In this document: positions 1-64,000 of the stretch, piece by piece
How the letters are laid out: each line of letters starts with the position of its first letter
Position numbering within the stretch: position 1 is the stretch's first letter
NCBI GenBank assembly: GCA_050014195.1
Contig: JBEKDT010000002.1
Coordinates: forward strand, 288,001-352,000
Direction of reading: 5' to 3'
Length of the DNA: 64,000 nucleotides
From: Desulfomonilia bacterium
GTDB lineage: Bacteria; Desulfobacterota; Desulfomonilia; UBA1062
Program-made: the position numbers and the translations under genes
The notes under the pieces: model-generated
Seen by the model: the letters and a program-made list of their open reading frames with translations, nothing else
What the model was told of the DNA's origin: nothing
The model's database searches: none

Positions 1-147
1 ACCCCCCGCCTGATCTCTTCGCATGAACATATCGTCTCAGGGATCAGGACGAGGGCATGTATTGATCACACCGGCCGCATCTGGTTGCTTATCTTTTTTA
101 AACCCTTATGAACGTGCGGACAGAAGTGAATGAGAATATTGCCGCAA

Positions 148-438
148 TCAGCCTTTGCTTGTGAGCCTGGACCTCAGCACGTTGGATAAGGAAAAGGTGA
201 CCACCCTCCTCGGAGAGATAGTGATCTCCTGTGCGGTCTTCGGGTTCCGGCCGCGCCGTGCAGTCTTCTCCCTGATCTTCCATTTCCCGAATCCGGAGAT
301 GCTTACCGGCTCCTTCTTTCCCAGATTCGCCTTGATGATATCGATGAACGTCTCGATCCCATCACTGGCCTCTTTCCTGGATAGGCCTGTATTCAGAACG
401 ATCTCATCAATGATGCCGCTCTTTGTGAGGGTCCCCAT
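148..438 (-). CDS. ihfA: Integration host factor alpha / HU-family DNA-binding protein
   Basis: 96 aa; LTK..IID, ISGFGKW, RRGRNPKT, ISPRRVVTF motifs; AGGAGG SD upstream. Confidence 0.85.
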   Translation of the reverse strand: MGTLTKSGIIDEIVLNTGLSRKEASDGIETFIDIIKANLGKKEPVSISGFGKWKIREKTARRGRNPKTAQEITISPRRVVTFSLSNVLRSRLTSKG

Positions 439-488
439 ATGGCACTTACCTCCTTTGTGTTCAATGAGATAACTATAACTACATAAAA

Positions 489-517
489 TTATTAATGCGG
501 ATACCCGCTCATGTCAA
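489..517 (-). promoter_or_regulatory. Putative sigma-70 promoter of ihfA
   Basis: Minus strand TTGACA-N17-TAATAA. Confidence 0.5.
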
Positions 518-666
518 TATCCGATTGTTTTAGTGGGCATTTTTTATCTTGTAACCTCTTATTAATATTACACCAGGAAAATCTTCGTGTAGATATCAAC
601 ATGCTTATCTCTTAATATGCGTTTGAGTCTCCTCAATTGTTTGGGCTCAATCATTACGATTCCAGG

Positions 667-1023
667 TTACACCTTGATCTCACAGGCACCAAAGCCGTCC
701 CATTCGCTTATGGGCTTGCTCGATGTGACGGCAAAGCATTTTTTCCCTGCGTCATCACGAGAGGAGATAGTAATATCCCCTGCAAGCTCATATGTCTCCA
801 TACTGATAATAAATGTCACTCCTTCCTCTTCATGGACAAGGTCTGCTTCGGTAGCCATATCAATGCGGAGGCCAAGAGAAGGATCACAGCATCCCGTGAA
901 ACAGAGCTCTATCCGTACAGGCCCCTGTGATTCCTTCACGGCGAGGAAGTCCTTGATGGACTGCAGTGCTGTCCCTTCAATTCTGACTTGAATATTCTTC
1001 TTCCCCTTCCCTTTCAACTTCAT
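667..1023 (-). CDS. HesB/IscA-like Fe-S biosynthesis family protein
   Basis: GCCDPSLGLRID motif, D...EEEGVTFII segment, C-terminal Cys (GAC); GGGAGGGG SD. Confidence 0.7.
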   Translation of the reverse strand: MKLKGKGKKNIQVRIEGTALQSIKDFLAVKESQGPVRIELCFTGCCDPSLGLRIDMATEADLVHEEEGVTFIISMETYELAGDITISSRDDAGKKCFAVTSSKPISEWDGFGACEIKV

Positions 1024-1234
1024 GTACTGCCCCTCCCGTCCGTCACTATTATAATGTTAATACGCCTGGGTGTATATATTCATGATATCAGCCGGGTCAT
1101 TGACAGGGCGGGTATTGAACAGGTTCGCCGTATTAAATGAACAGAACTTCAAAATAAGTGGAGTGAACGGGATAATTCGCCAGGCATAAAATCATATTCA
1201 ACAGGGCAATAATCACTACCTAGCAAGAATATAC

Positions 1235-1264
1235 TTGACAATATAATACGCATCAGTAATATAT
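1235..1264 (+). promoter_or_regulatory. Putative sigma-70 promoter with overlapping inverted repeat (candidate MarR operator)
   Basis: TTGACA(1235)-N16-TAATAT; ATATAATAC-N6-GTAATATAT imperfect palindrome at 1241-1264. Confidence 0.55.
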
Positions 1265-1291
1265 GTATAAAACTAAAATGGGTGTGAAATA

Positions 1292-1789
1292 ATGGGATCA
1301 AAAAAATTATGTGATTATAAATATTTTACCTCAACCCCCAAGGACTGCCCCTACTACCTGATAACCCGCGTCTCTCTGGCAGCCACGTCGGTCTTCAAGA
1401 AGGTGTTTGCAGAGGCAGGGCTTACGGAGTTGAAACCCGCCTACATCGGCACGCTCATGAGCCTGTGGAACGAGGATGGATTGAAGGTGATCGAGCTGGG
1501 CCGCAGGGCCGGCCTGGAACCTTCCACCATGACCGGCCTCATGGACCGGATGGAGCGGGACGGCCTGGTGAAGCGGGTCGCTGATCCGGATGACCGGAGG
1601 GTGCTGAAGATATTCCTTACCGATGCCGGGCGCGCGATTCAAGACACGGTAGCCGCAACAGTCGATCACGTCATGGCCCAGGTGCTCTTAGGGATAGATG
1701 ATGATGATGTCACACACCTGAAAGACACGCTGCGCAAGGTGCTTGCCAATGTCCATGAGGAGAACTTCGATGAGCAATCAGAGAAATGA
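1292..1789 (+). CDS. MarR family transcriptional regulator
   Basis: ELG..AGLEPSTMTGLMDRMERDGLVKR...DDRR..IFLTDAG winged helix. Confidence 0.92.
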   Translation: MGSKKLCDYKYFTSTPKDCPYYLITRVSLAATSVFKKVFAEAGLTELKPAYIGTLMSLWNEDGLKVIELGRRAGLEPSTMTGLMDRMERDGLVKRVADPDDRRVLKIFLTDAGRAIQDTVAATVDHVMAQVLLGIDDDDVTHLKDTLRKVLANVHEENFDEQSEK

Positions 1790-2819
1790 GGCAATCGGGT
1801 ACGCCTGTGCGTATACCCCGCTTGTGCTGCTTTATGCGGCAAAGTACCGCCCGTATCGGGTGTTGCCCCGGACCGAGAGTCAGGACCAGGCAGGCCTTCA
1901 CCTCCACGACAACCTGTGCCCGCATGTGAAGCGTATTCTCGACCGTGCCATGGGGGGCGATCTTCCGGAGCTCAAGGCTATGGTCTTCATGAACAGCTGC
2001 GATGCCATGCGGAGGCTGTCCGATGCCTGGGCAAAGGTCCGGGGCCACGACAGAACCATCCTGGTGGACCTCCCGTCAATCTCCGACAGCCATGCTGTGA
2101 GGTTCTTTGCCGAAGAGCTCAGGCGCCTGGGCAGGTCACTCCGGCAATGGAGCGGCAATCCCCTGACTGATGATCTCATCCGGGAAGGCATACATGAATA
2201 CAACCGGCTCTCAAGAGCCCTTTCCACCCTGGCGGCAAGGGTCCATAAAGAAGGCGGACAGGCAAGCCTCCAGGAGGCCTATATAAAGGCTGCCACAGAA
2301 CCACTTCCGGATGCGATCCGGTTCGTCGATGGCCTTCTATCCGGGGATATGCCTGCAAAGGCTGCGGGCCAATCATCCGCCATCTTCCTGTTCGGGAATA
2401 TCCTGCCCGACAGGGATGCCTTCGATCTCTTCGAGGCCTGCGGGGTTCACATTGCCGACGAGGATCTCTGCACCGGATCACGGATGTTTCAGCCCATCGA
2501 GATTCCTGAAGGGGAAGACCTCTACCTGGGCCTTTCCCGGGCGATCCTCACCCGCAAGCCCTGTGCGCGCACCTTTGACCCGGCACGGCCGGGTCAAATC
2601 GCTTTTGACATGATTGAAAGCGCAAAGGCCTGCAATGCGGCAGGAGCGATATGCCACACAGCCAAGTTCTGCGACCCCTACCTTGCACGCCTGCCCTTTA
2701 TCCGCGAGGTATTCAGGAAAGAGGGAATGCCGCTGCTTGTACTCGAGGGCGACTGCACCATGCGGTCGATGGGCCAGCACAGAACAAGGATAGAAGCCTT
2801 TATTGAAATGTTGGGGTAA
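1770..2819 (+). CDS. 2-hydroxyacyl-CoA dehydratase family subunit (HgdB/FldC/BcrC-like)
   Basis: NLCPHVK, NSCDAMRR, KFCDP Cys motifs, C-terminal QHRTRIEAFIEM; start moved to ATG 1770 after GAGGAG. Confidence 0.85.
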   Translation: MSNQRNEAIGYACAYTPLVLLYAAKYRPYRVLPRTESQDQAGLHLHDNLCPHVKRILDRAMGGDLPELKAMVFMNSCDAMRRLSDAWAKVRGHDRTILVDLPSISDSHAVRFFAEELRRLGRSLRQWSGNPLTDDLIREGIHEYNRLSRALSTLAARVHKEGGQASLQEAYIKAATEPLPDAIRFVDGLLSGDMPAKAAGQSSAIFLFGNILPDRDAFDLFEACGVHIADEDLCTGSRMFQPIEIPEGEDLYLGLSRAILTRKPCARTFDPARPGQIAFDMIESAKACNAAGAICHTAKFCDPYLARLPFIREVFRKEGMPLLVLEGDCTMRSMGQHRTRIEAFIEMLG

Positions 2820-2824
2820 GAGAC

Positions 2825-4057
2825 ATGCTTAAAGATTATTTCGAAAACCTGGAAAAGGGAATCGTATCATCTATTCAGGAACAGGGTGGCAAAGCGAGCC
2901 CGCGGAAGCTCTACTCCCTTGAGATCGCACGGGTCGGTAAACGGCTCTATTCCGGGACGAACAAGGTGGCCTGGTGCGGTGTCACCGCACCCTTCGACCT
3001 CCTGTACGCCATGGGCCTGACCTCCTGCTTCGTTGAATTTGTCGGGGCCATGCTTGCCTCCACCGGCATGGTGGGGGACATCATTGAGGTGGCGGATCAT
3101 GTGGGTTATTCATCGGATGTCTGCAGCTACCACCGGGCCGTGACCGGTGCTGCCATCAAAGGGCTCATGCCCAGGCCGGAGCTCCTTGTGGGCACAACGA
3201 ACCCATGCAGCGGCGGGCTTGGCGTGATCGAGAACCTTGCACGGCACTTCAGCAAGCCGCTCTTTATCCTGAACATCCCCCAGGGCGACTCCGATCATGA
3301 TGTGGCGTATCTCGCCGGGCAGATGAGAGACCTCACCGAGTTCGTCAGCACCCATACCGGGAATAAGCTCGACAGGGAAAGGCTCAAAGCCGTCATCGAG
3401 AACACCAACAAGGCCAGGGAGCTCCTGATCGAGGTTTTCGACCTGGCAAAACAGAGCCCTTCGCCGGCCAATAATAAGGATCTGAACAATTTCCTCATCT
3501 CCCTGGCCCTCATCCTCGGGAGGGAGGAATGCGTCGATCTGGCAAAGGCCTACCGCGACGAGTTTGCACGCCGGATAGCGAACAACCAGAGCGGGGTTGA
3601 AGGCGAGAAAATCCGCCTCATGTGGATACAGAACCGCATCCAGTTCCGCAACCCGCTGGAAAAGGTCCTCGAGAATGAATACAAGGCATTGATCGTCATC
3701 GATGAGCTCAACGACATTGCGTGGGACCCCATTGATCCGGATGATCCCTTCGAGGGGCTTGCCCGGAGGTCCATGTCGATCTCATTCAACGGCACGAGCT
3801 TCCGCCGCATCGAGAGCCTGAAGCGGCTTGCAAAAGATTACAAGATCCACGGCGCCATCAACCCCTGCAACTGGGGATGCAGGCAGGGCACCGGGACACG
3901 GGGGCTGATCGAGGCAGGCTTACGCGATATCGGCGTACCGGTGTTGAACCTCGAGGTAGACTGCGTGGATGAGCGCAAGTTTACCGAGGGGCAGTTCAGA
4001 ACCCGGATCGAGGCCTTTATGGAGATGATCCAATCAAACCCGTCTCCCTGGCAGTAA
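2825..4057 (+). CDS. 2-hydroxyacyl-CoA dehydratase family subunit (HgdA/FldB/BcrB-like)
   Basis: DVCSY, NPC, WGCRQ Cys ligands; LEVDCVDER; QFRTRIEAFMEM. Confidence 0.85.
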   Translation: MLKDYFENLEKGIVSSIQEQGGKASPRKLYSLEIARVGKRLYSGTNKVAWCGVTAPFDLLYAMGLTSCFVEFVGAMLASTGMVGDIIEVADHVGYSSDVCSYHRAVTGAAIKGLMPRPELLVGTTNPCSGGLGVIENLARHFSKPLFILNIPQGDSDHDVAYLAGQMRDLTEFVSTHTGNKLDRERLKAVIENTNKARELLIEVFDLAKQSPSPANNKDLNNFLISLALILGREECVDLAKAYRDEFARRIANNQSGVEGEKIRLMWIQNRIQFRNPLEKVLENEYKALIVIDELNDIAWDPIDPDDPFEGLARRSMSISFNGTSFRRIESLKRLAKDYKIHGAINPCNWGCRQGTGTRGLIEAGLRDIGVPVLNLEVDCVDERKFTEGQFRTRIEAFMEMIQSNPSPWQ

Positions 4058-4078
4058 GGTTAGGAAGGAGCGTTTATC

Positions 4079-4867
4079 ATGTACTATCTGGGTATCGACA
4101 TCGGCAGCCTGTCATGTGATGCGGTCCTGATCGACCGGGAACGGAATATGGTTGCAACATCAGTGGTGCCCACCGGCGCCAGGAACCGTGAGGCCATTGC
4201 CATGGCCACCGAGTTTGTGCTGAGCCGGGCCGGGATTTCGCGGGACAAGGTGAAGGCAGTCGTATCAACCGGTTATGGACGTGACAGGGTTGAGGAAAAG
4301 CTTACATCTGTTACGGAGATAACATGCCATGCCAAGGGAATACAGTCTCTCCATAGCGGCGCCAAGGTGCTGATCGATATCGGCGGCCAGGACAGCAAGT
4401 GCATCCTCATGTCGGACAAAGGGACTGTGGTGAACTTTGCCATGAACGACAAATGCGCGGCAGGGACCGGCCGTTTTCTGGAGGCCATGGCCCGTGCTCT
4501 CCAGGTGGACATCAACGATATGGGAGATCTCGATGCCGGGGCAGATGGCGCGCTCACCATCAGCAGCATGTGCACGGTTTTTGCCGAGAGCGAGGTGGTC
4601 TCGCTCATTGCGGAAGGGGCCGGAGTGAACGAGATCGTCAAGGGACTGAACCGTTCCATTGCATCCCGTACGGTCTCGCTGATAAAACGTGTCGTACCGG
4701 ACTTTTCCGGGATGCAGTTTGCCATGTCCGGCGGAGTTGCCAGGAACAAAGGCGTGGTACGTGCTATCGAAGAGGCATTGGACTATAATGTTTTTGTCCC
4801 GGAGATACCTGACACCGTGGGAGCCCTGGGTGCCGCCCTCTTCGCCATCGAAAGGAGCCTGCAATAG
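4079..4867 (+). CDS. ATP-dependent acyl-CoA dehydratase activase (HgdC/FldI-like, ASKHA 4Fe-4S)
   Basis: GIDIGS, STGYGR, EITCH, DIGGQDSK, MNDKCAAGTGRF, SMCTVFAESE. Confidence 0.93.
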   Translation: MYYLGIDIGSLSCDAVLIDRERNMVATSVVPTGARNREAIAMATEFVLSRAGISRDKVKAVVSTGYGRDRVEEKLTSVTEITCHAKGIQSLHSGAKVLIDIGGQDSKCILMSDKGTVVNFAMNDKCAAGTGRFLEAMARALQVDINDMGDLDAGADGALTISSMCTVFAESEVVSLIAEGAGVNEIVKGLNRSIASRTVSLIKRVVPDFSGMQFAMSGGVARNKGVVRAIEEALDYNVFVPEIPDTVGALGAALFAIERSLQ

Positions 4868-4958
4868 GGCTATTAATAAAATCGATGGATCTTCAAAAAC
4901 ATCGCACAAAAAAGTCCTTAAGACTTTATGGCAAGAACATGGATAACGGGGGTAACCA

Positions 4959-5735
4959 ATGAGCGAGACAACAAAAGAAAAGATTAAAAAATATGCATTG
5001 GACCTTGGTGTGGAGGATGTCGGATTCGGAGCGGTATCTGACTATAACAGTCCCTTGTCTCCCAAAATTGAAACGATTTTCCCAGGAGCAAAGAGTCTGG
5101 TCGTCATGGCTTTCAGGGAGTTGTCAAACTGCGAGAGCGATAACAAAAGGATTGCCATGGGCGGAAGGCTCGATAGCATGGAATTCGCGAGATCATGTAA
5201 CTATAAGCTCTCACGATTTATTGAGAGAGAGTTTAACAGCAAGTCCATGTCCACACCGCTGTCATATCCTTTGAACATGCAGCCTGAAACCAGGTATGGC
5301 CTGATAGCAGATTTTTCTCAACGCCATGCTGCCCTTGCAGCAGGATTAGGGAATTTAGGGCGGCACAATCTTGTGATTCATCCGAGATTGGGCTCCCGGG
5401 TGATTTTTTCAACAATCCTGACTGAACTGGAGCTGCCCTCTGATCCTCCGGTAAAAGAGGATCTCTGCATCCATTGCAACATCTGTGTGGAGAATTGTCC
5501 TGGCCGGGCACTCGATGAAGAAGGAAAGACCGATGAATTTAAGTGCATGAAACATTCGCAACCATATGGGCTGTCAGGGAATATCAAATTCTGGATGAAA
5601 TTTATCGATAGTAGTCCTGATGAACAAAAAAAGATGATGATAAGCCCCAAATATATGAGCTTGTACCAATCGGCGTTCATCGGCTTTGAATACCACTGTT
5701 TCAAGTGTTACCTATCATGCCCTGTCGGCCAATGA
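4959..5735 (+). CDS. QueG/reductive-dehalogenase-like cobalamin, 2x[4Fe-4S] oxidoreductase
   Basis: RHAALAAGLGNLGRHNLVIHPRLGSRV; CxxCxxCxxxCP plus a split second cluster ending CxxCxxxCP. Confidence 0.75.
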   Translation: MSETTKEKIKKYALDLGVEDVGFGAVSDYNSPLSPKIETIFPGAKSLVVMAFRELSNCESDNKRIAMGGRLDSMEFARSCNYKLSRFIEREFNSKSMSTPLSYPLNMQPETRYGLIADFSQRHAALAAGLGNLGRHNLVIHPRLGSRVIFSTILTELELPSDPPVKEDLCIHCNICVENCPGRALDEEGKTDEFKCMKHSQPYGLSGNIKFWMKFIDSSPDEQKKMMISPKYMSLYQSAFIGFEYHCFKCYLSCPVGQ

Positions 5736-5789
5736 CACCTATCCATGATAATACTCTAGACTGATGACGGAAACGTGAGCCAGCCATGA

Positions 5790-5906
5790 GGACATGGCTC
5801 CGGTCCCCTCACTGCCCACGAACTCAAGCGTTTACTTGACGCTTTCCTGGAAAAGGCCAGGGTGAAGAAGATGAGGCCGTATGATATGCGCTATCCGAAT
5901 GGATGA
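5790..5906 (+). pseudogene. Possible degraded tyrosine-recombinase fragment
   Basis: Startless frame GPLTAHELKRLLDAFLEKARVKKMRPYDMRY resembles integrase box II (..KAG...IRPYDLRH). Confidence 0.3.
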
Positions 5907-6235
5907 TATGAATGCTTTGGAGAATTTATGAGACCCATATCACGGGTCATGATGAGCTTTATGTCGGAAATCTTGATCATCTGGACCTCGTGGTTCACCC
6001 CGTAGGTGAATGGGAACAGGTGGATCTTGCCTGCCAGATCGTCCTCTTCAATGGGAGAGATCATAAGCTTCCACCTGAAGGACCGCATACGGGGGACTAT
6101 AACCTTGAGATCCTCCCATGAGAAGCACTCGTTCCAGTAATCTTCCTCCTGGATACCCGTCGGGGTTGGATTATCTTTGATGATCTCATACCTTCCCGAG
6201 GAAGGTACGGATACCTGGATGTTGTATCTCCTCAT
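5891..6235 (-). CDS. Hypothetical protein (114 aa)
   Basis: Fills the gap downstream of radA; sigma-28-like promoter ends 7 nt before the ATG. Confidence 0.55.
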   Translation of the reverse strand: MRRYNIQVSVPSSGRYEIIKDNPTPTGIQEEDYWNECFSWEDLKVIVPRMRSFRWKLMISPIEEDDLAGKIHLFPFTYGVNHEVQMIKISDIKLIMTRDMGLINSPKHSYHPFG

Positions 6236-6242
6236 GTACTTC

Positions 6243-6271
6243 CTATCGTCATGTAAAGAGACGGCCTTGAG
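6243..6271 (-). promoter_or_regulatory. Sigma-28 (FliA)-like promoter
   Basis: CTCAAG-N15-GACGATAG then 7 nt to ATG 6235. Confidence 0.55.
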
Positions 6272-6353
6272 TGCTCCCTTAAGAGTTTCCGATCAGTATG
6301 GTTAACGATAAGTTGGGTAAAGCCGTCGCCGGGAAAGACGGATTTATTGCCGA

Positions 6354-7709
6354 TCAGATAAGGATTGTCAACGCCGTCTTCACATGGTCCCTGGCAATAA
6401 GGTCAATCCCCTTGTGCTGTGAGAGGGTATCCCGGTTGGCCTCGGGAATGATCGCCTGCGTGAAGCCCATCTTCCGTGCCTCCCGTATGCGCGACTCCAT
6501 ATGGCTTACCGGTCTGAGCTCGCCCGACAGACCGATCTCCCCGATAAAGACCGTCCCTTTGGGTACCGGCTTGTCAAAGGCGCTGGAGGCCACGGCCATG
6601 ACCAGGGCAAGATCAACCGCAGGCTCGGTAACCTTGAACCCGCCTGCGATGTTCACCACAATATCCGACTGTGCCAGAAAGATGCCTGCCCTCTTTTCAA
6701 GGACTGCCAGGAGAACGGTCAGCCTGGATAGGTCCGAGCCCATGGCGATCCTCCTGGGCATGCTGAATGTAGTCCGGCTTACCAGGGCCTGGACCTCGAC
6801 CACAAAGGCCCTGCTGCCCTCACATGTCGCCATGACGGCGCTGCCGGGCACCTCTCCGCCGAGTCCATGGATGAAAATGGCGGAAGGGTCCTTCACCTCA
6901 GAAAGCCCATCGGCCTTCATCTCGAACACACCGATCTCGCCGCTTGTACCAAAACGGTTCTTCACGGTACGTACAATCCGGTATGCCCCGGTATTGTCAC
7001 CCTCAAAGGAAAGCACGGTGTCCACCATGTGCTCCAGCATCTTGGGGCCGGCAATCCAGCCGTCCTTGGTCACATGGCCTACAATGAATACGGTTACACC
7101 CTTGCCCTTGGCGATCTCCATAAGCATACCGGCACAATGCCTTATCTGCGAGACACTTCCCGGCGGGGCGTCTATGGAACCGGAGAATATCGACTGGATG
7201 GAATCGATGATCACGACTTCACTTTTCAAAGCCTCGATCTCATCCCTGATCCTCTCAATGACCACCTCCGGGTATACCATGATGCTCTCAGTTGCGGTGC
7301 CCAGCCTTTGTGCACGCATCTTCAGCTGCGGGGCCGATTCCTCGCCGCTCACATAAAGCACGTTCATACGTAACGAGCCGAGTTTGTCTGCCATCTGGAG
7401 CATGAGCGTGGATTTGCCGATGCCGGGATCGCCGCCGATAAGCACGAACGAGCCTTCAACCACCCCTCCGCCGAGGACGCGGTCGAGCTCTGTAATGCCG
7501 CATTTCCTCCTAGAGGAATCCTTTGCCGTTATCTCATGCAGGGCAACGGGCCTGGTCTGGTTCGACATGCGGGCACTGACGATCTTTTCTTCTTCAATGA
7601 AGTCCTCTTCCAAGGTGTTCCAGAGGCCGCACTGGGTGCACCTCCCCATCCACTGAGGATGGGTAAACCCGCATGATGAGCAGCGAAAGACTTTTTTGGG
7701 CTTGGCCAT
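6354..7709 (-). CDS. radA: DNA repair protein RadA/Sms
   Basis: C4 zinc finger, GDPGIGKST, KNRFG, Lon-like C-terminus. Confidence 0.97.
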   Translation of the reverse strand: MAKPKKVFRCSSCGFTHPQWMGRCTQCGLWNTLEEDFIEEEKIVSARMSNQTRPVALHEITAKDSSRRKCGITELDRVLGGGVVEGSFVLIGGDPGIGKSTLMLQMADKLGSLRMNVLYVSGEESAPQLKMRAQRLGTATESIMVYPEVVIERIRDEIEALKSEVVIIDSIQSIFSGSIDAPPGSVSQIRHCAGMLMEIAKGKGVTVFIVGHVTKDGWIAGPKMLEHMVDTVLSFEGDNTGAYRIVRTVKNRFGTSGEIGVFEMKADGLSEVKDPSAIFIHGLGGEVPGSAVMATCEGSRAFVVEVQALVSRTTFSMPRRIAMGSDLSRLTVLLAVLEKRAGIFLAQSDIVVNIAGGFKVTEPAVDLALVMAVASSAFDKPVPKGTVFIGEIGLSGELRPVSHMESRIREARKMGFTQAIIPEANRDTLSQHKGIDLIARDHVKTALTILI

Positions 7710-9406
7710 TACTGCTGGGTGACCCGCAAGACCTCTTCAATGGTTGTGATCCCGTCCTCTACCTTTCGTGCGCCGTCTTCCCTGAGTGTATGGAGCCCCT
7801 CGCTTACGGCCTGTTTCTTGATGATATTGGAATCGGAGGTCTTAAGGATAGTGGTCTTGATTGCATCGCTCACGGTCAGGATCTCATAGATGCCCGTCCT
7901 GCCCTTATAGCCGGTGCCCAGGCATTCTTTGCACCCGGCGCCCCTCCAGAGAAATCCATCCTTGCCAAGCATCTCCTGGGACAGTCCGATCTCCATGAGG
8001 GTCTCGCTCTCGGGGAAATACTGCTGTTTGCAGACAGGACAGATCTTGCGCGTAAGCCTTTGGGCGACAATGGCGTTCACCGATGAGGTCACCAGGAATG
8101 GCTCGATGCCCATGTCGATAAGCCTGGTTATGGCGCTGGATGCATCGTTGGTGTGCAGGGTGGAAAAGACCAGGTGACCGGTGAGTGCGGCCTGGATGGC
8201 GATTTCGGCGGTCTCCAGGTCGCGGATCTCGCCCACGAGGATGATATCCGGGTCCTGCCGCACGATGGACCGAAGGCCTGAGGCAAAGGTGAGTCCGACC
8301 TTGGCATTCACCGGTATCTGACCGATGCCCTTAAGCTGGTATTCGATGGGGTCTTCGATGGTGAGGATATTCTTGTCGGGCGAATTGACCTTGCTCAACA
8401 TTGAATACAGAGAAGTGGTCTTGCCTGAGCCCGTGGGCCCGGTCACCAAGATAATGCCGTGCTCCTGCGTGATGAAGTGCTCCATGATGGCAAGGTCATC
8501 GGCGTAGTACCCGAGTTCTTCGAGACCCATAAGGACGGAAGATTTGTCGAGAATCCTCATGACAACCCGCTCTCCGTTAACCGTGGGTACCAAGGAGATC
8601 CTCAGGTCTACCGAGTGGTCGCCGAGCTTGATGCCGATCCTGCCGTCCTGGGGAAGGCGCTTTTCGGCAATGTTCAGGGTGGCCATGACCTTGATGCGCG
8701 AGACCACTGCCGGATGGAGCCTCTTGGGGAGGTTTAAGACATCATGCAGGATGCCGTCTACCCTGAATCTGATCTTTACATCGTTCGGATACGGCTCGAC
8801 GTGGATATCGGAGGCGCGCTCGCGAAATGCCTGTACCATGAGCCGGTTCACGAGGCGGATGATGGGTGCCTCGGTCTCCATGGCCGTAATATCCTGGATG
8901 CTCTCCAGGTCTTTTAAGAATTCGTCTTCTTCCTCTTCGATGTCCCCCATGATGTCTTTGGCATTCTCATCCTTCATCTCTACCAGCCGGTTGATGGCAC
9001 CCAAGATCTCCTGTTTGGGGGCAAGGACCCTTTTAATATCCTTGAGGTGCAAAATGCGGGATATATCAAAAAATGCCTCTTGCTCTGAAGGGTCGTGTAC
9101 CGCCACCACCATGGTATCATGCAGGAGTTTCACCGGTACCATGGTGTATTTTCTAAGATAGTTCACCGGCAGCTTGTCAAGGACTGCAGGGTCCACCTCC
9201 AGCTCGCTGATGGTCTGTACCGAGGGAATATCCCACTGTTTCGAGAGAGCGCTTATCATCTCATGGTCGGTGAGAGCCCCTGTAAGGACAAGGGCATCCT
9301 TCAAGCGAATACCACGCTCGGAAACAATCGCCCTGGCCTTCTCTATCGACTCTCCATCCAAAAGATGCATATCGAGCAGTACATGCTCAAGGCTTGTTCT
9401 TGTCAT
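7709..9406 (-). CDS. gspE: Type II secretion ATPase GspE
   Basis: [39 protein letters not shown], tetra-Cys motif. Confidence 0.92.
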   Translation of the reverse strand: MTRTSLEHVLLDMHLLDGESIEKARAIVSERGIRLKDALVLTGALTDHEMISALSKQWDIPSVQTISELEVDPAVLDKLPVNYLRKYTMVPVKLLHDTMVVAVHDPSEQEAFFDISRILHLKDIKRVLAPKQEILGAINRLVEMKDENAKDIMGDIEEEEDEFLKDLESIQDITAMETEAPIIRLVNRLMVQAFRERASDIHVEPYPNDVKIRFRVDGILHDVLNLPKRLHPAVVSRIKVMATLNIAEKRLPQDGRIGIKLGDHSVDLRISLVPTVNGERVVMRILDKSSVLMGLEELGYYADDLAIMEHFITQEHGIILVTGPTGSGKTTSLYSMLSKVNSPDKNILTIEDPIEYQLKGIGQIPVNAKVGLTFASGLRSIVRQDPDIILVGEIRDLETAEIAIQAALTGHLVFSTLHTNDASSAITRLIDMGIEPFLVTSSVNAIVAQRLTRKICPVCKQQYFPESETLMEIGLSQEMLGKDGFLWRGAGCKECLGTGYKGRTGIYEILTVSDAIKTTILKTSDSNIIKKQAVSEGLHTLREDGARKVEDGITTIEEVLRVTQQ

Positions 9407-11612
9407 TTTCCTTTCCCTTTACTGAAGTATCCAGGTTTTTCTCAATCTGTTCAGCCTCGTTGCTCTTCTCCCTGTAAAGGGCCTGTGACTTTTCATTCGT
9501 GTCGAGGATGTAGGGGGTGAGGAAGATATAGAGATTGGTCTTCGCACGGCTTCTGCTTATCGATTTGAAGAGATAGCCCAGAATTGGTATGTCTCCTAAC
9601 AGCGGCACCCGGGAATTGCCCAGCGTGAGGGTATCGCCGATCAGGCCGCCTATGACCATGGTGTAACCTTCATGAATTGTAACTGTAGCGCTGGCGGAGC
9701 GTTTCAATGTTGTTGGCGCGAAATCCTGAGCGCTCGTTGTACTTGATACAAGACTTGAACTTTCCGCGAAGAGCTTCAGCCGGATATCGCCCTGCTGATT
9801 GATCTGGGGTGTAAGCTTTAGATCAACGCCGACATCCCGATAATCATACGTGCGCTGTGTATTGTTGAGGTTACTCGAGTCGGTGTATGTATTCGTAAGA
9901 TAAGGGACATTGGAGCCCACTTTGATCTCGGCCTCCTGATTGTCCATGGTGAGGATCTGGGGCGTTGAAATGACGTTTACATCCGTATCGGTGGCCATGC
10001 CATTAATGAAGGCGGCCATGTTGGGGAATGTGAGCGTAGTGCTGCCTTGTTTGACAGTGATTTCCTGGCCTATGACACCCAGCAATGCGCCGGTCGGAAT
10101 GTTGGTTGTGCTGTTGATGAAGCTGCTCGCGGTTGTCCCAACGACCGCCCCTGTCTTGTTGCTGCTGTCATAATTGAAACTTGCGGCATAGTTCCACTCA
10201 ACCCCGAAATTCAGATCATGGGTAGTGTTCACCTCCATGATCAGCGCCTTTACATAGACCTGCTTCCGGGGGATATCGAGATACTTGATGGTCTCCAACA
10301 GGCTTTTGTAAGCATAAGGATCGGCATAGATGATAAGCGAGTTCGTCTCCTTGTCCGGGCTGATCTTGATGTTCTGCTCTTTTAAAGCGGGGTTCTGGGT
10401 CATCTTGGGCACCACCGGTTGTGCCCCTTTCTGGGCGCCCTGTCCGGCCTGTGGTGTTACCGGGGCCTCAGGATTTTCGGGAGTGGGTATCTCGGTTAAG
10501 ACCTTCGCCATGTCCTCTGCCTTGGCATACTGGAGATAGTAGACATGGATGTCTTCCTTCCCCGAGGGTGTGGGGATATCGAGCTTTTTGATGAGCTCTT
10601 CGATGCCGCCGAGGTCAGGTGGGGGTGCCATGACAATGAGGGAGTTTGTCCTCTCATAGGGGATGATCTTTGTTGTTGTCTTCGAACCGACATTCTCGGT
10701 AGGCTGGCGTAGCGCCCTCAACCTCTGCGCTTCATCCCCCTTACCCTCGGAGAGGATATCGTTTAGTTTAGAGGCCAGGTCCGTTGCCGAAGCGTAGGTG
10801 AGGGGGAATATTTTTACTTCCTGGGCAAAGCCCGCCATGTCGACCACCTTCAGGATATCCAGGATCTTCTTTATATTGCTCTTGGTATCCGTGACGATCA
10901 GCACATTGCTCTGGGGGTACGACAGGAGCTGGGACGAGGTCTTTGACATGAGCGGTGACAACAGATTTCTCATATCGTTGGCATCCGCAAATTTAAGCTG
11001 GATGATCTGTGTAATCATGGTATCGTCCCTCAGCATGGGCGGTTCCATGGTGGTCTCCAGGCTCTTGGTGATGGCATCGGAGGATCTGACAATCTTGATC
11101 ACCCCGCCCATCTCCACGGTACCGAAACCGTTCACCTCCAATACACTCAAGAATACCCGGTAGGCCTCATCAAGGGTCATCTTTCTCGGAGAGATCACCG
11201 TCACTTTTCCCGTGACCTTATCGTCAATGATGAAGTTTTTACCTGTGATGTCTGCGATGAATTTGATGAAAACCTTTATGTCCACACCATCGAAATCCAT
11301 GGTTATGAACTGCCCCCCGGAATCCGCAGTGTTCTTTGTTTTCGGCTGTCTTGTCGGTTGCGCAACTGAAGATGCAGGTGTCTTGTTTTGTAAAGTGGAG
11401 TTGGGTAGGTATGTACCCGGACCCTGGTCATCCGAATTCATATTCATCTTTGCAGGGCTTGGCGTATTGGTCTGGGCGGTATTCGTGCTCTGGGTGGTCT
11501 GTTTCTGAACGGGCAAAGTCCCATCATCCTGGATGAGACGGGCTCCCCACAATACGGAGAAGCACACAAGCAAGATCAGAACCGCAAGAGAAATGACCTT
11601 GTGTATATCCAT
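9387..11612 (-). CDS. gspD: Type II secretion secretin GspD
   Basis: N0 FDGVDIK..IADITGKNF, N-domain repeats, VPLLGDIPILGYLFK secretin motif. Confidence 0.93.
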   Translation of the reverse strand: MDIHKVISLAVLILLVCFSVLWGARLIQDDGTLPVQKQTTQSTNTAQTNTPSPAKMNMNSDDQGPGTYLPNSTLQNKTPASSVAQPTRQPKTKNTADSGGQFITMDFDGVDIKVFIKFIADITGKNFIIDDKVTGKVTVISPRKMTLDEAYRVFLSVLEVNGFGTVEMGGVIKIVRSSDAITKSLETTMEPPMLRDDTMITQIIQLKFADANDMRNLLSPLMSKTSSQLLSYPQSNVLIVTDTKSNIKKILDILKVVDMAGFAQEVKIFPLTYASATDLASKLNDILSEGKGDEAQRLRALRQPTENVGSKTTTKIIPYERTNSLIVMAPPPDLGGIEELIKKLDIPTPSGKEDIHVYYLQYAKAEDMAKVLTEIPTPENPEAPVTPQAGQGAQKGAQPVVPKMTQNPALKEQNIKISPDKETNSLIIYADPYAYKSLLETIKYLDIPRKQVYVKALIMEVNTTHDLNFGVEWNYAASFNYDSSNKTGAVVGTTASSFINSTTNIPTGALLGVIGQEITVKQGSTTLTFPNMAAFINGMATDTDVNVISTPQILTMDNQEAEIKVGSNVPYLTNTYTDSSNLNNTQRTYDYRDVGVDLKLTPQINQQGDIRLKLFAESSSLVSSTTSAQDFAPTTLKRSASATVTIHEGYTMVIGGLIGDTLTLGNSRVPLLGDIPILGYLFKSISRSRAKTNLYIFLTPYILDTNEKSQALYREKSNEAEQIEKNLDTSVKGKENDKNKP

Positions 11613-11628
11613 TATCCCCCCTTATACA

Positions 11629-12348
11629 TCACTGCGCGCGAATGATTCCCTTGAAATCCTTATCTTCCTTGAGCGAAGCCAAATCGGGATCGCGGCCCGC
11701 CCAAAGCCTTGCCTCCGGCTGCATGCTGCAAGCCTGGCGCAAAGATGATAGCGCTGCATCCTTCTTCTTTAGTCTCGCATAGGCACAAGCCATGTTGTAG
11801 ATCGGCTCCACATAGTCCATCGAGTTTCTTCGAGCCTGGATGAAATAGTTAAGCGCCTTTGCAGGATCTCCTTTAGCTAATAGCACACTTCCTATATTAT
11901 TCAATAACCGTGCATCGTTCGGCTTAAGTTTTCTGGCGCTCGAATAGGTTTCAAACGCCTTATCATAAAGCTTGGTTTCATAATAGATGCTTCCAAGCTT
12001 CAGATACGCCTCAGCCAACCCTGGAGATAAAGAGATGATCTGCGTATATACATCGATAGCCCTCAGCATCTCACCCTTGGTATGCAGCCTCTCGGCCTTA
12101 TTCATGAGGTCCATGATCCGTTCAGGGTTTGCCTGCGGCTGCTTAATGACCTGCAGGGGCACAGTCCTGGCCTTACCCACGACACCGACTCCGTAGAGTA
12201 AGGCCGTGGTGGCTGCCGAGCTGATGAGTATGGCCGCGGCTAAGATCCAGAAGATTCTGCGCGCCTGGATGCCTTGGGGTGCATGGGCGCCGGATGCAAC
12301 GGGCCTGTTCACCTGGGTTCTCTTAAGGGCCTCATATATGGAGCTCAT
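11629..12348 (-). CDS. Membrane-anchored TPR protein with GspB/ExeB-like N-terminus
   Basis: MSSIYEALKR start, one TM segment, TPR repeats, YNMACAYA...DPDLASL tail. Confidence 0.7.
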   Translation of the reverse strand: MSSIYEALKRTQVNRPVASGAHAPQGIQARRIFWILAAAILISSAATTALLYGVGVVGKARTVPLQVIKQPQANPERIMDLMNKAERLHTKGEMLRAIDVYTQIISLSPGLAEAYLKLGSIYYETKLYDKAFETYSSARKLKPNDARLLNNIGSVLLAKGDPAKALNYFIQARRNSMDYVEPIYNMACAYARLKKKDAALSSLRQACSMQPEARLWAGRDPDLASLKEDKDFKGIIRAQ

Positions 12349-13901
12349 TTGGCACCTTCCGAGATGCTCCGCAAAAGCACCATGGTCTCCGGTCCTGCAA
12401 CACCGTCCCTCCTGAGCCCGAAGGCCTCCTGGAATTTCTCCACGCCCTGTGAGGTCTCAACCCCGTAGACGCCGTCAGGGGTGATGGAGAGCATGCCGAG
12501 GCGGGTAAGAACATTTTGTATCTTTTCCACGTCGTTACCGGTCATATCAAGGCTGTACACGATCTCGTGCAACGGTTTAGCATAGGGGACCATAATATTC
12601 CAGCGGTAGAGGCTTATAAATTCATTCATGGGGATTTCGATTATTGCCCGCTTCATACCTACAACCCGGACGAATGAGGCATCTGCTTTGAGCATGACGA
12701 GATATCCCCCGTCCATTGAGACTATTGCCGGGGATGGGAGATACTTGAGATATTCCGGCTGGGGATGAAGATTCAATGCATCGGGCCCGGCAAGTCCTTC
12801 CGGCAGCTGGCTTAAGATATCAAGGGCAGCGTTATAATCCGGCATTATCCAATCCTTGGAGTTATGCTTCGGCACTGTGTGGACCGGTGCAGCCGCATTC
12901 CGGTCCGCTTCAAGTGCAACCGAGGCCTCCTGGATTGCCGGCATTATCTTCTCATCTTTGGCGCTTACCTTAGTGCCCACCATCTCGGAGAGGTGTGAAA
13001 AGAATGCGGGCCAGAGGATGACAGCCGCTAGAACAGCCAGGGCGCTGAGCACCGGCACGATGTATGCGGGCTTGATCCTGCGTTTCGTGTAGTTTCCTTC
13101 AAGCTCGTGGATGGCACTTGATACTATTCGTGCAGTAATCCGTTTTGTGGACCGTAAATATGCAATGAGCAGCGAGCGCTCCGCAACCGCATTGATCTTC
13201 CTTGGTATGCCTTGGGAATAGCGATAAATGAGTCTCAATGCCAAGGCTGAAAAGGTGATATCTCCGTGGGAGCCCGATATAATGAGCCGGTGAATAATAT
13301 AACTCTTCGTGTCCAAGAGGCTCAAGGCCCAGATGTGGTATCGCAGTACGATTCGATCATTGATCTGTTTCATGGCAGGTGATGCCAGGAGCTTTACGAG
13401 CTCGGGCTGGCCGACAAGCACGATCTGGAGAAGTTTCTCCTTCTCAGTCTCGAGGTTCGAGAGCATGCGGATCTGCTCCAGGACGTCAGGCGAGAGGTTT
13501 TGACACTCGTCGATTATGAGCACGGCATTCTCGCCTGCGATAAACACATTGATGAGAAATTCATAGAGCTCATCGAGCAAGGCCTTTTTGGAGGTATGTG
13601 ATGCATTGATGCCGAAATCCTGGTTGATGGTCTGAAGGAGCTCGATGTCTGAAAGGGCAGGATTCAATATAAGCGCCGTACGAACCGTTTTGGGCAGGTT
13701 TCCAAGCAGGGCCCTGCATATGGTAGTCTTGCCGGCGCCCACCTCTCCGGTGATCATTATGAAGCCTTTGCGCTGGTCTATCCCGTAGCGAAGGTATGAT
13801 AACGACTCCTCGTGCGCCTTGGACAGAAAGAGGAACTTCGGGTCCGGGGTTACATTGAAAGGGTTCTCTGATAGACCGAAGAATTTCTCAAACATACTCA
13901 T
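12345..13901 (-). CDS. gspA: ExeA/GspA AAA ATPase with C-terminal peptidoglycan-binding domain
   Basis: FGLSENPF..TPDP, GEVGAGKTT, IIDECQNL, LVGQPEL, FQ..FGL..DGVAGPET. Confidence 0.85.
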   Translation of the reverse strand: MSMFEKFFGLSENPFNVTPDPKFLFLSKAHEESLSYLRYGIDQRKGFIMITGEVGAGKTTICRALLGNLPKTVRTALILNPALSDIELLQTINQDFGINASHTSKKALLDELYEFLINVFIAGENAVLIIDECQNLSPDVLEQIRMLSNLETEKEKLLQIVLVGQPELVKLLASPAMKQINDRIVLRYHIWALSLLDTKSYIIHRLIISGSHGDITFSALALRLIYRYSQGIPRKINAVAERSLLIAYLRSTKRITARIVSSAIHELEGNYTKRRIKPAYIVPVLSALAVLAAVILWPAFFSHLSEMVGTKVSAKDEKIMPAIQEASVALEADRNAAAPVHTVPKHNSKDWIMPDYNAALDILSQLPEGLAGPDALNLHPQPEYLKYLPSPAIVSMDGGYLVMLKADASFVRVVGMKRAIIEIPMNEFISLYRWNIMVPYAKPLHEIVYSLDMTGNDVEKIQNVLTRLGMLSITPDGVYGVETSQGVEKFQEAFGLRRDGVAGPETMVLLRSISEGAK

Positions 13902-13919
13902 CCGCTCCCGGCCATACCG

Positions 13920-14777
13920 TCACTTGAGCGGCACGCTTAACGTGGTGGTTGTGCCTTGCCGTTCGATCTCCATTTGCACGTTTGTATTGTTCTGGAGCTC
14001 CTGGTAGGCACTCAGTGCATCCTGCGGGGTGCGGATAGGGACGCCGTTGATGGACTTGATGATATCGCCTGTACGTACACCAAGTTCGTAGATCTTTGCC
14101 CCTTCCGCCACATCGCTCACCCTGAACCCATAGGGCTGACCTCCGCGGTAGTAGGGGACCACCCTGGCGTTCCCGAGAAGCTGGTCCATGTTTTTCATGG
14201 CCTCCGGGATCCCGCCGGCGTTCGCCGATGAGGATGCCCCGGCGGATCGAGGTCTCCTGGGCTCCCTCCCCATTCCTGCCCTGGATGCGAGACCCTGCCC
14301 GGACTTTGTCTCTTCCACCACGAGCATCTGCTGCTGGCCGTTCACATCCATTATTACCTTGTTTCTGAATATTGCAATGAGCCTTGCCCCTTTGACGGTA
14401 TCGCCGATCCGGTAGAGCTTCTGATCGTTCGACTCTTCGATGATGGCCCGGGCGATCTCGCTGGGACCGGTTATGGTGCCTCTGAGGGCAAGTCCCATTT
14501 CAGCGAGCGGTCTTTCCACATCACCCGTGATTGATTGCCCCTGACCCGCCGGACCCGCCTTGGCAACCTTGAGGAGGTCCCGGGTTGTGATGACCTCGTA
14601 GGTATTCCTGGTCTTTGGCTGTTTGTTGTGGTGTATGCTTGCCACCTCGGTCACCTTTTGGGGACGCGGGGGTTCATAGAGGATATGGCCTATGATGGCG
14701 GTGATAATCCCGGCTATCACCCATACGAACAAGGTGATCATTACAATTGCGGCGATCAGCTTATAGCGTTTGTCCAT
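13920..14777 (-). CDS. gspC: Type II secretion protein GspC (TM, HR and PDZ domains)
   Basis: N-terminal TM; L.GT...AII..Y.IGD HR domain; GVRTGDIIKSING PDZ. Confidence 0.85.
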   Translation of the reverse strand: MDKRYKLIAAIVMITLFVWVIAGIITAIIGHILYEPPRPQKVTEVASIHHNKQPKTRNTYEVITTRDLLKVAKAGPAGQGQSITGDVERPLAEMGLALRGTITGPSEIARAIIEESNDQKLYRIGDTVKGARLIAIFRNKVIMDVNGQQQMLVVEETKSGQGLASRAGMGREPRRPRSAGASSSANAGGIPEAMKNMDQLLGNARVVPYYRGGQPYGFRVSDVAEGAKIYELGVRTGDIIKSINGVPIRTPQDALSAYQELQNNTNVQMEIERQGTTTTLSVPLK

Positions 14778-14784
14778 CTATTCC

Positions 14785-16803
14785 CTAGACCTTGTCGAAT
14801 CCGGAGAACCTCATAGAAAAGCTCCCCCTTCCACGGGTCAATGATCTAAGAACGGTTGAATAGCCGAAGGTGTTCGAGAGGGGTACATATGCCTTTACCT
14901 GGTGATATTTCCCCTTGGTGATAACACCTTCGATGCTGGCCTTCCTGGACGATAGATCACCCACAACATCTCCCACATAGTCTTCAGGTGAAAGTGCGTC
15001 AAGCTCCATGATGGGTTCAAGCTGGACCACGCCTGATTTTTTCATGGCATCCTGGAGCGCCATCTGAGTGGCAATTTTAAGGCCTTGCCCGGTGGTCTTG
15101 TCGGTGAGGGCAACCTTGTCCACGTGCACATGAATGTCCACCACCTCGTAACCATATTCCGGATCCGCCAGGCAAGCCTCCTCAAGGCCGTTCATGACAT
15201 GCCCCTTCAAGCCGTCTTCAAGGGCCTGGTCCACGATGAACATATTGCCGCTGCCTCTCTTGGCGGGTTTTATGTTCAGCTCCACATGGCCGTAATGGGC
15301 AGTCTCACCGATGAGTTTGTCAAAGATCTTCTCGGCCTGAGACGGCTTATCGATGGTGGCGCAATAGAGCACCTGGGGCTTGCCCACATTGATGTCCACT
15401 CCAAAGGCGGTCTTGAAGCGATCGAGGGCGATCTCAAGGTGAAGCTCTCCCATACCTGCAAGTATGACCTGGCCGGTATCCGGATCTTCATGCACCTTGA
15501 TGGTGGGGTCTTCCTCCATGATCTTGCGCATGGCATCCAAGAGACGCTCGGATGATTCCGATGTCTTGGGTTCAATGGCTACCGATATGACGGGTTTCTG
15601 AACATCGATAGCCTCAAGGACCAGTGATTCACCCTCGGATGCAATGGTGTCGCCAGTTACGGAATCCTTCATGCCCACTGCTGCAACGATGTCGCCTGCA
15701 GAGGCCTGCTCAATGCGCTGCTTTTGGTGTGCATGCATGGAGAAGAGACGTGCGATCTTCTCGGACACCTCCCGGGTGGTATTGTATACCTCATCACCCA
15801 CATGGAGCATGCCGGAATATATTCTCAAATATACCATCCTCCTGCCCTCATCCATGTACACCTTGAATACATATGCGACAAGAGGCCCTTTGGGGTCCGG
15901 ATGGATGGGGACCTCTTCGAGAGTTTTCTTTACATGGGCGGTTACAGGCCTCACTTCCAGCGGCGAAGGCAGGTAGTCGATCACGGCATCGATCAGGGGC
16001 TGGATTCCCTTGTTCTTCAGTGCGGAGCCGCACAACACAGGCACAAGTGTGCCGTCAATGGCGGTTTTGCGAATGGCCTGCTTTATCTTTTTCTCATCCG
16101 GCTTCTCGCCTGCAAGAAACTTCTCCATGATCTCGTCGTCAAAGTCGGCAAGTTTCTCCAGCATCTTCTCCCGTGCAAGGGCTGCCTCCTGGAGGTGATC
16201 TTCAGGGACCTCAGAAGCCACAAAATTGGCCCCAAGGGTGTCATCGTCCCATACAAGCCTTTGCATGGAGACAAGATCGATCACCCCTTTAAAGGTGTCC
16301 CCCTCATAATAAGGGATCTGGATAGGCAGCGGTGTCACCTCCAGCCGGGTCTTGATCTGACCCAATACGGCATTGAAGTCGGCACCGGGACGGTCCAGTT
16401 TGTTGATAAAGGCCATGGCAGACACATGGTATTTTCTGGACTGCTGCCAGACGGTCTCGGTCTGGGCTTCTACGCCTCCTACGGCGCAAAGGATCACCAC
16501 CGCCCCGTCGAGTACCCGTAATGAGCGCTCCACCTCGATGGTGAAGTCGACATGGCCGGGTGTGTCGATGATGTGGATGTCGTGGTTGTTCCATTCACAG
16601 GTAGTCACCGCAGAGGTTATCGTGATGCCGCGCTCCTGCTCCTGCGGCATCCAGTCCATAGTGGCCTGGCCGTCGTGTACCTCGCCCATGCGGTGGATCT
16701 TGCCGGTATAGAAGAGCACACGTTCCGTTACTGTGGTCTTGCCGGCATCGATATGGGCTACGAAACCGATGTTCCTCACCCTGGCCAGATTCCTTGTTTT
16801 CAT
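14785..16803 (-). CDS. fusA: Elongation factor G paralogue (divergent domain IV)
   Basis: AHIDAGKTT, RGITI, DTPGH, NKLD, GMGELHLE; not in an str operon; start set at MKTRN. Confidence 0.9.
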   Translation of the reverse strand: MKTRNLARVRNIGFVAHIDAGKTTVTERVLFYTGKIHRMGEVHDGQATMDWMPQEQERGITITSAVTTCEWNNHDIHIIDTPGHVDFTIEVERSLRVLDGAVVILCAVGGVEAQTETVWQQSRKYHVSAMAFINKLDRPGADFNAVLGQIKTRLEVTPLPIQIPYYEGDTFKGVIDLVSMQRLVWDDDTLGANFVASEVPEDHLQEAALAREKMLEKLADFDDEIMEKFLAGEKPDEKKIKQAIRKTAIDGTLVPVLCGSALKNKGIQPLIDAVIDYLPSPLEVRPVTAHVKKTLEEVPIHPDPKGPLVAYVFKVYMDEGRRMVYLRIYSGMLHVGDEVYNTTREVSEKIARLFSMHAHQKQRIEQASAGDIVAAVGMKDSVTGDTIASEGESLVLEAIDVQKPVISVAIEPKTSESSERLLDAMRKIMEEDPTIKVHEDPDTGQVILAGMGELHLEIALDRFKTAFGVDINVGKPQVLYCATIDKPSQAEKIFDKLIGETAHYGHVELNIKPAKRGSGNMFIVDQALEDGLKGHVMNGLEEACLADPEYGYEVVDIHVHVDKVALTDKTTGQGLKIATQMALQDAMKKSGVVQLEPIMELDALSPEDYVGDVVGDLSSRKASIEGVITKGKYHQVKAYVPLSNTFGYSTVLRSLTRGRGSFSMRFSGFDKV

Positions 16804-16823
16804 CGGACTGCTCACACTCCCTA

Positions 16824-17621
16824 TTATACACAAAGATCTATATCGTATACATATTTCATTTCATGTCCGAGGAAGTGCTCGCCAAGCTCGATGAACCTCG
16901 GTGATGAGTCTGAAAGGTAATAGGTGATTTCTCGGCTTTCAGAACGGTCATTCGCAGGCCCCACGATCTCCTTGACCACCCGCGCAGTGGAGAGCGCAGA
17001 GTCCACGATGGCAACGCCGTTGCCCATAACTTTTACAAGGACACCTTTGAGCAGAGGATAATGGGTGCAACCCAGCAGCAAGGTATCAATTTTGGAATGT
17101 ATGAGATCTTTCAAGTATCGCCTGGCTACCTGCTCGGTGATTTCATCGTCGAACCAACCTTCCTCCACCAGTGGCACGAACAGGGGGCATGCCTGGGGAA
17201 AAATCTCCAGTCCCGGCTTCAAGCCCAGAATAGTCTTCTCATAGGCACGGCTCATGATGGTGGCCGAGGTTCCGACAACGCCTATCCTGCTGACAGCGCA
17301 CTCTATTGCTGCCCTGGCACCGGCCTCCACCACGCCGACGACCGGTATGTTGAATTCCTCCTTCAGTGCGGGTACGGCATGGGCGCTGGCCGTATTGCAG
17401 GCGATCACCAGCATGTCGATGTCCATTGAGGCAAGAAACCGGGCGCACTGGAGGCTGTAGCTGATAATGGTCTTGGGCGACTTGGTGCCGTAGGGCAGCC
17501 GCGCCGTATCCCCGAGATAGACCATGTCCACACCGGGGACCAGCTCAAGGAGACAGTTGAGTACCGTGAGCCCCCCTATCCCTGAATCAAACACACCGAT
17601 ACGCGAGATCTTTTTTTTCAT
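16824..17621 (-). CDS. murI: Glutamate racemase
   Basis: FDSGIGGLTV, IACNTA, LGCTHYP. Confidence 0.97.
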   Translation of the reverse strand: MKKKISRIGVFDSGIGGLTVLNCLLELVPGVDMVYLGDTARLPYGTKSPKTIISYSLQCARFLASMDIDMLVIACNTASAHAVPALKEEFNIPVVGVVEAGARAAIECAVSRIGVVGTSATIMSRAYEKTILGLKPGLEIFPQACPLFVPLVEEGWFDDEITEQVARRYLKDLIHSKIDTLLLGCTHYPLLKGVLVKVMGNGVAIVDSALSTARVVKEIVGPANDRSESREITYYLSDSSPRFIELGEHFLGHEMKYVYDIDLCV

Positions 17622-17669
17622 GAAATAATCAGCTTCCCCGCATTCTGTGCAGCTAAAAAATTGGTTATT

Positions 17670-17698
17670 TGTCTAGTGCTTTTGCCGGGTGCTGTCAA
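17670..17698 (-). promoter_or_regulatory. Putative sigma-70 promoter of the murI-fusA-gsp-radA run
   Basis: TTGACA-N17-TAGACA. Confidence 0.5.
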
Positions 17699-17765
17699 GA
17701 AAAGTCGAAGGGATTTAGGTTTACGGAAAAACAGAATTGCAAAGGCATAAGGGTATCGAGCGACA

Positions 17766-17860
17766 AATGATCAGTGAGCAGTAACCAGAAAAGAAGTGAC
17801 TAGTGATGAGTGAATAGTGACTGAACCTGTACCTACCTCATTAACTGATCACCATTCACT
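17766..17860. repeat. Degenerate 7-bp tandem repeats with a partial inverted arm
   Basis: AGTGACT AGTGATG AGTGAAT AGTGACT at 17795-17822; related units at 17766-17786; reverse units ending ATTCACT at 17860. Confidence 0.65.
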
Positions 17861-17930
17861 TTTCCAGTAGCAACACAAACGTGCATTGAGGTATAAGTCC
17901 CCCCAATCTTCACATATGCCTGGAGGAAGT

Positions 17931-19184
17931 ATGGAACACTGCATCGGGATCATCGGACTCGGGTATGTAGGGCTACCCTTGGCAGTAGAGTTCGGCAAGA
18001 AATACCCGACCGTGGGGTTTGATATTAGTGATAAACGTATTTCAGAGCTCATAGCCTTCACGGACAGGACCCAGGAGGTGACCAGCGATGAGCTGAAGGC
18101 TGTTACCCATTTAAGTTACACAACAGACCCCGAAGGCCTGAAGTCCTGCAATACCTATATCGTGACCGTGCCCACCCCCATTGATTCCCACAACAGGCCT
18201 GACATCACCTTGCTGCTCAAGGCAAGCGCCGCCATAGGCTCTGTCATCAAAAAGGGTGATATCGTCATCTACGAATCCACCGTCTATCCGGGTGCCACTG
18301 AAGAAGATTGCGTCCCGGTTATTGAGAAGACATCGGGTATGAAATACAATCGCGATTTCTACTGCGGATACAGCCCGGAGCGTATCAACCCCGGGGACAA
18401 GGCACATCGTGTAACAAACATCAAAAAGGTCACATCAGGCTCCACCCCTGAGGTGGCCAAGATAATCGATGATCTCTACAGCTCAATCATCACCGCGGGC
18501 ACCCACCTTGCTCCTTCTATTAAAGTAGCTGAGGCCGCCAAGGTCATTGAAAATGCCCAGCGTGACATCAACATTGCCTTTGTCAATGAGCTGGCCATGA
18601 TCTTTGCCCGCATGGGAATCAGGACCGCTGATGTGCTCAAGGCGGCCGGGACTAAGTGGAACTTCCTGCCGTTCTTGCCGGGGCTGGTGGGAGGACATTG
18701 CATAGGCGTTGACCCCTACTACCTGACCCATAAGGCCGAAAGTCTCGGGTACATACCCCAGGTGATCCTCGCAGGCCGCAGGATCAACGACGGCATGGGC
18801 AGGTATGTGGCCACCCAGCTCATCAAGATGATGATCAAGAAATGCCACCGCATCACAGATACCAAGATCCTCGTACTCGGCATCACCTTCAAGGAGAACT
18901 GCCCGGACATCAGGAACTCCAGGGTGATCGATGTGATCGCCCAGCTCAAGGACTTCGACTGCAAGGTAGAGGTGTACGACCCTGTAGCGGACCCTGATGA
19001 AGTGGAGCGAGAGTACGGCATTGACATACTGACCCGTCAAGAACAGCTCACCGCCTATGAGGGCATAATAGTGGCCGTGGCCCATGATGAGTTCAGGACC
19101 CTTGACTTAAACAGGCTCAAGGCCAATGGCTGTGTCGTCTACGACGTGAAAAATATTTATGCAGATGCGAATGCCTCACTCTGA
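17931..19184 (+). CDS. UDP-N-acetylhexosamine 6-dehydrogenase (TviB/WbpO-like)
   Basis: [48 protein letters not shown]; GGAGG SD. Confidence 0.9.
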
Positions 19185-19678
19185 TGATAATGAAGCGGAT
19201 CGGCGTTTTATCAGATACCCATTTGAAGGGCCCGGATGCATTCCTTGAGGAGATCGTATCCAATCATTTTGCAGATGTGGATCTCATCGTCCATGCTGGA
19301 GACATGGTAAGCCTTAATGTACTGGATGTGTTCGCCCGGATGGATAAAGAAGTAGTGGCAGTATGTGGGAACATGGATGGCTATGATGTGAGGGGATCAT
19401 TTCCAGCCTCGCATACGCTCGTCATTGAAGGACTGTCCATCGGCATCATCCACGGCTGGGGGTCGCCCGTGGGTATCAGACGACGCATCATGAATTCATT
19501 CAAGAAGGTGGATGCCGTCATCTATGGGCATACCCATGAAGGGTTCTCAGATACTGAGGCCGGTATTTTCTTCTTCAATCCGGGATCACCTACTGACTCT
19601 CGATTTACAAGCCGCAGGTCAATAGGTATAATAACCATCCATAAACATACTATTGGTGGAGAGCTTATACCATTATGA
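19184..19678 (+). CDS. YfcE/MJ0936-family metallophosphoesterase
   Basis: SDTH, HAGD, GNMD, HG, YGHTH, NPGS. Confidence 0.9.
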   Translation: MIMKRIGVLSDTHLKGPDAFLEEIVSNHFADVDLIVHAGDMVSLNVLDVFARMDKEVVAVCGNMDGYDVRGSFPASHTLVIEGLSIGIIHGWGSPVGIRRRIMNSFKKVDAVIYGHTHEGFSDTEAGIFFFNPGSPTDSRFTSRRSIGIITIHKHTIGGELIPL

Positions 19679-20142
19679 ACAATATCTGGGCTCCATGGCG
19701 GGTGGAATACATAACGAGTTCGAAAGACCAGTCCTGCATCTTCTGCTCGGCCCACAAGGACAGGGACGATCTCATCATCACCTCGGGCAAGCTGTGTTTC
19801 GCCTTAATGAACCGCTTCCCCTACACCACCGGTCACTGTATGGTGGCCCCATACAGGCATGTGGGAGAATTCACTGAGCTGACTTCGGAAGAACTCTCGG
19901 AGATCATGGCCACGGCCCAGGCTATTGTTAAGGCAACCCGCGCTGCGTTGACGCCTGAAGGGTTCAATGTGGGTTTCAATATGGGCACCGTCGCCGGAGC
20001 CGGGATTGCAGACCACCTGCACATGCATATCGTTCCACGATGGAAGGGTGATACCAACTTCATGCCGGTCTTAGGCGATGTTCATATCATCTCGGAACAT
20101 ATCGAGAAGACCCGTGATAAGATCAAAAGGAATCTCCCTTGA
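19675..20142 (+). CDS. HIT-family nucleotide hydrolase
   Basis: WAPWR, CIFC, NRFPY..GH, HLHMHIVPRW. Confidence 0.92.
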   Translation: MNNIWAPWRVEYITSSKDQSCIFCSAHKDRDDLIITSGKLCFALMNRFPYTTGHCMVAPYRHVGEFTELTSEELSEIMATAQAIVKATRAALTPEGFNVGFNMGTVAGAGIADHLHMHIVPRWKGDTNFMPVLGDVHIISEHIEKTRDKIKRNLP

Positions 20143-20468
20143 GATACCTTAAGGCCGCATTCTTTTTTGTCCTTGCCGTTGCAGGCATCCTGTTCGGTAT
20201 TTCCAACCAGGATAATGCCACCGTGCATTTCTTCTGGTACTTTTCGAAATCCTACCCCCTCTATCTTGTCCTATTTGCCTGTTTCCTTGCCGGTACCGTG
20301 ATAGCGATCCTCTATGGTTTCATCTCGGGCGGCGACATGAAGGACAAGGAGCGCCGCTCGAACAAACACGTGGAGGATCTCAAGGGCAGACTCAAGAAGG
20401 CCCAGGCCGGGAAAACCCCCTTCACCCCACCGGGGAGTATTGATGGATCGCCCGGAAGCACACCTTAA
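20139..20468 (+). CDS. LapA (DUF1049)-family membrane protein
   Basis: Two TM segments, N..V.F.W, PL..VLF..F..G, charged tail; TTG start. Confidence 0.7.
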   Translation: MRYLKAAFFFVLAVAGILFGISNQDNATVHFFWYFSKSYPLYLVLFACFLAGTVIAILYGFISGGDMKDKERRSNKHVEDLKGRLKKAQAGKTPFTPPGSIDGSPGSTP

Positions 20469-21354
20469 TCAGCACCCAAGGCTGCCTGAATGGCTGAAAA
20501 AATACAGGGCACTTTCTTCACTGCACAGCCTGAAGACGAATCTTAGGCACTCCGGGCTCTCTACCGTATGCGAAGAGGCAAGGTGCCCCAATATCTCCGA
20601 ATGCTTTCACAGACCGACTGCAACATTCCTGATCCTGGGGAATGTGTGCACCCGCAACTGCACCTTCTGTTCGGTTGATAAAGGCAGCACTTCCCCACAA
20701 GACGAAGAAGAGCCTGCCCATGTCGCCTGCGCCGCTCAGGATATGGGATTGCAGCACGTGGTCATTACTTCGGTAACCAGGGATGATTTACCGGACAAAG
20801 GCGCTTCAGGTTTTTCTGCTACCATACACGCGATCAGAACCCTCATGCCCGAATGTACCATCGAGATACTCACACCCGATTTTTCCGGCAGGAAAGACCT
20901 GCTGGAGTCCGTTCTCAGCGAAAAACCCGACGTTTTCGGCCACAACGTGGAGACCGTGTCCAGAATTTATCCTGCAATCAGACCTGGTTCAAGTTTAGCA
21001 AGAAGCCTCCATGTGCTTAAGGATATTAAAAGCCTTTCTTCGGATACGATCGTCAAGTCGGGCTTCATGGTAGGGCTTGGTGAATCGGAACAGGAGATAG
21101 AAGATCTTTTAAAAATGCTATGTGATGCGGGGTGCGATGTGATGACCATCGGCCAGTATCTGAGACCTACCAAGGCTCAGGTACCTGTCGAGAGATATTG
21201 GGAGCCCGAATATTACGCGAACTGGTCCAATCTTGCGAAATCACTTGGTATAGGTTATTGTATTGCAGGACCGTTCGTGAGGAGTTCCTATCACGCCAAA
21301 GAGGTCCTTGAAGAGATACTAGACATTCGGCACAAACAGCAACACAACGATTGA
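20443..21354 (+). CDS. lipA: Lipoyl synthase
   Basis: CX4CX5C, CX3CX2C and RSSY motifs. Confidence 0.95.
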   Translation: MDRPEAHLNQHPRLPEWLKKYRALSSLHSLKTNLRHSGLSTVCEEARCPNISECFHRPTATFLILGNVCTRNCTFCSVDKGSTSPQDEEEPAHVACAAQDMGLQHVVITSVTRDDLPDKGASGFSATIHAIRTLMPECTIEILTPDFSGRKDLLESVLSEKPDVFGHNVETVSRIYPAIRPGSSLARSLHVLKDIKSLSSDTIVKSGFMVGLGESEQEIEDLLKMLCDAGCDVMTIGQYLRPTKAQVPVERYWEPEYYANWSNLAKSLGIGYCIAGPFVRSSYHAKEVLEEILDIRHKQQHND

Positions 21355-21364
21355 AGGAGCATGC

Positions 21365-22690
21365 ATGGATACTATTCAGATCGGGCTCATCGGATTAGGC
21401 ACTATCGGCACCGGGGTTGCCAAGACCCTGCTGGAAAACAAGGCCCTTCTAGAGGACCGGCTCGGTTTCTCTTTAACCCTGAAGGGGATCGCCGATATCG
21501 ACATAACAAAAGACCGTGGTATCAAAGTCCCGCCGGATATACTCACAACCGATGCGATGAAGCTCATCGACGATCCTGATATCGACATCATCATAGAACT
21601 CATAGGCGGGATTGAAACAGCGAAGAACTTCATCCTGAAGGCCCTGAAGAAAGGGAAACATGTGGTCACCGCCAACAAGGCCCTGCTTGCAACACACGGC
21701 AAGGAGCTGTTCGACGCCGCCCAAACCTATGGCAAAGACCTCTATTATGAGGCTGCAGTGGGCGGCGGCATACCCATCATCAAGACACTTCGTGAGGCAC
21801 TCATTGCAAACAACTACGCCTTTATCTATGGGATATTGAACGGCACATGCAATTATATCCTCACAGAGATGGGGGAGAAGGGTTCAACCTTCCAGGAGGC
21901 CCTGACCCAGGCAAAAGAGCTTGGCTATGCCGAGGCCGACCCTACGCTGGATATCGAGGGCATCGATGCCGCACACAAGCTTGCATTGGTAACGAGCCTC
22001 GCCTATGGGGTTCCGCCCGGCATGAAGGGTGTGTATGTGGAGGGTATCACCAATCTTGACAAACTCGATGTCACCTTTGCCCGGGAGCTGGGCTACAAGG
22101 TGAAGCTGCTGGCATTGACCATTGACAGGGGTAACATGGTGGAGGCCCGCGTCCACCCGACGCTGGTGCCGTTTAACTACCTCCTCTCCAAGGTCGATGG
22201 CGTGTTCAATGCCTTCTATGTACGGGGGGATATTGTGGACTCAACCCTCTTCTACGGCAGGGGCGCCGGTATGATGCCCACTGCCTCCGCCGTGGTGAGT
22301 GACCTTGCAGACATCGGCAGGAACATACGGGCCGGCATTGCAGGGCGAATCCCTCACCTGGGTTATCGCAAGGGCAGCTCGAATCCCAAGAAGTACATGC
22401 CCATCGACGATATCCATACGAATTATTACCTGAGGATCAATGCCTTGGACAAACCGGGGGTGCTTGCAAAAATCGCCGGTATTCTCGGAGAGCGAGACAT
22501 CAGCATCGTCTCAGTGATCCAAAAGGCAGGCGATGACAAGGATTTTGTACCGATTGTGTTGCTGACACACGAGGCAAAGGAATCAAACGTGAGAAAGGCC
22601 ATAGTTGCTATTTCCGCACTGGAAGAGGTGAGCGGGACGCCTGTGATGATACGGGTGGAGGACAGGAAGCTCAAGAACAAGCCTTCCTAA
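21365..22690 (+). CDS. hom: Homoserine dehydrogenase with ACT domain
   Basis: GLGTIG, VVTANK, EAAVGGGIP, GYAEADP, DKPGVLA. Confidence 0.96.
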   Translation: MDTIQIGLIGLGTIGTGVAKTLLENKALLEDRLGFSLTLKGIADIDITKDRGIKVPPDILTTDAMKLIDDPDIDIIIELIGGIETAKNFILKALKKGKHVVTANKALLATHGKELFDAAQTYGKDLYYEAAVGGGIPIIKTLREALIANNYAFIYGILNGTCNYILTEMGEKGSTFQEALTQAKELGYAEADPTLDIEGIDAAHKLALVTSLAYGVPPGMKGVYVEGITNLDKLDVTFARELGYKVKLLALTIDRGNMVEARVHPTLVPFNYLLSKVDGVFNAFYVRGDIVDSTLFYGRGAGMMPTASAVVSDLADIGRNIRAGIAGRIPHLGYRKGSSNPKKYMPIDDIHTNYYLRINALDKPGVLAKIAGILGERDISIVSVIQKAGDDKDFVPIVLLTHEAKESNVRKAIVAISALEEVSGTPVMIRVEDRKLKNKPS

Positions 22691-22763
22691 GGGTTGCTTC
22701 CTGTACTTCTTAGCGGTTTATAGCATTATTTCTCCGGGCAAATAAGGAGGAAATTCTGGAGAT

Positions 22764-23966
22764 ATGAAAAACATTATCCTACTCGGCGACGGTATGGCTG
22801 ACGAACCCCTGGAGGAGCTTGGCAACAAAACACCGCTGGAGACGGCAGATACACCTTACATGGACTCCCTGGCCTCCAAGGGAGAGTTGGGTATGGTGAG
22901 GACCGTGAAGAAAGGGTTCCCTCCGGGCAGTGATGTTGCTAACATGTCGGTCCTTGGGCTGGACCCTTCTCTCTACTACACCGGCCGGGCACCTATCGAG
23001 GCAGTGAGCATGGGTGTTGATCTTACCCCTGAAGATACCGCCTTCAGGATCAATCTGGTAACCATCACCCCGAAAGGTGGCCGCCCGGCCATGGAAGATT
23101 ACTGTTCCGGCCATATATCCACCGAAGAGGCAAAAGAGCTCATCACGGACCTCAGACGGATCGTGAGCAGCAATCCTGCCATAGCCATGTATCCGGGCAT
23201 CGAATACCGGCATCTCATGGTCATTCACAACTATCAAAAGCCTGATCTCAAGACTACGCCGCCCCACGACATCACCGGTGAATTTATTGCACAATATCTG
23301 CCCAATGATCCTTTGCTGGTCGATATTATTGAAAAATCCATGGCATTTCTGGAAAACCACCCCATCAATGTCCAGAGAAAGATAAAGGGGAAACGACAGG
23401 CCACATCGCTGTGGCCATGGGGAGAGGGTAAGGCCATGCAGGTCCCTACCCTTCAGAAAGAATATGGCATCTCGGGGGCTATGATATCTGCAGTTGATCT
23501 ACTGAAAGGGCTTGGGAGGCTTCGGGGCATGGAGGTTATTCAGGTGCCCGGCGCCACAGGCTGGATCGATACCAACTATTCCGGTAAGGCGGATGCCGCC
23601 CTCGATGCGCTTAATCGTCATGACCTTGTCTATGTTCATGTAGAGGCCCCTGATGAGGCAGGGCACGGCGGAAACGTTAAAGAGAAGATTAAGGCCATCG
23701 AGGATTTCGATACCAAGATCGTGGGGCATATCTTAAACAGCATGAACACACGTGGCACCACCTTCAGGCTTCTTGTTCTGCCCGACCACCCTACCCCCAT
23801 CTGCAAGAAAACCCACACCCCCGACCCTGTGCCCTATGTGCTCTATGACAGCACCCGACCGATGAGCATTGGAAGGCATTTCACCGAGAACGATGCCCGC
23901 AGTACGGGCCTCTTCATAGACGATGGCCATACCTTGCTGGTGAGACTTTTAAAAACAACTTCATAA
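22764..23966 (+). CDS. apgM: Cofactor-independent phosphoglycerate mutase family (ApgM-type)
   Basis: DGMAD, PGSDVAN, TPPHDI, HVEAPDEAGH, DHPTP. Confidence 0.85.
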   Translation: MKNIILLGDGMADEPLEELGNKTPLETADTPYMDSLASKGELGMVRTVKKGFPPGSDVANMSVLGLDPSLYYTGRAPIEAVSMGVDLTPEDTAFRINLVTITPKGGRPAMEDYCSGHISTEEAKELITDLRRIVSSNPAIAMYPGIEYRHLMVIHNYQKPDLKTTPPHDITGEFIAQYLPNDPLLVDIIEKSMAFLENHPINVQRKIKGKRQATSLWPWGEGKAMQVPTLQKEYGISGAMISAVDLLKGLGRLRGMEVIQVPGATGWIDTNYSGKADAALDALNRHDLVYVHVEAPDEAGHGGNVKEKIKAIEDFDTKIVGHILNSMNTRGTTFRLLVLPDHPTPICKKTHTPDPVPYVLYDSTRPMSIGRHFTENDARSTGLFIDDGHTLLVRLLKTTS

Positions 23967-24039
23967 ACATATTTTTATTTTAGAACTCTTTAGATGGGTA
24001 TGTTCTGATCACTCTTGACGTATCAGCGATCACTCATCA

Positions 24040-24939
24040 TTAATTCTTCTTGAAGGCTGTCATGAAGTTGCTCTGCCGGTCGATATCGATATCGAGTTGG
24101 GACATAAGCGATATAATATCTTCAGTGGCAAAATGATGTCTTCGCTCTTGTATTATGGGCAGGATATCACGGTCGATAGTAATGAAGTGTCTGTCCTTCA
24201 GAGGAGTTATGCCTTTGGCCGTACACAGCGCATCCGCCAAATGCACACAAATTGAAAAGATCGGATCTCCATTTGACAATACCGGGGAATGATGATGCTC
24301 AACCGTGTTTACGACATCAGGGGGAAACATCCATGAACTGAGAAGAATCCGTCCGACTTCTGCGTGAGTTATACCGAAGATCCTCTCCTCAAGTGCATGA
24401 TAACTGTAAGGATTGCCATCCTCCTCAATTGCGGTAAGAAGCCTGTGAAAGGTATCTGTCATATATTGGGAGATGAATATCTTTCCCACATCATGGAGAA
24501 GTCCCCCTACAAAATATTTACCATCTATCTTCATATTGAGGTATTGTGCGATCATTCTGGTCCCGACACCCACAGAAAAACTGTGTCTCCACAATTGTTC
24601 CGAGAACTCAGTCCCTTTCCGGTCAAACATTTGGAGCACGGACATGCTCAGTGTGATATTTTGAATCTCCTGGAAGCCGAGCACAACCACGGCATGTGAT
24701 ATGTTGGATATCTTCTTCACAAACCCGTAATATGCCGAGTTCGCCACTGTCAGGATCCTGGTGGTAAGAGCCGGATCACTCTCGATAATACTGGTGAGGT
24801 CGGACGCGGATGAACTCTTCCTGGAGATCACATCCATGATCTCATTAATGATGCTGGGCAGGGTGAGGATCTCAGGAGCCCTGTCCAGGATTTCCATGAT
24901 ACGCTCCCGCTCAGTGGCGGGATTAATACTTCCATCCAC
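24040..24939 (-). CDS. HDOD domain protein
   Basis: LPSI, DPALT..ANS.YY, LWRHS, GLLHDVGK, HAEVG...W, HH; GTG start. Confidence 0.9.
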   Translation of the reverse strand: MDGSINPATERERIMEILDRAPEILTLPSIINEIMDVISRKSSSASDLTSIIESDPALTTRILTVANSAYYGFVKKISNISHAVVVLGFQEIQNITLSMSVLQMFDRKGTEFSEQLWRHSFSVGVGTRMIAQYLNMKIDGKYFVGGLLHDVGKIFISQYMTDTFHRLLTAIEEDGNPYSYHALEERIFGITHAEVGRILLSSWMFPPDVVNTVEHHHSPVLSNGDPIFSICVHLADALCTAKGITPLKDRHFITIDRDILPIIQERRHHFATEDIISLMSQLDIDIDRQSNFMTAFKKN

Positions 24940-24946
24940 ATAAAAT

Positions 24947-24975
24947 CAGTCGGTAGAATGATAGCCTAACTTGAG
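24947..24975 (-). promoter_or_regulatory. Sigma-28-like promoter
   Basis: CTCAAG-N15-ACCGACTG then 7 nt to GTG 24939. Confidence 0.45.
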
Positions 24976-25105
24976 TAGGATAAGCGCCTCATTACACAAT
25001 TCATAGAGGCTTAAGTCCTAGATATTAAATACCTCAAACGATTAAACATACGGATATTATGTTCAAAAGATACATGTATACTATTTTGTTATTCATCAAT
25101 TATCC

Positions 25106-25134
25106 CTCAAGAGCGTTTTGGCATATCCCGATAA
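25106..25134 (+). promoter_or_regulatory. Sigma-28-like promoter
   Basis: CTCAAG-N15-CCCGATAA then 8 nt to ATG 25143. Confidence 0.6.
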
Positions 25135-25142
25135 GTCCGTTG

Positions 25143-26216
25143 ATGGAACTTAATGCGTTTCTCTGGGTTATTATGCTCCTTGCAGTGGGCATCGGGGCTT
25201 ATATTGCGCTCACAAGCATCAAGGCTGAAAAGAAAAAACCCACCTTGAAAAAAACACCCGCCCACTATGTCACAGTCACATCTGATGAGGCTATCCAAAC
25301 TCTCCAAGATGCATATAACCTGGAATGGAAACCCCTCCGCGATAAAGTAATTGAGATACCTCAGCAAATTGAAGCTATTATCAGCAAGATTGAAAATATA
25401 TCACCCCTCATCACACAGCTCTCATCCAAACTAAATGACCCTGACATCAACCCAAAGGAAGTCAGCAAGATCATCATACAAGATCAGGGGCTCACATCCT
25501 TCATCCTCAAGAGGGTGAATTCTCCCTATTATGGGCTTCTCCAAAAGGTGGACAATATCTTCAACGCAATCGTGATCCTTGGATACAACGAGATTTACCG
25601 CATTGTCATGGAAGAAAGAACGCACAAGATCGGTATAAAACCTGACAAGTCTGAATGGGTCCATGCAAACCTAACCTCGACGGTTGCTGCTTATCTTGCC
25701 AGTACCAGCCGCCTTGGTGTGCCGGGTGGAACCATAGTTACTTTGGGCATGCTTCACGACATTGCACGAACCGTTATGATACAGTCCCTCCCGCAGCTGG
25801 ATGGAGGTTTCTTTGTAGATCCACGACAAAGGCTTCAACAGGAGATAGAGCATTTTGGGATTGATCACGCCACCCTCGGTGGGGTTCTGGCCAAGCACTG
25901 GGGCATGCCTCCTCGGCTCGTCTCATGCATTGAGAAACATCACTGGCCTATGTTCTGGCCCTTGAGAGATGTCGGCCAGTCCTGTAACGATATAATTAAA
26001 GAGCTCTCAGTTTTAGCCATATCCGACATTGCAGCAAAAAATTTCACACAGGAAATCACGGGACCTTATATCGGCGACGATTATTATCGTTACATCAATA
26101 AATCACCGAGGATGGAAAGCATCCTCAACCCGGAGATCACCAAAGAACTGAAGAAAATCCGCAGAGTCATGCTTGATACGGGCCAAGAAAGCCGGGAAAT
26201 CTTCGAAGAAGAATAA
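25143..26216 (+). CDS. Membrane-anchored HDOD domain protein
   Basis: N-terminal TM; DQGLT..VNSPYY, GMLHDI, DHA..G..LA..W, HH; start revised to MELNAF. Confidence 0.85.
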   Translation: MELNAFLWVIMLLAVGIGAYIALTSIKAEKKKPTLKKTPAHYVTVTSDEAIQTLQDAYNLEWKPLRDKVIEIPQQIEAIISKIENISPLITQLSSKLNDPDINPKEVSKIIIQDQGLTSFILKRVNSPYYGLLQKVDNIFNAIVILGYNEIYRIVMEERTHKIGIKPDKSEWVHANLTSTVAAYLASTSRLGVPGGTIVTLGMLHDIARTVMIQSLPQLDGGFFVDPRQRLQQEIEHFGIDHATLGGVLAKHWGMPPRLVSCIEKHHWPMFWPLRDVGQSCNDIIKELSVLAISDIAAKNFTQEITGPYIGDDYYRYINKSPRMESILNPEITKELKKIRRVMLDTGQESREIFEEE

Positions 26217-26237
26217 GTGAAGTCTTCTATAAAAATA

Positions 26238-26262
26238 CAAGGCTGGTTGCTAACCAGCCTTG
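26238..26262. terminator. Probable bidirectional terminator
   Basis: CAAGGCTGGTT-gct-AACCAGCCTTG between convergent genes. Confidence 0.7.
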
Positions 26263-26309
26263 ATACTGTTTCTTTTGGGAATTTACCCGGAGCTTAAGCT
26301 ACATGTGCA

Positions 26310-26576
26310 TCAACTGACTACTTGTGAAATGCGCTGGAAGTTAAGGTTATATAATCCGGAAGAAGCGCTCTCCATATCCCTGGTCACATTAGAGAGCAGC
26401 TTTTTCGCCTCTTCAACGTTTTCCACTCGGGAACGTGATGCCTGTTTGTTCTCCACTGAGACGATATCCGCAACCTGATCCTGAGAACGGGTATCGTTGG
26501 CCTTCTTTTGGTATTGAGAGTCTTTTCCCTTGGTTACGATGTTGATTACATTCCCCAATTCAGGATTGACCTTCAT
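26310..26576 (-). CDS. Small protein resembling the flagellin C-terminal region
   Basis: VENKQASRSRVENVEEA...NLNFQRISQVV; AGGGG SD; sigma-28 promoter upstream. Confidence 0.7.
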   Translation of the reverse strand: MKVNPELGNVINIVTKGKDSQYQKKANDTRSQDQVADIVSVENKQASRSRVENVEEAKKLLSNVTRDMESASSGLYNLNFQRISQVVS

Positions 26577-26608
26577 GATAGTCCCCTTTCAAGAGTTCTA
26601 CCTTTAAC

Positions 26609-26635
26609 TTATCGGAAGGCATTCACAATACTTTA
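26609..26635 (-). promoter_or_regulatory. Sigma-28 (FliA) promoter
   Basis: TAAA-N15-TCCGATAA versus consensus TAAA-N15-GCCGATAA. Confidence 0.75.
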
Positions 26636-27463
26636 ATCTTTCTTGAGATGGATGAGCATCTTATAGATCTCATTCCTGCTGATTCCGGTCTCCTGGGCAA
26701 GCACCTGAAGGACATCTCTCCCGGAATGACCTGTATTTATCAATGTGCGCATACGTTCTTCAAGGGAATCCTGTTCAATTGTGGTGTGATTCAATGTGCC
26801 CTTGACCAGTACTGTCAATTCACCCTTCATTTCACGGCCTGCAAGCCGGGGAATGATATCACCGGCAGCACCTATGATATATTCTTCATGAACCTTGGTG
26901 AGTTCTCTTGCCACACAGATTTCTCTGTCAGGCATGTACTTCATGATCCACTTCAATGTGGCCAAGAGTCTCCTGGGTGACTCATAGAAGATGGTGACAT
27001 CGGTTGTTGCGCACATTCTTGCAAGTTCTTTTTTCTTTTCATCTTTTTGTCTGGGGAAGAAACCCATGAAACGAAAAGGCGGCTCAAACCCTGTTGCTGA
27101 TAAAGCAGTGATAAGGGCACATGGTCCCGGCAAGGCCTCGACCCTGATGCCTCTTAAGCGGGCCTCAGCAACAAGCCTTGAACCCGGATCGGAAACGGCA
27201 GGGGTGCCAGCATCACTTAACAATGCAATATTCTTCCCCGATTCGACTTGATCAAGGATATACCCAGTCTTCCTCGCCTCACTGAACCGTTCGCAGGAAA
27301 TGAGGGGCTTGCTGATGCCGTAATGGGTCAGGAGCTTCTTCGTATGCCTCGTATCCTCACAGACAATTAAGTCCACTGCCTTTATGATATCGAGTGCTCT
27401 GAGGGTGATGTCCTTGAGATTGCCGATAGGTGTGGGGACCAGATAAAGAGTCGATTTTTCCAT
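26633..27463 (-). CDS. rsmI: 16S rRNA (cytidine1402-2'-O)-methyltransferase
   Basis: LYLVPTPIGNLKDIT, CEDTR, SDAGTP, YESPRR, RELTKVHEE; start at MEKST. Confidence 0.95.
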   Translation of the reverse strand: MEKSTLYLVPTPIGNLKDITLRALDIIKAVDLIVCEDTRHTKKLLTHYGISKPLISCERFSEARKTGYILDQVESGKNIALLSDAGTPAVSDPGSRLVAEARLRGIRVEALPGPCALITALSATGFEPPFRFMGFFPRQKDEKKKELARMCATTDVTIFYESPRRLLATLKWIMKYMPDREICVARELTKVHEEYIIGAAGDIIPRLAGREMKGELTVLVKGTLNHTTIEQDSLEERMRTLINTGHSGRDVLQVLAQETGISRNEIYKMLIHLKKD

Positions 27464-27549
27464 GGAATTATAATACTTTCTCCCTTTTATCGAAGCCTGA
27501 CTTATGGTATATATGTTTTTTACCGTAAAGGGAAGAAAGAGGCCAGTCC

Positions 27550-29262
27550 ATGGAGTCACTCAAGCTCGGTGGGAAGCCGATCGACAAGATGATTGAGAGC
27601 ACTCCCGAATATATGAAGAAGCTCTTCATTATGCCCGAATCATCGGACAGGTTCGTGGAGTTCGGTATCCATCTTCTTGACCTTATTCATGATTTCTTCA
27701 GGGAAAAGGGCGGCATTCATTCTTCCGTATCCATGGAAGATCTCACGAAGATCTTCAACAACATCGAGATGCCTACACAGCCTCATCTCATCAAGGATGT
27801 ACTGGACGAAATCAAGAACAACATAATAAAGCACTCGGTTAAAGTGGCCAACCCTTACTACATAGGCCACATGACAAGCGCCATCCCTTATTTTATGATC
27901 CTGCTGGAAATGATTGCCGTGAGCCTGAATCAGAACCAGGTGAAGATAGAAAGTGCCAAGGCATCATCTTTCGTGGAAAGGGAGTTCCTCTGTTGGATTC
28001 ACCAACTCGTTTATAACAACACCACTGACTTCTATAACAAAAATATTCAGAATCCCAAGATAGCACTCGGGAATATCACTTCCGATGGTACGGTGGCCAA
28101 CCTCACCGCGCTGACCCTTGCCATGGCAAAGGCATTTCCGCCTGATAAAAAGGGGTTCAGAGGAGTCCGGGTTGAGGGGCTGGCCAGGGCACTGGATCAC
28201 TATGGCTACCGTCAGGCCCTCTTCTTTGTATCCAAGAGAGGCCACTATTCAATTTGCAAGGCAGGTACCATCGTCGGTATAGGCGAGCATGGGGTGATCC
28301 GCGTTCCTGTCCAACCCTGCATCAATAAGATTGATATCAACAAGCTTCAGTGCATTGTTGAGAAGATCAGGAAAGAAGACAAGGCTGTCGGGAAACCCAC
28401 AAAATTCGTGGCCATAATCGGGATCGCCGGTGCAACCGAGACAGGCAATATTGATGACCTTGAGGCACTGGCTGAAATCGCCAAACAGCTTGGGGCCCAT
28501 TTCCATGTGGATGCCGCATGGGGCGGTGGAGCACTGCTCATGGATGGTGCACGGGATATGATGATGGGTATCGAAAAGGCCGACTCGGTAACCATGGATG
28601 CCCACAAACTCCTTTATGCCCCGAACAGCTTGGGAATATGTGTGTTCAAGGATGTGGAGGATTCCAGGTATCTCTACCACACATCAAACTATATCATCCG
28701 GGAGGGCTCAGTAGACCAGGGAAGATTCACCATCGAAGGATCCAGGTCATTCTCATGTCTGAAGCCGTGGGCATCGATCAAGATCTTCGGGAGAGACGGA
28801 TACAAGCTCATCTTTGACCATGCCCGCGATCTCCAGAACACGTTTGTGGAATTCATCGAGCGCGACCAGCTCTTCGAGCTCATGAATAAACCCGAGCTTT
28901 TCATCATCAACTACCGGTTCGTTCCTGAAGAATTGAGATCCATGCTGAATGAGTTGATGAGAAATCCTAGAAAGAATTCCGATCATATCACCACGATCAA
29001 CAAGATCATCAATAATCTCAATATCGAACTCCATAAGACCATACGTGACCATGACATGTCTTTCGTATCACGCACTAGGCTCGAATCCACCAAATATGCC
29101 CCGAGACAGATCGTGGTGCTTAGGGCCATAACCATCAACCCGAACACCGAACGATATATGCTCAAACAAATACTTAATGAGCACAGGAGCATGGGCATCA
29201 GGCTATGGCGGGACATGAAGAGGGCTTGCTTGTACTCGAAAGAGCTTCTCAAGACCGCATAA
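27550..29262 (+). CDS. panP: PLP-dependent group II decarboxylase, PanP-type aspartate 1-decarboxylase
   Basis: YIGHMTSA, LNQNQVKIE, ANLTAL, HVDAAWGG, DAHK PLP lysine. Confidence 0.75.
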   Translation: MESLKLGGKPIDKMIESTPEYMKKLFIMPESSDRFVEFGIHLLDLIHDFFREKGGIHSSVSMEDLTKIFNNIEMPTQPHLIKDVLDEIKNNIIKHSVKVANPYYIGHMTSAIPYFMILLEMIAVSLNQNQVKIESAKASSFVEREFLCWIHQLVYNNTTDFYNKNIQNPKIALGNITSDGTVANLTALTLAMAKAFPPDKKGFRGVRVEGLARALDHYGYRQALFFVSKRGHYSICKAGTIVGIGEHGVIRVPVQPCINKIDINKLQCIVEKIRKEDKAVGKPTKFVAIIGIAGATETGNIDDLEALAEIAKQLGAHFHVDAAWGGGALLMDGARDMMMGIEKADSVTMDAHKLLYAPNSLGICVFKDVEDSRYLYHTSNYIIREGSVDQGRFTIEGSRSFSCLKPWASIKIFGRDGYKLIFDHARDLQNTFVEFIERDQLFELMNKPELFIINYRFVPEELRSMLNELMRNPRKNSDHITTINKIINNLNIELHKTIRDHDMSFVSRTRLESTKYAPRQIVVLRAITINPNTERYMLKQILNEHRSMGIRLWRDMKRACLYSKELLKTA

Positions 29263-29346
29263 TACCTTCTTTCAGACTTCTCATTCCCACATATTTTGAT
29301 GTGCGCTGATTGACAACCAGACCGGGCACTTATATCTATAATAGTC

Positions 29347-31227
29347 ATGATCCTTAATTGGCACGATTCATATAAAGCAAGACTAACCGATGCCCGTACA
29401 GCACTTTCCCGGATCAGGAGGGGGGCGCGGGTTTTCATCGGTTCAGCGTGCGGTGAGCCACAGCTCCTGGTCCAGACCCTCATCGATGTGGCTGAAAACC
29501 TCGCGGACACAGAGATCATTCACTTTCTGGACCTCGGTATCGCCCCCTACACCGATGAGAAGTTTGATGCAAACTTCCGCCACAACGCCCTGTTCATCGG
29601 GGCAAGCACCAGGGCAGCCATCAAGGAAGGCAGGGCAGACTACACGCCTATCTTCCTTTCCGAGATCCCCCTGCTCATGGAAAGGGGGAGCATGCACATC
29701 GATGTGGCGCTGATCACGGTGTCCTCTCCGGACAATAATGGCTATGTGAGCCTGGGGATCTCAGTGGACATTACCAAGACCGCAGCCGAGGTCGCCCAAT
29801 ACGTGGTGGCCGAAGTGAACCCGAACATGCCCCGCACGCTGGGCGACAGCTTTCTTCACGTAAGCGAGATCGATGCCTTCGTGGAGAACGATGTCCCCCT
29901 GCTGGAGTTCGTGCAGAAGGCACCCGGAGATATTGCCAAGGCAATCGGTGAAAATATTGCGGATCTTATCGAGAACGAATCAACCATCCAGACAGGTGTG
30001 GGAAAGATACCTAACTCAGTATTTCCCTACCTCATGAACAAGAGGGACTTGGGTATTCACACCGAGACATTCACCGAGGGGCTCATCGATCTTATCGAGG
30101 CGGGTGTTATCACCTGCAGGAAGAAGTCTTTGCATCCGGGAAAGATCGTCTCCGCCTTCTGTATGGGAACAAGACGGCTCTATGACTATGTGCACAACAA
30201 CCCACTCTTCGAGTTCAGACCGTGCAAGTATGTCAATGACCCCTATGTAATCGCCCGAAATGACAGGATGGTCTCCATCAATTCCGCGCTTACCGTGGAT
30301 CTTACCGGGCAGGTATGCTCCGATTCTTTAGGCTTTGAATTTTATAGCGGCATCGGCGGGCAGGTGGACTTTGTACGAGGTTCCGCCATGTCTAAGCGTG
30401 GCAAATCCATCATGGTGCTGCCATCCACTACTGATGATGGAAAAGTGTCCAGGATCGTACCATATCTCTCTGCCGGCAGTGGGGTGGTCGTCACCCGGGG
30501 AGACATCCATTATGTGGTCACGGAATACGGGGTTGCCTATGTGCATGGGAAATCCATACGGGATCGGGCCATGGTGCTGATTAATATTGCACATCCAAAA
30601 TTCCGCGAGGAGCTGCTGGAAGCGGCAAAAAAACAAGGTTATATTTACAAGGACCAGATCCTCCCGGTTGTACTCTATCCGAGAGAGTATGAAACCTACT
30701 GGACCGACAAGAAGGGGACCGAAATCTTCTTCCGCCCGGTAAAGGCCACGGATGAACGGGCCATCCAGGACAAGATGTATGCGCTGCCGGAGCAGGACAT
30801 CTATACCCGGTTTTTCCAGAACCTTAAATCATTCCCCCATAAGATTGCCATGCCGCTTTCTGCAATTGATTACAACGACAAGATGGCCATTGCCGCAGTC
30901 ACCGGGAAAGAGGAACCCGAGAGCAGGGAGCAGATCGTGGCTGTTGGCCATTACATACGTGAACCCCAGACCAACTATGCCGAGGTCGCCTTCACCACCC
31001 ACCAGGACTGGCAGAACAGGGGCATCGGAACGTTCCTCTTGCAATACCTTATCCGAATCGCCAAAGAGAAGAATATCAAAGGGTTCACTGCGGACGTCCT
31101 GGCACGGAACACCCCCATGATGAAGGTATTCTCCAAGGCCGGATACCCCCTTAAGACCCACCTGGAATATGGTGTATATGAACTCGAGATCCCCTTCACC
31201 GGTGAGGGGAGCAAGGACGAGCTTTAA
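29347..31227 (+). CDS. Acetyl-CoA hydrolase/CoA-transferase fused to a C-terminal GNAT domain
   Basis: GIHTE, DLTGQV, SGIGGQVDF, VVTEYG; C-terminal AEVAF...WQNRGIGT. Confidence 0.9.
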   Translation: MILNWHDSYKARLTDARTALSRIRRGARVFIGSACGEPQLLVQTLIDVAENLADTEIIHFLDLGIAPYTDEKFDANFRHNALFIGASTRAAIKEGRADYTPIFLSEIPLLMERGSMHIDVALITVSSPDNNGYVSLGISVDITKTAAEVAQYVVAEVNPNMPRTLGDSFLHVSEIDAFVENDVPLLEFVQKAPGDIAKAIGENIADLIENESTIQTGVGKIPNSVFPYLMNKRDLGIHTETFTEGLIDLIEAGVITCRKKSLHPGKIVSAFCMGTRRLYDYVHNNPLFEFRPCKYVNDPYVIARNDRMVSINSALTVDLTGQVCSDSLGFEFYSGIGGQVDFVRGSAMSKRGKSIMVLPSTTDDGKVSRIVPYLSAGSGVVVTRGDIHYVVTEYGVAYVHGKSIRDRAMVLINIAHPKFREELLEAAKKQGYIYKDQILPVVLYPREYETYWTDKKGTEIFFRPVKATDERAIQDKMYALPEQDIYTRFFQNLKSFPHKIAMPLSAIDYNDKMAIAAVTGKEEPESREQIVAVGHYIREPQTNYAEVAFTTHQDWQNRGIGTFLLQYLIRIAKEKNIKGFTADVLARNTPMMKVFSKAGYPLKTHLEYGVYELEIPFTGEGSKDEL

Positions 31228-31265
31228 GGTTTAAGCACATTAAGACATGTGGTGCAGTGGAATAA

Positions 31266-32666
31266 TCAGATCGGTAGGACGATGGTAAAGGTGCTTCCCT
31301 TTCCCAAAGTACTGCTCACCGTGATTTCCCCTCTGTGGGAAACGGCAAATGCCTTAGCCAGAGTAAGACCAAGACCCACGCCATCCTCAGAACGACTCTT
31401 GTCGCATCTATAGAATCGTTTGAATATGTGAGGGAGATCTTCAAAAGAGATCCCGATCCCTGTATCTTTTATTTTGATCGCAACCATGTTGTTATCTTCC
31501 TTCATAGAAATAGATACTTCTCCACCTGATGGAGTGTATTTTAAGGCATTGTCCAGGAGGTTTGCAATTATTCGCTGGATTTTATGGATATCGCCTCTTA
31601 TATGGCATGTTTCAGGAATGTCTATTATGAATTTAAGGTTTTTATCTTCTGCAAGAGGATGGAAAAGCTCATATGCCTTCCGAACAACTTCTGTAATATC
31701 AATTTGCTCCATGTGCAGCTTTGTCGCACCTGCCTCGGCTTCTGAAACATCAAGAATCGTATTGATCATTTGCATGAGATGATCGCATTCTTCCAAAATC
31801 CGGGCAGTAGAAGCATCATGGTGATTGTCACGATTTCCCGTGTATAAGTTATTCTCTGCTATGACTCGAATTCGTGCTATGGGTTTTTTCAGATCATGGG
31901 CAATGTCGTCCATTATGTTTCTGATACCGGTAACCAGGGCATTAATGCGATCCAGCATGTAATTAAAGGTGCTGGCAAGTCGTGTTATCTCGTCGGCCCC
32001 TGTACTGACGGAAACACGTTGTTCAAGATCACCCTTTGAAATACTCAGGGCTGTTTGCGTGACTTCCTCTACACCCTGCAGGGCGTGCCTGCCCATGAGC
32101 CATCCTGTACACGTTGCAAATGGTATAACCAGGACCATGACAATGCCGAATACGGTCCGGAATATCCTCAGGAACTCCTCATCCTCTTCCAATTTCTCGC
32201 CTATCTGCATGACAAGCCCGGGACCGATCACGCTATAAACGCTGCGGGCCTTGAGCTCCCTACCGGGTTTTTCCAGGGTCTCAAAAAAATGAGGGGAACC
32301 GTTCTTGAGATGCGCCAATGCAGCATATGATACTTTGACATTTTTCCATGAGGCCATGTTAGATGAGAAGAACACTTCCCCGTCAGCGGTGAAGAGTCGA
32401 AAAAAAGTGTCTGCTACTCCGTGTGCCTCTGAATCAATGATAATCTCGTTTTTAAGTTCACTGAGCCCTTTTATTTTTAAGATAGATGCATACTCGTGAA
32501 TGTTTCCCAAAAGGTGCTGATCGCGGTTATGCTGTATCTCGGAACTGATTATGAAATAAAAAACGAGAAAGGCGATAAAAGATGAAATGGTAAATATCGC
32601 TGTATAATGTACAGCCAATCTAAACGCGAGGGTATGTCTCAGGTTAAAAGTCTTCTTTAAGAACAT
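31266..32666 (-). CDS. Sensor histidine kinase, CusS/CopS-like (HAMP-HisKA-HATPase)
   Basis: Two TMs, DEI..LA..FN.ML, IAHDL, NLLDNALKY, DTGIGI, GLGL. Confidence 0.9.
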   Translation of the reverse strand: MFLKKTFNLRHTLAFRLAVHYTAIFTISSFIAFLVFYFIISSEIQHNRDQHLLGNIHEYASILKIKGLSELKNEIIIDSEAHGVADTFFRLFTADGEVFFSSNMASWKNVKVSYAALAHLKNGSPHFFETLEKPGRELKARSVYSVIGPGLVMQIGEKLEEDEEFLRIFRTVFGIVMVLVIPFATCTGWLMGRHALQGVEEVTQTALSISKGDLEQRVSVSTGADEITRLASTFNYMLDRINALVTGIRNIMDDIAHDLKKPIARIRVIAENNLYTGNRDNHHDASTARILEECDHLMQMINTILDVSEAEAGATKLHMEQIDITEVVRKAYELFHPLAEDKNLKFIIDIPETCHIRGDIHKIQRIIANLLDNALKYTPSGGEVSISMKEDNNMVAIKIKDTGIGISFEDLPHIFKRFYRCDKSRSEDGVGLGLTLAKAFAVSHRGEITVSSTLGKGSTFTIVLPI

Positions 32667-33324
32667 AGCCGACACTACGCACGGTATGGATGAGCTTACT
32701 CTCGAAATTATTATCGATCTTATCCCTTAGCCTGCATATCCGCACTTCAACGACGTTCGTATGAGGGTCAAAATTATAATCCCATACATGTTCCATTATC
32801 ATGGTTTTAGTAACAACATTTCCGACATTACGCATGAGATATTCAAGCAGGGAGAATTCAAGAGGCTGGAGTTCTATCTTCTCTTTGCCGCGCATAACTT
32901 TCCGGGTGAGAAGATTCATTGTGAGGTCCCTCACCTGGAGGGTATGCGGCTCGGAAATGCCGCTGGATCTTCGGATCAGGGCCTGAATGCGGGCCAGAAG
33001 TTCTGAGAAGGCGAAAGGCTTGGTCAGGTAATCGTCACCGCCTGTCTGGAGGCCTCTTACCCTATCATCCACAGAGCGTTTTGCGCTTAAGATAAGCAAA
33101 GGGATATTATTTTTCTTTTTCCGCAATCCTTCTATAAGCGTCAACCCATCGAGCTTGGGCAACATAATATCGATTATTGCTGCATCGTAAGATTCGCTCA
33201 GCGCCCTATGAAGGCCTGTTTCTCCGTCATAAGCCTGATCCACGGCAAAACCGGCCTCACGCAACCCGCTTGCAATGAAGGACGCTATTGTCTCGTCGTC
33301 TTCAACCAGTAATATTCTCATCAT
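32644..33324 (-). CDS. OmpR-family response regulator, CusR/CopR-like
   Basis: LLVEDD, DIMLP, DDYLTKPF, VWDYNFD..TNVVEV, IHTVR. Confidence 0.93.
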   Translation of the reverse strand: MMRILLVEDDETIASFIASGLREAGFAVDQAYDGETGLHRALSESYDAAIIDIMLPKLDGLTLIEGLRKKKNNIPLLILSAKRSVDDRVRGLQTGGDDYLTKPFAFSELLARIQALIRRSSGISEPHTLQVRDLTMNLLTRKVMRGKEKIELQPLEFSLLEYLMRNVGNVVTKTMIMEHVWDYNFDPHTNVVEVRICRLRDKIDNNFESKLIHTVRSVGYVLKEDF

Positions 33325-33343
33325 TATTCACTCCTTAAGAATA

Positions 33344-33577
33344 TCACATTCTGCTTGAATCAGAATAATTTTTGTTCATAACACAGTTCGTAAAGGAACC
33401 ATAGGGTATGATAACCGACTCTGCGACGCTGAACACCTCTGTCTTATCTTCTGACATTGCAATTACGTTTGCACAAACATCTGAGAGACCAAGCATGATA
33501 AAGACCATGAATATGAAGAGTATCAGTATGATTACGATAATGATCTTTATAGCCACCGTGTTCTTGGATTTATCCAT
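33344..33577 (-). CDS. Small hypothetical membrane protein
   Basis: 77 aa with a hydrophobic N-terminus, directly upstream of the regulator. Confidence 0.35.
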   Translation of the reverse strand: MDKSKNTVAIKIIIVIILILFIFMVFIMLGLSDVCANVIAMSEDKTEVFSVAESVIIPYGSFTNCVMNKNYSDSSRM

Positions 33578-33648
33578 GCATCCCGCATTCTTTAAATATA
33601 TTTTATCAAGACATACCTACTCATTAGATGTTTTAAGCTTGCCGGCAG

Positions 33649-33675
33649 ATTACAGAAAAATTACTAATTTGTAAT
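33649..33675. promoter_or_regulatory. Candidate CusR/CzcR-type operator
   Basis: ATTAC-N6-ATTAC-N6-GTAAT (11-bp-phased direct repeat plus palindrome). Confidence 0.6.
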
Positions 33676-33729
33676 ATTTGGTCCTTTATCTTTTTTAATT
33701 TCGAAATTTCGCTTAAACCCTTCGACAAT

Positions 33730-35427
33730 ATGAGAACAAGAAGAGATGAGCCATCGGTAATGACGGCAACTATGCACGTCAGAGTGATTCTTCTTCTGAT
33801 GGTGAGTATGTTCGTTATCCTCACTGGTCAGGCAGGACGTGAACTGCTGCCGCCTGATGATCTACGTGAAGTTGAAATTGCGCGGGAGATGTATGAGGGA
33901 GGTGACTATATCATACCACACCTCGCAGGGCTTCCCTTTGTTGAGAAGCCATCAGGATTCCAGGCCGTTGTCGCTACCATCTTCAAAGTCATTGGTGGGC
34001 CGAGTGCTGATGCAGCACGTTTTACTGCTGCAGCCTTCGCCCTTATATCTATCACTGCTGTTTTTCTTCTCGGACGGCAAATAGCGGGGGTAGAAGGTGG
34101 TGCTTTTGCAGCAGCCATACTGGCACTCTCTCAGAGATTCTGCCGTACGGCACACGAGGTCCTTCTTGACAATGCTTTGACTGCTGCAGTCGCCCTCACG
34201 ATCATCTTCACCTGGATTGCCCTCGAGTCGGATATTCCGCGCAAAAAGCGTCTTGCCTATGCCGCAGCAGGTTTTTTTCTTGGAGTAAGTTTCCTATTCA
34301 AGGGATTTGTCGGATTAGCCATCTTTGGTTCAGGTTTCATTCTCTATATTATTGTAAGCAGGCGGTTTGGTGAGCTTCGTCACATTTTCCGGCTTCTACC
34401 GATCATTGCCTTTCTCGTACCTTTTTTAAGCTGGACTGTGCCGTTCCTCTTATACGCCCCTCCCAATCTTATTCGGGAGTTCTTTATCACCAACCACTTC
34501 TATCGTTTTATGTCCGGATATATGAGCCATCAACGGCCGATATACTTTTACATCATAAACATCTGGCCGGATTTTGCTCCAGGGTCGATCCTGCTGCCAT
34601 ATGCAACCTGGTTAGCCTGGAAGACGAGAAAGGAACGGGAAGGTCGGGCCGGTATCTTCCTCCTTTCCCTCTTTATTGGCCCATTGCTGGTTCTCTCTGC
34701 TTCTTTGGCAAAAGACAGCGTTTATTTGCTCCCAGTGCATCCGATACTTGCACTGCTTGTTGCCTGGAGTATGGTAAAGCTTTTATCGCCGTCAAGTCGT
34801 GGTATGAGGATTCTTATCTGGGGAACAACCTGCACAGCCATCCTTGCTGCAGGCATCATAATGTGTATAAACGGCTATCTTGGAGGCAGTGCCTTATCAA
34901 TAATATTGGCAGGCATAATTTTCTTCTCTACCTCGGCGGTATGCATACTCTTGATCAGACGCGAGGACTTTAAATGGGCCGGCTTCTGCATTGCCATCCT
35001 TTTTGTACTGGGATGGAGCCTCTGGTTCATCGGCCCAATTTCGAAAACTGAAGTGGCAAAAAACAGCATACGCCAACCCATGATGGAAGTCTTGTCCCTG
35101 GTGAAGAACCGGGATATTGTACTTTACAAAACGGATGACGGCATCCGTGGCGCAGCAAGTTTCTATCGAAACAGGACAGCGCAAGAAATCAGATCTCCGG
35201 CAAGACTGGTTGCATGCCTTGCGGATGATCCTGACAAACATGTTGCCTTAATCTCCTGGCATAACAAAGACATACTCCCACCTGAGTTGCAGAAGACTGG
35301 ACAAGATATGGGTGTGAATCTTCAAATCAAGGCACACATAGGCTTCGGCACACATTACCTGCTGCTTATCGAAGCAGTACCAAAGGTCAGTGAGGAACAA
35401 GTGGCATTCAAACAAAAGGATTCTTAG
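33730..35427 (+). CDS. ArnT/PMT-family (GT-C) membrane glycosyltransferase
   Basis: DD.RE..IAREM, FVEKP, L.KG, H.RP.YFY, K..VYLLP; many TMs; start uncertain. Confidence 0.85.
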   Translation: MRTRRDEPSVMTATMHVRVILLLMVSMFVILTGQAGRELLPPDDLREVEIAREMYEGGDYIIPHLAGLPFVEKPSGFQAVVATIFKVIGGPSADAARFTAAAFALISITAVFLLGRQIAGVEGGAFAAAILALSQRFCRTAHEVLLDNALTAAVALTIIFTWIALESDIPRKKRLAYAAAGFFLGVSFLFKGFVGLAIFGSGFILYIIVSRRFGELRHIFRLLPIIAFLVPFLSWTVPFLLYAPPNLIREFFITNHFYRFMSGYMSHQRPIYFYIINIWPDFAPGSILLPYATWLAWKTRKEREGRAGIFLLSLFIGPLLVLSASLAKDSVYLLPVHPILALLVAWSMVKLLSPSSRGMRILIWGTTCTAILAAGIIMCINGYLGGSALSIILAGIIFFSTSAVCILLIRREDFKWAGFCIAILFVLGWSLWFIGPISKTEVAKNSIRQPMMEVLSLVKNRDIVLYKTDDGIRGAASFYRNRTAQEIRSPARLVACLADDPDKHVALISWHNKDILPPELQKTGQDMGVNLQIKAHIGFGTHYLLLIEAVPKVSEEQVAFKQKDS

Positions 35428-35456
35428 TCAGACTGTTATTGGATGAGAAAGTTGAG

Positions 35457-35478
35457 TAAGGGGGCAAATGCCCCCTTA
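35457..35478. terminator. Hairpin terminator between convergent genes
   Basis: TAAGGGGGC-aaat-GCCCCCTTA. Confidence 0.7.
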
Positions 35479-35483
35479 AATGT

Positions 35484-36395
35484 TTATTTCTTTTCCTTGT
35501 GAAAGATGAGCACAAAGGGTGCTGCAATATAGATTGATGAATAGGTGCCTGTGAGTACCCCGATAAGCATGGCAAAGGCAAATCCGTGGATCACATCGCC
35601 ACCCATGAGATAAAGACAGAGCACAACAATAAAAACTGTCATGGAGGTGAGTATGGTTCTGCTCAAGGTCTGGCTGACGCTGTCGCTCATCAGGCTCGCC
35701 AGGTCGTACGAGCCTGACTGCTTCTTCATATTCTCCCTGATCCTGTCAAACACGACAATGGTATCGTTCAGGGAATAGCCTAAGAGGGCGAGTAATGCCG
35801 CAATCACGGTCAGAGATATCTCTTTGCCCGTTAACGAGAAGATGCCCACCGTGAGCGTGATATCATGCACAAGAGATAATATTGCCCCGATGGAAAAACT
35901 GAACTCGAATCTCCACCAGATAAAGGCAATAATGCCGATGCATGCATACAGACATGCGAGGAAGCCCTTGTTCTGAAGATCCTTGCTCACCTCACCGCCG
36001 ACCACTTCGGCCCTTCTGATGTCTACCTTGTCCTTGCCGAAGGTTGAGAAGAGGACATTCTGGATCTTTGTGGACTCGTTCTCCTTGGGGCTGCTCTGAA
36101 CCTTTTGCATGCGGATGAGGTACTCATTACCCTGCGTATTGGCACTCGTGATACTCTGTATCCGTGCATCCTGAAAACCTAATGTAGCAAGGGCCTTTCT
36201 CAACTCCGCGGTCTGCACGGATTTTTTAAAGGCAACCTGCATCTCGAGCCCGCCTGAGAAGTCGATCCCCAGGTTAAGCCCTCTCCAGAAAAATATGGAT
36301 ATCAAGCCTATTGCAATGAGAACTCCCGAGAAGACATAGGCATATTTTCTATAACCGATGAAATCAATTCGTGTACCTGGTCGTATGAGCTCCAT
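35484..36395 (-). CDS. secF: Protein translocase subunit SecF
   Basis: GIDFSGG, GYSLNDTIVVFDRIRE, GTYSS. Confidence 0.96.
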   Translation of the reverse strand: MELIRPGTRIDFIGYRKYAYVFSGVLIAIGLISIFFWRGLNLGIDFSGGLEMQVAFKKSVQTAELRKALATLGFQDARIQSITSANTQGNEYLIRMQKVQSSPKENESTKIQNVLFSTFGKDKVDIRRAEVVGGEVSKDLQNKGFLACLYACIGIIAFIWWRFEFSFSIGAILSLVHDITLTVGIFSLTGKEISLTVIAALLALLGYSLNDTIVVFDRIRENMKKQSGSYDLASLMSDSVSQTLSRTILTSMTVFIVVLCLYLMGGDVIHGFAFAMLIGVLTGTYSSIYIAAPFVLIFHKEKK

Positions 36396-36406
36396 GGATT
36401 CCTCCT

Positions 36407-37981
36407 CTAGATACTGATCCGCTCGATTTTTCTGTTATTGACAAACCACTCCATGATCCACCTGGAGAGTACGAGGCACGTAAACAGCGTAGCCAGAATA
36501 CCAACAGATAAGGTGACCGCGAAGCCCTTGACAGGTCCTGTTCCGAACTGGAACAGGACTAATGCAGCGATCAATGTTGTGATGTTGGCGTCGAAAATGG
36601 CGGAGAAGGCATTCTTGAATCCCGCCTCTATAGCCATTTTGGACGTCCTACCGAATCTCAGTTCCTCGCGTATGCGTTCAAACACGAGGATGTTGGCATC
36701 TACAGCTATGCCTATGGTAAGACCCATGCCCGCAATACCCGGCAGTGTGAGTACTGCACCCAATATCGCCATAACACCAATGATGATTATCATGTTCCAT
36801 ATTAATGCGAAATCAGCTAATGAACCCGACCACCTGTAGTAGATCACCATGAATACGATAACCAACAAACCACCCACAAAAGCCGCATGAACACCCATTC
36901 TTATGGAATCCCTACCCAAGGAAGGTCCTACAGTCCGCTCTTCCAGGATATCTACCGGAGCCGGGAGAGCGCCAGCCCGGAGAACGAGAGCCAGATCCCT
37001 GGCCTCCTCATCGGTAAACCTCCCCTCGATCATGGCCTTGCCTCCTGCTATGGCATCACGGATCACAGGTGCAGAGTAGACCTTGCCATCCAGCAAGATC
37101 GCCAGCTTTTTACCCACATTCTCCCTGGTGACCTGCTCAAATATTCGTGCACCATCAGAGTTAAAGGATATGGAGACATAGGGCTCATTGTAAGTGGCCT
37201 TGATACTGACCCGTGCATCATCAATCATACTGCCGTTGAGCACGGCCTGCTGCCGGAGCAAAATAGGCTGGCGGCCGTCCTTCATGTATGCGACATAGTC
37301 CCCCTCGGGCACATCTCCTGCGAGAGCCTTCTCAACGGGATGTTCATCATCCACCAGTTTGAATTCGAGGGCCGCAGTCTTGCCGATGATCTTCTTTGCC
37401 TTTTCCGGGTCAGTAAGGCCCGGGATCTGTACGACGATGCGTCCGTCCCGCTCCGGGATTGTGGACGTCTCGCTGATACCAAGCCCGTTGATGCGGTTTC
37501 GGATAACCTCGAGGGCCTGTTCATCAGCCTGGTCCTTTATCTTTTGTGCTTCTTCGGCTTTTATCTGGTAGGTGATAGTCATCAGGCCCTCTTCACTTTT
37601 CTTATCCACTTCTATCATGTAAGGGTAGGAATCGCCCATAAGCTTTGATAGGGCATCATAATCTTCCTGGCTCCTGACTTGTACGGCAAGCTTGTCCGGC
37701 TGTACAAATACGACCTTGCTGTAGCGAATACGTGCAGTTATCATCTGAGGCTTTATATCGCCTGCAATAACGCCGATCCTTCCTTCCACTGCCTTGGCCG
37801 ATTCCACCCTCAGTACCATGTGGATTCCGCCCTTGAGGTCAAGGCCCAGACTTACCTTTGATTTCGGTCCGATCCAGCCTTGGGGCAACTCCGCATCCCC
37901 GATCAGGCTGGGAATCGCAAAAAGCAATCCGATGACCAGCACCACCAGGATGAGTATCCCTTTCATTTTAAATGTTTCCAT
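36407..37981 (-). CDS. secD: Protein translocase subunit SecD
   Basis: LGLDLKGG, VGPSLG, AVDANILVFERIREE. Confidence 0.96.
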   Translation of the reverse strand: METFKMKGILILVVLVIGLLFAIPSLIGDAELPQGWIGPKSKVSLGLDLKGGIHMVLRVESAKAVEGRIGVIAGDIKPQMITARIRYSKVVFVQPDKLAVQVRSQEDYDALSKLMGDSYPYMIEVDKKSEEGLMTITYQIKAEEAQKIKDQADEQALEVIRNRINGLGISETSTIPERDGRIVVQIPGLTDPEKAKKIIGKTAALEFKLVDDEHPVEKALAGDVPEGDYVAYMKDGRQPILLRQQAVLNGSMIDDARVSIKATYNEPYVSISFNSDGARIFEQVTRENVGKKLAILLDGKVYSAPVIRDAIAGGKAMIEGRFTDEEARDLALVLRAGALPAPVDILEERTVGPSLGRDSIRMGVHAAFVGGLLVIVFMVIYYRWSGSLADFALIWNMIIIIGVMAILGAVLTLPGIAGMGLTIGIAVDANILVFERIREELRFGRTSKMAIEAGFKNAFSAIFDANITTLIAALVLFQFGTGPVKGFAVTLSVGILATLFTCLVLSRWIMEWFVNNRKIERISI

Positions 37982-37995
37982 TATAACCCCCGCAA

Positions 37996-40406
<2,411 letters not shown>

Positions 40407-40411
40407 TGGTG

Positions 40412-40609
40412 CTACATCCCTATAATATGTCTGCCCAGGTATATGATGAGAACCCCTGCGAATGCCGCAATGATGCCGACAGCCTGCAGTCTGGAATCAG
40501 GTACTGTATGAAGGAGCTGGGCAAAGGACTTCATCTTGCTTGGGAAAAGGATATAAGGTACCGCCTCAATAACTAAAACCATGCCTAAAACGCTTAAGAA
40601 GTAACCCAT
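40412..40609 (-). CDS. DUF2065 (YjeT-like) small membrane protein
   Basis: LGMVLVIE..Y.LFP..MK; typical position upstream of queA. Confidence 0.75.
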   Translation of the reverse strand: MGYFLSVLGMVLVIEAVPYILFPSKMKSFAQLLHTVPDSRLQAVGIIAAFAGVLIIYLGRHIIGM

Positions 40610-40668
40610 ATTGCTATGGTCTTATATCCAAGATGAGATCAGAACGTCAATCATGGAAGGAAAGTACA

Positions 40669-40702
40669 AAGTCTATACCTCACTAAAGTGAGGTATAGAC
40701 TT
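40669..40702 (-). terminator. Terminator downstream of the tRNA pair
   Basis: Perfect inverted repeat AAGTCTATACCTCACT-aa-AGTGAGGTATAGACTT. Confidence 0.75.
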
Positions 40703-40706
40703 CTTA

Positions 40707-40784
40707 TGGCGGGAGCGACGAGACTTGAACTCGCGACCTCCGGCGTGACAGGCCGGCGTTATAACCAATCTTAACTACGCCCCC
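40707..40784 (-). tRNA. tRNA-Asp(GTC)
   Basis: GGGGGCG acceptor stem, CCTGTCACG anticodon loop, GTTCAA T-loop, encoded CCA. Confidence 0.96.
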
Positions 40785-40801
40785 TTACTTCCTCATCGGC
40801 T

Positions 40802-40877
40802 TGGTAGGCGGAACAGGGATTGAACCTGCGACCTTCGGCTTGTAAGGCCGACGCTCTCCCGACTGAGCTACCCGCCC
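40802..40877 (-). tRNA. tRNA-Val(TAC)
   Basis: GGGCGGG acceptor stem, CTTACAA anticodon loop, GGTTCAATCC, encoded CCA. Confidence 0.96.
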
Positions 40878-40902
40878 TGAATCTTTTTACAATCAGAAAG
40901 AA

Positions 40903-41178
40903 TTACTTGTTTACGACTTCCTTAAAAGCCTTACCAGGCCTGAAACGCGGAGCTTTGGATGCCTTAATCTTGATGGTCTCTCTGGTCCTGGGATTGACTC
41001 CCTGCCGTGCCGCCCTCTGAGCAACATCAAATGTTCCAAAACCGACTAATGTAACCTTGTCCCCCTTCTTCAGTGCAGACTGGATGGCCTCTGTAGTGGC
41101 ATTTATCGCCTTCTCGGCTGCTGCCTTGGGGATCCCCGCCTTATTTGCCACAACGGATATCAATTCTGTCTTCGTCAA
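40903..41178 (-). CDS. hup: DNA-binding protein HU
   Basis: MTKTELI, LVGFGTF, R.GVNPRT, PRFRPGK; TTG start after AGGAGG. Confidence 0.95.
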   Translation of the reverse strand: MTKTELISVVANKAGIPKAAAEKAINATTEAIQSALKKGDKVTLVGFGTFDVAQRAARQGVNPRTRETIKIKASKAPRFRPGKAFKEVVNK

Positions 41179-41229
41179 AGCATACCTCCTATAAATGATA
41201 TTTGTTTTCCCATGCCCAAGTGCTCCTGA

Positions 41230-41258
41230 AAAGTAACAACATTTAGAATGGCTGTCAA
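41230..41258 (-). promoter_or_regulatory. Putative sigma-70 promoter of hup
   Basis: TTGACA-N17-TACTTT with extended TGn. Confidence 0.55.
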
Positions 41259-41262
41259 TAGC

Positions 41263-43572
41263 TCAGTTGAGGGCACATGCGATTATCTGGTCCATGTGCT
41301 CTACAAGATGGACCTGCATTCCACGTAATATATCATTGGGGGTCTCAAACAGATCTTTCTCATTATCTATAGGGATGAGAACCGTCTGTATGCCTGCCTC
41401 TTTAGCGGCCAGCAGCTTCTCTTTCAGGCCGCCGACAGGCAGGACCCTCCCACCCAGGGTCAGCTCACCGGTCATGGCAAGCTGGTTTTTAACACTCCTC
41501 CCGGTCAGGGCGGATACGATGGAAGTAGCCATGGTAATACCTGCGGATGGACCATCCTTTGGAACCGCACCTTCGGGGATATGAATATGGATGTCGATTG
41601 TTTGATAAAAATCCTTATCAAGCCCAAGCTCTTTTGCACGCGACCTTACATAACTCATTCCTGCCTGGGCGGACTCCTGCATGACATCACCCATCTTGCC
41701 GGTGAGCAGCAGCTTGCCTTTTCCCGGCATCACGGTGGTCTCCACCCTGAGGAGTACACCCCCTGCCTCAGTCCAGGCAAGGCCGTTCACAACCCCTATA
41801 TAATCCTTCTTCTCACGGATTGGGCGGCGGAATCGCGGCACACCCAGAAGGCCGTGAACCTTTTTATCGGTGATCTTTATCTGCTGCTTCGCATCACCTG
41901 AGATGATCCCCTTGACGAGCTTCCTGCATACAGAGGATATCTCCTTTTCCATGTTCCTTACACCTGCCTCGCGGGTGTACTCATTGATGATCGTGTTGAT
42001 GGCTTTTACAGAAAAATCAATACCTCTCCCATCCAGGCCGTGGAGCCTGAGCTGTTTGGGTAGTATATGATGGGTTGCAATCTTTAGCTTATCATATGAT
42101 GTGTAGCCTTCGAGTTGGATCAGTTCCATTCGGTCAAGCAGCGGGGGTGGTATTGAATATGTGGTGTTGGCAGTCGTGATGAACATCACCTTGGAGACAT
42201 CATAATCCGCATCCAAATAATGATCATTGAAGGTGTTGTTCTGTTCGGGATCAAGTGCTTCTAAGAGGGCGGCAGATGGATCACCCCGAAAATCCACGCT
42301 CATTTTGTCCACCTCATCCAGGAGAAACACCGGGTTTGACGTCCCCGCGCGCCTTAAGCCCTGGATGATCTTCCCCGGCATAGCACCAATGTAGGTGCGT
42401 CTGTGGCCCTTTATCTCGGCCTCATCGCGAATACCGCCCAATGAGACCCGCACAAATTTCCTTCCAACGGCTCTGGCTATGGATTTGCCCAGCGATGTCT
42501 TCCCCACACCCGGCGGTCCCACCAGACACAGGATAGGCCCCCTTATGGTACCTACCATCTGCTGGACGGCGAGATATTCTAATATGCGCTCTTTCACCTT
42601 GTTCAGTCCGTAGTGGTCTTCATCCAGGATCTGTTGAGCGAACTTGATATCCTTCTTGTCTTCAGTGATCTCATTCCAGGGCAGTGCAAGGAACCAATCC
42701 ACATAGTTCCTTATGACGGTCGCTTCTGCACTCATAGGGGGCATCATACGCAGACGTTTGAGCTCTTGAGATACCTTCTCCCTGGCATGTGAAGGCAGAT
42801 TCTTATTTTTAAGCTGCTTCTCCAGGGCGGATACTTCGTCCTCAATGCTCTCCATAGGGATGTGTTGAGGCTGCATCTGCTCGAAGACCGAGCTCTTTTT
42901 ACCGGCAGCGGCCTTCTGCCGTGCCTGCTCCCGCATGCTCGACTGGATCCTTGCAATATCGATTTCTGTCTGGAGAAATCCATAGACCTTCTCGATCCGT
43001 GATTCTATATGGTTATCCTCCAGGATTTCCTGCTTTTTCTCTGTCTTGAGTGTCGTGTAAGACACAACCATATCACAGACCATTCCCGGATCATCCTGGC
43101 ATTCCATCTTTGCAACAACATCGGAAGCGATATCAATTCCGTAGATCTCGCAGTATTCCTTAAACGATTCTACCACAAGACGCCTTAAGGCCTCCGCCTC
43201 GTGCTCATCGGCAATGAAGTCTATAAACTGTTCAGTTGCAGCAAAGAGCTGGTCCTTATCATAGAGGATATTCTTGATGTGCTGGCGGCTCTTTCCCTCG
43301 ATGAAAACCTTTATGGACCCGTTGGGCAACCTGAGCAACTGGAGGATGGCTGCAGAGACACCCACTGCGTATAAGCTCTCCTGTTGTGACTCAGCAGGGG
43401 CGAATCGTCTCATGCAGCAGACGAGGATGTCCTCCTTGCCATCAAAGGCGGCGCTCACCACCTTGGCGGTATTCTCATTCTCAATGAATAGCGGGATAAT
43501 TGTATGGGGGAATACCACGATGTCTTTCAGAGACAGCAGGGGAAAGACATGCTCTGATGCCTCAATCTTCAT
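41263..43572 (-). CDS. lon: ATP-dependent protease La
   Basis: [31 protein letters not shown]. Confidence 0.97.
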
Positions 43573-43582
43573 AACCTAAAGC

Positions 43583-44836
43583 TCATGCCTGAGAGGTTTT
43601 TCTCTCGTATACGATGATAGGCGGCTTCCCCTTCAAAACTACATCCTGGCTGATGATACACTCCTTGACACCTTCCATGTCGGGGATATCGTACATGATA
43701 TCGAGCATAATCCCTTCCATGATGGACCGCAAACCTCTTGCTCCGGACTTGCGTTTCATGGCCTCCGTCGCTACTGCCTTCAGGGAGTCTTTGGTGAACG
43801 TGAGGTCCACTCCTTCGAGCTTCAGCAGCGCCTGGTACTGCTTCACAAGTGCATTCTTAGGCTCGGTGAGGATGGTAATGAGGGCATCTTCATCAAGTTC
43901 ATGAAGCGTGGAAACAACAGGCATACGACCGACAAACTCGGGTATCATGCCGAACTTGATGAGATCTTCGGGCTGGACGTTTTTCAGAATCTCGCCGATG
44001 TCATGCTCTTTTTTGCCGGGGATCTCAGCAACAAAACCGATAGTCTTCTTGTCTAATCTCTGCGAAATTATCTTATCGAGGCTAATGAATGCCCCTCCGC
44101 AAATAAAGAGGATATTGGAAGTGTCGATCTGGATAAACTCCTGCTGGGGATGTTTGCGCCCGCCTTTGGGCGGGATCGAGGCCATGGTACCCTCAATCAT
44201 CTTGAGCAGGGCCTGCTGCACGCCCTCGCCGGATACATCTCTGGTTATGGATGGATTGTCGCCCCTCGAGGCAATCTTGTCGATCTCATCGATATATACA
44301 ATGCCTTTCTGGGTGCGCTCTACATCATAGTCGGCGTTCTGGAGGAGGTTCACAATGATGTTTTCAACATCCTCCCCGACATATCCCGCCTCGGTGAGGG
44401 TAGTGGCATCGGCTATCGTGAAAGGTACATCAAGGATTTTCGCCAAGGTCTGCGCAAGCAGGGTCTTGCCGCTTCCTGTGGGGCCGATAAGCATGATGTT
44501 GCTCTTGCTTATCTCCACACCGCCGATGTTGGTATTTGATTCAATCCGTTTATAATGGTTATGCACCGCCACGGACAGGATGCGCTTGGTCATCTCCTGG
44601 CCGATAACGTACTCGTCAAGAACTTCCTTGATCTCAGAAGGCTTGGGGATATTTGATGATGTACTGAAATGCCGGTACTCCCCTTCCTCTTCCGCCAAGA
44701 TCTCGTTACAAAGGGCGATGCACTCATCACAGATGTATACGTCAGGACCCGCAATGAGCTTCCGGACCTCTTCCTGCGATTTACCGCAGAAAGAGCACCT
44801 CAGTCCGGGTCTGTAGTGATCATTAATTTTTGGCAT
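43583..44836 (-). CDS. clpX: Clp protease ATP-binding subunit ClpX
   Basis: CSFCGK zinc finger, [19 protein letters not shown] loop. Confidence 0.98.
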
Positions 44837-45446
44837 CCGCCTTCTCCCCTTCTTTCTCCTTGGTGGATCTCTTAAACATGACGTGATCTATTATACCATA
44901 CTTTTGTGCATCTGTCGCATCCATGAAAAAATCACGCTCTGTATCAGCCCCTACCTTATCTATAGGCTGGCCGGTATGCTTAGACAATACCTTGGTGAGT
45001 GCATCCTTGAGCCGCAACATCTCTGCAACCTGGATATTCACGTCCGTGACCTGCCCCTGTACTCCACCTAAGGGCTGATGGATCAAAATGCGCGAATGGG
45101 GCAAAGCATAGCGCATTCCGGATTCTCCGGCCGCGAGAAGCACTGCGGCCATGGATGCAGCCTGTCCAATACACATAGTGCTCACTTTGGGTTTTATGAA
45201 TTGCATGGTATCATAAACAGCCATTCCTGCGGTAACAGATCCTCCCGGTGAATTGATATAGAAAAATATATCCTTATCCGGGTCTTCTGATTCCAGAAAG
45301 AGGAACTGAGCTACCAGCAGATTCGCAATATCGTCGTTAATATCGGTGCCCAGCATGACAATTCTGTCCTTGAGTAGCCGGGAATAAATATCGTAAGATC
45401 GTTCACCTCTACTCGTTTGTTCCACTACTATCGGGACCAGTGTCAT
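44823..45446 (-). CDS. clpP: Clp protease proteolytic subunit
   Basis: DIYSRLL, NSPGG, GQAASM, IHQP; start at MTLVP. Confidence 0.97.
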
Positions 45447-46746
45447 CCTTATTCTCCTCAATCCTGTCCACCTCTACTATGGTGGAATTGGCTATGATAT
45501 AATCATACACCTTATGCTCCAAGATGCCAAATCTCATCTCTTCCAAACTTCCCCTTTCTTCAAAGCTCTTCCTTACAGCATCAGGGGTCATAGAGTACTT
45601 TTCGGCCATTGATGCAATTTCCTTTTCCAAATCTTCATCAGTGGCCTCAATGGCATTTGCCTTCGCAATGGCCTCTATAAGCAGTGTCGTCTTTACGAGC
45701 TTCTCAGCTGATGTCATGGTCTCTTCCCTTAAGGCCTCACCGTCGGGATATATATCCTGCATCCTGATACCCTGCGACGAAAGCCTTTGAGATATTCCCT
45801 GGAGCATCATAATGGCCTGATACCTTACCATGGACTCGGGCACATCAAACTTGTTTGCCTCCATGAGCCCCTCTGAAAGCTGTCTCTCCATGTAAGCCCT
45901 GGCATCGGCTTCAAGCCGCCCGATAAGATCCTCCCGGACGGCATTATTGAGCTCATCCATGTTCTGTACGTCCTTATGAACCATCTTGGCGAATTCGTCA
46001 TCCAGCTCCGGCAATTCCTTTTGCTTTATTCCATGGACCTGAATCTTGATATGGGCGGTTTTGCCCCTCATGTCTTCCAGAAAATGGGCCTCAGGAAAGG
46101 TGATGTCCGCCTCTTTGGCATCTCCGGCCTTAAGCCCCAGGACCTCGTTCTCAAGTCCCGGAAATGCGCTCCGGACACCGGCCTCGATCGTAATCTTCTC
46201 GCGATTCAGCTTATCGTTTTCATCGCATGAGAGGTTAACGATGGCATAGTCACCTTTATTTACGATATATTCTGGGTCATCCACGTCCTTTACCGAGGCA
46301 TAGGTCTCCTGCAGCTTGGTAATGACGTCATTAATGTTCTTATCTTCCACTGCGATCTTCGGCTTTTTTAACTCAAAGCCCGTATATACCTGGGGGGTAA
46401 CTTCCGGTTTCACATCAAACTTGGCAGAAAATGTGAAATCCTCATTTTCTTTCGGCGGCTCGTTCTCGAACTCCGGGATAGAAACGACCAACAGGTTCTG
46501 TTCTTTTGCCGACTCTTCGAATTTCTCGCGGACAAGCTTGCGTGAAAGCTCGTTTACAATATAATCCTGATAGTACATCTTGATGACATGTCTTGGGGCC
46601 TTTCCCTTTCTGAAACCTTTTATTGCAACACCCTGGGCGATATCCCGGTAGATCTCTTCCGTAACAGCGGTGACTTCCTCTTTGGGTATGAACACCCTCA
46701 TCTGCTTTTTAATGCTGTCAACATCAATAATTTCGACCTTCATCAT
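45409..46746 (-). CDS. tig: Trigger factor
   Basis: GFRKGKAP signature; upstream of clpPX. Confidence 0.93.
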
Positions 46747-46800
46747 GAATCCTTTCTCTATAAGCCTTTCGTGGCTATTCCTTTCTCATGTATCACATAT

Positions 46801-47556
46801 TCAGGTCAATGGCTTTTTCTGTAGTGTTAGGCCCTGGAAGACTCTCTCCATATCTTTATGATATGTGTCATCTTCATTGAATACGATCAAAGGGGGACCG
46901 ATGGTAAACTCCTTGCCCCCGTCACGCACCCCACACATCAGACAGATCTCGGATGTACTTTTCAGTGATGTGTAGACACTTCTCATATGTTTTGGCTCGA
47001 TCCGTCTTGTGCGCATGGCACAGATAAGGTCGGGAATCCGCCATGCCGGATATACAATATAAAATCTTCCGAAGGGTCGCAAGAGCCCATATGATTTCTT
47101 GAGCAATGCATCAAGATCCAGCGATATCTCGTGCCTTGCTATGGCCTTTGATCTGTTGGGGTTGATCCTTCCTGTATCAATGGGCCTGTAAGGGGGGTTC
47201 GTTACTACTGCATCAACACTTGGTCCGGAATATTCTTTGATATCGCAGCAGACGATCCTGACATTGTCCGACAGGTTGGACCGCTCAATGGATCGCATGG
47301 ACATCTCCACCAGGGTATCCTGGACCTCCACGCCGGTTACATGTAGCCCCTTCACTGCTGCCAGAAGTATGGAGACAACCCCTGATCCGGATCCGATCTC
47401 GAGTACTTCCGTCCCCGGGGCCTCTTCTACGAAGGCACCAAGCAGGTAGGCATCGAGGGAATACCGGTATCCCTTCTTTTTCTGCAGGATGGATAGGTTG
47501 CACCCTGAAAGGGTGTCGAGTGTCTCATCATTTCTCGGTCTGTAATTTTTCTTCAT
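46801..47556 (-). CDS. tRNA1(Val) A37 N6-methyltransferase family
   Basis: Q..GYRYSLDA, EIGSGSG, NPPY, ARHE. Confidence 0.85.
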   Translation of the reverse strand: MKKNYRPRNDETLDTLSGCNLSILQKKKGYRYSLDAYLLGAFVEEAPGTEVLEIGSGSGVVSILLAAVKGLHVTGVEVQDTLVEMSMRSIERSNLSDNVRIVCCDIKEYSGPSVDAVVTNPPYRPIDTGRINPNRSKAIARHEISLDLDALLKKSYGLLRPFGRFYIVYPAWRIPDLICAMRTRRIEPKHMRSVYTSLKSTSEICLMCGVRDGGKEFTIGPPLIVFNEDDTYHKDMERVFQGLTLQKKPLT

Positions 47557-47611
47557 CCATCCATTACACTGCCGGATATCTCTTCAAGGATTTTGTACCT
47601 GACACAGGTGT

Positions 47612-48322
47612 CTATTCAGGTATAAGATCCTCAAATAGGCTTGGAGCCATGGCCATGACGTCATTGAACATAAGATATGCCAGGCGTCTGATCTCCCATT
47701 CAGCGGATTTTTCCAGGCGAAGCTCAAAGAAATGCCGTAAAGAACGGGCATTGACATAGACATAAGCAGCCGTGGACCACCCCACGGGCATGAGCCTTCT
47801 CAGCTCCTGGTTGCGCACCCCGAGTGACTGGAGCTCTTCATAGACCTCCATGGCATGCTTGTGCTCCCGGTCATAGGCCTCATAGACTTTCCTTACCTGG
47901 TCTTCGGATTCGATGTACTCCATTGCCGGGTAGATGAACAAATTCTTATTGGCCTTCACATACCTCGTGGAACGGAAGGTCCACCCGATACCGATGCGGT
48001 GACGGGTCCATTGGCCGGCCAGAGACTTGGATACGCCGGTCACATAGTAGACAAACTGCACGGCCTCAAGGCAGGTATGGTGGCCCCATGAGATAAGCTT
48101 TTTATTAAGCCTCAGGTCGTCCTCGTGGGTGCCTTCGGACTCATGGCTTTGCCTGGCTGTATAGGCAGGCAGCGTCTCGATCGTGACACCCTGGGATGCA
48201 ATTTCTTCGATCGGCGTTGTTACACCGATGAGCTTTATCATGGGCTCTTCGTTTCTAAAGAGACTCTGCCTGAGATGTCTCCACCTTTCAATGTGTTCCA
48301 GCTCATGATTAAAATACTTCAA
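47612..48322 (-). CDS. thyX: Flavin-dependent thymidylate synthase
   Basis: GH...LE, RHRx7STRY, NARSL.HF..LR, A.WEIR. Confidence 0.9.
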   Translation of the reverse strand: MKYFNHELEHIERWRHLRQSLFRNEEPMIKLIGVTTPIEEIASQGVTIETLPAYTARQSHESEGTHEDDLRLNKKLISWGHHTCLEAVQFVYYVTGVSKSLAGQWTRHRIGIGWTFRSTRYVKANKNLFIYPAMEYIESEDQVRKVYEAYDREHKHAMEVYEELQSLGVRNQELRRLMPVGWSTAAYVYVNARSLRHFFELRLEKSAEWEIRRLAYLMFNDVMAMAPSLFEDLIPE

Positions 48323-48903
48323 AATGGTCTCTCCTCCTCGCCATTTGTTGAAACCCTGTCACCCTGCCACACACCCCTGTAAGGTACTGCCTTACCCTCA
48401 ATGGGGAAAAAGGCAATGCACAGGATGCGGAACCCCATCTGAATCTCCACCTCCATGAGCCCTTGATGCTTCATACCTACCGTGAGCTTCCCCTGATAGT
48501 TGGGAGATATAAAAGCCGTTTCCAGAGGGATGCCTGAACGGATCAGCGTCGTTCGCGGCCTGATATAAGCAAAAAGATCACCCGGCAAATTAATCTGCTC
48601 AATGGTCTGGAATAGCAGGTATTCACCCGGCTTGACAACGAACACCCCATCAGGAGAATCGATGATGTCCATGAGTTTCTCTATCTGAGGGGTGACCCTG
48701 CTGTCCCGCATGAGACGAGCAGCGCCTACGGGCCTGTATATGGCTCCCAGCCTTAGGTCCACGGTAGTACCCTCAATGCCGTCAATCTGGTCAGAGTCGA
48801 GATACTCGACAAGGGGTTTCTTTACACTTTTACCCGAAATATGATCTTCCACGCCAACACCGCCGCGGACCATCTCGATGATCCTGTCAGCCCCCAATAC
48901 CAT
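48319..48903 (-). CDS. Trimeric dUTPase/dCTP deaminase family protein
   Basis: VDLRLG, PGEYLL.T.E, PRTTLIRSG, PNYQG. Confidence 0.8.
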   Translation of the reverse strand: MVLGADRIIEMVRGGVGVEDHISGKSVKKPLVEYLDSDQIDGIEGTTVDLRLGAIYRPVGAARLMRDSRVTPQIEKLMDIIDSPDGVFVVKPGEYLLFQTIEQINLPGDLFAYIRPRTTLIRSGIPLETAFISPNYQGKLTVGMKHQGLMEVEIQMGFRILCIAFFPIEGKAVPYRGVWQGDRVSTNGEEERPF

Positions 48904-49440
48904 CTACAACCTCCTCTTCGATGTGTCTGAACTCATGAATAGTAAGGCATTCTCCATTGTCTCATCATGGATAATAATCTGTTCAACCGTCGTGCGGCTT
49001 AAGGAAAGCACATCCTTCCAGTATTGGTCGCGCTCAGGGATGGGCGAGTCATAGGGATGCTCGTAGACTACCCTGGTGATGCCAGACATCACGATAAGCT
49101 TTGAGCAGGTGATACAAGGCTCGAGCGTGCAATATATGGTTGATCCCTCGAGGCTGACCCCTTTTTTTGCTGCCAGTGATATGGCATTGGCCTCTGCATG
49201 GGCAGACCTGCACATATCATACTTCATGGCCTCGGGCCACTTGAGCGACCTCCGGAAACAAACCCTATCATCCATGCAGTGTTTTTGGCCCGGAAGAGAG
49301 CCGTTATAGCCTGTTGTAATGACCTGCTTGTCATTTACCACCACTGCACCAGTAGGCCTTGACAGACACGTTGAGCGTGATGCGGCAAGCTTGGCCAGCA
49401 TCATGAAATATTCATCCCACGAAGGTCTCTTCTGATTCAT
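48904..49440 (-). CDS. dCMP deaminase (ComEB-like)
   Basis: RPSWDEYF, RSTC, GYNG, HAEANA, PCxxC; start at MNQKR. Confidence 0.9.
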   Translation of the reverse strand: MNQKRPSWDEYFMMLAKLAASRSTCLSRPTGAVVVNDKQVITTGYNGSLPGQKHCMDDRVCFRRSLKWPEAMKYDMCRSAHAEANAISLAAKKGVSLEGSTIYCTLEPCITCSKLIVMSGITRVVYEHPYDSPIPERDQYWKDVLSLSRTTVEQIIIHDETMENALLFMSSDTSKRRL

Positions 49441-49648
49441 ACCGGCAGCCTCAAAACTTCTGATTATTAACCAACAGGTGGGCTCCATATAATACGAAGT
49501 CCTTGAACCTGTAAAGAATCAACAGGTACATTCCCATTAATAACTCACCATACCATGGACAAAGTCCTGACCATGCTATAAATATAATCATAAATAGGCT
49601 TTTTCGCCATGATGAACAAGAAATTTCGGATCATCAGAAGGTGCGTGA

Positions 49649-50953
49649 ATGCTTGATGTAATCATCATCGGTGCAGGGTATGGCGGCATGGGCGTTGCAG
49701 CACTCCTTGCACGGTCGGGGCTCAAGATCATTGTTATTGAACAGTCAGCACTTATTGGTGGAAGGGCCAGCTATTTCACCGATGAGGACGGATACCGATG
49801 GGAATACGGAGCCCACTCCCATCGACTGGCTGAAAAGGGCATTGCCAACCAGCTATTTCTGCGTCTCAATGATGAGATTACCTTCATCCCAAGGGCAAAC
49901 GATTCAAAACTCATTTATAAAAACCAGCTCTGGGACAGGCCCGAGGGACCGATCGGCTATATGAAGACACCCATGCTCTCTCTGATCGGGAGATTAAACC
50001 TGTTACGGCTTTTAGTAAAAATAAAACGGTCTGATCCCGGGCAGTGGTTTGACAGGACACTGGCCGATTTCTTTCACACATATTTCACGAACAGTGAGAT
50101 TGAAGAAATACTGCCGCTGCTCGGTATGTCAGTTATGTGCCCGTATCCTGCCAAGGTCAGTGCCGGAGAGGTGATCGACTTTGTCAAACGGATGCTTACA
50201 GCTGGTGTCAGCGTTGGGGAGCCTGTAGGCGGATCTTCCCAGATATTCAAAAAGCTTCAGTTCCATGTGGAATCAGGTGGTAAAATTCATACTGAAGAAA
50301 AGGCGGCTGCGCTCATTATCGAACAAGGGGTAATCAAGGGTATCAAAACCAACAAGGGAGTCTATGAAACACAGCGGGTAATTTTCGCCGCGCGTCTACC
50401 CCTGCTCTTTGATCTTGCAGATAAGAACCTCTTTCCCAAAGAATTCGTGGCATACTGCGATTCTATAGAGAACAGCTCCTGTCTGAGCTTTGACTTCATC
50501 ACCAACTATCCCGTCACCGACATCAAAGGCGGTATCCTGGGCATTGATATCCCCGTCTGGGCCCGTTTCCAGACAAACTCGGATCCAAGCTTTACCCCGC
50601 AGGGTAAGTATCTTTCCACCTGGGGGATCATGCTGCCCTGGGGATTCAATGGAGACCCTGAGGTGGTAAAGGCTACTGAGAAGAAGCTTAAGATCACCAT
50701 CGCCCTTCTCTTCCCCCACCTGCTACCCAACCTGATCAAGGAACGCAGGCTCATTATACAGATAATGAATGGTAACGTCCTAACCCCCCGACATGCCAAG
50801 CCGCACAGACCCGATGTAGTGAGCGACTCCATAAAGGGGCTCTATTTTGTGGGTGATACTGTTCGGGGTGACGGCTGCTCTGGAGATATAAGCTTTTCTT
50901 CTGCCATGAAGGTCTCTGATATGATCCTCTCTGAAATGGGCCGGCATACTTGA
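49649..50953 (+). CDS. FAD-dependent oxidoreductase, phytoene desaturase/retinol saturase-like
   Basis: IIGAGYGG, E....IGGRA, G..WEYGAH, P.GG, GLYFVGD. Confidence 0.8.
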   Translation: MLDVIIIGAGYGGMGVAALLARSGLKIIVIEQSALIGGRASYFTDEDGYRWEYGAHSHRLAEKGIANQLFLRLNDEITFIPRANDSKLIYKNQLWDRPEGPIGYMKTPMLSLIGRLNLLRLLVKIKRSDPGQWFDRTLADFFHTYFTNSEIEEILPLLGMSVMCPYPAKVSAGEVIDFVKRMLTAGVSVGEPVGGSSQIFKKLQFHVESGGKIHTEEKAAALIIEQGVIKGIKTNKGVYETQRVIFAARLPLLFDLADKNLFPKEFVAYCDSIENSSCLSFDFITNYPVTDIKGGILGIDIPVWARFQTNSDPSFTPQGKYLSTWGIMLPWGFNGDPEVVKATEKKLKITIALLFPHLLPNLIKERRLIIQIMNGNVLTPRHAKPHRPDVVSDSIKGLYFVGDTVRGDGCSGDISFSSAMKVSDMILSEMGRHT

Positions 50954-50996
50954 CCCCGAACCGTAACCAAATGCATCTCATGAAAGGACTATCCCC

Positions 50997-51680
50997 ATGG
51001 GCCAGATAGCGGCTTTCTTCGACATGGACCACACAATCACCTGGAAGAATTCGGGCCTGTCATCAGTGCAGTACGCCCGCAAGCATGGGATGGTCCCCTT
51101 GGGCTTTCTTCTGCTGGGAATACTCAAGATTGGCCTCTATCGGCTTTCTCTGCTGAACATCGAGGAATGGTATGAGCGGAACATGGGGCTCCTTTCCGGA
51201 TTGAGCCTTGCGGATATGGATCGATTTTCACAAGGTTGGTTCGAGGTCGCGATCAGGAAGTCTATTTACCGGGAGGCGGTAGAACTCATACGCCAGCATC
51301 AGATTAAAGGTCACCGTCTTGTTATCATCTCCAACTCCCCTCCCTTTTTTGTGAAGCCCCTGGCCGATGCACTTGACATCAATGAAATCATCACATCAAA
51401 AGTTGAAATGAAAGACGGCATTCTCACAGGCAAGCTCATCAAGCCCCTGTGTTATGGAAAGGGGAAAAAGGAATATGCCTTCAATTGGGCCAATGAAGAG
51501 AATATCGACCTTTCACAAAGCTATTTCTACACGGATTCATTCTATGACATTGATCTCCTGTATGAAGTAGGTTTTCCGGTAGCGACAAATCCAGATAGAA
51601 AACTCAGACAGGCAGCCTTGAAGAATAACTGGAAAGTCTTGGTTTTTAAAAGAGAACCAGCGTTTTTAGAAAATCGATGA
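50997..51680 (+). CDS. HAD-IB family phosphatase
   Basis: AFFDMDHT, IS.S, CYG.GK, YTDS..D, NPD. Confidence 0.88.
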   Translation: MGQIAAFFDMDHTITWKNSGLSSVQYARKHGMVPLGFLLLGILKIGLYRLSLLNIEEWYERNMGLLSGLSLADMDRFSQGWFEVAIRKSIYREAVELIRQHQIKGHRLVIISNSPPFFVKPLADALDINEIITSKVEMKDGILTGKLIKPLCYGKGKKEYAFNWANEENIDLSQSYFYTDSFYDIDLLYEVGFPVATNPDRKLRQAALKNNWKVLVFKREPAFLENR

Positions 51681-51749
51681 GTATGAGTTTGAAAGGAAAT
51701 ACGGACCGAGGCATGTCGCCTGCGGCCCGCTATTTCATTAACAAAACAA

Positions 51750-52817
51750 TTACAGGATATTAGAAATCATGAACACCGTGAGCATGGACTTCGATGGCAG
51801 TATTTCTCGGTGTGCACAGAATGTCTTTTGCACTGCTCCATCAAACCTGGACTTGGTGAAGTATAATCCCTTGAAGCTGTATATCATGTTCCCAAACTTA
51901 TAGAGCAATCGGATAACCATCTTCAGGAGCTTTGACTCGCAGGGCTCATCCTGATCATCCACAACCGCCGGGCAAAGGCCGAGGTGCAAATACTTCACAC
52001 CCTCTTTCTTGAAGACCTCCATGGCATGGCACATGAGGGGATAGAAGATCCCCTGCTTGAACTTGTTGCTGAACCGGGAGATGTTGGGCACATAGCTGAC
52101 TACCTTGCCGTCCTTATAGAGCGGATCGAAGCAGATAAAGCCTACGAGTTCTCCATCATGGTATGCACAGAACTTTCTTGTACCTTCCTGGTATTCTTGG
52201 TCCATGGGGCGGATGAGAAAAACGACCTCGCGGTTTCTGACCTTGCGGGTCTTGAGCCATTCCTTGGTGAGCTGGTGGCACCCATCTTCTGAACAGTTCT
52301 CTTCTATCGTCACGCCCTCTTTCTTGGCATGATTTACCGATGTCCTCATGACCTGCTTCTTCTTGCCCTTGAGATCCCATTTCTCAAGATCAACGACTGA
52401 TTCGATACCAAACTGGGTCGCGTAATACCCGAACTTTTCATGAAGAAATTCTCCCATGCCCTGAGAGATCTGGATAAAGGCCGTGTTTGTCCTATCCTTG
52501 AGAAACTCCCGGATGAGGAGTTCTCTATCTTTCACATCACAGACAGGGTCAGCAAGGACAAATCGCGTACCCCATTTCTTCCTGAAGGTGATGAACCCGA
52601 CCCCTGACATATCGAAAAAGTGCATTTCTGGTTGCAGCATTGAAAAGGACAGGCAGTGATCACCGTATTTCCTGAGATAGGAGATCCTCTCATCAAATGT
52701 GAAGACATCAATCCCTGTACGGGTCCCGGGTCTATAATCATCTATGGAGATAACCTTGGCTGGGAAGAACTCCCCTGGACTATCTACGAGTGGTTTTACC
52801 TGCGCCATGGTACTCAT
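51750..52817 (-). CDS. Stand-alone DUF2156 (MprF C-terminal-like) aminoacyl-tRNA transferase
   Basis: VLADPV, LKGKK..MR..VN.A, FKKEG..YLHLGLCP, YSFKGL..TKSRF; no TM segments. Confidence 0.82.
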   Translation of the reverse strand: MSTMAQVKPLVDSPGEFFPAKVISIDDYRPGTRTGIDVFTFDERISYLRKYGDHCLSFSMLQPEMHFFDMSGVGFITFRKKWGTRFVLADPVCDVKDRELLIREFLKDRTNTAFIQISQGMGEFLHEKFGYYATQFGIESVVDLEKWDLKGKKKQVMRTSVNHAKKEGVTIEENCSEDGCHQLTKEWLKTRKVRNREVVFLIRPMDQEYQEGTRKFCAYHDGELVGFICFDPLYKDGKVVSYVPNISRFSNKFKQGIFYPLMCHAMEVFKKEGVKYLHLGLCPAVVDDQDEPCESKLLKMVIRLLYKFGNMIYSFKGLYFTKSRFDGAVQKTFCAHREILPSKSMLTVFMISNIL

Positions 52818-52853
52818 ATATTCATCTCTCCTTTTTTGTTATCCGTTCATGTC

Positions 52854-54461
52854 CTAGCGATTTTTCCCGAAACGCTCATGGCTTGTAACCCAATCCAGTG
52901 ACGAGAGCGCACCAGCTAGCGAGATCTCTCCAGCCATCACTACGGCAGCTGCGATCTCGGCAAGCTTAAGAACCTTGCCTTGTCCGTAACAACCGAGAAT
53001 CTCCAGACATTCTTTTTGTGTAGGAAGGCCGGTACCGCCGCCGTGGGTTGCCACGATGAGGGAAGGAAGCGTTATGGAGGCATAGAGGTCCCCTTCCGGT
53101 GTAATCTCTGTATAGATAAGCGTGGTAGTGGATTCGGCCACATTGGCCACATCCTGTCCTGTGGCAATGAACAATGCCGTCAGCGCGTTTGCCGCATGGA
53201 GTGCATTGCTCGATGAACCTGCCATGAAGGAGCCTAGGCTGGCTACCCTGCAGAGATGATCAAGCGTCTCGGGATCCACCCGCATATGCTGGATCATGAC
53301 CTCTCGCGGAATAACGATCTCCGCCGTGACTCTCTTCCCCCGTGTGTTCATGGTATTGATCAAGGATGCCTTCTTATCGGTGGCGAAGTTCGATTCCATA
53401 TAGAAATGGCGGACCGTATTTACCTGGGAGAGGATCCAGCTGCATGCCGTAAAGGTGGCCATGCTCACCATGTTCTGCCCTGCTGCATCGCCTGTGAAAT
53501 AATTGAATCGCAGGTAGATGAACTTGCTCGCCTGGTACCTTTCTATATTGAGAAGCTTTGCAACCTTGGAGCAAGACTCAGCCTGCCCCTTGATTTCATC
53601 CATATGCTCATCGAGCCATGTCACGAAGTCCCTGGCCTCTCTGGCTGATTCGAATGCGAATGCAGGGGCCCTTTGCATGCGGTCTTCAACAACGGTGACA
53701 GTAACACCGCCGCACATATTGATGATTTTCATGCCCCGATTATAGGATGCAACCAATGTCCCTTCACTGGCGCACAAGGGGATGAGGAACTCGCCTTTGG
53801 CATGTTCGCCATTGACCTTCAACGGTCCGGCAAATCCGAGGGGGATTTGTGCCACACCGGTAAAGTTTTCGATATTCCCTTTTGTTACGGCAGGATCAAA
53901 GGAATGATGCTTTACATGATGAAGGTGAACGCCGGTATACTCTTCCACGAAATCCTGGCGCTGACGGACGATATCCATGTCGTAATTGTTCTGCTTGTCG
54001 CATGGTATTTTTTTCTGTGTTGACCTGGTCTCAATAACCGAGTCTGTGGCTTCCAGATCCAGTATGCCGTAAGGATCGGTATTGCAGGATATGATGATCT
54101 GATGTTCGACATTTTTTGCAAGGGCGATTGCCTGTGCATGAAACTCTACATCCATGCCCATGGGGAAAGGAAGAGCCTGGTCCTGGTTTATCTCGCTGGC
54201 CTTGAGTCTTGTTCCGTTATTCCTCATGGTCACATCATCAAGGGGGATTTCAAGTCCATTGATGATGAGGCCGGAAACGCCTGTAATGATAGCGTCTTTC
54301 ATGGGATTTTTGATGTTGAATGATACACCGTCTTCGACATTCTTCAGGCTTCCAATAGAATAGATCTTTTTCATGATGAGCGGAGATATCGTTACATGAC
54401 TCTTGGGTTCCGATGCCCTCGTGATGGATACAAGCCTTGGTTCTGTCGTTGTATTTCTCAT
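52854..54461 (-). CDS. Class I HMG-CoA reductase with an extra N-terminal domain
   Basis: IENFTG, SEGTLVASYNRG, TGDAAGQNM, NFATDKK, ATGQD, C-terminal His; start at MRNTT after AAGGA. Confidence 0.88.
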   Translation of the reverse strand: MRNTTTEPRLVSITRASEPKSHVTISPLIMKKIYSIGSLKNVEDGVSFNIKNPMKDAIITGVSGLIINGLEIPLDDVTMRNNGTRLKASEINQDQALPFPMGMDVEFHAQAIALAKNVEHQIIISCNTDPYGILDLEATDSVIETRSTQKKIPCDKQNNYDMDIVRQRQDFVEEYTGVHLHHVKHHSFDPAVTKGNIENFTGVAQIPLGFAGPLKVNGEHAKGEFLIPLCASEGTLVASYNRGMKIINMCGGVTVTVVEDRMQRAPAFAFESAREARDFVTWLDEHMDEIKGQAESCSKVAKLLNIERYQASKFIYLRFNYFTGDAAGQNMVSMATFTACSWILSQVNTVRHFYMESNFATDKKASLINTMNTRGKRVTAEIVIPREVMIQHMRVDPETLDHLCRVASLGSFMAGSSSNALHAANALTALFIATGQDVANVAESTTTLIYTEITPEGDLYASITLPSLIVATHGGGTGLPTQKECLEILGCYGQGKVLKLAEIAAAVVMAGEISLAGALSSLDWVTSHERFGKNR

Positions 54462-54552
54462 TGTCCTTTTCCTTTCATTGAATCTGGAATATATTCCAAT
54501 TTGCCGATTGCCGGTTATTCCATAGAGAGATCTTGACCATACGTATTGATAA

Positions 54553-54568
54553 TCACGAAACGTGCCAA
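54553..54568 (-). promoter_or_regulatory. Candidate sigma-54 promoter
   Basis: TTGGCACG-N4-GTGA (perfect -24, variant -12) 92 nt upstream of the ATG. Confidence 0.45.
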
Positions 54569-54926
54569 GATTGGGCAAATAAATTACGAAACTACCCCCA
54601 GTTGAATATCAGGGGTTGTCTAGTATTTATTTTATCATATTTAGTTATTTCAATCAGTTATGAAACATTATACTGGTGGATAATATTTTGTTATGTGTAT
54701 TATTTTTCCACTATTCGAAGAAAAGCTTTTCCTGGGAATTATTCTCAGGGCTTATTTCCCCGGGCTAGGATTCAAGGATGATACCAGTCATGATAGAAAA
54801 AATCATAATGGTTTACCAAGCGAAGATTAAACTGCTATGAAAAATAGCAACAAGTATTCGTAGGGGTGGTTCAATATTCAATGCCAGCGTAATGGTGCCC
54901 ATAACGGTAAACGAAAAGATATTCTT

Positions 54927-56777
54927 ATGATTTCTACAAAAGGGTTAATTACAAAACTCACCATACGTCTCGAGCTATACATCAATCTCATTGTAGTTCC
55001 TTTGGCCGTATATTACGGAACCATTGCAGGAATGTTTCAGGGTAAAAAGTTATTATACGTTATCTATACCGCAATAATCTCAGCAACCCTTGCCACCCTC
55101 TTCGGCATGTCCATCCGTATCTGGAAGCTTACCGGGATCTTGAATGCCCTTAATGCAGGGACAGAAGACTATGCAACGATCAAGCTTGATCTTCTCTCAT
55201 ACCCCACAACCGAGAGTATTGTCATTGTCCTTCGATGGGTCCTCGGCCTGATGTGCCAATATGCTATTTTACAGTCATCGGTTGGGATTACATGGTTTGA
55301 GACATTGCCGGTATTCTTTATCCTTCTTCTCTGTGTACCCATAAATAGCATAATATCCTATTGCACTACGGAACATCTCCTTTCGCCTGTCCTCATGGAT
55401 GATCGCATCAAAGGCGTACACCTCCCACGGGATTCATATACCTTATTCAGCGCCTCTTTCAGAACTACACTCATCGTCATCTCTGTCCTTATCATTCCAC
55501 TGGTCACCCTGGGGCACTTTCTTTTCATATCCAATCTACAGGCATTCAGGCTGAGCGACCTCTCTATCAATGTTTTCATCATCATGGCGCTATCTCTCGC
55601 TGCTATCTTCGTAACCGTGCATGAATCGAATGCAGGAATACATACGGGCCTGAAGATGACCCTGGATACCCTGGAGGAACTGGAGAAAGGGAATCTGCTT
55701 GTGGAGCCCATACCATTGTTAGCCAAAGGAGAGATCGGAATCATTAGTCAATCGGTGAATGTACTGGCCCATTCTTTGCGGAATTCGGAAGAAATGTTCT
55801 CAAAGGCATTTAGATCCAGCCCTGTTGGAATTGTCATATGGAGGATACAAGACGGTTGTTTTCTCAATATAAATGAAAGCTTTCTCAAAATATCGGGGTT
55901 TTCAAGAGATTCTGTCTTAGGGAAGACCCTTGAAGAGGCAGGATTGTTCAAATCGATCTCTGATTACTACAGGATCGTCCAGACCCTTCAAGGACTTGGG
56001 CAAGTCAGAGGATTCGAAACGGAATTATGTACCAATACCAACGAGATCAGGATGGTCACAATCTCTGCAGAGATAATTATGCTCTCGGATGAACGGTGTA
56101 TGATAGCCACAATAGAAGATGTTACTGAGAAAAAGACCCTGGAAAGAGAGATCCTCAGTATCGGCGAAAGAGAGCGACAGAAAATAGGCCAAGACCTGCA
56201 CGACGATCTCACACCACATCTGATAGGCATCGAGGTCATGAGCGAGTTATTGAAAAAAAAGCTCCAAGAAAACAGTGTCCCTTCAACAAGTGAAGCAGAA
56301 AAGATTAGAAGTCTGATTGAACAGGCTATTCAAAAAACAAGGAGACTCTCCAGGGGATTATGCCCGGTATTCCTCGCCGACCACGGGCTTGAGTCACTAC
56401 TGCAGGAGATGGCGTCAAACATTAAAGAAGTACATGGGATAACTTGCAATTTCAACTATCAACGATCCATTCTCATTGATGATATTTCAATATGTACCCA
56501 TATATATTATATCGTCCATGAAGCTATCTATAATGCCATAAGACACGGAAAGGCAGACAGGATTACTATTGATTTATTGTATAAAAATGGTGTTGTAACA
56601 CTTACAACCGAAGATGACGGCATAGGCATCCGAAACAATGAGAGCCCTCAAGGTATGGGGCTCAAGATTATGAATTTTCGCGCGAATATGATAGGGGCGG
56701 ATTTAAAAATTAAGAGTAATCCGAATGAAGGGACAAAAGTAATATTATCATTCGAGTATGATGGTTATAATAAATGA
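54927..56777 (+). CDS. Membrane PAS sensor histidine kinase (HisKA_3 type)
   Basis: Several TMs, HAMP-like GEIG segment, PAS, ERQKIGQDLHD, NAIRHG, DDGIG, GMGL. Confidence 0.9.
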   Translation: MISTKGLITKLTIRLELYINLIVVPLAVYYGTIAGMFQGKKLLYVIYTAIISATLATLFGMSIRIWKLTGILNALNAGTEDYATIKLDLLSYPTTESIVIVLRWVLGLMCQYAILQSSVGITWFETLPVFFILLLCVPINSIISYCTTEHLLSPVLMDDRIKGVHLPRDSYTLFSASFRTTLIVISVLIIPLVTLGHFLFISNLQAFRLSDLSINVFIIMALSLAAIFVTVHESNAGIHTGLKMTLDTLEELEKGNLLVEPIPLLAKGEIGIISQSVNVLAHSLRNSEEMFSKAFRSSPVGIVIWRIQDGCFLNINESFLKISGFSRDSVLGKTLEEAGLFKSISDYYRIVQTLQGLGQVRGFETELCTNTNEIRMVTISAEIIMLSDERCMIATIEDVTEKKTLEREILSIGERERQKIGQDLHDDLTPHLIGIEVMSELLKKKLQENSVPSTSEAEKIRSLIEQAIQKTRRLSRGLCPVFLADHGLESLLQEMASNIKEVHGITCNFNYQRSILIDDISICTHIYYIVHEAIYNAIRHGKADRITIDLLYKNGVVTLTTEDDGIGIRNNESPQGMGLKIMNFRANMIGADLKIKSNPNEGTKVILSFEYDGYNK

Positions 56778-56797
56778 ATATTGGGAAGTAAATTGGT

Positions 56798-57454
56798 ATG
56801 AACATCGCAAAAAAGGTTAAGATATTGATTGTAGAAGATCATGAGATATTCCGGCTAGGAATCAAAGAACTTATCAACCATGAGCCTGATCTGGCTGTGT
56901 GTGCCGAGGCGGAGGATGTAGATACGGCCAGGACACTGATTAATGCATTTCAACCTGATATGGTCATTATTGATATAACGCTAAAAAAGAGCAACGGCAT
57001 GGATCTCATTAAGGAGATCAGCTCATTCCATAAGACCATGAAGATGCTCGTTCTGTCTATGCATGATGAGCTTCTCTATGCTGAACGGTCTCTCCAGGCA
57101 GGTGCGCAAGGTTATATCATGAAGCAGGAGACCTCAAAATCTATAGTCAAGGCCATTCGTCACATCTTACAAGGTAACATCTATGTAAGCGAGAATATTA
57201 TGAGCAATCTTCTGAACAGAGTGAGAACAGGCCAAGATAATTTCGAGAAATCACCTGTAGAAAACCTTTCCGATAGGGAGCTTGAAGTCTTGAGAATGAT
57301 AGGACAAGGAAGATCAACCGGTGAGATAGCCGCTGAAATGAACCTGAGTGTAAGTACCATCAGTACGTATCGTGAAAGAATCAAAGAAAAGCTCCAGTTA
57401 AAAAATTCTGCTGAGCTCATACGATATGCCGTCCACTGGGTAGAGGATAATTAA
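56798..57454 (+). CDS. NarL/LuxR-family response regulator
   Basis: IVEDH, IDI, LSMH, GYIMK, LSDRELEV..IG.G HTH. Confidence 0.93.
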   Translation: MNIAKKVKILIVEDHEIFRLGIKELINHEPDLAVCAEAEDVDTARTLINAFQPDMVIIDITLKKSNGMDLIKEISSFHKTMKMLVLSMHDELLYAERSLQAGAQGYIMKQETSKSIVKAIRHILQGNIYVSENIMSNLLNRVRTGQDNFEKSPVENLSDRELEVLRMIGQGRSTGEIAAEMNLSVSTISTYRERIKEKLQLKNSAELIRYAVHWVEDN

Positions 57455-57580
57455 ATTTATAGATTTCATGTATTTCTCACAATAATCTTTCAGCCTTCTA
57501 AATATAATTATCTATCTTGTAATTCCTTTTGCTACATCGCCATAAAAGCAGCCGCCACAAAAGATTCGCTTCCTACTGGA

Positions 57581-57610
57581 TTGAAGCGAACACAGAATTA
57601 TTTGTATAAT
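57581..57610 (+). promoter_or_regulatory. Putative sigma-70 promoter of the AOR operon
   Basis: TTGAAG-N18-TATAAT in an AT-rich intergenic region. Confidence 0.4.
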
Positions 57611-57772
57611 ATAATTAAGCTATCAAAAGGAGCTCTGCTGAATATTCTCCCGGCGGATAATTAATCCTTATTTGAAAATATAGTAACCGATCTGTGTAAC
57701 AAGAGGGATTTGATTTTGTATCTAAATAAGACTATATTATGATATTATCTTCACTCCGGGTAGGAGGTAATT

Positions 57773-59632
57773 ATGGCTAACGGATATGCAGGAAAATTCT
57801 TACATGTCAATTTAACAGATTCCACCTGTTCCGACTTCATCATTGATGATGCCACATTGCAAAAATATATCGGTGGGAGTTGTCTTGCTGCAAAGCTCTT
57901 CCTCGACAGGTATCCCATAAATCTCGATCCGCTGGCTCCGGACAGCCCCTTTATGATTATGACAGGCCCCATGGTGGGCAGCGGCTTTCCCGGCACATCA
58001 AGGTTCAGCATCTCTGCAAAATCTCCCCAGACAGGGATCTGGGGCGAGTCCGCATGCGGGGGTACCTTCAGCCCGGATCTGAAGCGGGCAGGTTATGATG
58101 GTATTGTGATTGAGGGAAAGGCCAAATCTCCCGTTTACCTCGCCATTACAGATGACAGTGTTCAGATCCTGGATGCCTCCCATCTATGGGGCAAAGACAT
58201 CTATGAAGCCACTGATATCTTAAAAGAAAAGGATAAATCCTTCAAGGTGCTGACAATAGGCCAGGCCGGCGAAAATAAGGTGTTGATCGCTGCTATCGGC
58301 AATGACAAGGGTCATTTCAGCGGCAGGACAGGTCTCGGGGCTGTCATGGGATCAAAAAATCTGAAGGCCATCATCGTGAAAGGTTCAAAGAAGCTATCCA
58401 AGGCAGATGATGAGAAATTTAAGCTGTTCCAGAAGGAAGCCATGCAGGAGGTGAAAGATTCGGCCCTTGCAGACGGCATCCACCAGATGGGGTCCGACGC
58501 CAACATGGACCTTGGGATGATCACTGGCGATGTACCCATCAAGAACTGGACCGTTGGCCAGGACTTCGAGCTTTCCTCCAACTTGAGCGGACCGACCATG
58601 AAAGAGAAGTATCTCACCAAGGCCCATGCATGCTCGAACTGCCCCGTTGCCTGCAAGAGGGTGGTCAAGGTTGACGACGGCCCTTTCAAGACAGAGGAAG
58701 GCCCGGGGCCCGAATACGAGACCTGCGGCACCTTCGGGACAATGATGATGAATCCCGATCTGGCTGCCGTGATAAAGGCCAATGAACTCTGCAACAAGTA
58801 CGGCATGGACACCATCAGCTGCGGATCGGCCATTGCCCTGGCTATGGAACTCTATGAAAAAGGGACTCTGACAAAGGACGACCTGGATGGGCTCGATCTC
58901 ACCTGGGGAAACATGGATGCCGTGATGGTATTGATCAAAATGATCGCCTTCCGGGAAGGTTTTGGCAATGTGCTGGCTGAGGGAAGCTTGAAGGCCGCCC
59001 AGAAGATAGGAAAAGGGACAGAAGACCTTGTTGTCCAGGTCAAGGGCCTCGAGGCCCCTATGCACGACCCGAGGGGGTTTCATGGAATGGGCCTTGCCTA
59101 TATGATGTCCAACAGGGGAGCCTGCCACCTCCAGCACGCAGTACTTGCCACAGAACAGGGCATGGCCTCGTGGCCCCAACTCTTCGACATGAAGGACGAC
59201 TACATGGGTACGACCAGTGTCGGCAAGGCGGCGTTGGTATACAATTCCGAGAACTACGGCATCCTGGGGAATTCGCTCGCCATCTGCCACTATCTCATCT
59301 ATATATTAAAACCCGAGACCATCCTTGGTGCCTTCAATGCGGTTACCGGCTGGAATCTGAGCTCCCAAGACCTTCTCAAAGCAGGAATGAGGGACTGGAC
59401 CCTGAAACGTGGCTTCAACAACCTGCTGGGAATCACGGCTAAAGATGACAAGCTCCCCAAGAAGCTCTTGACAGCCCTCGAGGAAGGAGGGGGGGCGGGT
59501 TCAGTGCCCGACGTAGAGCTCCTCTTGAAAGAGTACTACATCCTCAGGGGACTCGATGTTCGTGGCTATCCAAAGCAGGAGAAACTCGTTGAACTTGGCC
59601 TTGATGAATTAAAGAACAGACTCTATACATAA
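57773..59632 (+). CDS. aor: Aldehyde:ferredoxin oxidoreductase (tungsten AOR family)
   Basis: GY.GK.L.VNL, KSP.TG, GR.GLGAVMGSKNLK, CxxCxxxC, PEYET, GMDTIS, RGACH. Confidence 0.92.
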   Translation: MANGYAGKFLHVNLTDSTCSDFIIDDATLQKYIGGSCLAAKLFLDRYPINLDPLAPDSPFMIMTGPMVGSGFPGTSRFSISAKSPQTGIWGESACGGTFSPDLKRAGYDGIVIEGKAKSPVYLAITDDSVQILDASHLWGKDIYEATDILKEKDKSFKVLTIGQAGENKVLIAAIGNDKGHFSGRTGLGAVMGSKNLKAIIVKGSKKLSKADDEKFKLFQKEAMQEVKDSALADGIHQMGSDANMDLGMITGDVPIKNWTVGQDFELSSNLSGPTMKEKYLTKAHACSNCPVACKRVVKVDDGPFKTEEGPGPEYETCGTFGTMMMNPDLAAVIKANELCNKYGMDTISCGSAIALAMELYEKGTLTKDDLDGLDLTWGNMDAVMVLIKMIAFREGFGNVLAEGSLKAAQKIGKGTEDLVVQVKGLEAPMHDPRGFHGMGLAYMMSNRGACHLQHAVLATEQGMASWPQLFDMKDDYMGTTSVGKAALVYNSENYGILGNSLAICHYLIYILKPETILGAFNAVTGWNLSSQDLLKAGMRDWTLKRGFNNLLGITAKDDKLPKKLLTALEEGGGAGSVPDVELLLKEYYILRGLDVRGYPKQEKLVELGLDELKNRLYT

Positions 59633-59660
59633 CACCTTATCCATACAGGAGGTATTTTTC

Positions 59661-60089
59661 ATGGCAAAAGTGAAGGCACTAACGCAGGAGTGGATGGATG
59701 CATACAAGGCAGCGATCGTGTCAGACCCTGAGTACAAGCAGATCGCCAAGGACTGGGAAGGCAGTGTGTCGCTCATTGTGAATGCAGACCCAAGTAAGGG
59801 CGTCCCCGAGCCGGTCTATCTCTTCCAGGATTACTGGCACGGTGATGTGGGCGATTTTATCGTGTGCGACAAGGCAAAGGCCGAGAGCGCGAAGTTCGTC
59901 ATGATCGGTGACTATTCCCGCTGGAAGCAGGTAGCCCGCAAGGAGCTCGATGCCACGAAAGGCCTCCTCCAGGGTAAGCTGAAGATGAAGGGCGACCTGC
60001 CTTATGTGGTCAGGAACATCAAGGTCGTCAACAAGGTCGTCGATGTCCTCGGGAAGTTCGAAACACAGTGGCCTGATGACCCTGAATGA
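59661..60089 (+). CDS. SCP2 sterol/lipid-binding domain protein
   Basis: EW..AY....N/S..Y...A..WEG, A.F...G.Y..W, LLQGKLKMKGD. Confidence 0.8.
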   Translation: MAKVKALTQEWMDAYKAAIVSDPEYKQIAKDWEGSVSLIVNADPSKGVPEPVYLFQDYWHGDVGDFIVCDKAKAESAKFVMIGDYSRWKQVARKELDATKGLLQGKLKMKGDLPYVVRNIKVVNKVVDVLGKFETQWPDDPE

Positions 60090-60224
60090 CAAGGAGTAGG
60101 AGACACCAGGCTCATCCTACATTGGTGTAGGTTTAGCTGAATCCGGGATACGCGAGCAGCAATCGTCCTAATGCATTCGTTTATGTAAGGACGTTTGTCT
60201 ACGGATATCCATAAGGAGCGAGGC

Positions 60225-61388
60225 ATGGGTTACGATTCAGATCTATCATTCAATTATTTCGGACCGACCAAGATCATCTTCGGTATAGATGCATCCAAGG
60301 ATGTGGAGATCGAGATGGGCCAGCTGGGCGGGACCAAGGCGGTCGTGGTCACGGACCAGGGCATCATGAAGGCAGGCCTTATTGACCACATTGTAAAGGC
60401 CCTCGGCAGCAAGTGCGTGGGCGTCTTCAGCGACGTCCCTCAGGATACCGGGGTGGAGGTGGTCGATGCGGGTGCCTCCTTTGCCAAGAAAAACGGAGCG
60501 GATATAGTAGTCAGTGTTGGCGGCGGCAGCGTCATCGACACCGGTAAGGGCATGTGCATCCTGCTCACCGAGGGTGGAAACCTGCGGGACATCAATGGGG
60601 TCCAGCTTCTGTCAAGGCCCCAGACCCCGCACGTCGTGATCCCCACCACTGCAGGCACGGGCAGTGAAGTGACCAATGTCGCAGTCATCATGGACAAAGA
60701 GATGGGCCAGAAGCGGCTGGTCGTTGAAAATTTTAATGTCCCCCGGCTTGCCATCCTTGACCCCAAGATGACGGCCAAGCTGCCCAAGCTCATGACCGCA
60801 GGCACGGGCATGGATGCCATGACGCATGCAGTGGAGTCTCTCCACGCCTTACCTCACGAACCAATAACCGATGCGCTGGGTATCCATGCAATAAGGCTTC
60901 TGTCCCGATACCTGCCGGTATGCATAGAGAACGGAAGCGATCTCGTTGCCAGGGGCCAGGTGCAGATTGCAGCCACTATAGCCGGATGGGCATTCGGCAT
61001 CGCGGGTGTTGGAAATGTACACGCCCTGGCACATTCCATCGGTGCTGTTGCCCATGTACCGCACGGCATAGCCAATGGAATCCTTCTGGCAGAATGTATG
61101 GAATTTAACATTGAGAGTTGCCCTGATGCCTATGCCATGGTGGCCGAGGCCTTCGGTGTCCGCGAGAAGGGTATGGATGACATGGGTGCCGCCAAGGCAG
61201 CCATTGCCGCCATCAGGAGATTCACCAAGAAAATCGGACATCCTCAGAAACTCTCGGAGATGAAGGTGAAAGAGGATGATATCGCTAAGGCCGCCGAGCT
61301 GAGCCTGGGTGATGGAGCTATTGTCAACAATCCGCGCTTGGTCCTCGACGCATCCGAAATGCTCGAGATTTACAAAAAAGTGCTTTAA
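60225..61388 (+). CDS. Iron-containing alcohol dehydrogenase
   Basis: GGGSVID, PTTAGTGSE, DAMTHAVE, HALAH, HG.AN; start at MGYD. Confidence 0.93.
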   Translation: MGYDSDLSFNYFGPTKIIFGIDASKDVEIEMGQLGGTKAVVVTDQGIMKAGLIDHIVKALGSKCVGVFSDVPQDTGVEVVDAGASFAKKNGADIVVSVGGGSVIDTGKGMCILLTEGGNLRDINGVQLLSRPQTPHVVIPTTAGTGSEVTNVAVIMDKEMGQKRLVVENFNVPRLAILDPKMTAKLPKLMTAGTGMDAMTHAVESLHALPHEPITDALGIHAIRLLSRYLPVCIENGSDLVARGQVQIAATIAGWAFGIAGVGNVHALAHSIGAVAHVPHGIANGILLAECMEFNIESCPDAYAMVAEAFGVREKGMDDMGAAKAAIAAIRRFTKKIGHPQKLSEMKVKEDDIAKAAELSLGDGAIVNNPRLVLDASEMLEIYKKVL

Positions 61389-61397
61389 AATCCATTC

Positions 61398-61423
61398 GGC
61401 AGGGAGGCACATACCTCCCTGCC
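61398..61423 (+). other. Intra-operon hairpin without U-tract
   Basis: GGCAGGGAGG-cacata-CCTCCCTGCC. Confidence 0.6.
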
Positions 61424-61456
61424 CTACAGACATGATACTACTTGGAGGAAATTCAT

Positions 61457-61876
61457 ATGGCTGATAACATCGTTGAGAACCATGCCGAGGAAGTCCCCTT
61501 TTCCTATGTGATCTCCGACCTTCTCGCAGGTAATCTCCAGCAAAAACCAGACAAGATGAAGACATTAGAAAACATGTACGGTGTAGTTGCCTTGAATCTC
61601 CCTGATATCGAGGCAGCAGTCACGCTCATCTTTGCAGGGGGCAAGGTGAGGATCGAGCCGGGGATCGTGGGTAAGCCCGACCTGATTATTAACTCCAGCT
61701 CTGAGAAGATCATCTCGCTCAACTCCATCAATATCAAGTTCGGACTTCCCTATTACTTCGACGAGCCCGGGATGAATGTGCTCAAGCAGTTGTTGAGCGG
61801 AGAGCTCAAGATCCAGGGCATGTTCACCCACCCCATTCTCCTGACACGCCTCACCAAGATCATGTCGGTGATGTAA
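61457..61876 (+). CDS. SCP2-like lipid-binding protein
   Basis: G..GKPDL.I, LLSGELKIQG C-terminal SCP2-like motif; GGAGG SD. Confidence 0.65.
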   Translation: MADNIVENHAEEVPFSYVISDLLAGNLQQKPDKMKTLENMYGVVALNLPDIEAAVTLIFAGGKVRIEPGIVGKPDLIINSSSEKIISLNSINIKFGLPYYFDEPGMNVLKQLLSGELKIQGMFTHPILLTRLTKIMSVM

Positions 61877-61885
61877 GATTGACTG

Positions 61886-61916
61886 CCCCCCTTCCCTTAA
61901 AGGGGATCAAGGGGGG
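61886..61916. terminator. Hairpin between convergent genes
   Basis: CCCCCCTT...AAGGGGGG outer stem with inner CCCT-taa-AGGG. Confidence 0.55.
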
Positions 61917-61917
61917 T

Positions 61918-62730
61918 TCAACCTTGATCGATGATGATGCCGTCTCTTTTTAGATGGTCCGCCCAAATCACTGCCATGAGGCGGTAGCCATTTGTATTAA
62001 GGTGGAGCCTGTCTTTGAGCCAGATCTTCTCCTGGTCTTTCAATAGATGGTGAAAATCCGGGCCTCTTCGTGCAAGGTCGGGATAGGTCTCTAGAATCTC
62101 TTCGATCCTGTTATTGATCATCTTCGTATATATACCAAGCCGTTCCCGGGCGCTGTCTGACATGAAAAATAGCCTATCGATGCCGAAATATTTCAACCCG
62201 CCACGGTAAGCATTGGGCGGGATTTTGGCAAGGTAAGTGGTGAGCCCTCGTTCCTTCAGTTTGATAAGGCACGCCAGGATGTTTTCCTTGGTGAGGAGAA
62301 AATCCCCATTTTCATACCCGGCAACGCCGCCGATGAAACGAGCTACCACATCAGGCACCACTGAATGGCTGGCATCATTGGTGCCGATCATCATGAGGCA
62401 CACACGGTAGTCCTTATCCGATTCCATGATTTCATCCAGCGGCTTTCCATTCAAAGGAAAGTCCTTCACCCCGCTCTTGGTCCATATACCCCCGGGCAGC
62501 CAGTCACGGGAGGTGCTCCCGCTCCTTCCGAGATTAAGCACAAGCCTACCGTTCCATTTTTTAGAGAGCATCTCGCCAAGCATGTATGGATATGTCGTAT
62601 TCAGAAGTTCACGTGTCCTGATATCCGCGAATGGGGCATACCGGGTGATACCCGGCTGGGAACCTGCGGTAAGTGAGTCTCCGATGGCGATGATCTGACC
62701 AGGCCCATTGATGAGAGACCCAGTACCCAT
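61918..62730 (-). CDS. SGNH/GDSL hydrolase
   Basis: IGDSLT, NLGRSG, IGTND, DRLH blocks. Confidence 0.88.
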   Translation of the reverse strand: MGTGSLINGPGQIIAIGDSLTAGSQPGITRYAPFADIRTRELLNTTYPYMLGEMLSKKWNGRLVLNLGRSGSTSRDWLPGGIWTKSGVKDFPLNGKPLDEIMESDKDYRVCLMMIGTNDASHSVVPDVVARFIGGVAGYENGDFLLTKENILACLIKLKERGLTTYLAKIPPNAYRGGLKYFGIDRLFFMSDSARERLGIYTKMINNRIEEILETYPDLARRGPDFHHLLKDQEKIWLKDRLHLNTNGYRLMAVIWADHLKRDGIIIDQG

Positions 62731-62732
62731 GA

Positions 62733-63491
62733 CTACAGTACCTTGTCCATAAAGGCCTTGACCCTGGGGTTATCCATATTTTCCGAGAATACCTCCCTGG
62801 GGGTTCCATCAAAGATGAAGGAGCCGTTATCCATGAAGATCACCCGATCAGCCATCTCACGGGCGAAGCCCATCTGGTGTGTGACGATTACCATGGTCAT
62901 GCCCTCTGCAGCCAGGGCCTTGATGGTCCCAAAGACCTCACCCACAAGCTCGGGGTCAAGGGCTGACGTGGGCTCGTCGAAGAGCATGAGCCGGGGTTTC
63001 ATTGCCAGGGCCCTGGCAATGGCAACACGCTGCTTCTGTCCGCCTGAAAGGAATGCAGGGAATATGTCCTTCTTATCGAGCAAGCCCACCTTGCCCAACA
63101 GGTCCATAGCTATGTTCCGGGCCTGCTCTTTGGGCTGTTTCTTTACCGTGACAGGGCCCTCCATAACATTCTCGATCGCAGTCATATGGGGGAAGAGATA
63201 AAAATGTTGAAACACCATGCCGATCTCGGAGCGGAGAGCGCAGATCACATCGGGTTTGTCCAAGACAAGCCTGCCCTTCTTATCGCGCCGGTATCCCACC
63301 TCATTGCCGTCCAGCAGGAGCCTGCCCTCATCGATCTTTTCCAGAAAGTTGATCATCCGCAGCAGGGTGGTCTTGCCTGATCCTGAGGGTCCGATGATGA
63401 CGATCCGCTCGCCTTCTTTGATGCTTAGGTCTACATGGTCAACAGCAGTTAATGTGCCGAAGCGCTTGAGAACACCCTGCAGCTCAATCAT
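62733..63491 (-). CDS. Polar amino acid ABC transporter ATP-binding protein (GlnQ-like)
   Basis: GPSGSGKT, LSGGQKQR, FDEPTSALDPE. Confidence 0.95.
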   Translation of the reverse strand: MIELQGVLKRFGTLTAVDHVDLSIKEGERIVIIGPSGSGKTTLLRMINFLEKIDEGRLLLDGNEVGYRRDKKGRLVLDKPDVICALRSEIGMVFQHFYLFPHMTAIENVMEGPVTVKKQPKEQARNIAMDLLGKVGLLDKKDIFPAFLSGGQKQRVAIARALAMKPRLMLFDEPTSALDPELVGEVFGTIKALAAEGMTMVIVTHQMGFAREMADRVIFMDNGSFIFDGTPREVFSENMDNPRVKAFMDKVL

Positions 63492-64000
63492 CGGTTTTCA
63501 TATACCCCCAGTCGATCCTCGACTTTTCTGAACGAGACAGTGAATATGCTTGTAAGCACAAGGTAGATAATAGCGGCCTGGATGAGGATATATACATTGA
63601 ACGTGGCACTGAAGATTTGATTTGCCGCCCTCATGAGTTCCACCATGGCAATGGTCGATACTAATGCGGTATCTTTAATGAGTGCGATGAATTCATTACC
63701 CACAGGCGGCATGAGGCGCTTGTACGTCTGGGGTATGATGATGCGGCGCATGGCCTGCCAGTAGGTCATGCCGATGGCCTTGGCTGCCTCCATCTGGCCC
63801 GGATCAATGCTTTCTATTGCCCCGCGCATGATCTCGGCGAGATATGCCGAGTAATTCAGGCCGAGCCCGAGTATCGCAGCGGTGAAAGGCTTGAAGGTGA
63901 CGCCCAGTGACGGCAGGCCGTAATAGATGAAGAAGAGCTGGAGCAGAAGCGGCGTGCCCCTGAATATCCAGATATAGCACCAGAAGAGGGATGAGAGAAT
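63488..64000 (-). CDS. Polar amino acid ABC transporter permease (5' end outside the window)
   Basis: Frame open to the edge: FRGTPLLLQLF..YYGLP, SAYLAEIMRG, GQMEAA..IGM. Confidence 0.93.
   Translation of the reverse strand: MLSSLFWCYIWIFRGTPLLLQLFFIYYGLPSLGVTFKPFTAAILGLGLNYSAYLAEIMRGAIESIDPGQMEAAKAIGMTYWQAMRRIIIPQTYKRLMPPVGNEFIALIKDTALVSTIAMVELMRAANQIFSATFNVYILIQAAIIYLVLTSIFTVSFRKVEDRLGVYENR

Follow-up and report, generated by a model that had tools for sequence, protein, structure and literature searches.

HMG-CoA reductase (HMGR) and the DUF2156 proteins are both textbook families with one job each, the former in mevalonate synthesis and the latter in the charge modification of membrane lipids. 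Known DUF2156 enzymes, as described in the available excerpts of two sources (PMC8913301; PMC6103681), esterify the hydroxyls of phosphatidylglycerol (PG), DAG and ergosterol, and a basic helix between their two GNAT halves binds the tRNA acceptor stem (PMC6103681, same excerpt). We report here that genes of these two families stand side by side in a Desulfomonilia-type bacterium, within a 64,000-nucleotide stretch of DNA (the window), and that the pair is a real conserved cassette, but probably not a mevalonate one. Our search of the available articles found no paper treating HMGR together with DUF2156 and no mention of a cassette that joins an HMGR-like thioester reductase to an aminoacyl-tRNA (aa-tRNA) transferase.

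The locus and its two proteins

The reductase open reading frame as listed (52854..54578, minus strand) begins at a TTG and encodes 574 aa; an ATG at 54461 (MRNTTTE) gives 535 aa and agrees with the start of most listed homologues (Table 1). From the reductase stop codon (52854-52856) it is 36 nt to the ATG of the DUF2156 gene at 52817; the Shine-Dalgarno sequence lies 9 nt ahead of that ATG, and there is no terminator-like site in the gap. The two-gene unit of the original prediction is thus borne out, and one co-transcribed unit is the best explanation of the sequence. Promoter-like sites number 7 in the region against a shuffle mean of 6.3, i.e. without excess.

Table 1. Features of the reductase-transferase locus (positions within the window)
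Feature	Position	Strand	Basis
HMG-CoA-reductase-fold thioester reductase (putative), 535 aa, first gene of pair	52854..54461	-	ORF list and Pfam
PF25653 N-terminal beta-sandwich accessory domain, reductase residues 29-142	54036..54377	-	Pfam, structure model
PF00368 catalytic domain, reductase residues 165-532	52866..53969	-	Pfam, alignment
Intergenic spacer, 36 nt, with Shine-Dalgarno GGAGA (52827-52831)	52818..52853	-	
Free-standing DUF2156 (aa-tRNA transferase family) protein, 355 aa, second gene of pair	51750..52817	-	PF09924
Promoter-like site upstream of reductase gene, weak, consensus match only (10/12 matches)	54667..54694	-	

The reductase matches PF00368 (E 6.3e-123, profile positions 2-367 of 368) and PF25653 HMG-CoA_red_N (E 2.4e-23), and no other Pfam family at E <= 0.01, so that it is without the SDR-type NAD_binding_4 (PF07993) fold. 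With residues numbered as in human HMGR (in part after PMC3875450, available excerpt), the equivalents of Glu559, Lys691, Asp767 and His866 are invariant in a 22-sequence reductase alignment. The closest solved structure is the Methanothermococcus class I HMGR (6hr7, E 4.8e-89), and about half of the residues are identical to an archaeal HMGR as judged by eye from the alignment. As had been predicted, the catalytic Glu (EGTLVAS), Lys (TDKK), Asp (GQD) and His (TSH) align with those of the solved class I enzymes 6hr7 and 8ecg, and the DAxGxN-type and GGGT motifs are kept.

The substrate pocket departs from this pattern. The HMG-pocket position of Ser684 (six residues before the Asp of DKK) is Ser in 6hr7 and 8ecg and Glu in the window reductase, and all 43 paired reductases that were captured have an acidic residue there (Asp 28, Glu 15). 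At the position of Lys735, taken as four residues before GSxMAG, there is Val, Ala or Ile, with a basic residue one position earlier in 32 of the 43; because the alignment register is ambiguous here, the missing Lys735 was dropped as a clear sign against HMG binding, and that argument rests on Ser684. An acidic residue at Ser684 was also considered as a sign of a cationic substrate, but the replacement is widespread in the non-canonical HMGR radiation (79 of 111 captured motifs, A-T-HMGR fusions included), so that it is a marker of the radiation and no specific sign of an amine substrate. Against the NCBIfam model TIGR00533, the window reductase scores 353.7 bits, below the equivalog cut-off of 441.8.

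Near relatives of the HMGR domain are built as AMP-binding, PP-binding and HMGR domains in one protein, with or without an EcKL/APH kinase domain, or as HMGR joined to a kinase. Relatives of about 900 aa, whose length had suggested reductase-transferase fusions, are actually such reductase-kinase fusions. Judging from domain composition, the HMGR domain of the adenylation-carrier-HMGR(-kinase) fusions is evidently a thioester reductase whose alcohol product would then be decorated. The window reductase is best explained as a member of a large HMGR-fold radiation that would act as general reductases of pantetheine-linked acyl thioesters, and the HMGR fold appears here as a general thioester-reductase module; our reductase tree (FastTree, midpoint-rooted, without support values) is a sketch only. 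Public data hold thousands of relatives of the HMGR-fold reductase, some of them fused to adenylation, carrier and kinase domains. The N-terminal beta-sandwich domain (model pLDDT 81.8) is nearest in fold to the beta subunit of C-glycoside deglycosidases (8umc_B, E 1.5e-6, TM 0.74 by target), and PF25653 is elsewhere fused to URO-D-like and arabinofuranosidase enzymes.

The second protein matches only PF09924 LPG_synthase_C in Pfam (E 5.7e-52, residues 48-335, profile positions 4-297 of 298), and a sequence search of the PDB matches it to 4v36 (E 2.8e-20). Its model (pLDDT 77.2) has 4v36 (4v36_A: E 1.8e-20, TM 0.74 by target, ~23% identity), 5vrv, 4v35 and 7duw as top Foldseek matches (E 1e-17 to 1e-20), which predicts a tandem GNAT fold; aa-tRNA-dependent peptide synthases (Sbb17, FemX) follow at lower rank. 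Between the two GNAT halves of the model lies a positively charged helix (residues 152-166), and G151, K152, K154, Q155 and R158 of this region are invariant in 20 sequences. The model for bifunctional MprF (NF033480) gives 99.9 bits against a cut-off of 600, with only profile positions 545-816 matched, and no longer, fused forms of the protein were found at E <= 1e-20, which is weak evidence. The 19-residue Kyte-Doolittle mean peaks at 0.96 in the DUF2156 protein and at 1.67 in the reductase, the latter on a segment inside the catalytic-domain match; hence neither protein has a membrane segment, and the expectation of a DUF2156 protein without flippase or transmembrane domain stands. A complex prediction for the two proteins, run without controls, scored 0.00 and speaks neither for nor against binding.

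Recurrence of the pair and its genomic setting

The pairing occurs far beyond chance. Conservation elsewhere, a check suggested along with the original prediction, was found at three levels: in related genomes, among the closest DUF2156 relatives, and within the host genome itself. Among 41 related genomes there are 24 PF25653 matches above cut-off, 19 of which are reductases immediately followed, in the same orientation, by a PF09924 match; the other five comprise two at contig ends, two without a PF09924 neighbour and one that is not a reductase. Two reductases of cassette type are without a DUF2156 gene (G024:C46 and G003:C9), and the first of them has a CDP-alcohol phosphatidyltransferase gene at a distance of about 1 kb. 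We also surveyed the 78 loci with the closest DUF2156 relatives; since many of these loci belong to MAGs that are near relatives of each other, and some share a MAG, the counts do not represent independent events. An HMGR-fold reductase adjoins the DUF2156 gene in 48 of these loci (upstream in 38, downstream in 10), and in another 16 a PF07993 MxaA-like thioester reductase, of unrelated fold, lies downstream of it (e.g. L075:1567-2877, E 9.2e-39), with MxaA, a PKS/NRPS terminal reductase, as the best PDB match of this substitute (4u7w, E 2.2e-13). The rest have no adjacent reductase (10) or lie at a contig edge (4). Five of the 10 reductase-less loci, out of 74 assessable, are gammaproteobacterial and keep only a methyltransferase; in the neighbourhood of the six transferase genes of Deltaproteobacteria-type MAGs for which no reductase was seen (L049, L058, L064, L067, L069, L072) no recurrent neighbour was found.

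The pair has been rearranged and has stayed together. The reductase gene comes first in Desulfomonilia and the transferase gene first in Desulfobacterales, and the cassette has been tandemly duplicated with adjacency kept (L070, L071, L092). The PF07993-paired DUF2156 proteins form a single clade in a quick IQ-TREE tree with SH-aLRT support, and the swap of reductase fold is thus one event. Because adjacency survives both the inversion of gene order and the swap to an unrelated reductase, cooperation between a thioester reductase and an aa-tRNA transferase gains independent support. The cassette DUF2156 clade is represented in MAGs of Desulfomonilia and Desulfobacterales, in Syntrophaceae-labelled MAGs and in a few gammaproteobacterial ones.

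The host, a Desulfomonilia-type MAG rated 100% complete, holds a second, paralogous pair (C12:136741-138348 and 138374-139447, 25-nt gap) and four HMGR-fold reductase paralogues in all. It also encodes a full-length MprF with flippase domain and a third soluble DUF2156 copy; the cassette proteins form one clade, far from both the MprF domain and this third copy (SH-aLRT 96). Plain PG aminoacylation would be redundant as the role of the cassette protein, because the full-length MprF is present elsewhere in the genome.

For isoprenoids the host has the MEP pathway, of which Dxr and IspH were found. Its genome has no match to PF08540 or PF01154 for HMG-CoA synthase, the archaeal model reaching 130.6 bits against a cut-off of 353, and none to TIGR00549 or TIGR01240 for mevalonate kinase and decarboxylase; there are only two GHMP-kinase matches. 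The scanned window ORFs around the pair hold no mevalonate-pathway gene, as the original prediction had noted, and the 41 related genomes have no mevalonate kinase above cut-off and no match to PF08540 (HMG-CoA synthase C-domain). By these profile searches, then, no mevalonate pathway accounts for the reductase in the host genome or its 41 relatives. The lesson for annotation is that "HMG-CoA reductase" calls in MEP-pathway bacteria should not count as evidence of mevalonate metabolism.

Further genes travel with the cassette. A small SAM methyltransferase accompanies the DUF2156 gene in 40 of the 78 loci, and in many relatives this PmtA-like enzyme shares the cassette operon with a C69/secernin-type Ntn hydrolase. 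The window locus has neither; the homologues in the host genome, two of the methyltransferase (41-45% identity, C2:367667-369029) and one C69-like (C3:135378-136643), lie in unrelated context. In one Desulfobacteraceae lineage a Pfa-type secondary-lipid synthase directly follows the cassette (G428; homologous genes in L076, L077, L082, L093), a hint that the acyl group is long-chain in this lineage. The known substrate of the HMGR fold is small and polar, which counts against a long-chain acyl substrate. A MetRS gene upstream of the cassette in three genomes (L077, L088, L094) was considered as a clue to the amino acid used and rejected, since none of the three has another MetRS-like gene and this one must hence be the housekeeping enzyme.

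A proposed pathway and its alternatives

What might such a cassette make? We propose that both enzymes would handle a single metabolite, one step after the other. The HMGR-fold reductase, with NAD(P)H, would turn an acyl-CoA or a carrier-bound acyl group into a primary alcohol, and the soluble DUF2156 enzyme would then move an amino acid from aminoacyl-tRNA to the hydroxyl of this alcohol, giving an aminoacyl ester. In relatives that have both accessory genes, the PmtA-like methyltransferase could methylate the amine and the C69/secernin-type hydrolase could hydrolyse the product. Going by the sequences, we give this scheme an even chance of being right. The original prediction had likewise let the reductase make an alcohol that the transferase aminoacylates; its cooperation of the two enzymes is strengthened by the inversion and the fold swap, and the substrates, the step order, the product and the identity of the alcohol are what we infer. 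The reductase-less loci (10 of 74), the two unpaired reductases and the window locus without methyltransferase and hydrolase count against the proposed pathway. The recurrence of the pair in bacteria without a mevalonate pathway points to a small, undescribed pathway. Should this pathway end in an amino alcohol, or in an alcohol that carries an aminoacyl group, its product would represent an undescribed class of metabolites or lipids of anaerobic sediment and peat bacteria and would widen the range of aa-tRNA uses outside translation.

The two steps may instead run in reverse order, an option that we regard as rather unlikely: the DUF2156 enzyme would take the aminoacyl group off the tRNA and load it onto a CoA or pantetheine thiol, the reductase would release an amino aldehyde or amino alcohol, and in many lineages the methyltransferase might N-methylate it. 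In such a route the transferase would do what adenylation and carrier domains do in A-T-R enzymes, and just aa-tRNA, CoA and NAD(P)H would be needed. The nearest reductase architectures (A-T-HMGR) do set the reductase after acyl activation and loading, MxaA-type reductases, to which the substitute reductase is closest in the PDB, use aminoacyl or peptidyl thioesters, and the best PDB match of the methyltransferase is a phosphatidylethanolamine N-methyltransferase, albeit a weak one (E 1.3e-6). The transferase-first gene order of Desulfobacterales would agree with this sequence of steps, but Desulfomonilia have the opposite order; the acidic Ser684 position of the paired reductases would suit a cationic substrate, but is general to the non-canonical radiation. 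Moreover, a thiol acceptor is not described for any DUF2156 enzyme in the available excerpts of PMC8913301 and PMC6103681. If true, the reverse order would be a ribosome-independent, tRNA-dependent route to amino alcohols; aa-tRNA transferases would gain a new class of acceptor, and the HMGR fold would have a physiological role not seen before.

A true class I HMGR whose product, mevalonate or a downstream prenol, would afterwards be aminoacylated seems to us very improbable. The strong PF00368 match, the conserved catalytic residues and the near-half identity (by eye) to archaeal HMGR would be expected of such an enzyme, but the score below the TIGR00533 cut-off, the Glu or Asp in place of Ser684 and, subject to the uncertain register, the absence of Lys at the Lys735 position would not. 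The genome lacks HMG-CoA synthase by all three models, together with mevalonate kinase and decarboxylase, and a PF07993 reductase can stand in beside the same transferase clade. Its relatives are thioester-reductase modules of a general kind, joined to adenylation and carrier domains, and the mevalonate-making reductase of the original prediction is not supported.

There is also only a slight chance that the DUF2156 protein, like MprF, has an ordinary membrane lipid (PG, DAG or cardiolipin) as its acceptor and that the reductase separately supplies or remodels a lipid part, e.g. a fatty alcohol for ether lipids. The characterised bacterial DUF2156 enzymes named in the available excerpts all act on glycerolipids (PMC8913301; PMC6103681), and the phosphatidyltransferase gene near the unpaired reductase G024:C46 would fit. 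Against this stand the full MprF with flippase domain that the genome already encodes, from which the cassette clade is very distant, and the lack of a membrane anchor in the cassette protein; tight adjacency to the reductase through inversion and fold swap argues for a shared metabolite. Finally, an amide-forming, livipeptin-like route strikes us as extremely unlikely. Here the amine of an amino acid, either bound as a thioester or already reduced, would receive another amino acid from the transferase, and the product would be a small peptide aldehyde or alcohol. For livipeptin, a tRNA-utilising transferase reportedly works with an NRPS-like protein without condensation domain towards a presumed peptide-aldehyde inhibitor (PMC10548850, available excerpt), and Sbb17 and FemX are among the lower-ranked structural relatives of the cassette protein. 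But the livipeptin transferase is of the L/F and not of the DUF2156 type, adenylation and carrier genes are not conserved next to the cassette, and the nearest structures are aaPGS synthase domains.

Comparison with known systems

As with MprF/aaPGS (4v36, 4v34/4v35, 7duw), the cassette transferase has PF09924, a predicted tandem-GNAT fold and the basic helix 152-166. Unlike MprF, it is without a flippase or membrane domain, is only ~23% identical to 4v36, falls in a clade very distant from the host MprF, and has a thioester reductase, not a flippase, as its partner. Fungal ErgS (ergosteryl-glycine synthase) and VlmA (valanimycin) likewise stand alone, take aa-tRNA from a separate synthetase and use an acceptor other than PG, according to the available excerpts (PMC8913301; PMC6103681); the cassette, however, has no sterol or hydroxylamine pathway beside it, and its partner is a reductase.

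With class I HMGR (6hr7; human 1dq8) the cassette reductase shares the fold, the catalytic Glu/Lys/Asp/His and the DAxGxN-type and GGGT motifs, from which CoA- and NAD(P)H-dependent four-electron chemistry would be expected. It differs in its acidic Ser684 position, in the lack of Lys at the Lys735 position (register uncertain), in scoring below the equivalog cut-off, in its extra N-terminal beta-sandwich, and in belonging to a genome with four paralogues and no mevalonate pathway. The role that we suppose for the cassette reductase, the conversion of a pantetheine thioester into an aldehyde or alcohol, would be that of the terminal R domains of NRPS, PKS and CAR enzymes (MxaA, 4u7w) and of the fungal A-T-R-R glycine betaine reductase. 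In 16 loci an MxaA-like PF07993 protein stands in for the HMGR-fold enzyme next to the same transferase clade, and fusions of A-T-reductase type are also built with the HMGR fold. In contrast to these domains, the cassette reductase has the HMGR and not the SDR fold, is free-standing, and has no adenylation or carrier partner conserved nearby. In the livipeptin system too, a tRNA-dependent aminoacyl transferase works with an NRPS-like enzyme towards a presumed peptide aldehyde (PMC10548850, available excerpt); there, however, an L/F-transferase and an NRPS-like protein form an amide, whereas the cassette combines a DUF2156 protein with an HMGR-fold enzyme, next to which no adenylation or carrier domain is conserved.

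The gene pair and its recurrence

The original prediction described a two-gene unit with a 36-nt gap and a transferase lacking a transmembrane domain, and the ORFs, Pfam matches and a check for membrane segments show this description to be correct. The 36 nt between the reductase stop and the transferase ATG hold a GGAGA 9 nt ahead of that ATG and no terminator-like site. The reductase ATG at 54461 gives a 535-aa protein (N-terminus MRNTTTE), a start shared by most listed homologues. In this protein Pfam places PF25653 (the N-domain) at residues 29-142 and PF00368 (the catalytic domain) at residues 165-532 (E 6.3e-123), PF09924 (E 5.7e-52) is the sole Pfam match of the transferase, and neither protein has a membrane segment.

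Among 41 relatives, PF25653 gave 24 matches above the cut-off, spread over 17 genomes. Two of these loci lie at contig ends, two (G024:C46 and G003:C9) have the reductase without the transferase, and one (G023:C60) encodes an arabinofuranosidase with the same N-domain, not a reductase. On G003:C8, a near-duplicate of contig G003:C9, the transferase is broken into two frames. Searching one genome per species (GTDB) with the transferase alignment, and typing neighbours by tblastn, yielded 78 loci. The reductase is directly upstream of the transferase in 38 (Desulfomonilia- and Syntrophaceae-labelled MAGs) and directly downstream in 10 (Desulfobacterales-type and some Syntrophaceae-labelled MAGs), a 436-aa PF07993 protein is directly downstream in 16, no reductase is present beside it in 10 (five of them Bermanella or Oceanicoccus MAGs), and 4 are ended by a contig edge. 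Hence the predicted pairing recurs elsewhere, with the reductase directly adjoining in 48 of the 78 loci and PF09924 directly 3' of it on the same strand in 19 of the 24 PF25653 loci, both counts being drawn from mutually related MAGs whose loci are not independent samples.

Tandem duplications of the unit occur (L070, L071, L092), and many MAGs, the window's own genome (G000) included, have two cassettes according to record names. In a quick maximum-likelihood tree, all cassette transferases fall into one clade, set off by a very long branch (SH-aLRT 96), apart from both the MprF domain and the third soluble copy of G000, with the PF07993-paired transferases as a single clade (100) and the gammaproteobacterial ones as another (100). 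The reductase-type swap is one event; the gene-order inversion is perhaps one or two.

G000 carries four PF00368 and four PF09924 genes, one of the latter being a full-length MprF (frame of 879 aa). Its second pair, on contig 12 (535 and 357 aa, 25-nt gap), is 76% identical to the window pair in the catalytic domain and 63% in the transferase. The remaining two reductases have no N-domain, and the neighbourhood of the third (see table) looks like a unit taking an acid through a CoA-thioester to an alcohol. A cardiolipin-synthase-like PLD gene lies divergently at that locus.

Coordinates of the gene pair, its neighbours and related features (window positions unless a locus or contig is named)
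Feature	Position	Strand	Context
thyX, dCTP deaminase-like and dCMP deaminase genes	47612-49488	-	ordinary neighbours
Transferase ORF, 355 aa	51750-52817	-	ORF listing
Reductase ORF, longest frame, read from TTG	52854-54578	-	ORF listing
PAS/HisKA_3 histidine kinase and LuxR-type response regulator genes	54927-57454		G+C 0.40-0.42 vs ~0.50 around
Aldehyde:ferredoxin oxidoreductase and Fe-alcohol dehydrogenase genes	57773-61388	+	ordinary neighbours
605-aa fusion, membrane Acyl_transf_3 and periplasmic SBP_bac_3	L009:9545-11362 (G000:C12)		directly after second pair; then DUF6160 gene
Third HMGR-fold gene, 393 aa, Asp at Ser684 position	G000:C12:86436-87617 (L010:8436-9617)		between TetR gene and 630-aa AMP-binding ligase gene
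Fourth HMGR-fold gene, 387 aa, canonical Ser at 684	G000:C10:114286-115449 (L011:8286-9449)		ArnT/PMT_2 glycosyltransferase upstream; NAD-epimerase/3-beta-HSD, SDR and MFS genes downstream
Weak archaeal HMG-CoA synthase match	G000:C9:78727-79734		beside thiolase-like match
Reductase 93% identical to window's (catalytic domain)	L018:3477-5492 (G003:C9)		followed by two KAS III-like genes, not transferase
PF25653 fused to URO-D-like proteins and alpha-L-arabinofuranosidase	L013:7888-9477, L015:1956-3503, L017:6658-8607
Pfa-type synthase	L107:1149-18128 (G428:C47)		directly after methyltransferase-transferase-reductase cassette; Desulfobacteraceae MAG

Identity of the reductase

Among solved structures, the archaeal class I enzyme 6hr7 (E 4.8e-89) is nearest to the window reductase, and the class I catalytic motifs are kept as predicted: the four catalytic residues (Glu, Lys, Asp, His) and their surrounding motifs are invariant across an alignment of 22 paired reductases. 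Is it then a mevalonate-forming enzyme, as the original prediction allowed? That proposal found no support. The reductase scores 353.7 bits against an NCBI equivalog cut-off of 441.8, and a Glu six residues ahead of the DKK Asp occupies the position of Ser684 (human numbering), one of the HMG-CoA reductase pocket residues listed in a section of PMC3875450. An acidic residue, Asp or Glu, takes this position in all 43 paired reductases captured by the pattern and in five further ones; it is Ser in 6hr7 and in a plant enzyme. The Lys735 position is non-basic in structure alignments, in a stretch of uncertain register. Its fold is that of class I HMGR, yet it departs from the mevalonate enzyme in three respects: this score, the Ser684 residue and the relatives found for it (below).

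The genome background was also searched. G000 (29 contigs, 4.2 Mb, completeness rated 100%) has the MEP pathway, with Dxr (418.9 bits) and IspH (262.8 bits) each above its cut-off. HMG-CoA synthase had zero matches in G000 with both Pfam models, and the archaeal model reached at best only 130.6 bits against a cut-off of 353; the weak match on contig 9 is probably another thiolase-fold enzyme, not HMG-CoA synthase. Neither mevalonate kinase nor diphosphomevalonate decarboxylase was found in G000, which has only two GHMP-kinase matches, and none of the 41 relatives has a mevalonate kinase above the cut-off or an HMG-CoA synthase C-domain. Thus the absence of the mevalonate pathway, originally noted for the window, extends by the kinase, synthase and decarboxylase models to the whole genome, and by the kinase and synthase C-domain models to the 41 relatives.

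Among 1.84 billion representative proteins searched, 3764 are related to the window reductase at E <= 0.001, of which 1030 reach E <= 1e-30. The motif at the Ser684 position was captured in 111 of the best 150, with Glu in 68, Arg in 16, Asp in 11 and Ser in only 8. A rough tree groups the paired reductases together, beside the two unpaired paralogues of G000 and apart from Ser-bearing proteins of ~410 aa. Ten long representatives (P0141, P0132, P0209, P0226, P0135, P0165, P0185, P0163, P0177, P0139), whose HMGR-fold domains are 38-45% identical to the window's, were scanned with Pfam. Their architectures are AMP-binding + PP-binding + HMGR, the same with an added EcKL/APH kinase (about 1450-1500 aa), AMP-binding + HMGR, HMGR + kinase (about 800-930 aa), and thioesterase-like + HMGR. 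The AMP-binding, PP-binding and kinase fusions suggest that the HMGR fold serves widely as a general reductase of activated carboxylic acids, filling the slot that an SDR-type R domain has in NRPS-like enzymes, and in some fusions the kinase would then decorate the alcohol. Our literature search found no description of HMGR-like domains in NRPS-like enzymes.

N-domain and accompanying genes

PF25653 occurs in only 7 of 401 sampled genomes of the phylum, three of them (G073, G111, G301) outside the window's own family. Pfam finds the N-domain fused to URO-D in G073 and G301, and the G111 ORF has zero reductase catalytic match, which points to a mobile accessory module. For this domain the model (pLDDT 81.8) gives a beta-sandwich nearest to the C-glycoside deglycosidase beta subunit. 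Given the fusions to URO-D-like and arabinofuranosidase proteins, the Pfam name "HMG-CoA reductase N-terminal" is too narrow.

Of the 78 loci, 40 also carry a gene for a 218-aa SAM methyltransferase (34 of 48 with the HMGR-fold reductase, 1 of 16 with PF07993, 5 of 5 gammaproteobacterial); its best PDB match, a weak one, is phosphatidylethanolamine N-methyltransferase (E 1.3e-6). Upstream of it in 20 loci is a gene for a 424-aa protein of the C69 dipeptidase/secernin/carcinine-hydrolase Ntn family (Atlas score 0.98, TM 0.94). The window locus lacks both genes and has those for a histidine kinase and response regulator instead; from its low G+C and its position, this pair was probably inserted or substituted for them. 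The order of the ordinary neighbours is syntenic across the genus. The Pfa-type synthase (a secondary-lipid synthase type) in G428 runs from a PfaD-like ER through KS-AT-ACP-KR (2319 aa) to KS-CLF-DH (2766 aa), with no thioesterase seen among the scanned genes of the locus, and L076, L077, L082 and L093 have homologues of these genes after the cassette. In the gammaproteobacterial loci (L099-L104; Bermanella, Oceanicoccus) the methyltransferase is upstream of the transferase, without a reductase. Four of these five loci have a ChrR-type cupin gene downstream of the transferase, and four of five a Na:alanine symporter gene close by in the opposite orientation.

Proposed chemistry and known systems

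The transferase belongs to the DUF2156 family but is not an MprF. Its model (pLDDT 77.2) best matched aaPGS synthase domains (4v36, E 1.8e-20), with FemX and tRNA-dependent peptide synthases among the lower-ranked structural matches, and model and alignment together place a basic helix, its basic residues invariant, at residues 152-166. In aaPGS enzymes, according to a section of PMC6103681, such a helix binds the tRNA acceptor stem, and in the relevant sections of PMC8913301 and PMC6103681 the characterised DUF2156 members esterify hydroxyls of PG, DAG or ergosterol.

In light of these families, what might the cassette do? The two genes stay adjacent through a change of order, duplication of the unit and an exchange of the reductase for an unrelated enzyme; the cassette is real, and its two genes are very likely functionally linked. 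The substitute protein (E 9.2e-39 to PF07993) has as its best PDB match MxaA, a PKS/NRPS terminal thioester reductase (4u7w, E 2.2e-13), the match to fatty acyl-CoA reductase being far weaker (E 6.6e-4), and the chemistry common to the two reductase types is pantetheine thioester reduction. Beyond family membership, we infer function: the reductase would convert an acyl thioester to a primary alcohol, which the transferase would then O-aminoacylate from aa-tRNA. This would be the most economical mechanism because neither family needs new chemistry, and we regard its chances as about even.

In the reverse order, an aminoacyl thioester made from aa-tRNA would be reduced to an amino alcohol. This would fit the analogy with A-T-reductase enzymes and a two-gene unit that suffices by itself; however, it requires a thiol acceptor, none being reported for the DUF2156 family in the sections of PMC8913301 and PMC6103681 that treat it, and we think it unlikely. 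An indirect link via lipids and amide formation jointly take up what probability remains. That a true HMG-CoA reductase product is aminoacylated is quite improbable, given the sub-cut-off score, the replaced Ser684, the mostly non-Ser relatives and the failure to find mevalonate pathway genes.

The literature search found no link between DUF2156 and HMG-CoA reductase. In its logic, the cassette reductase is most like a terminal reductase domain, and the nearest known case of a tRNA-dependent transferase that cooperates with a reducing enzyme of NRPS-like type is, going by the abstract of PMC10548850, the livipeptin system.
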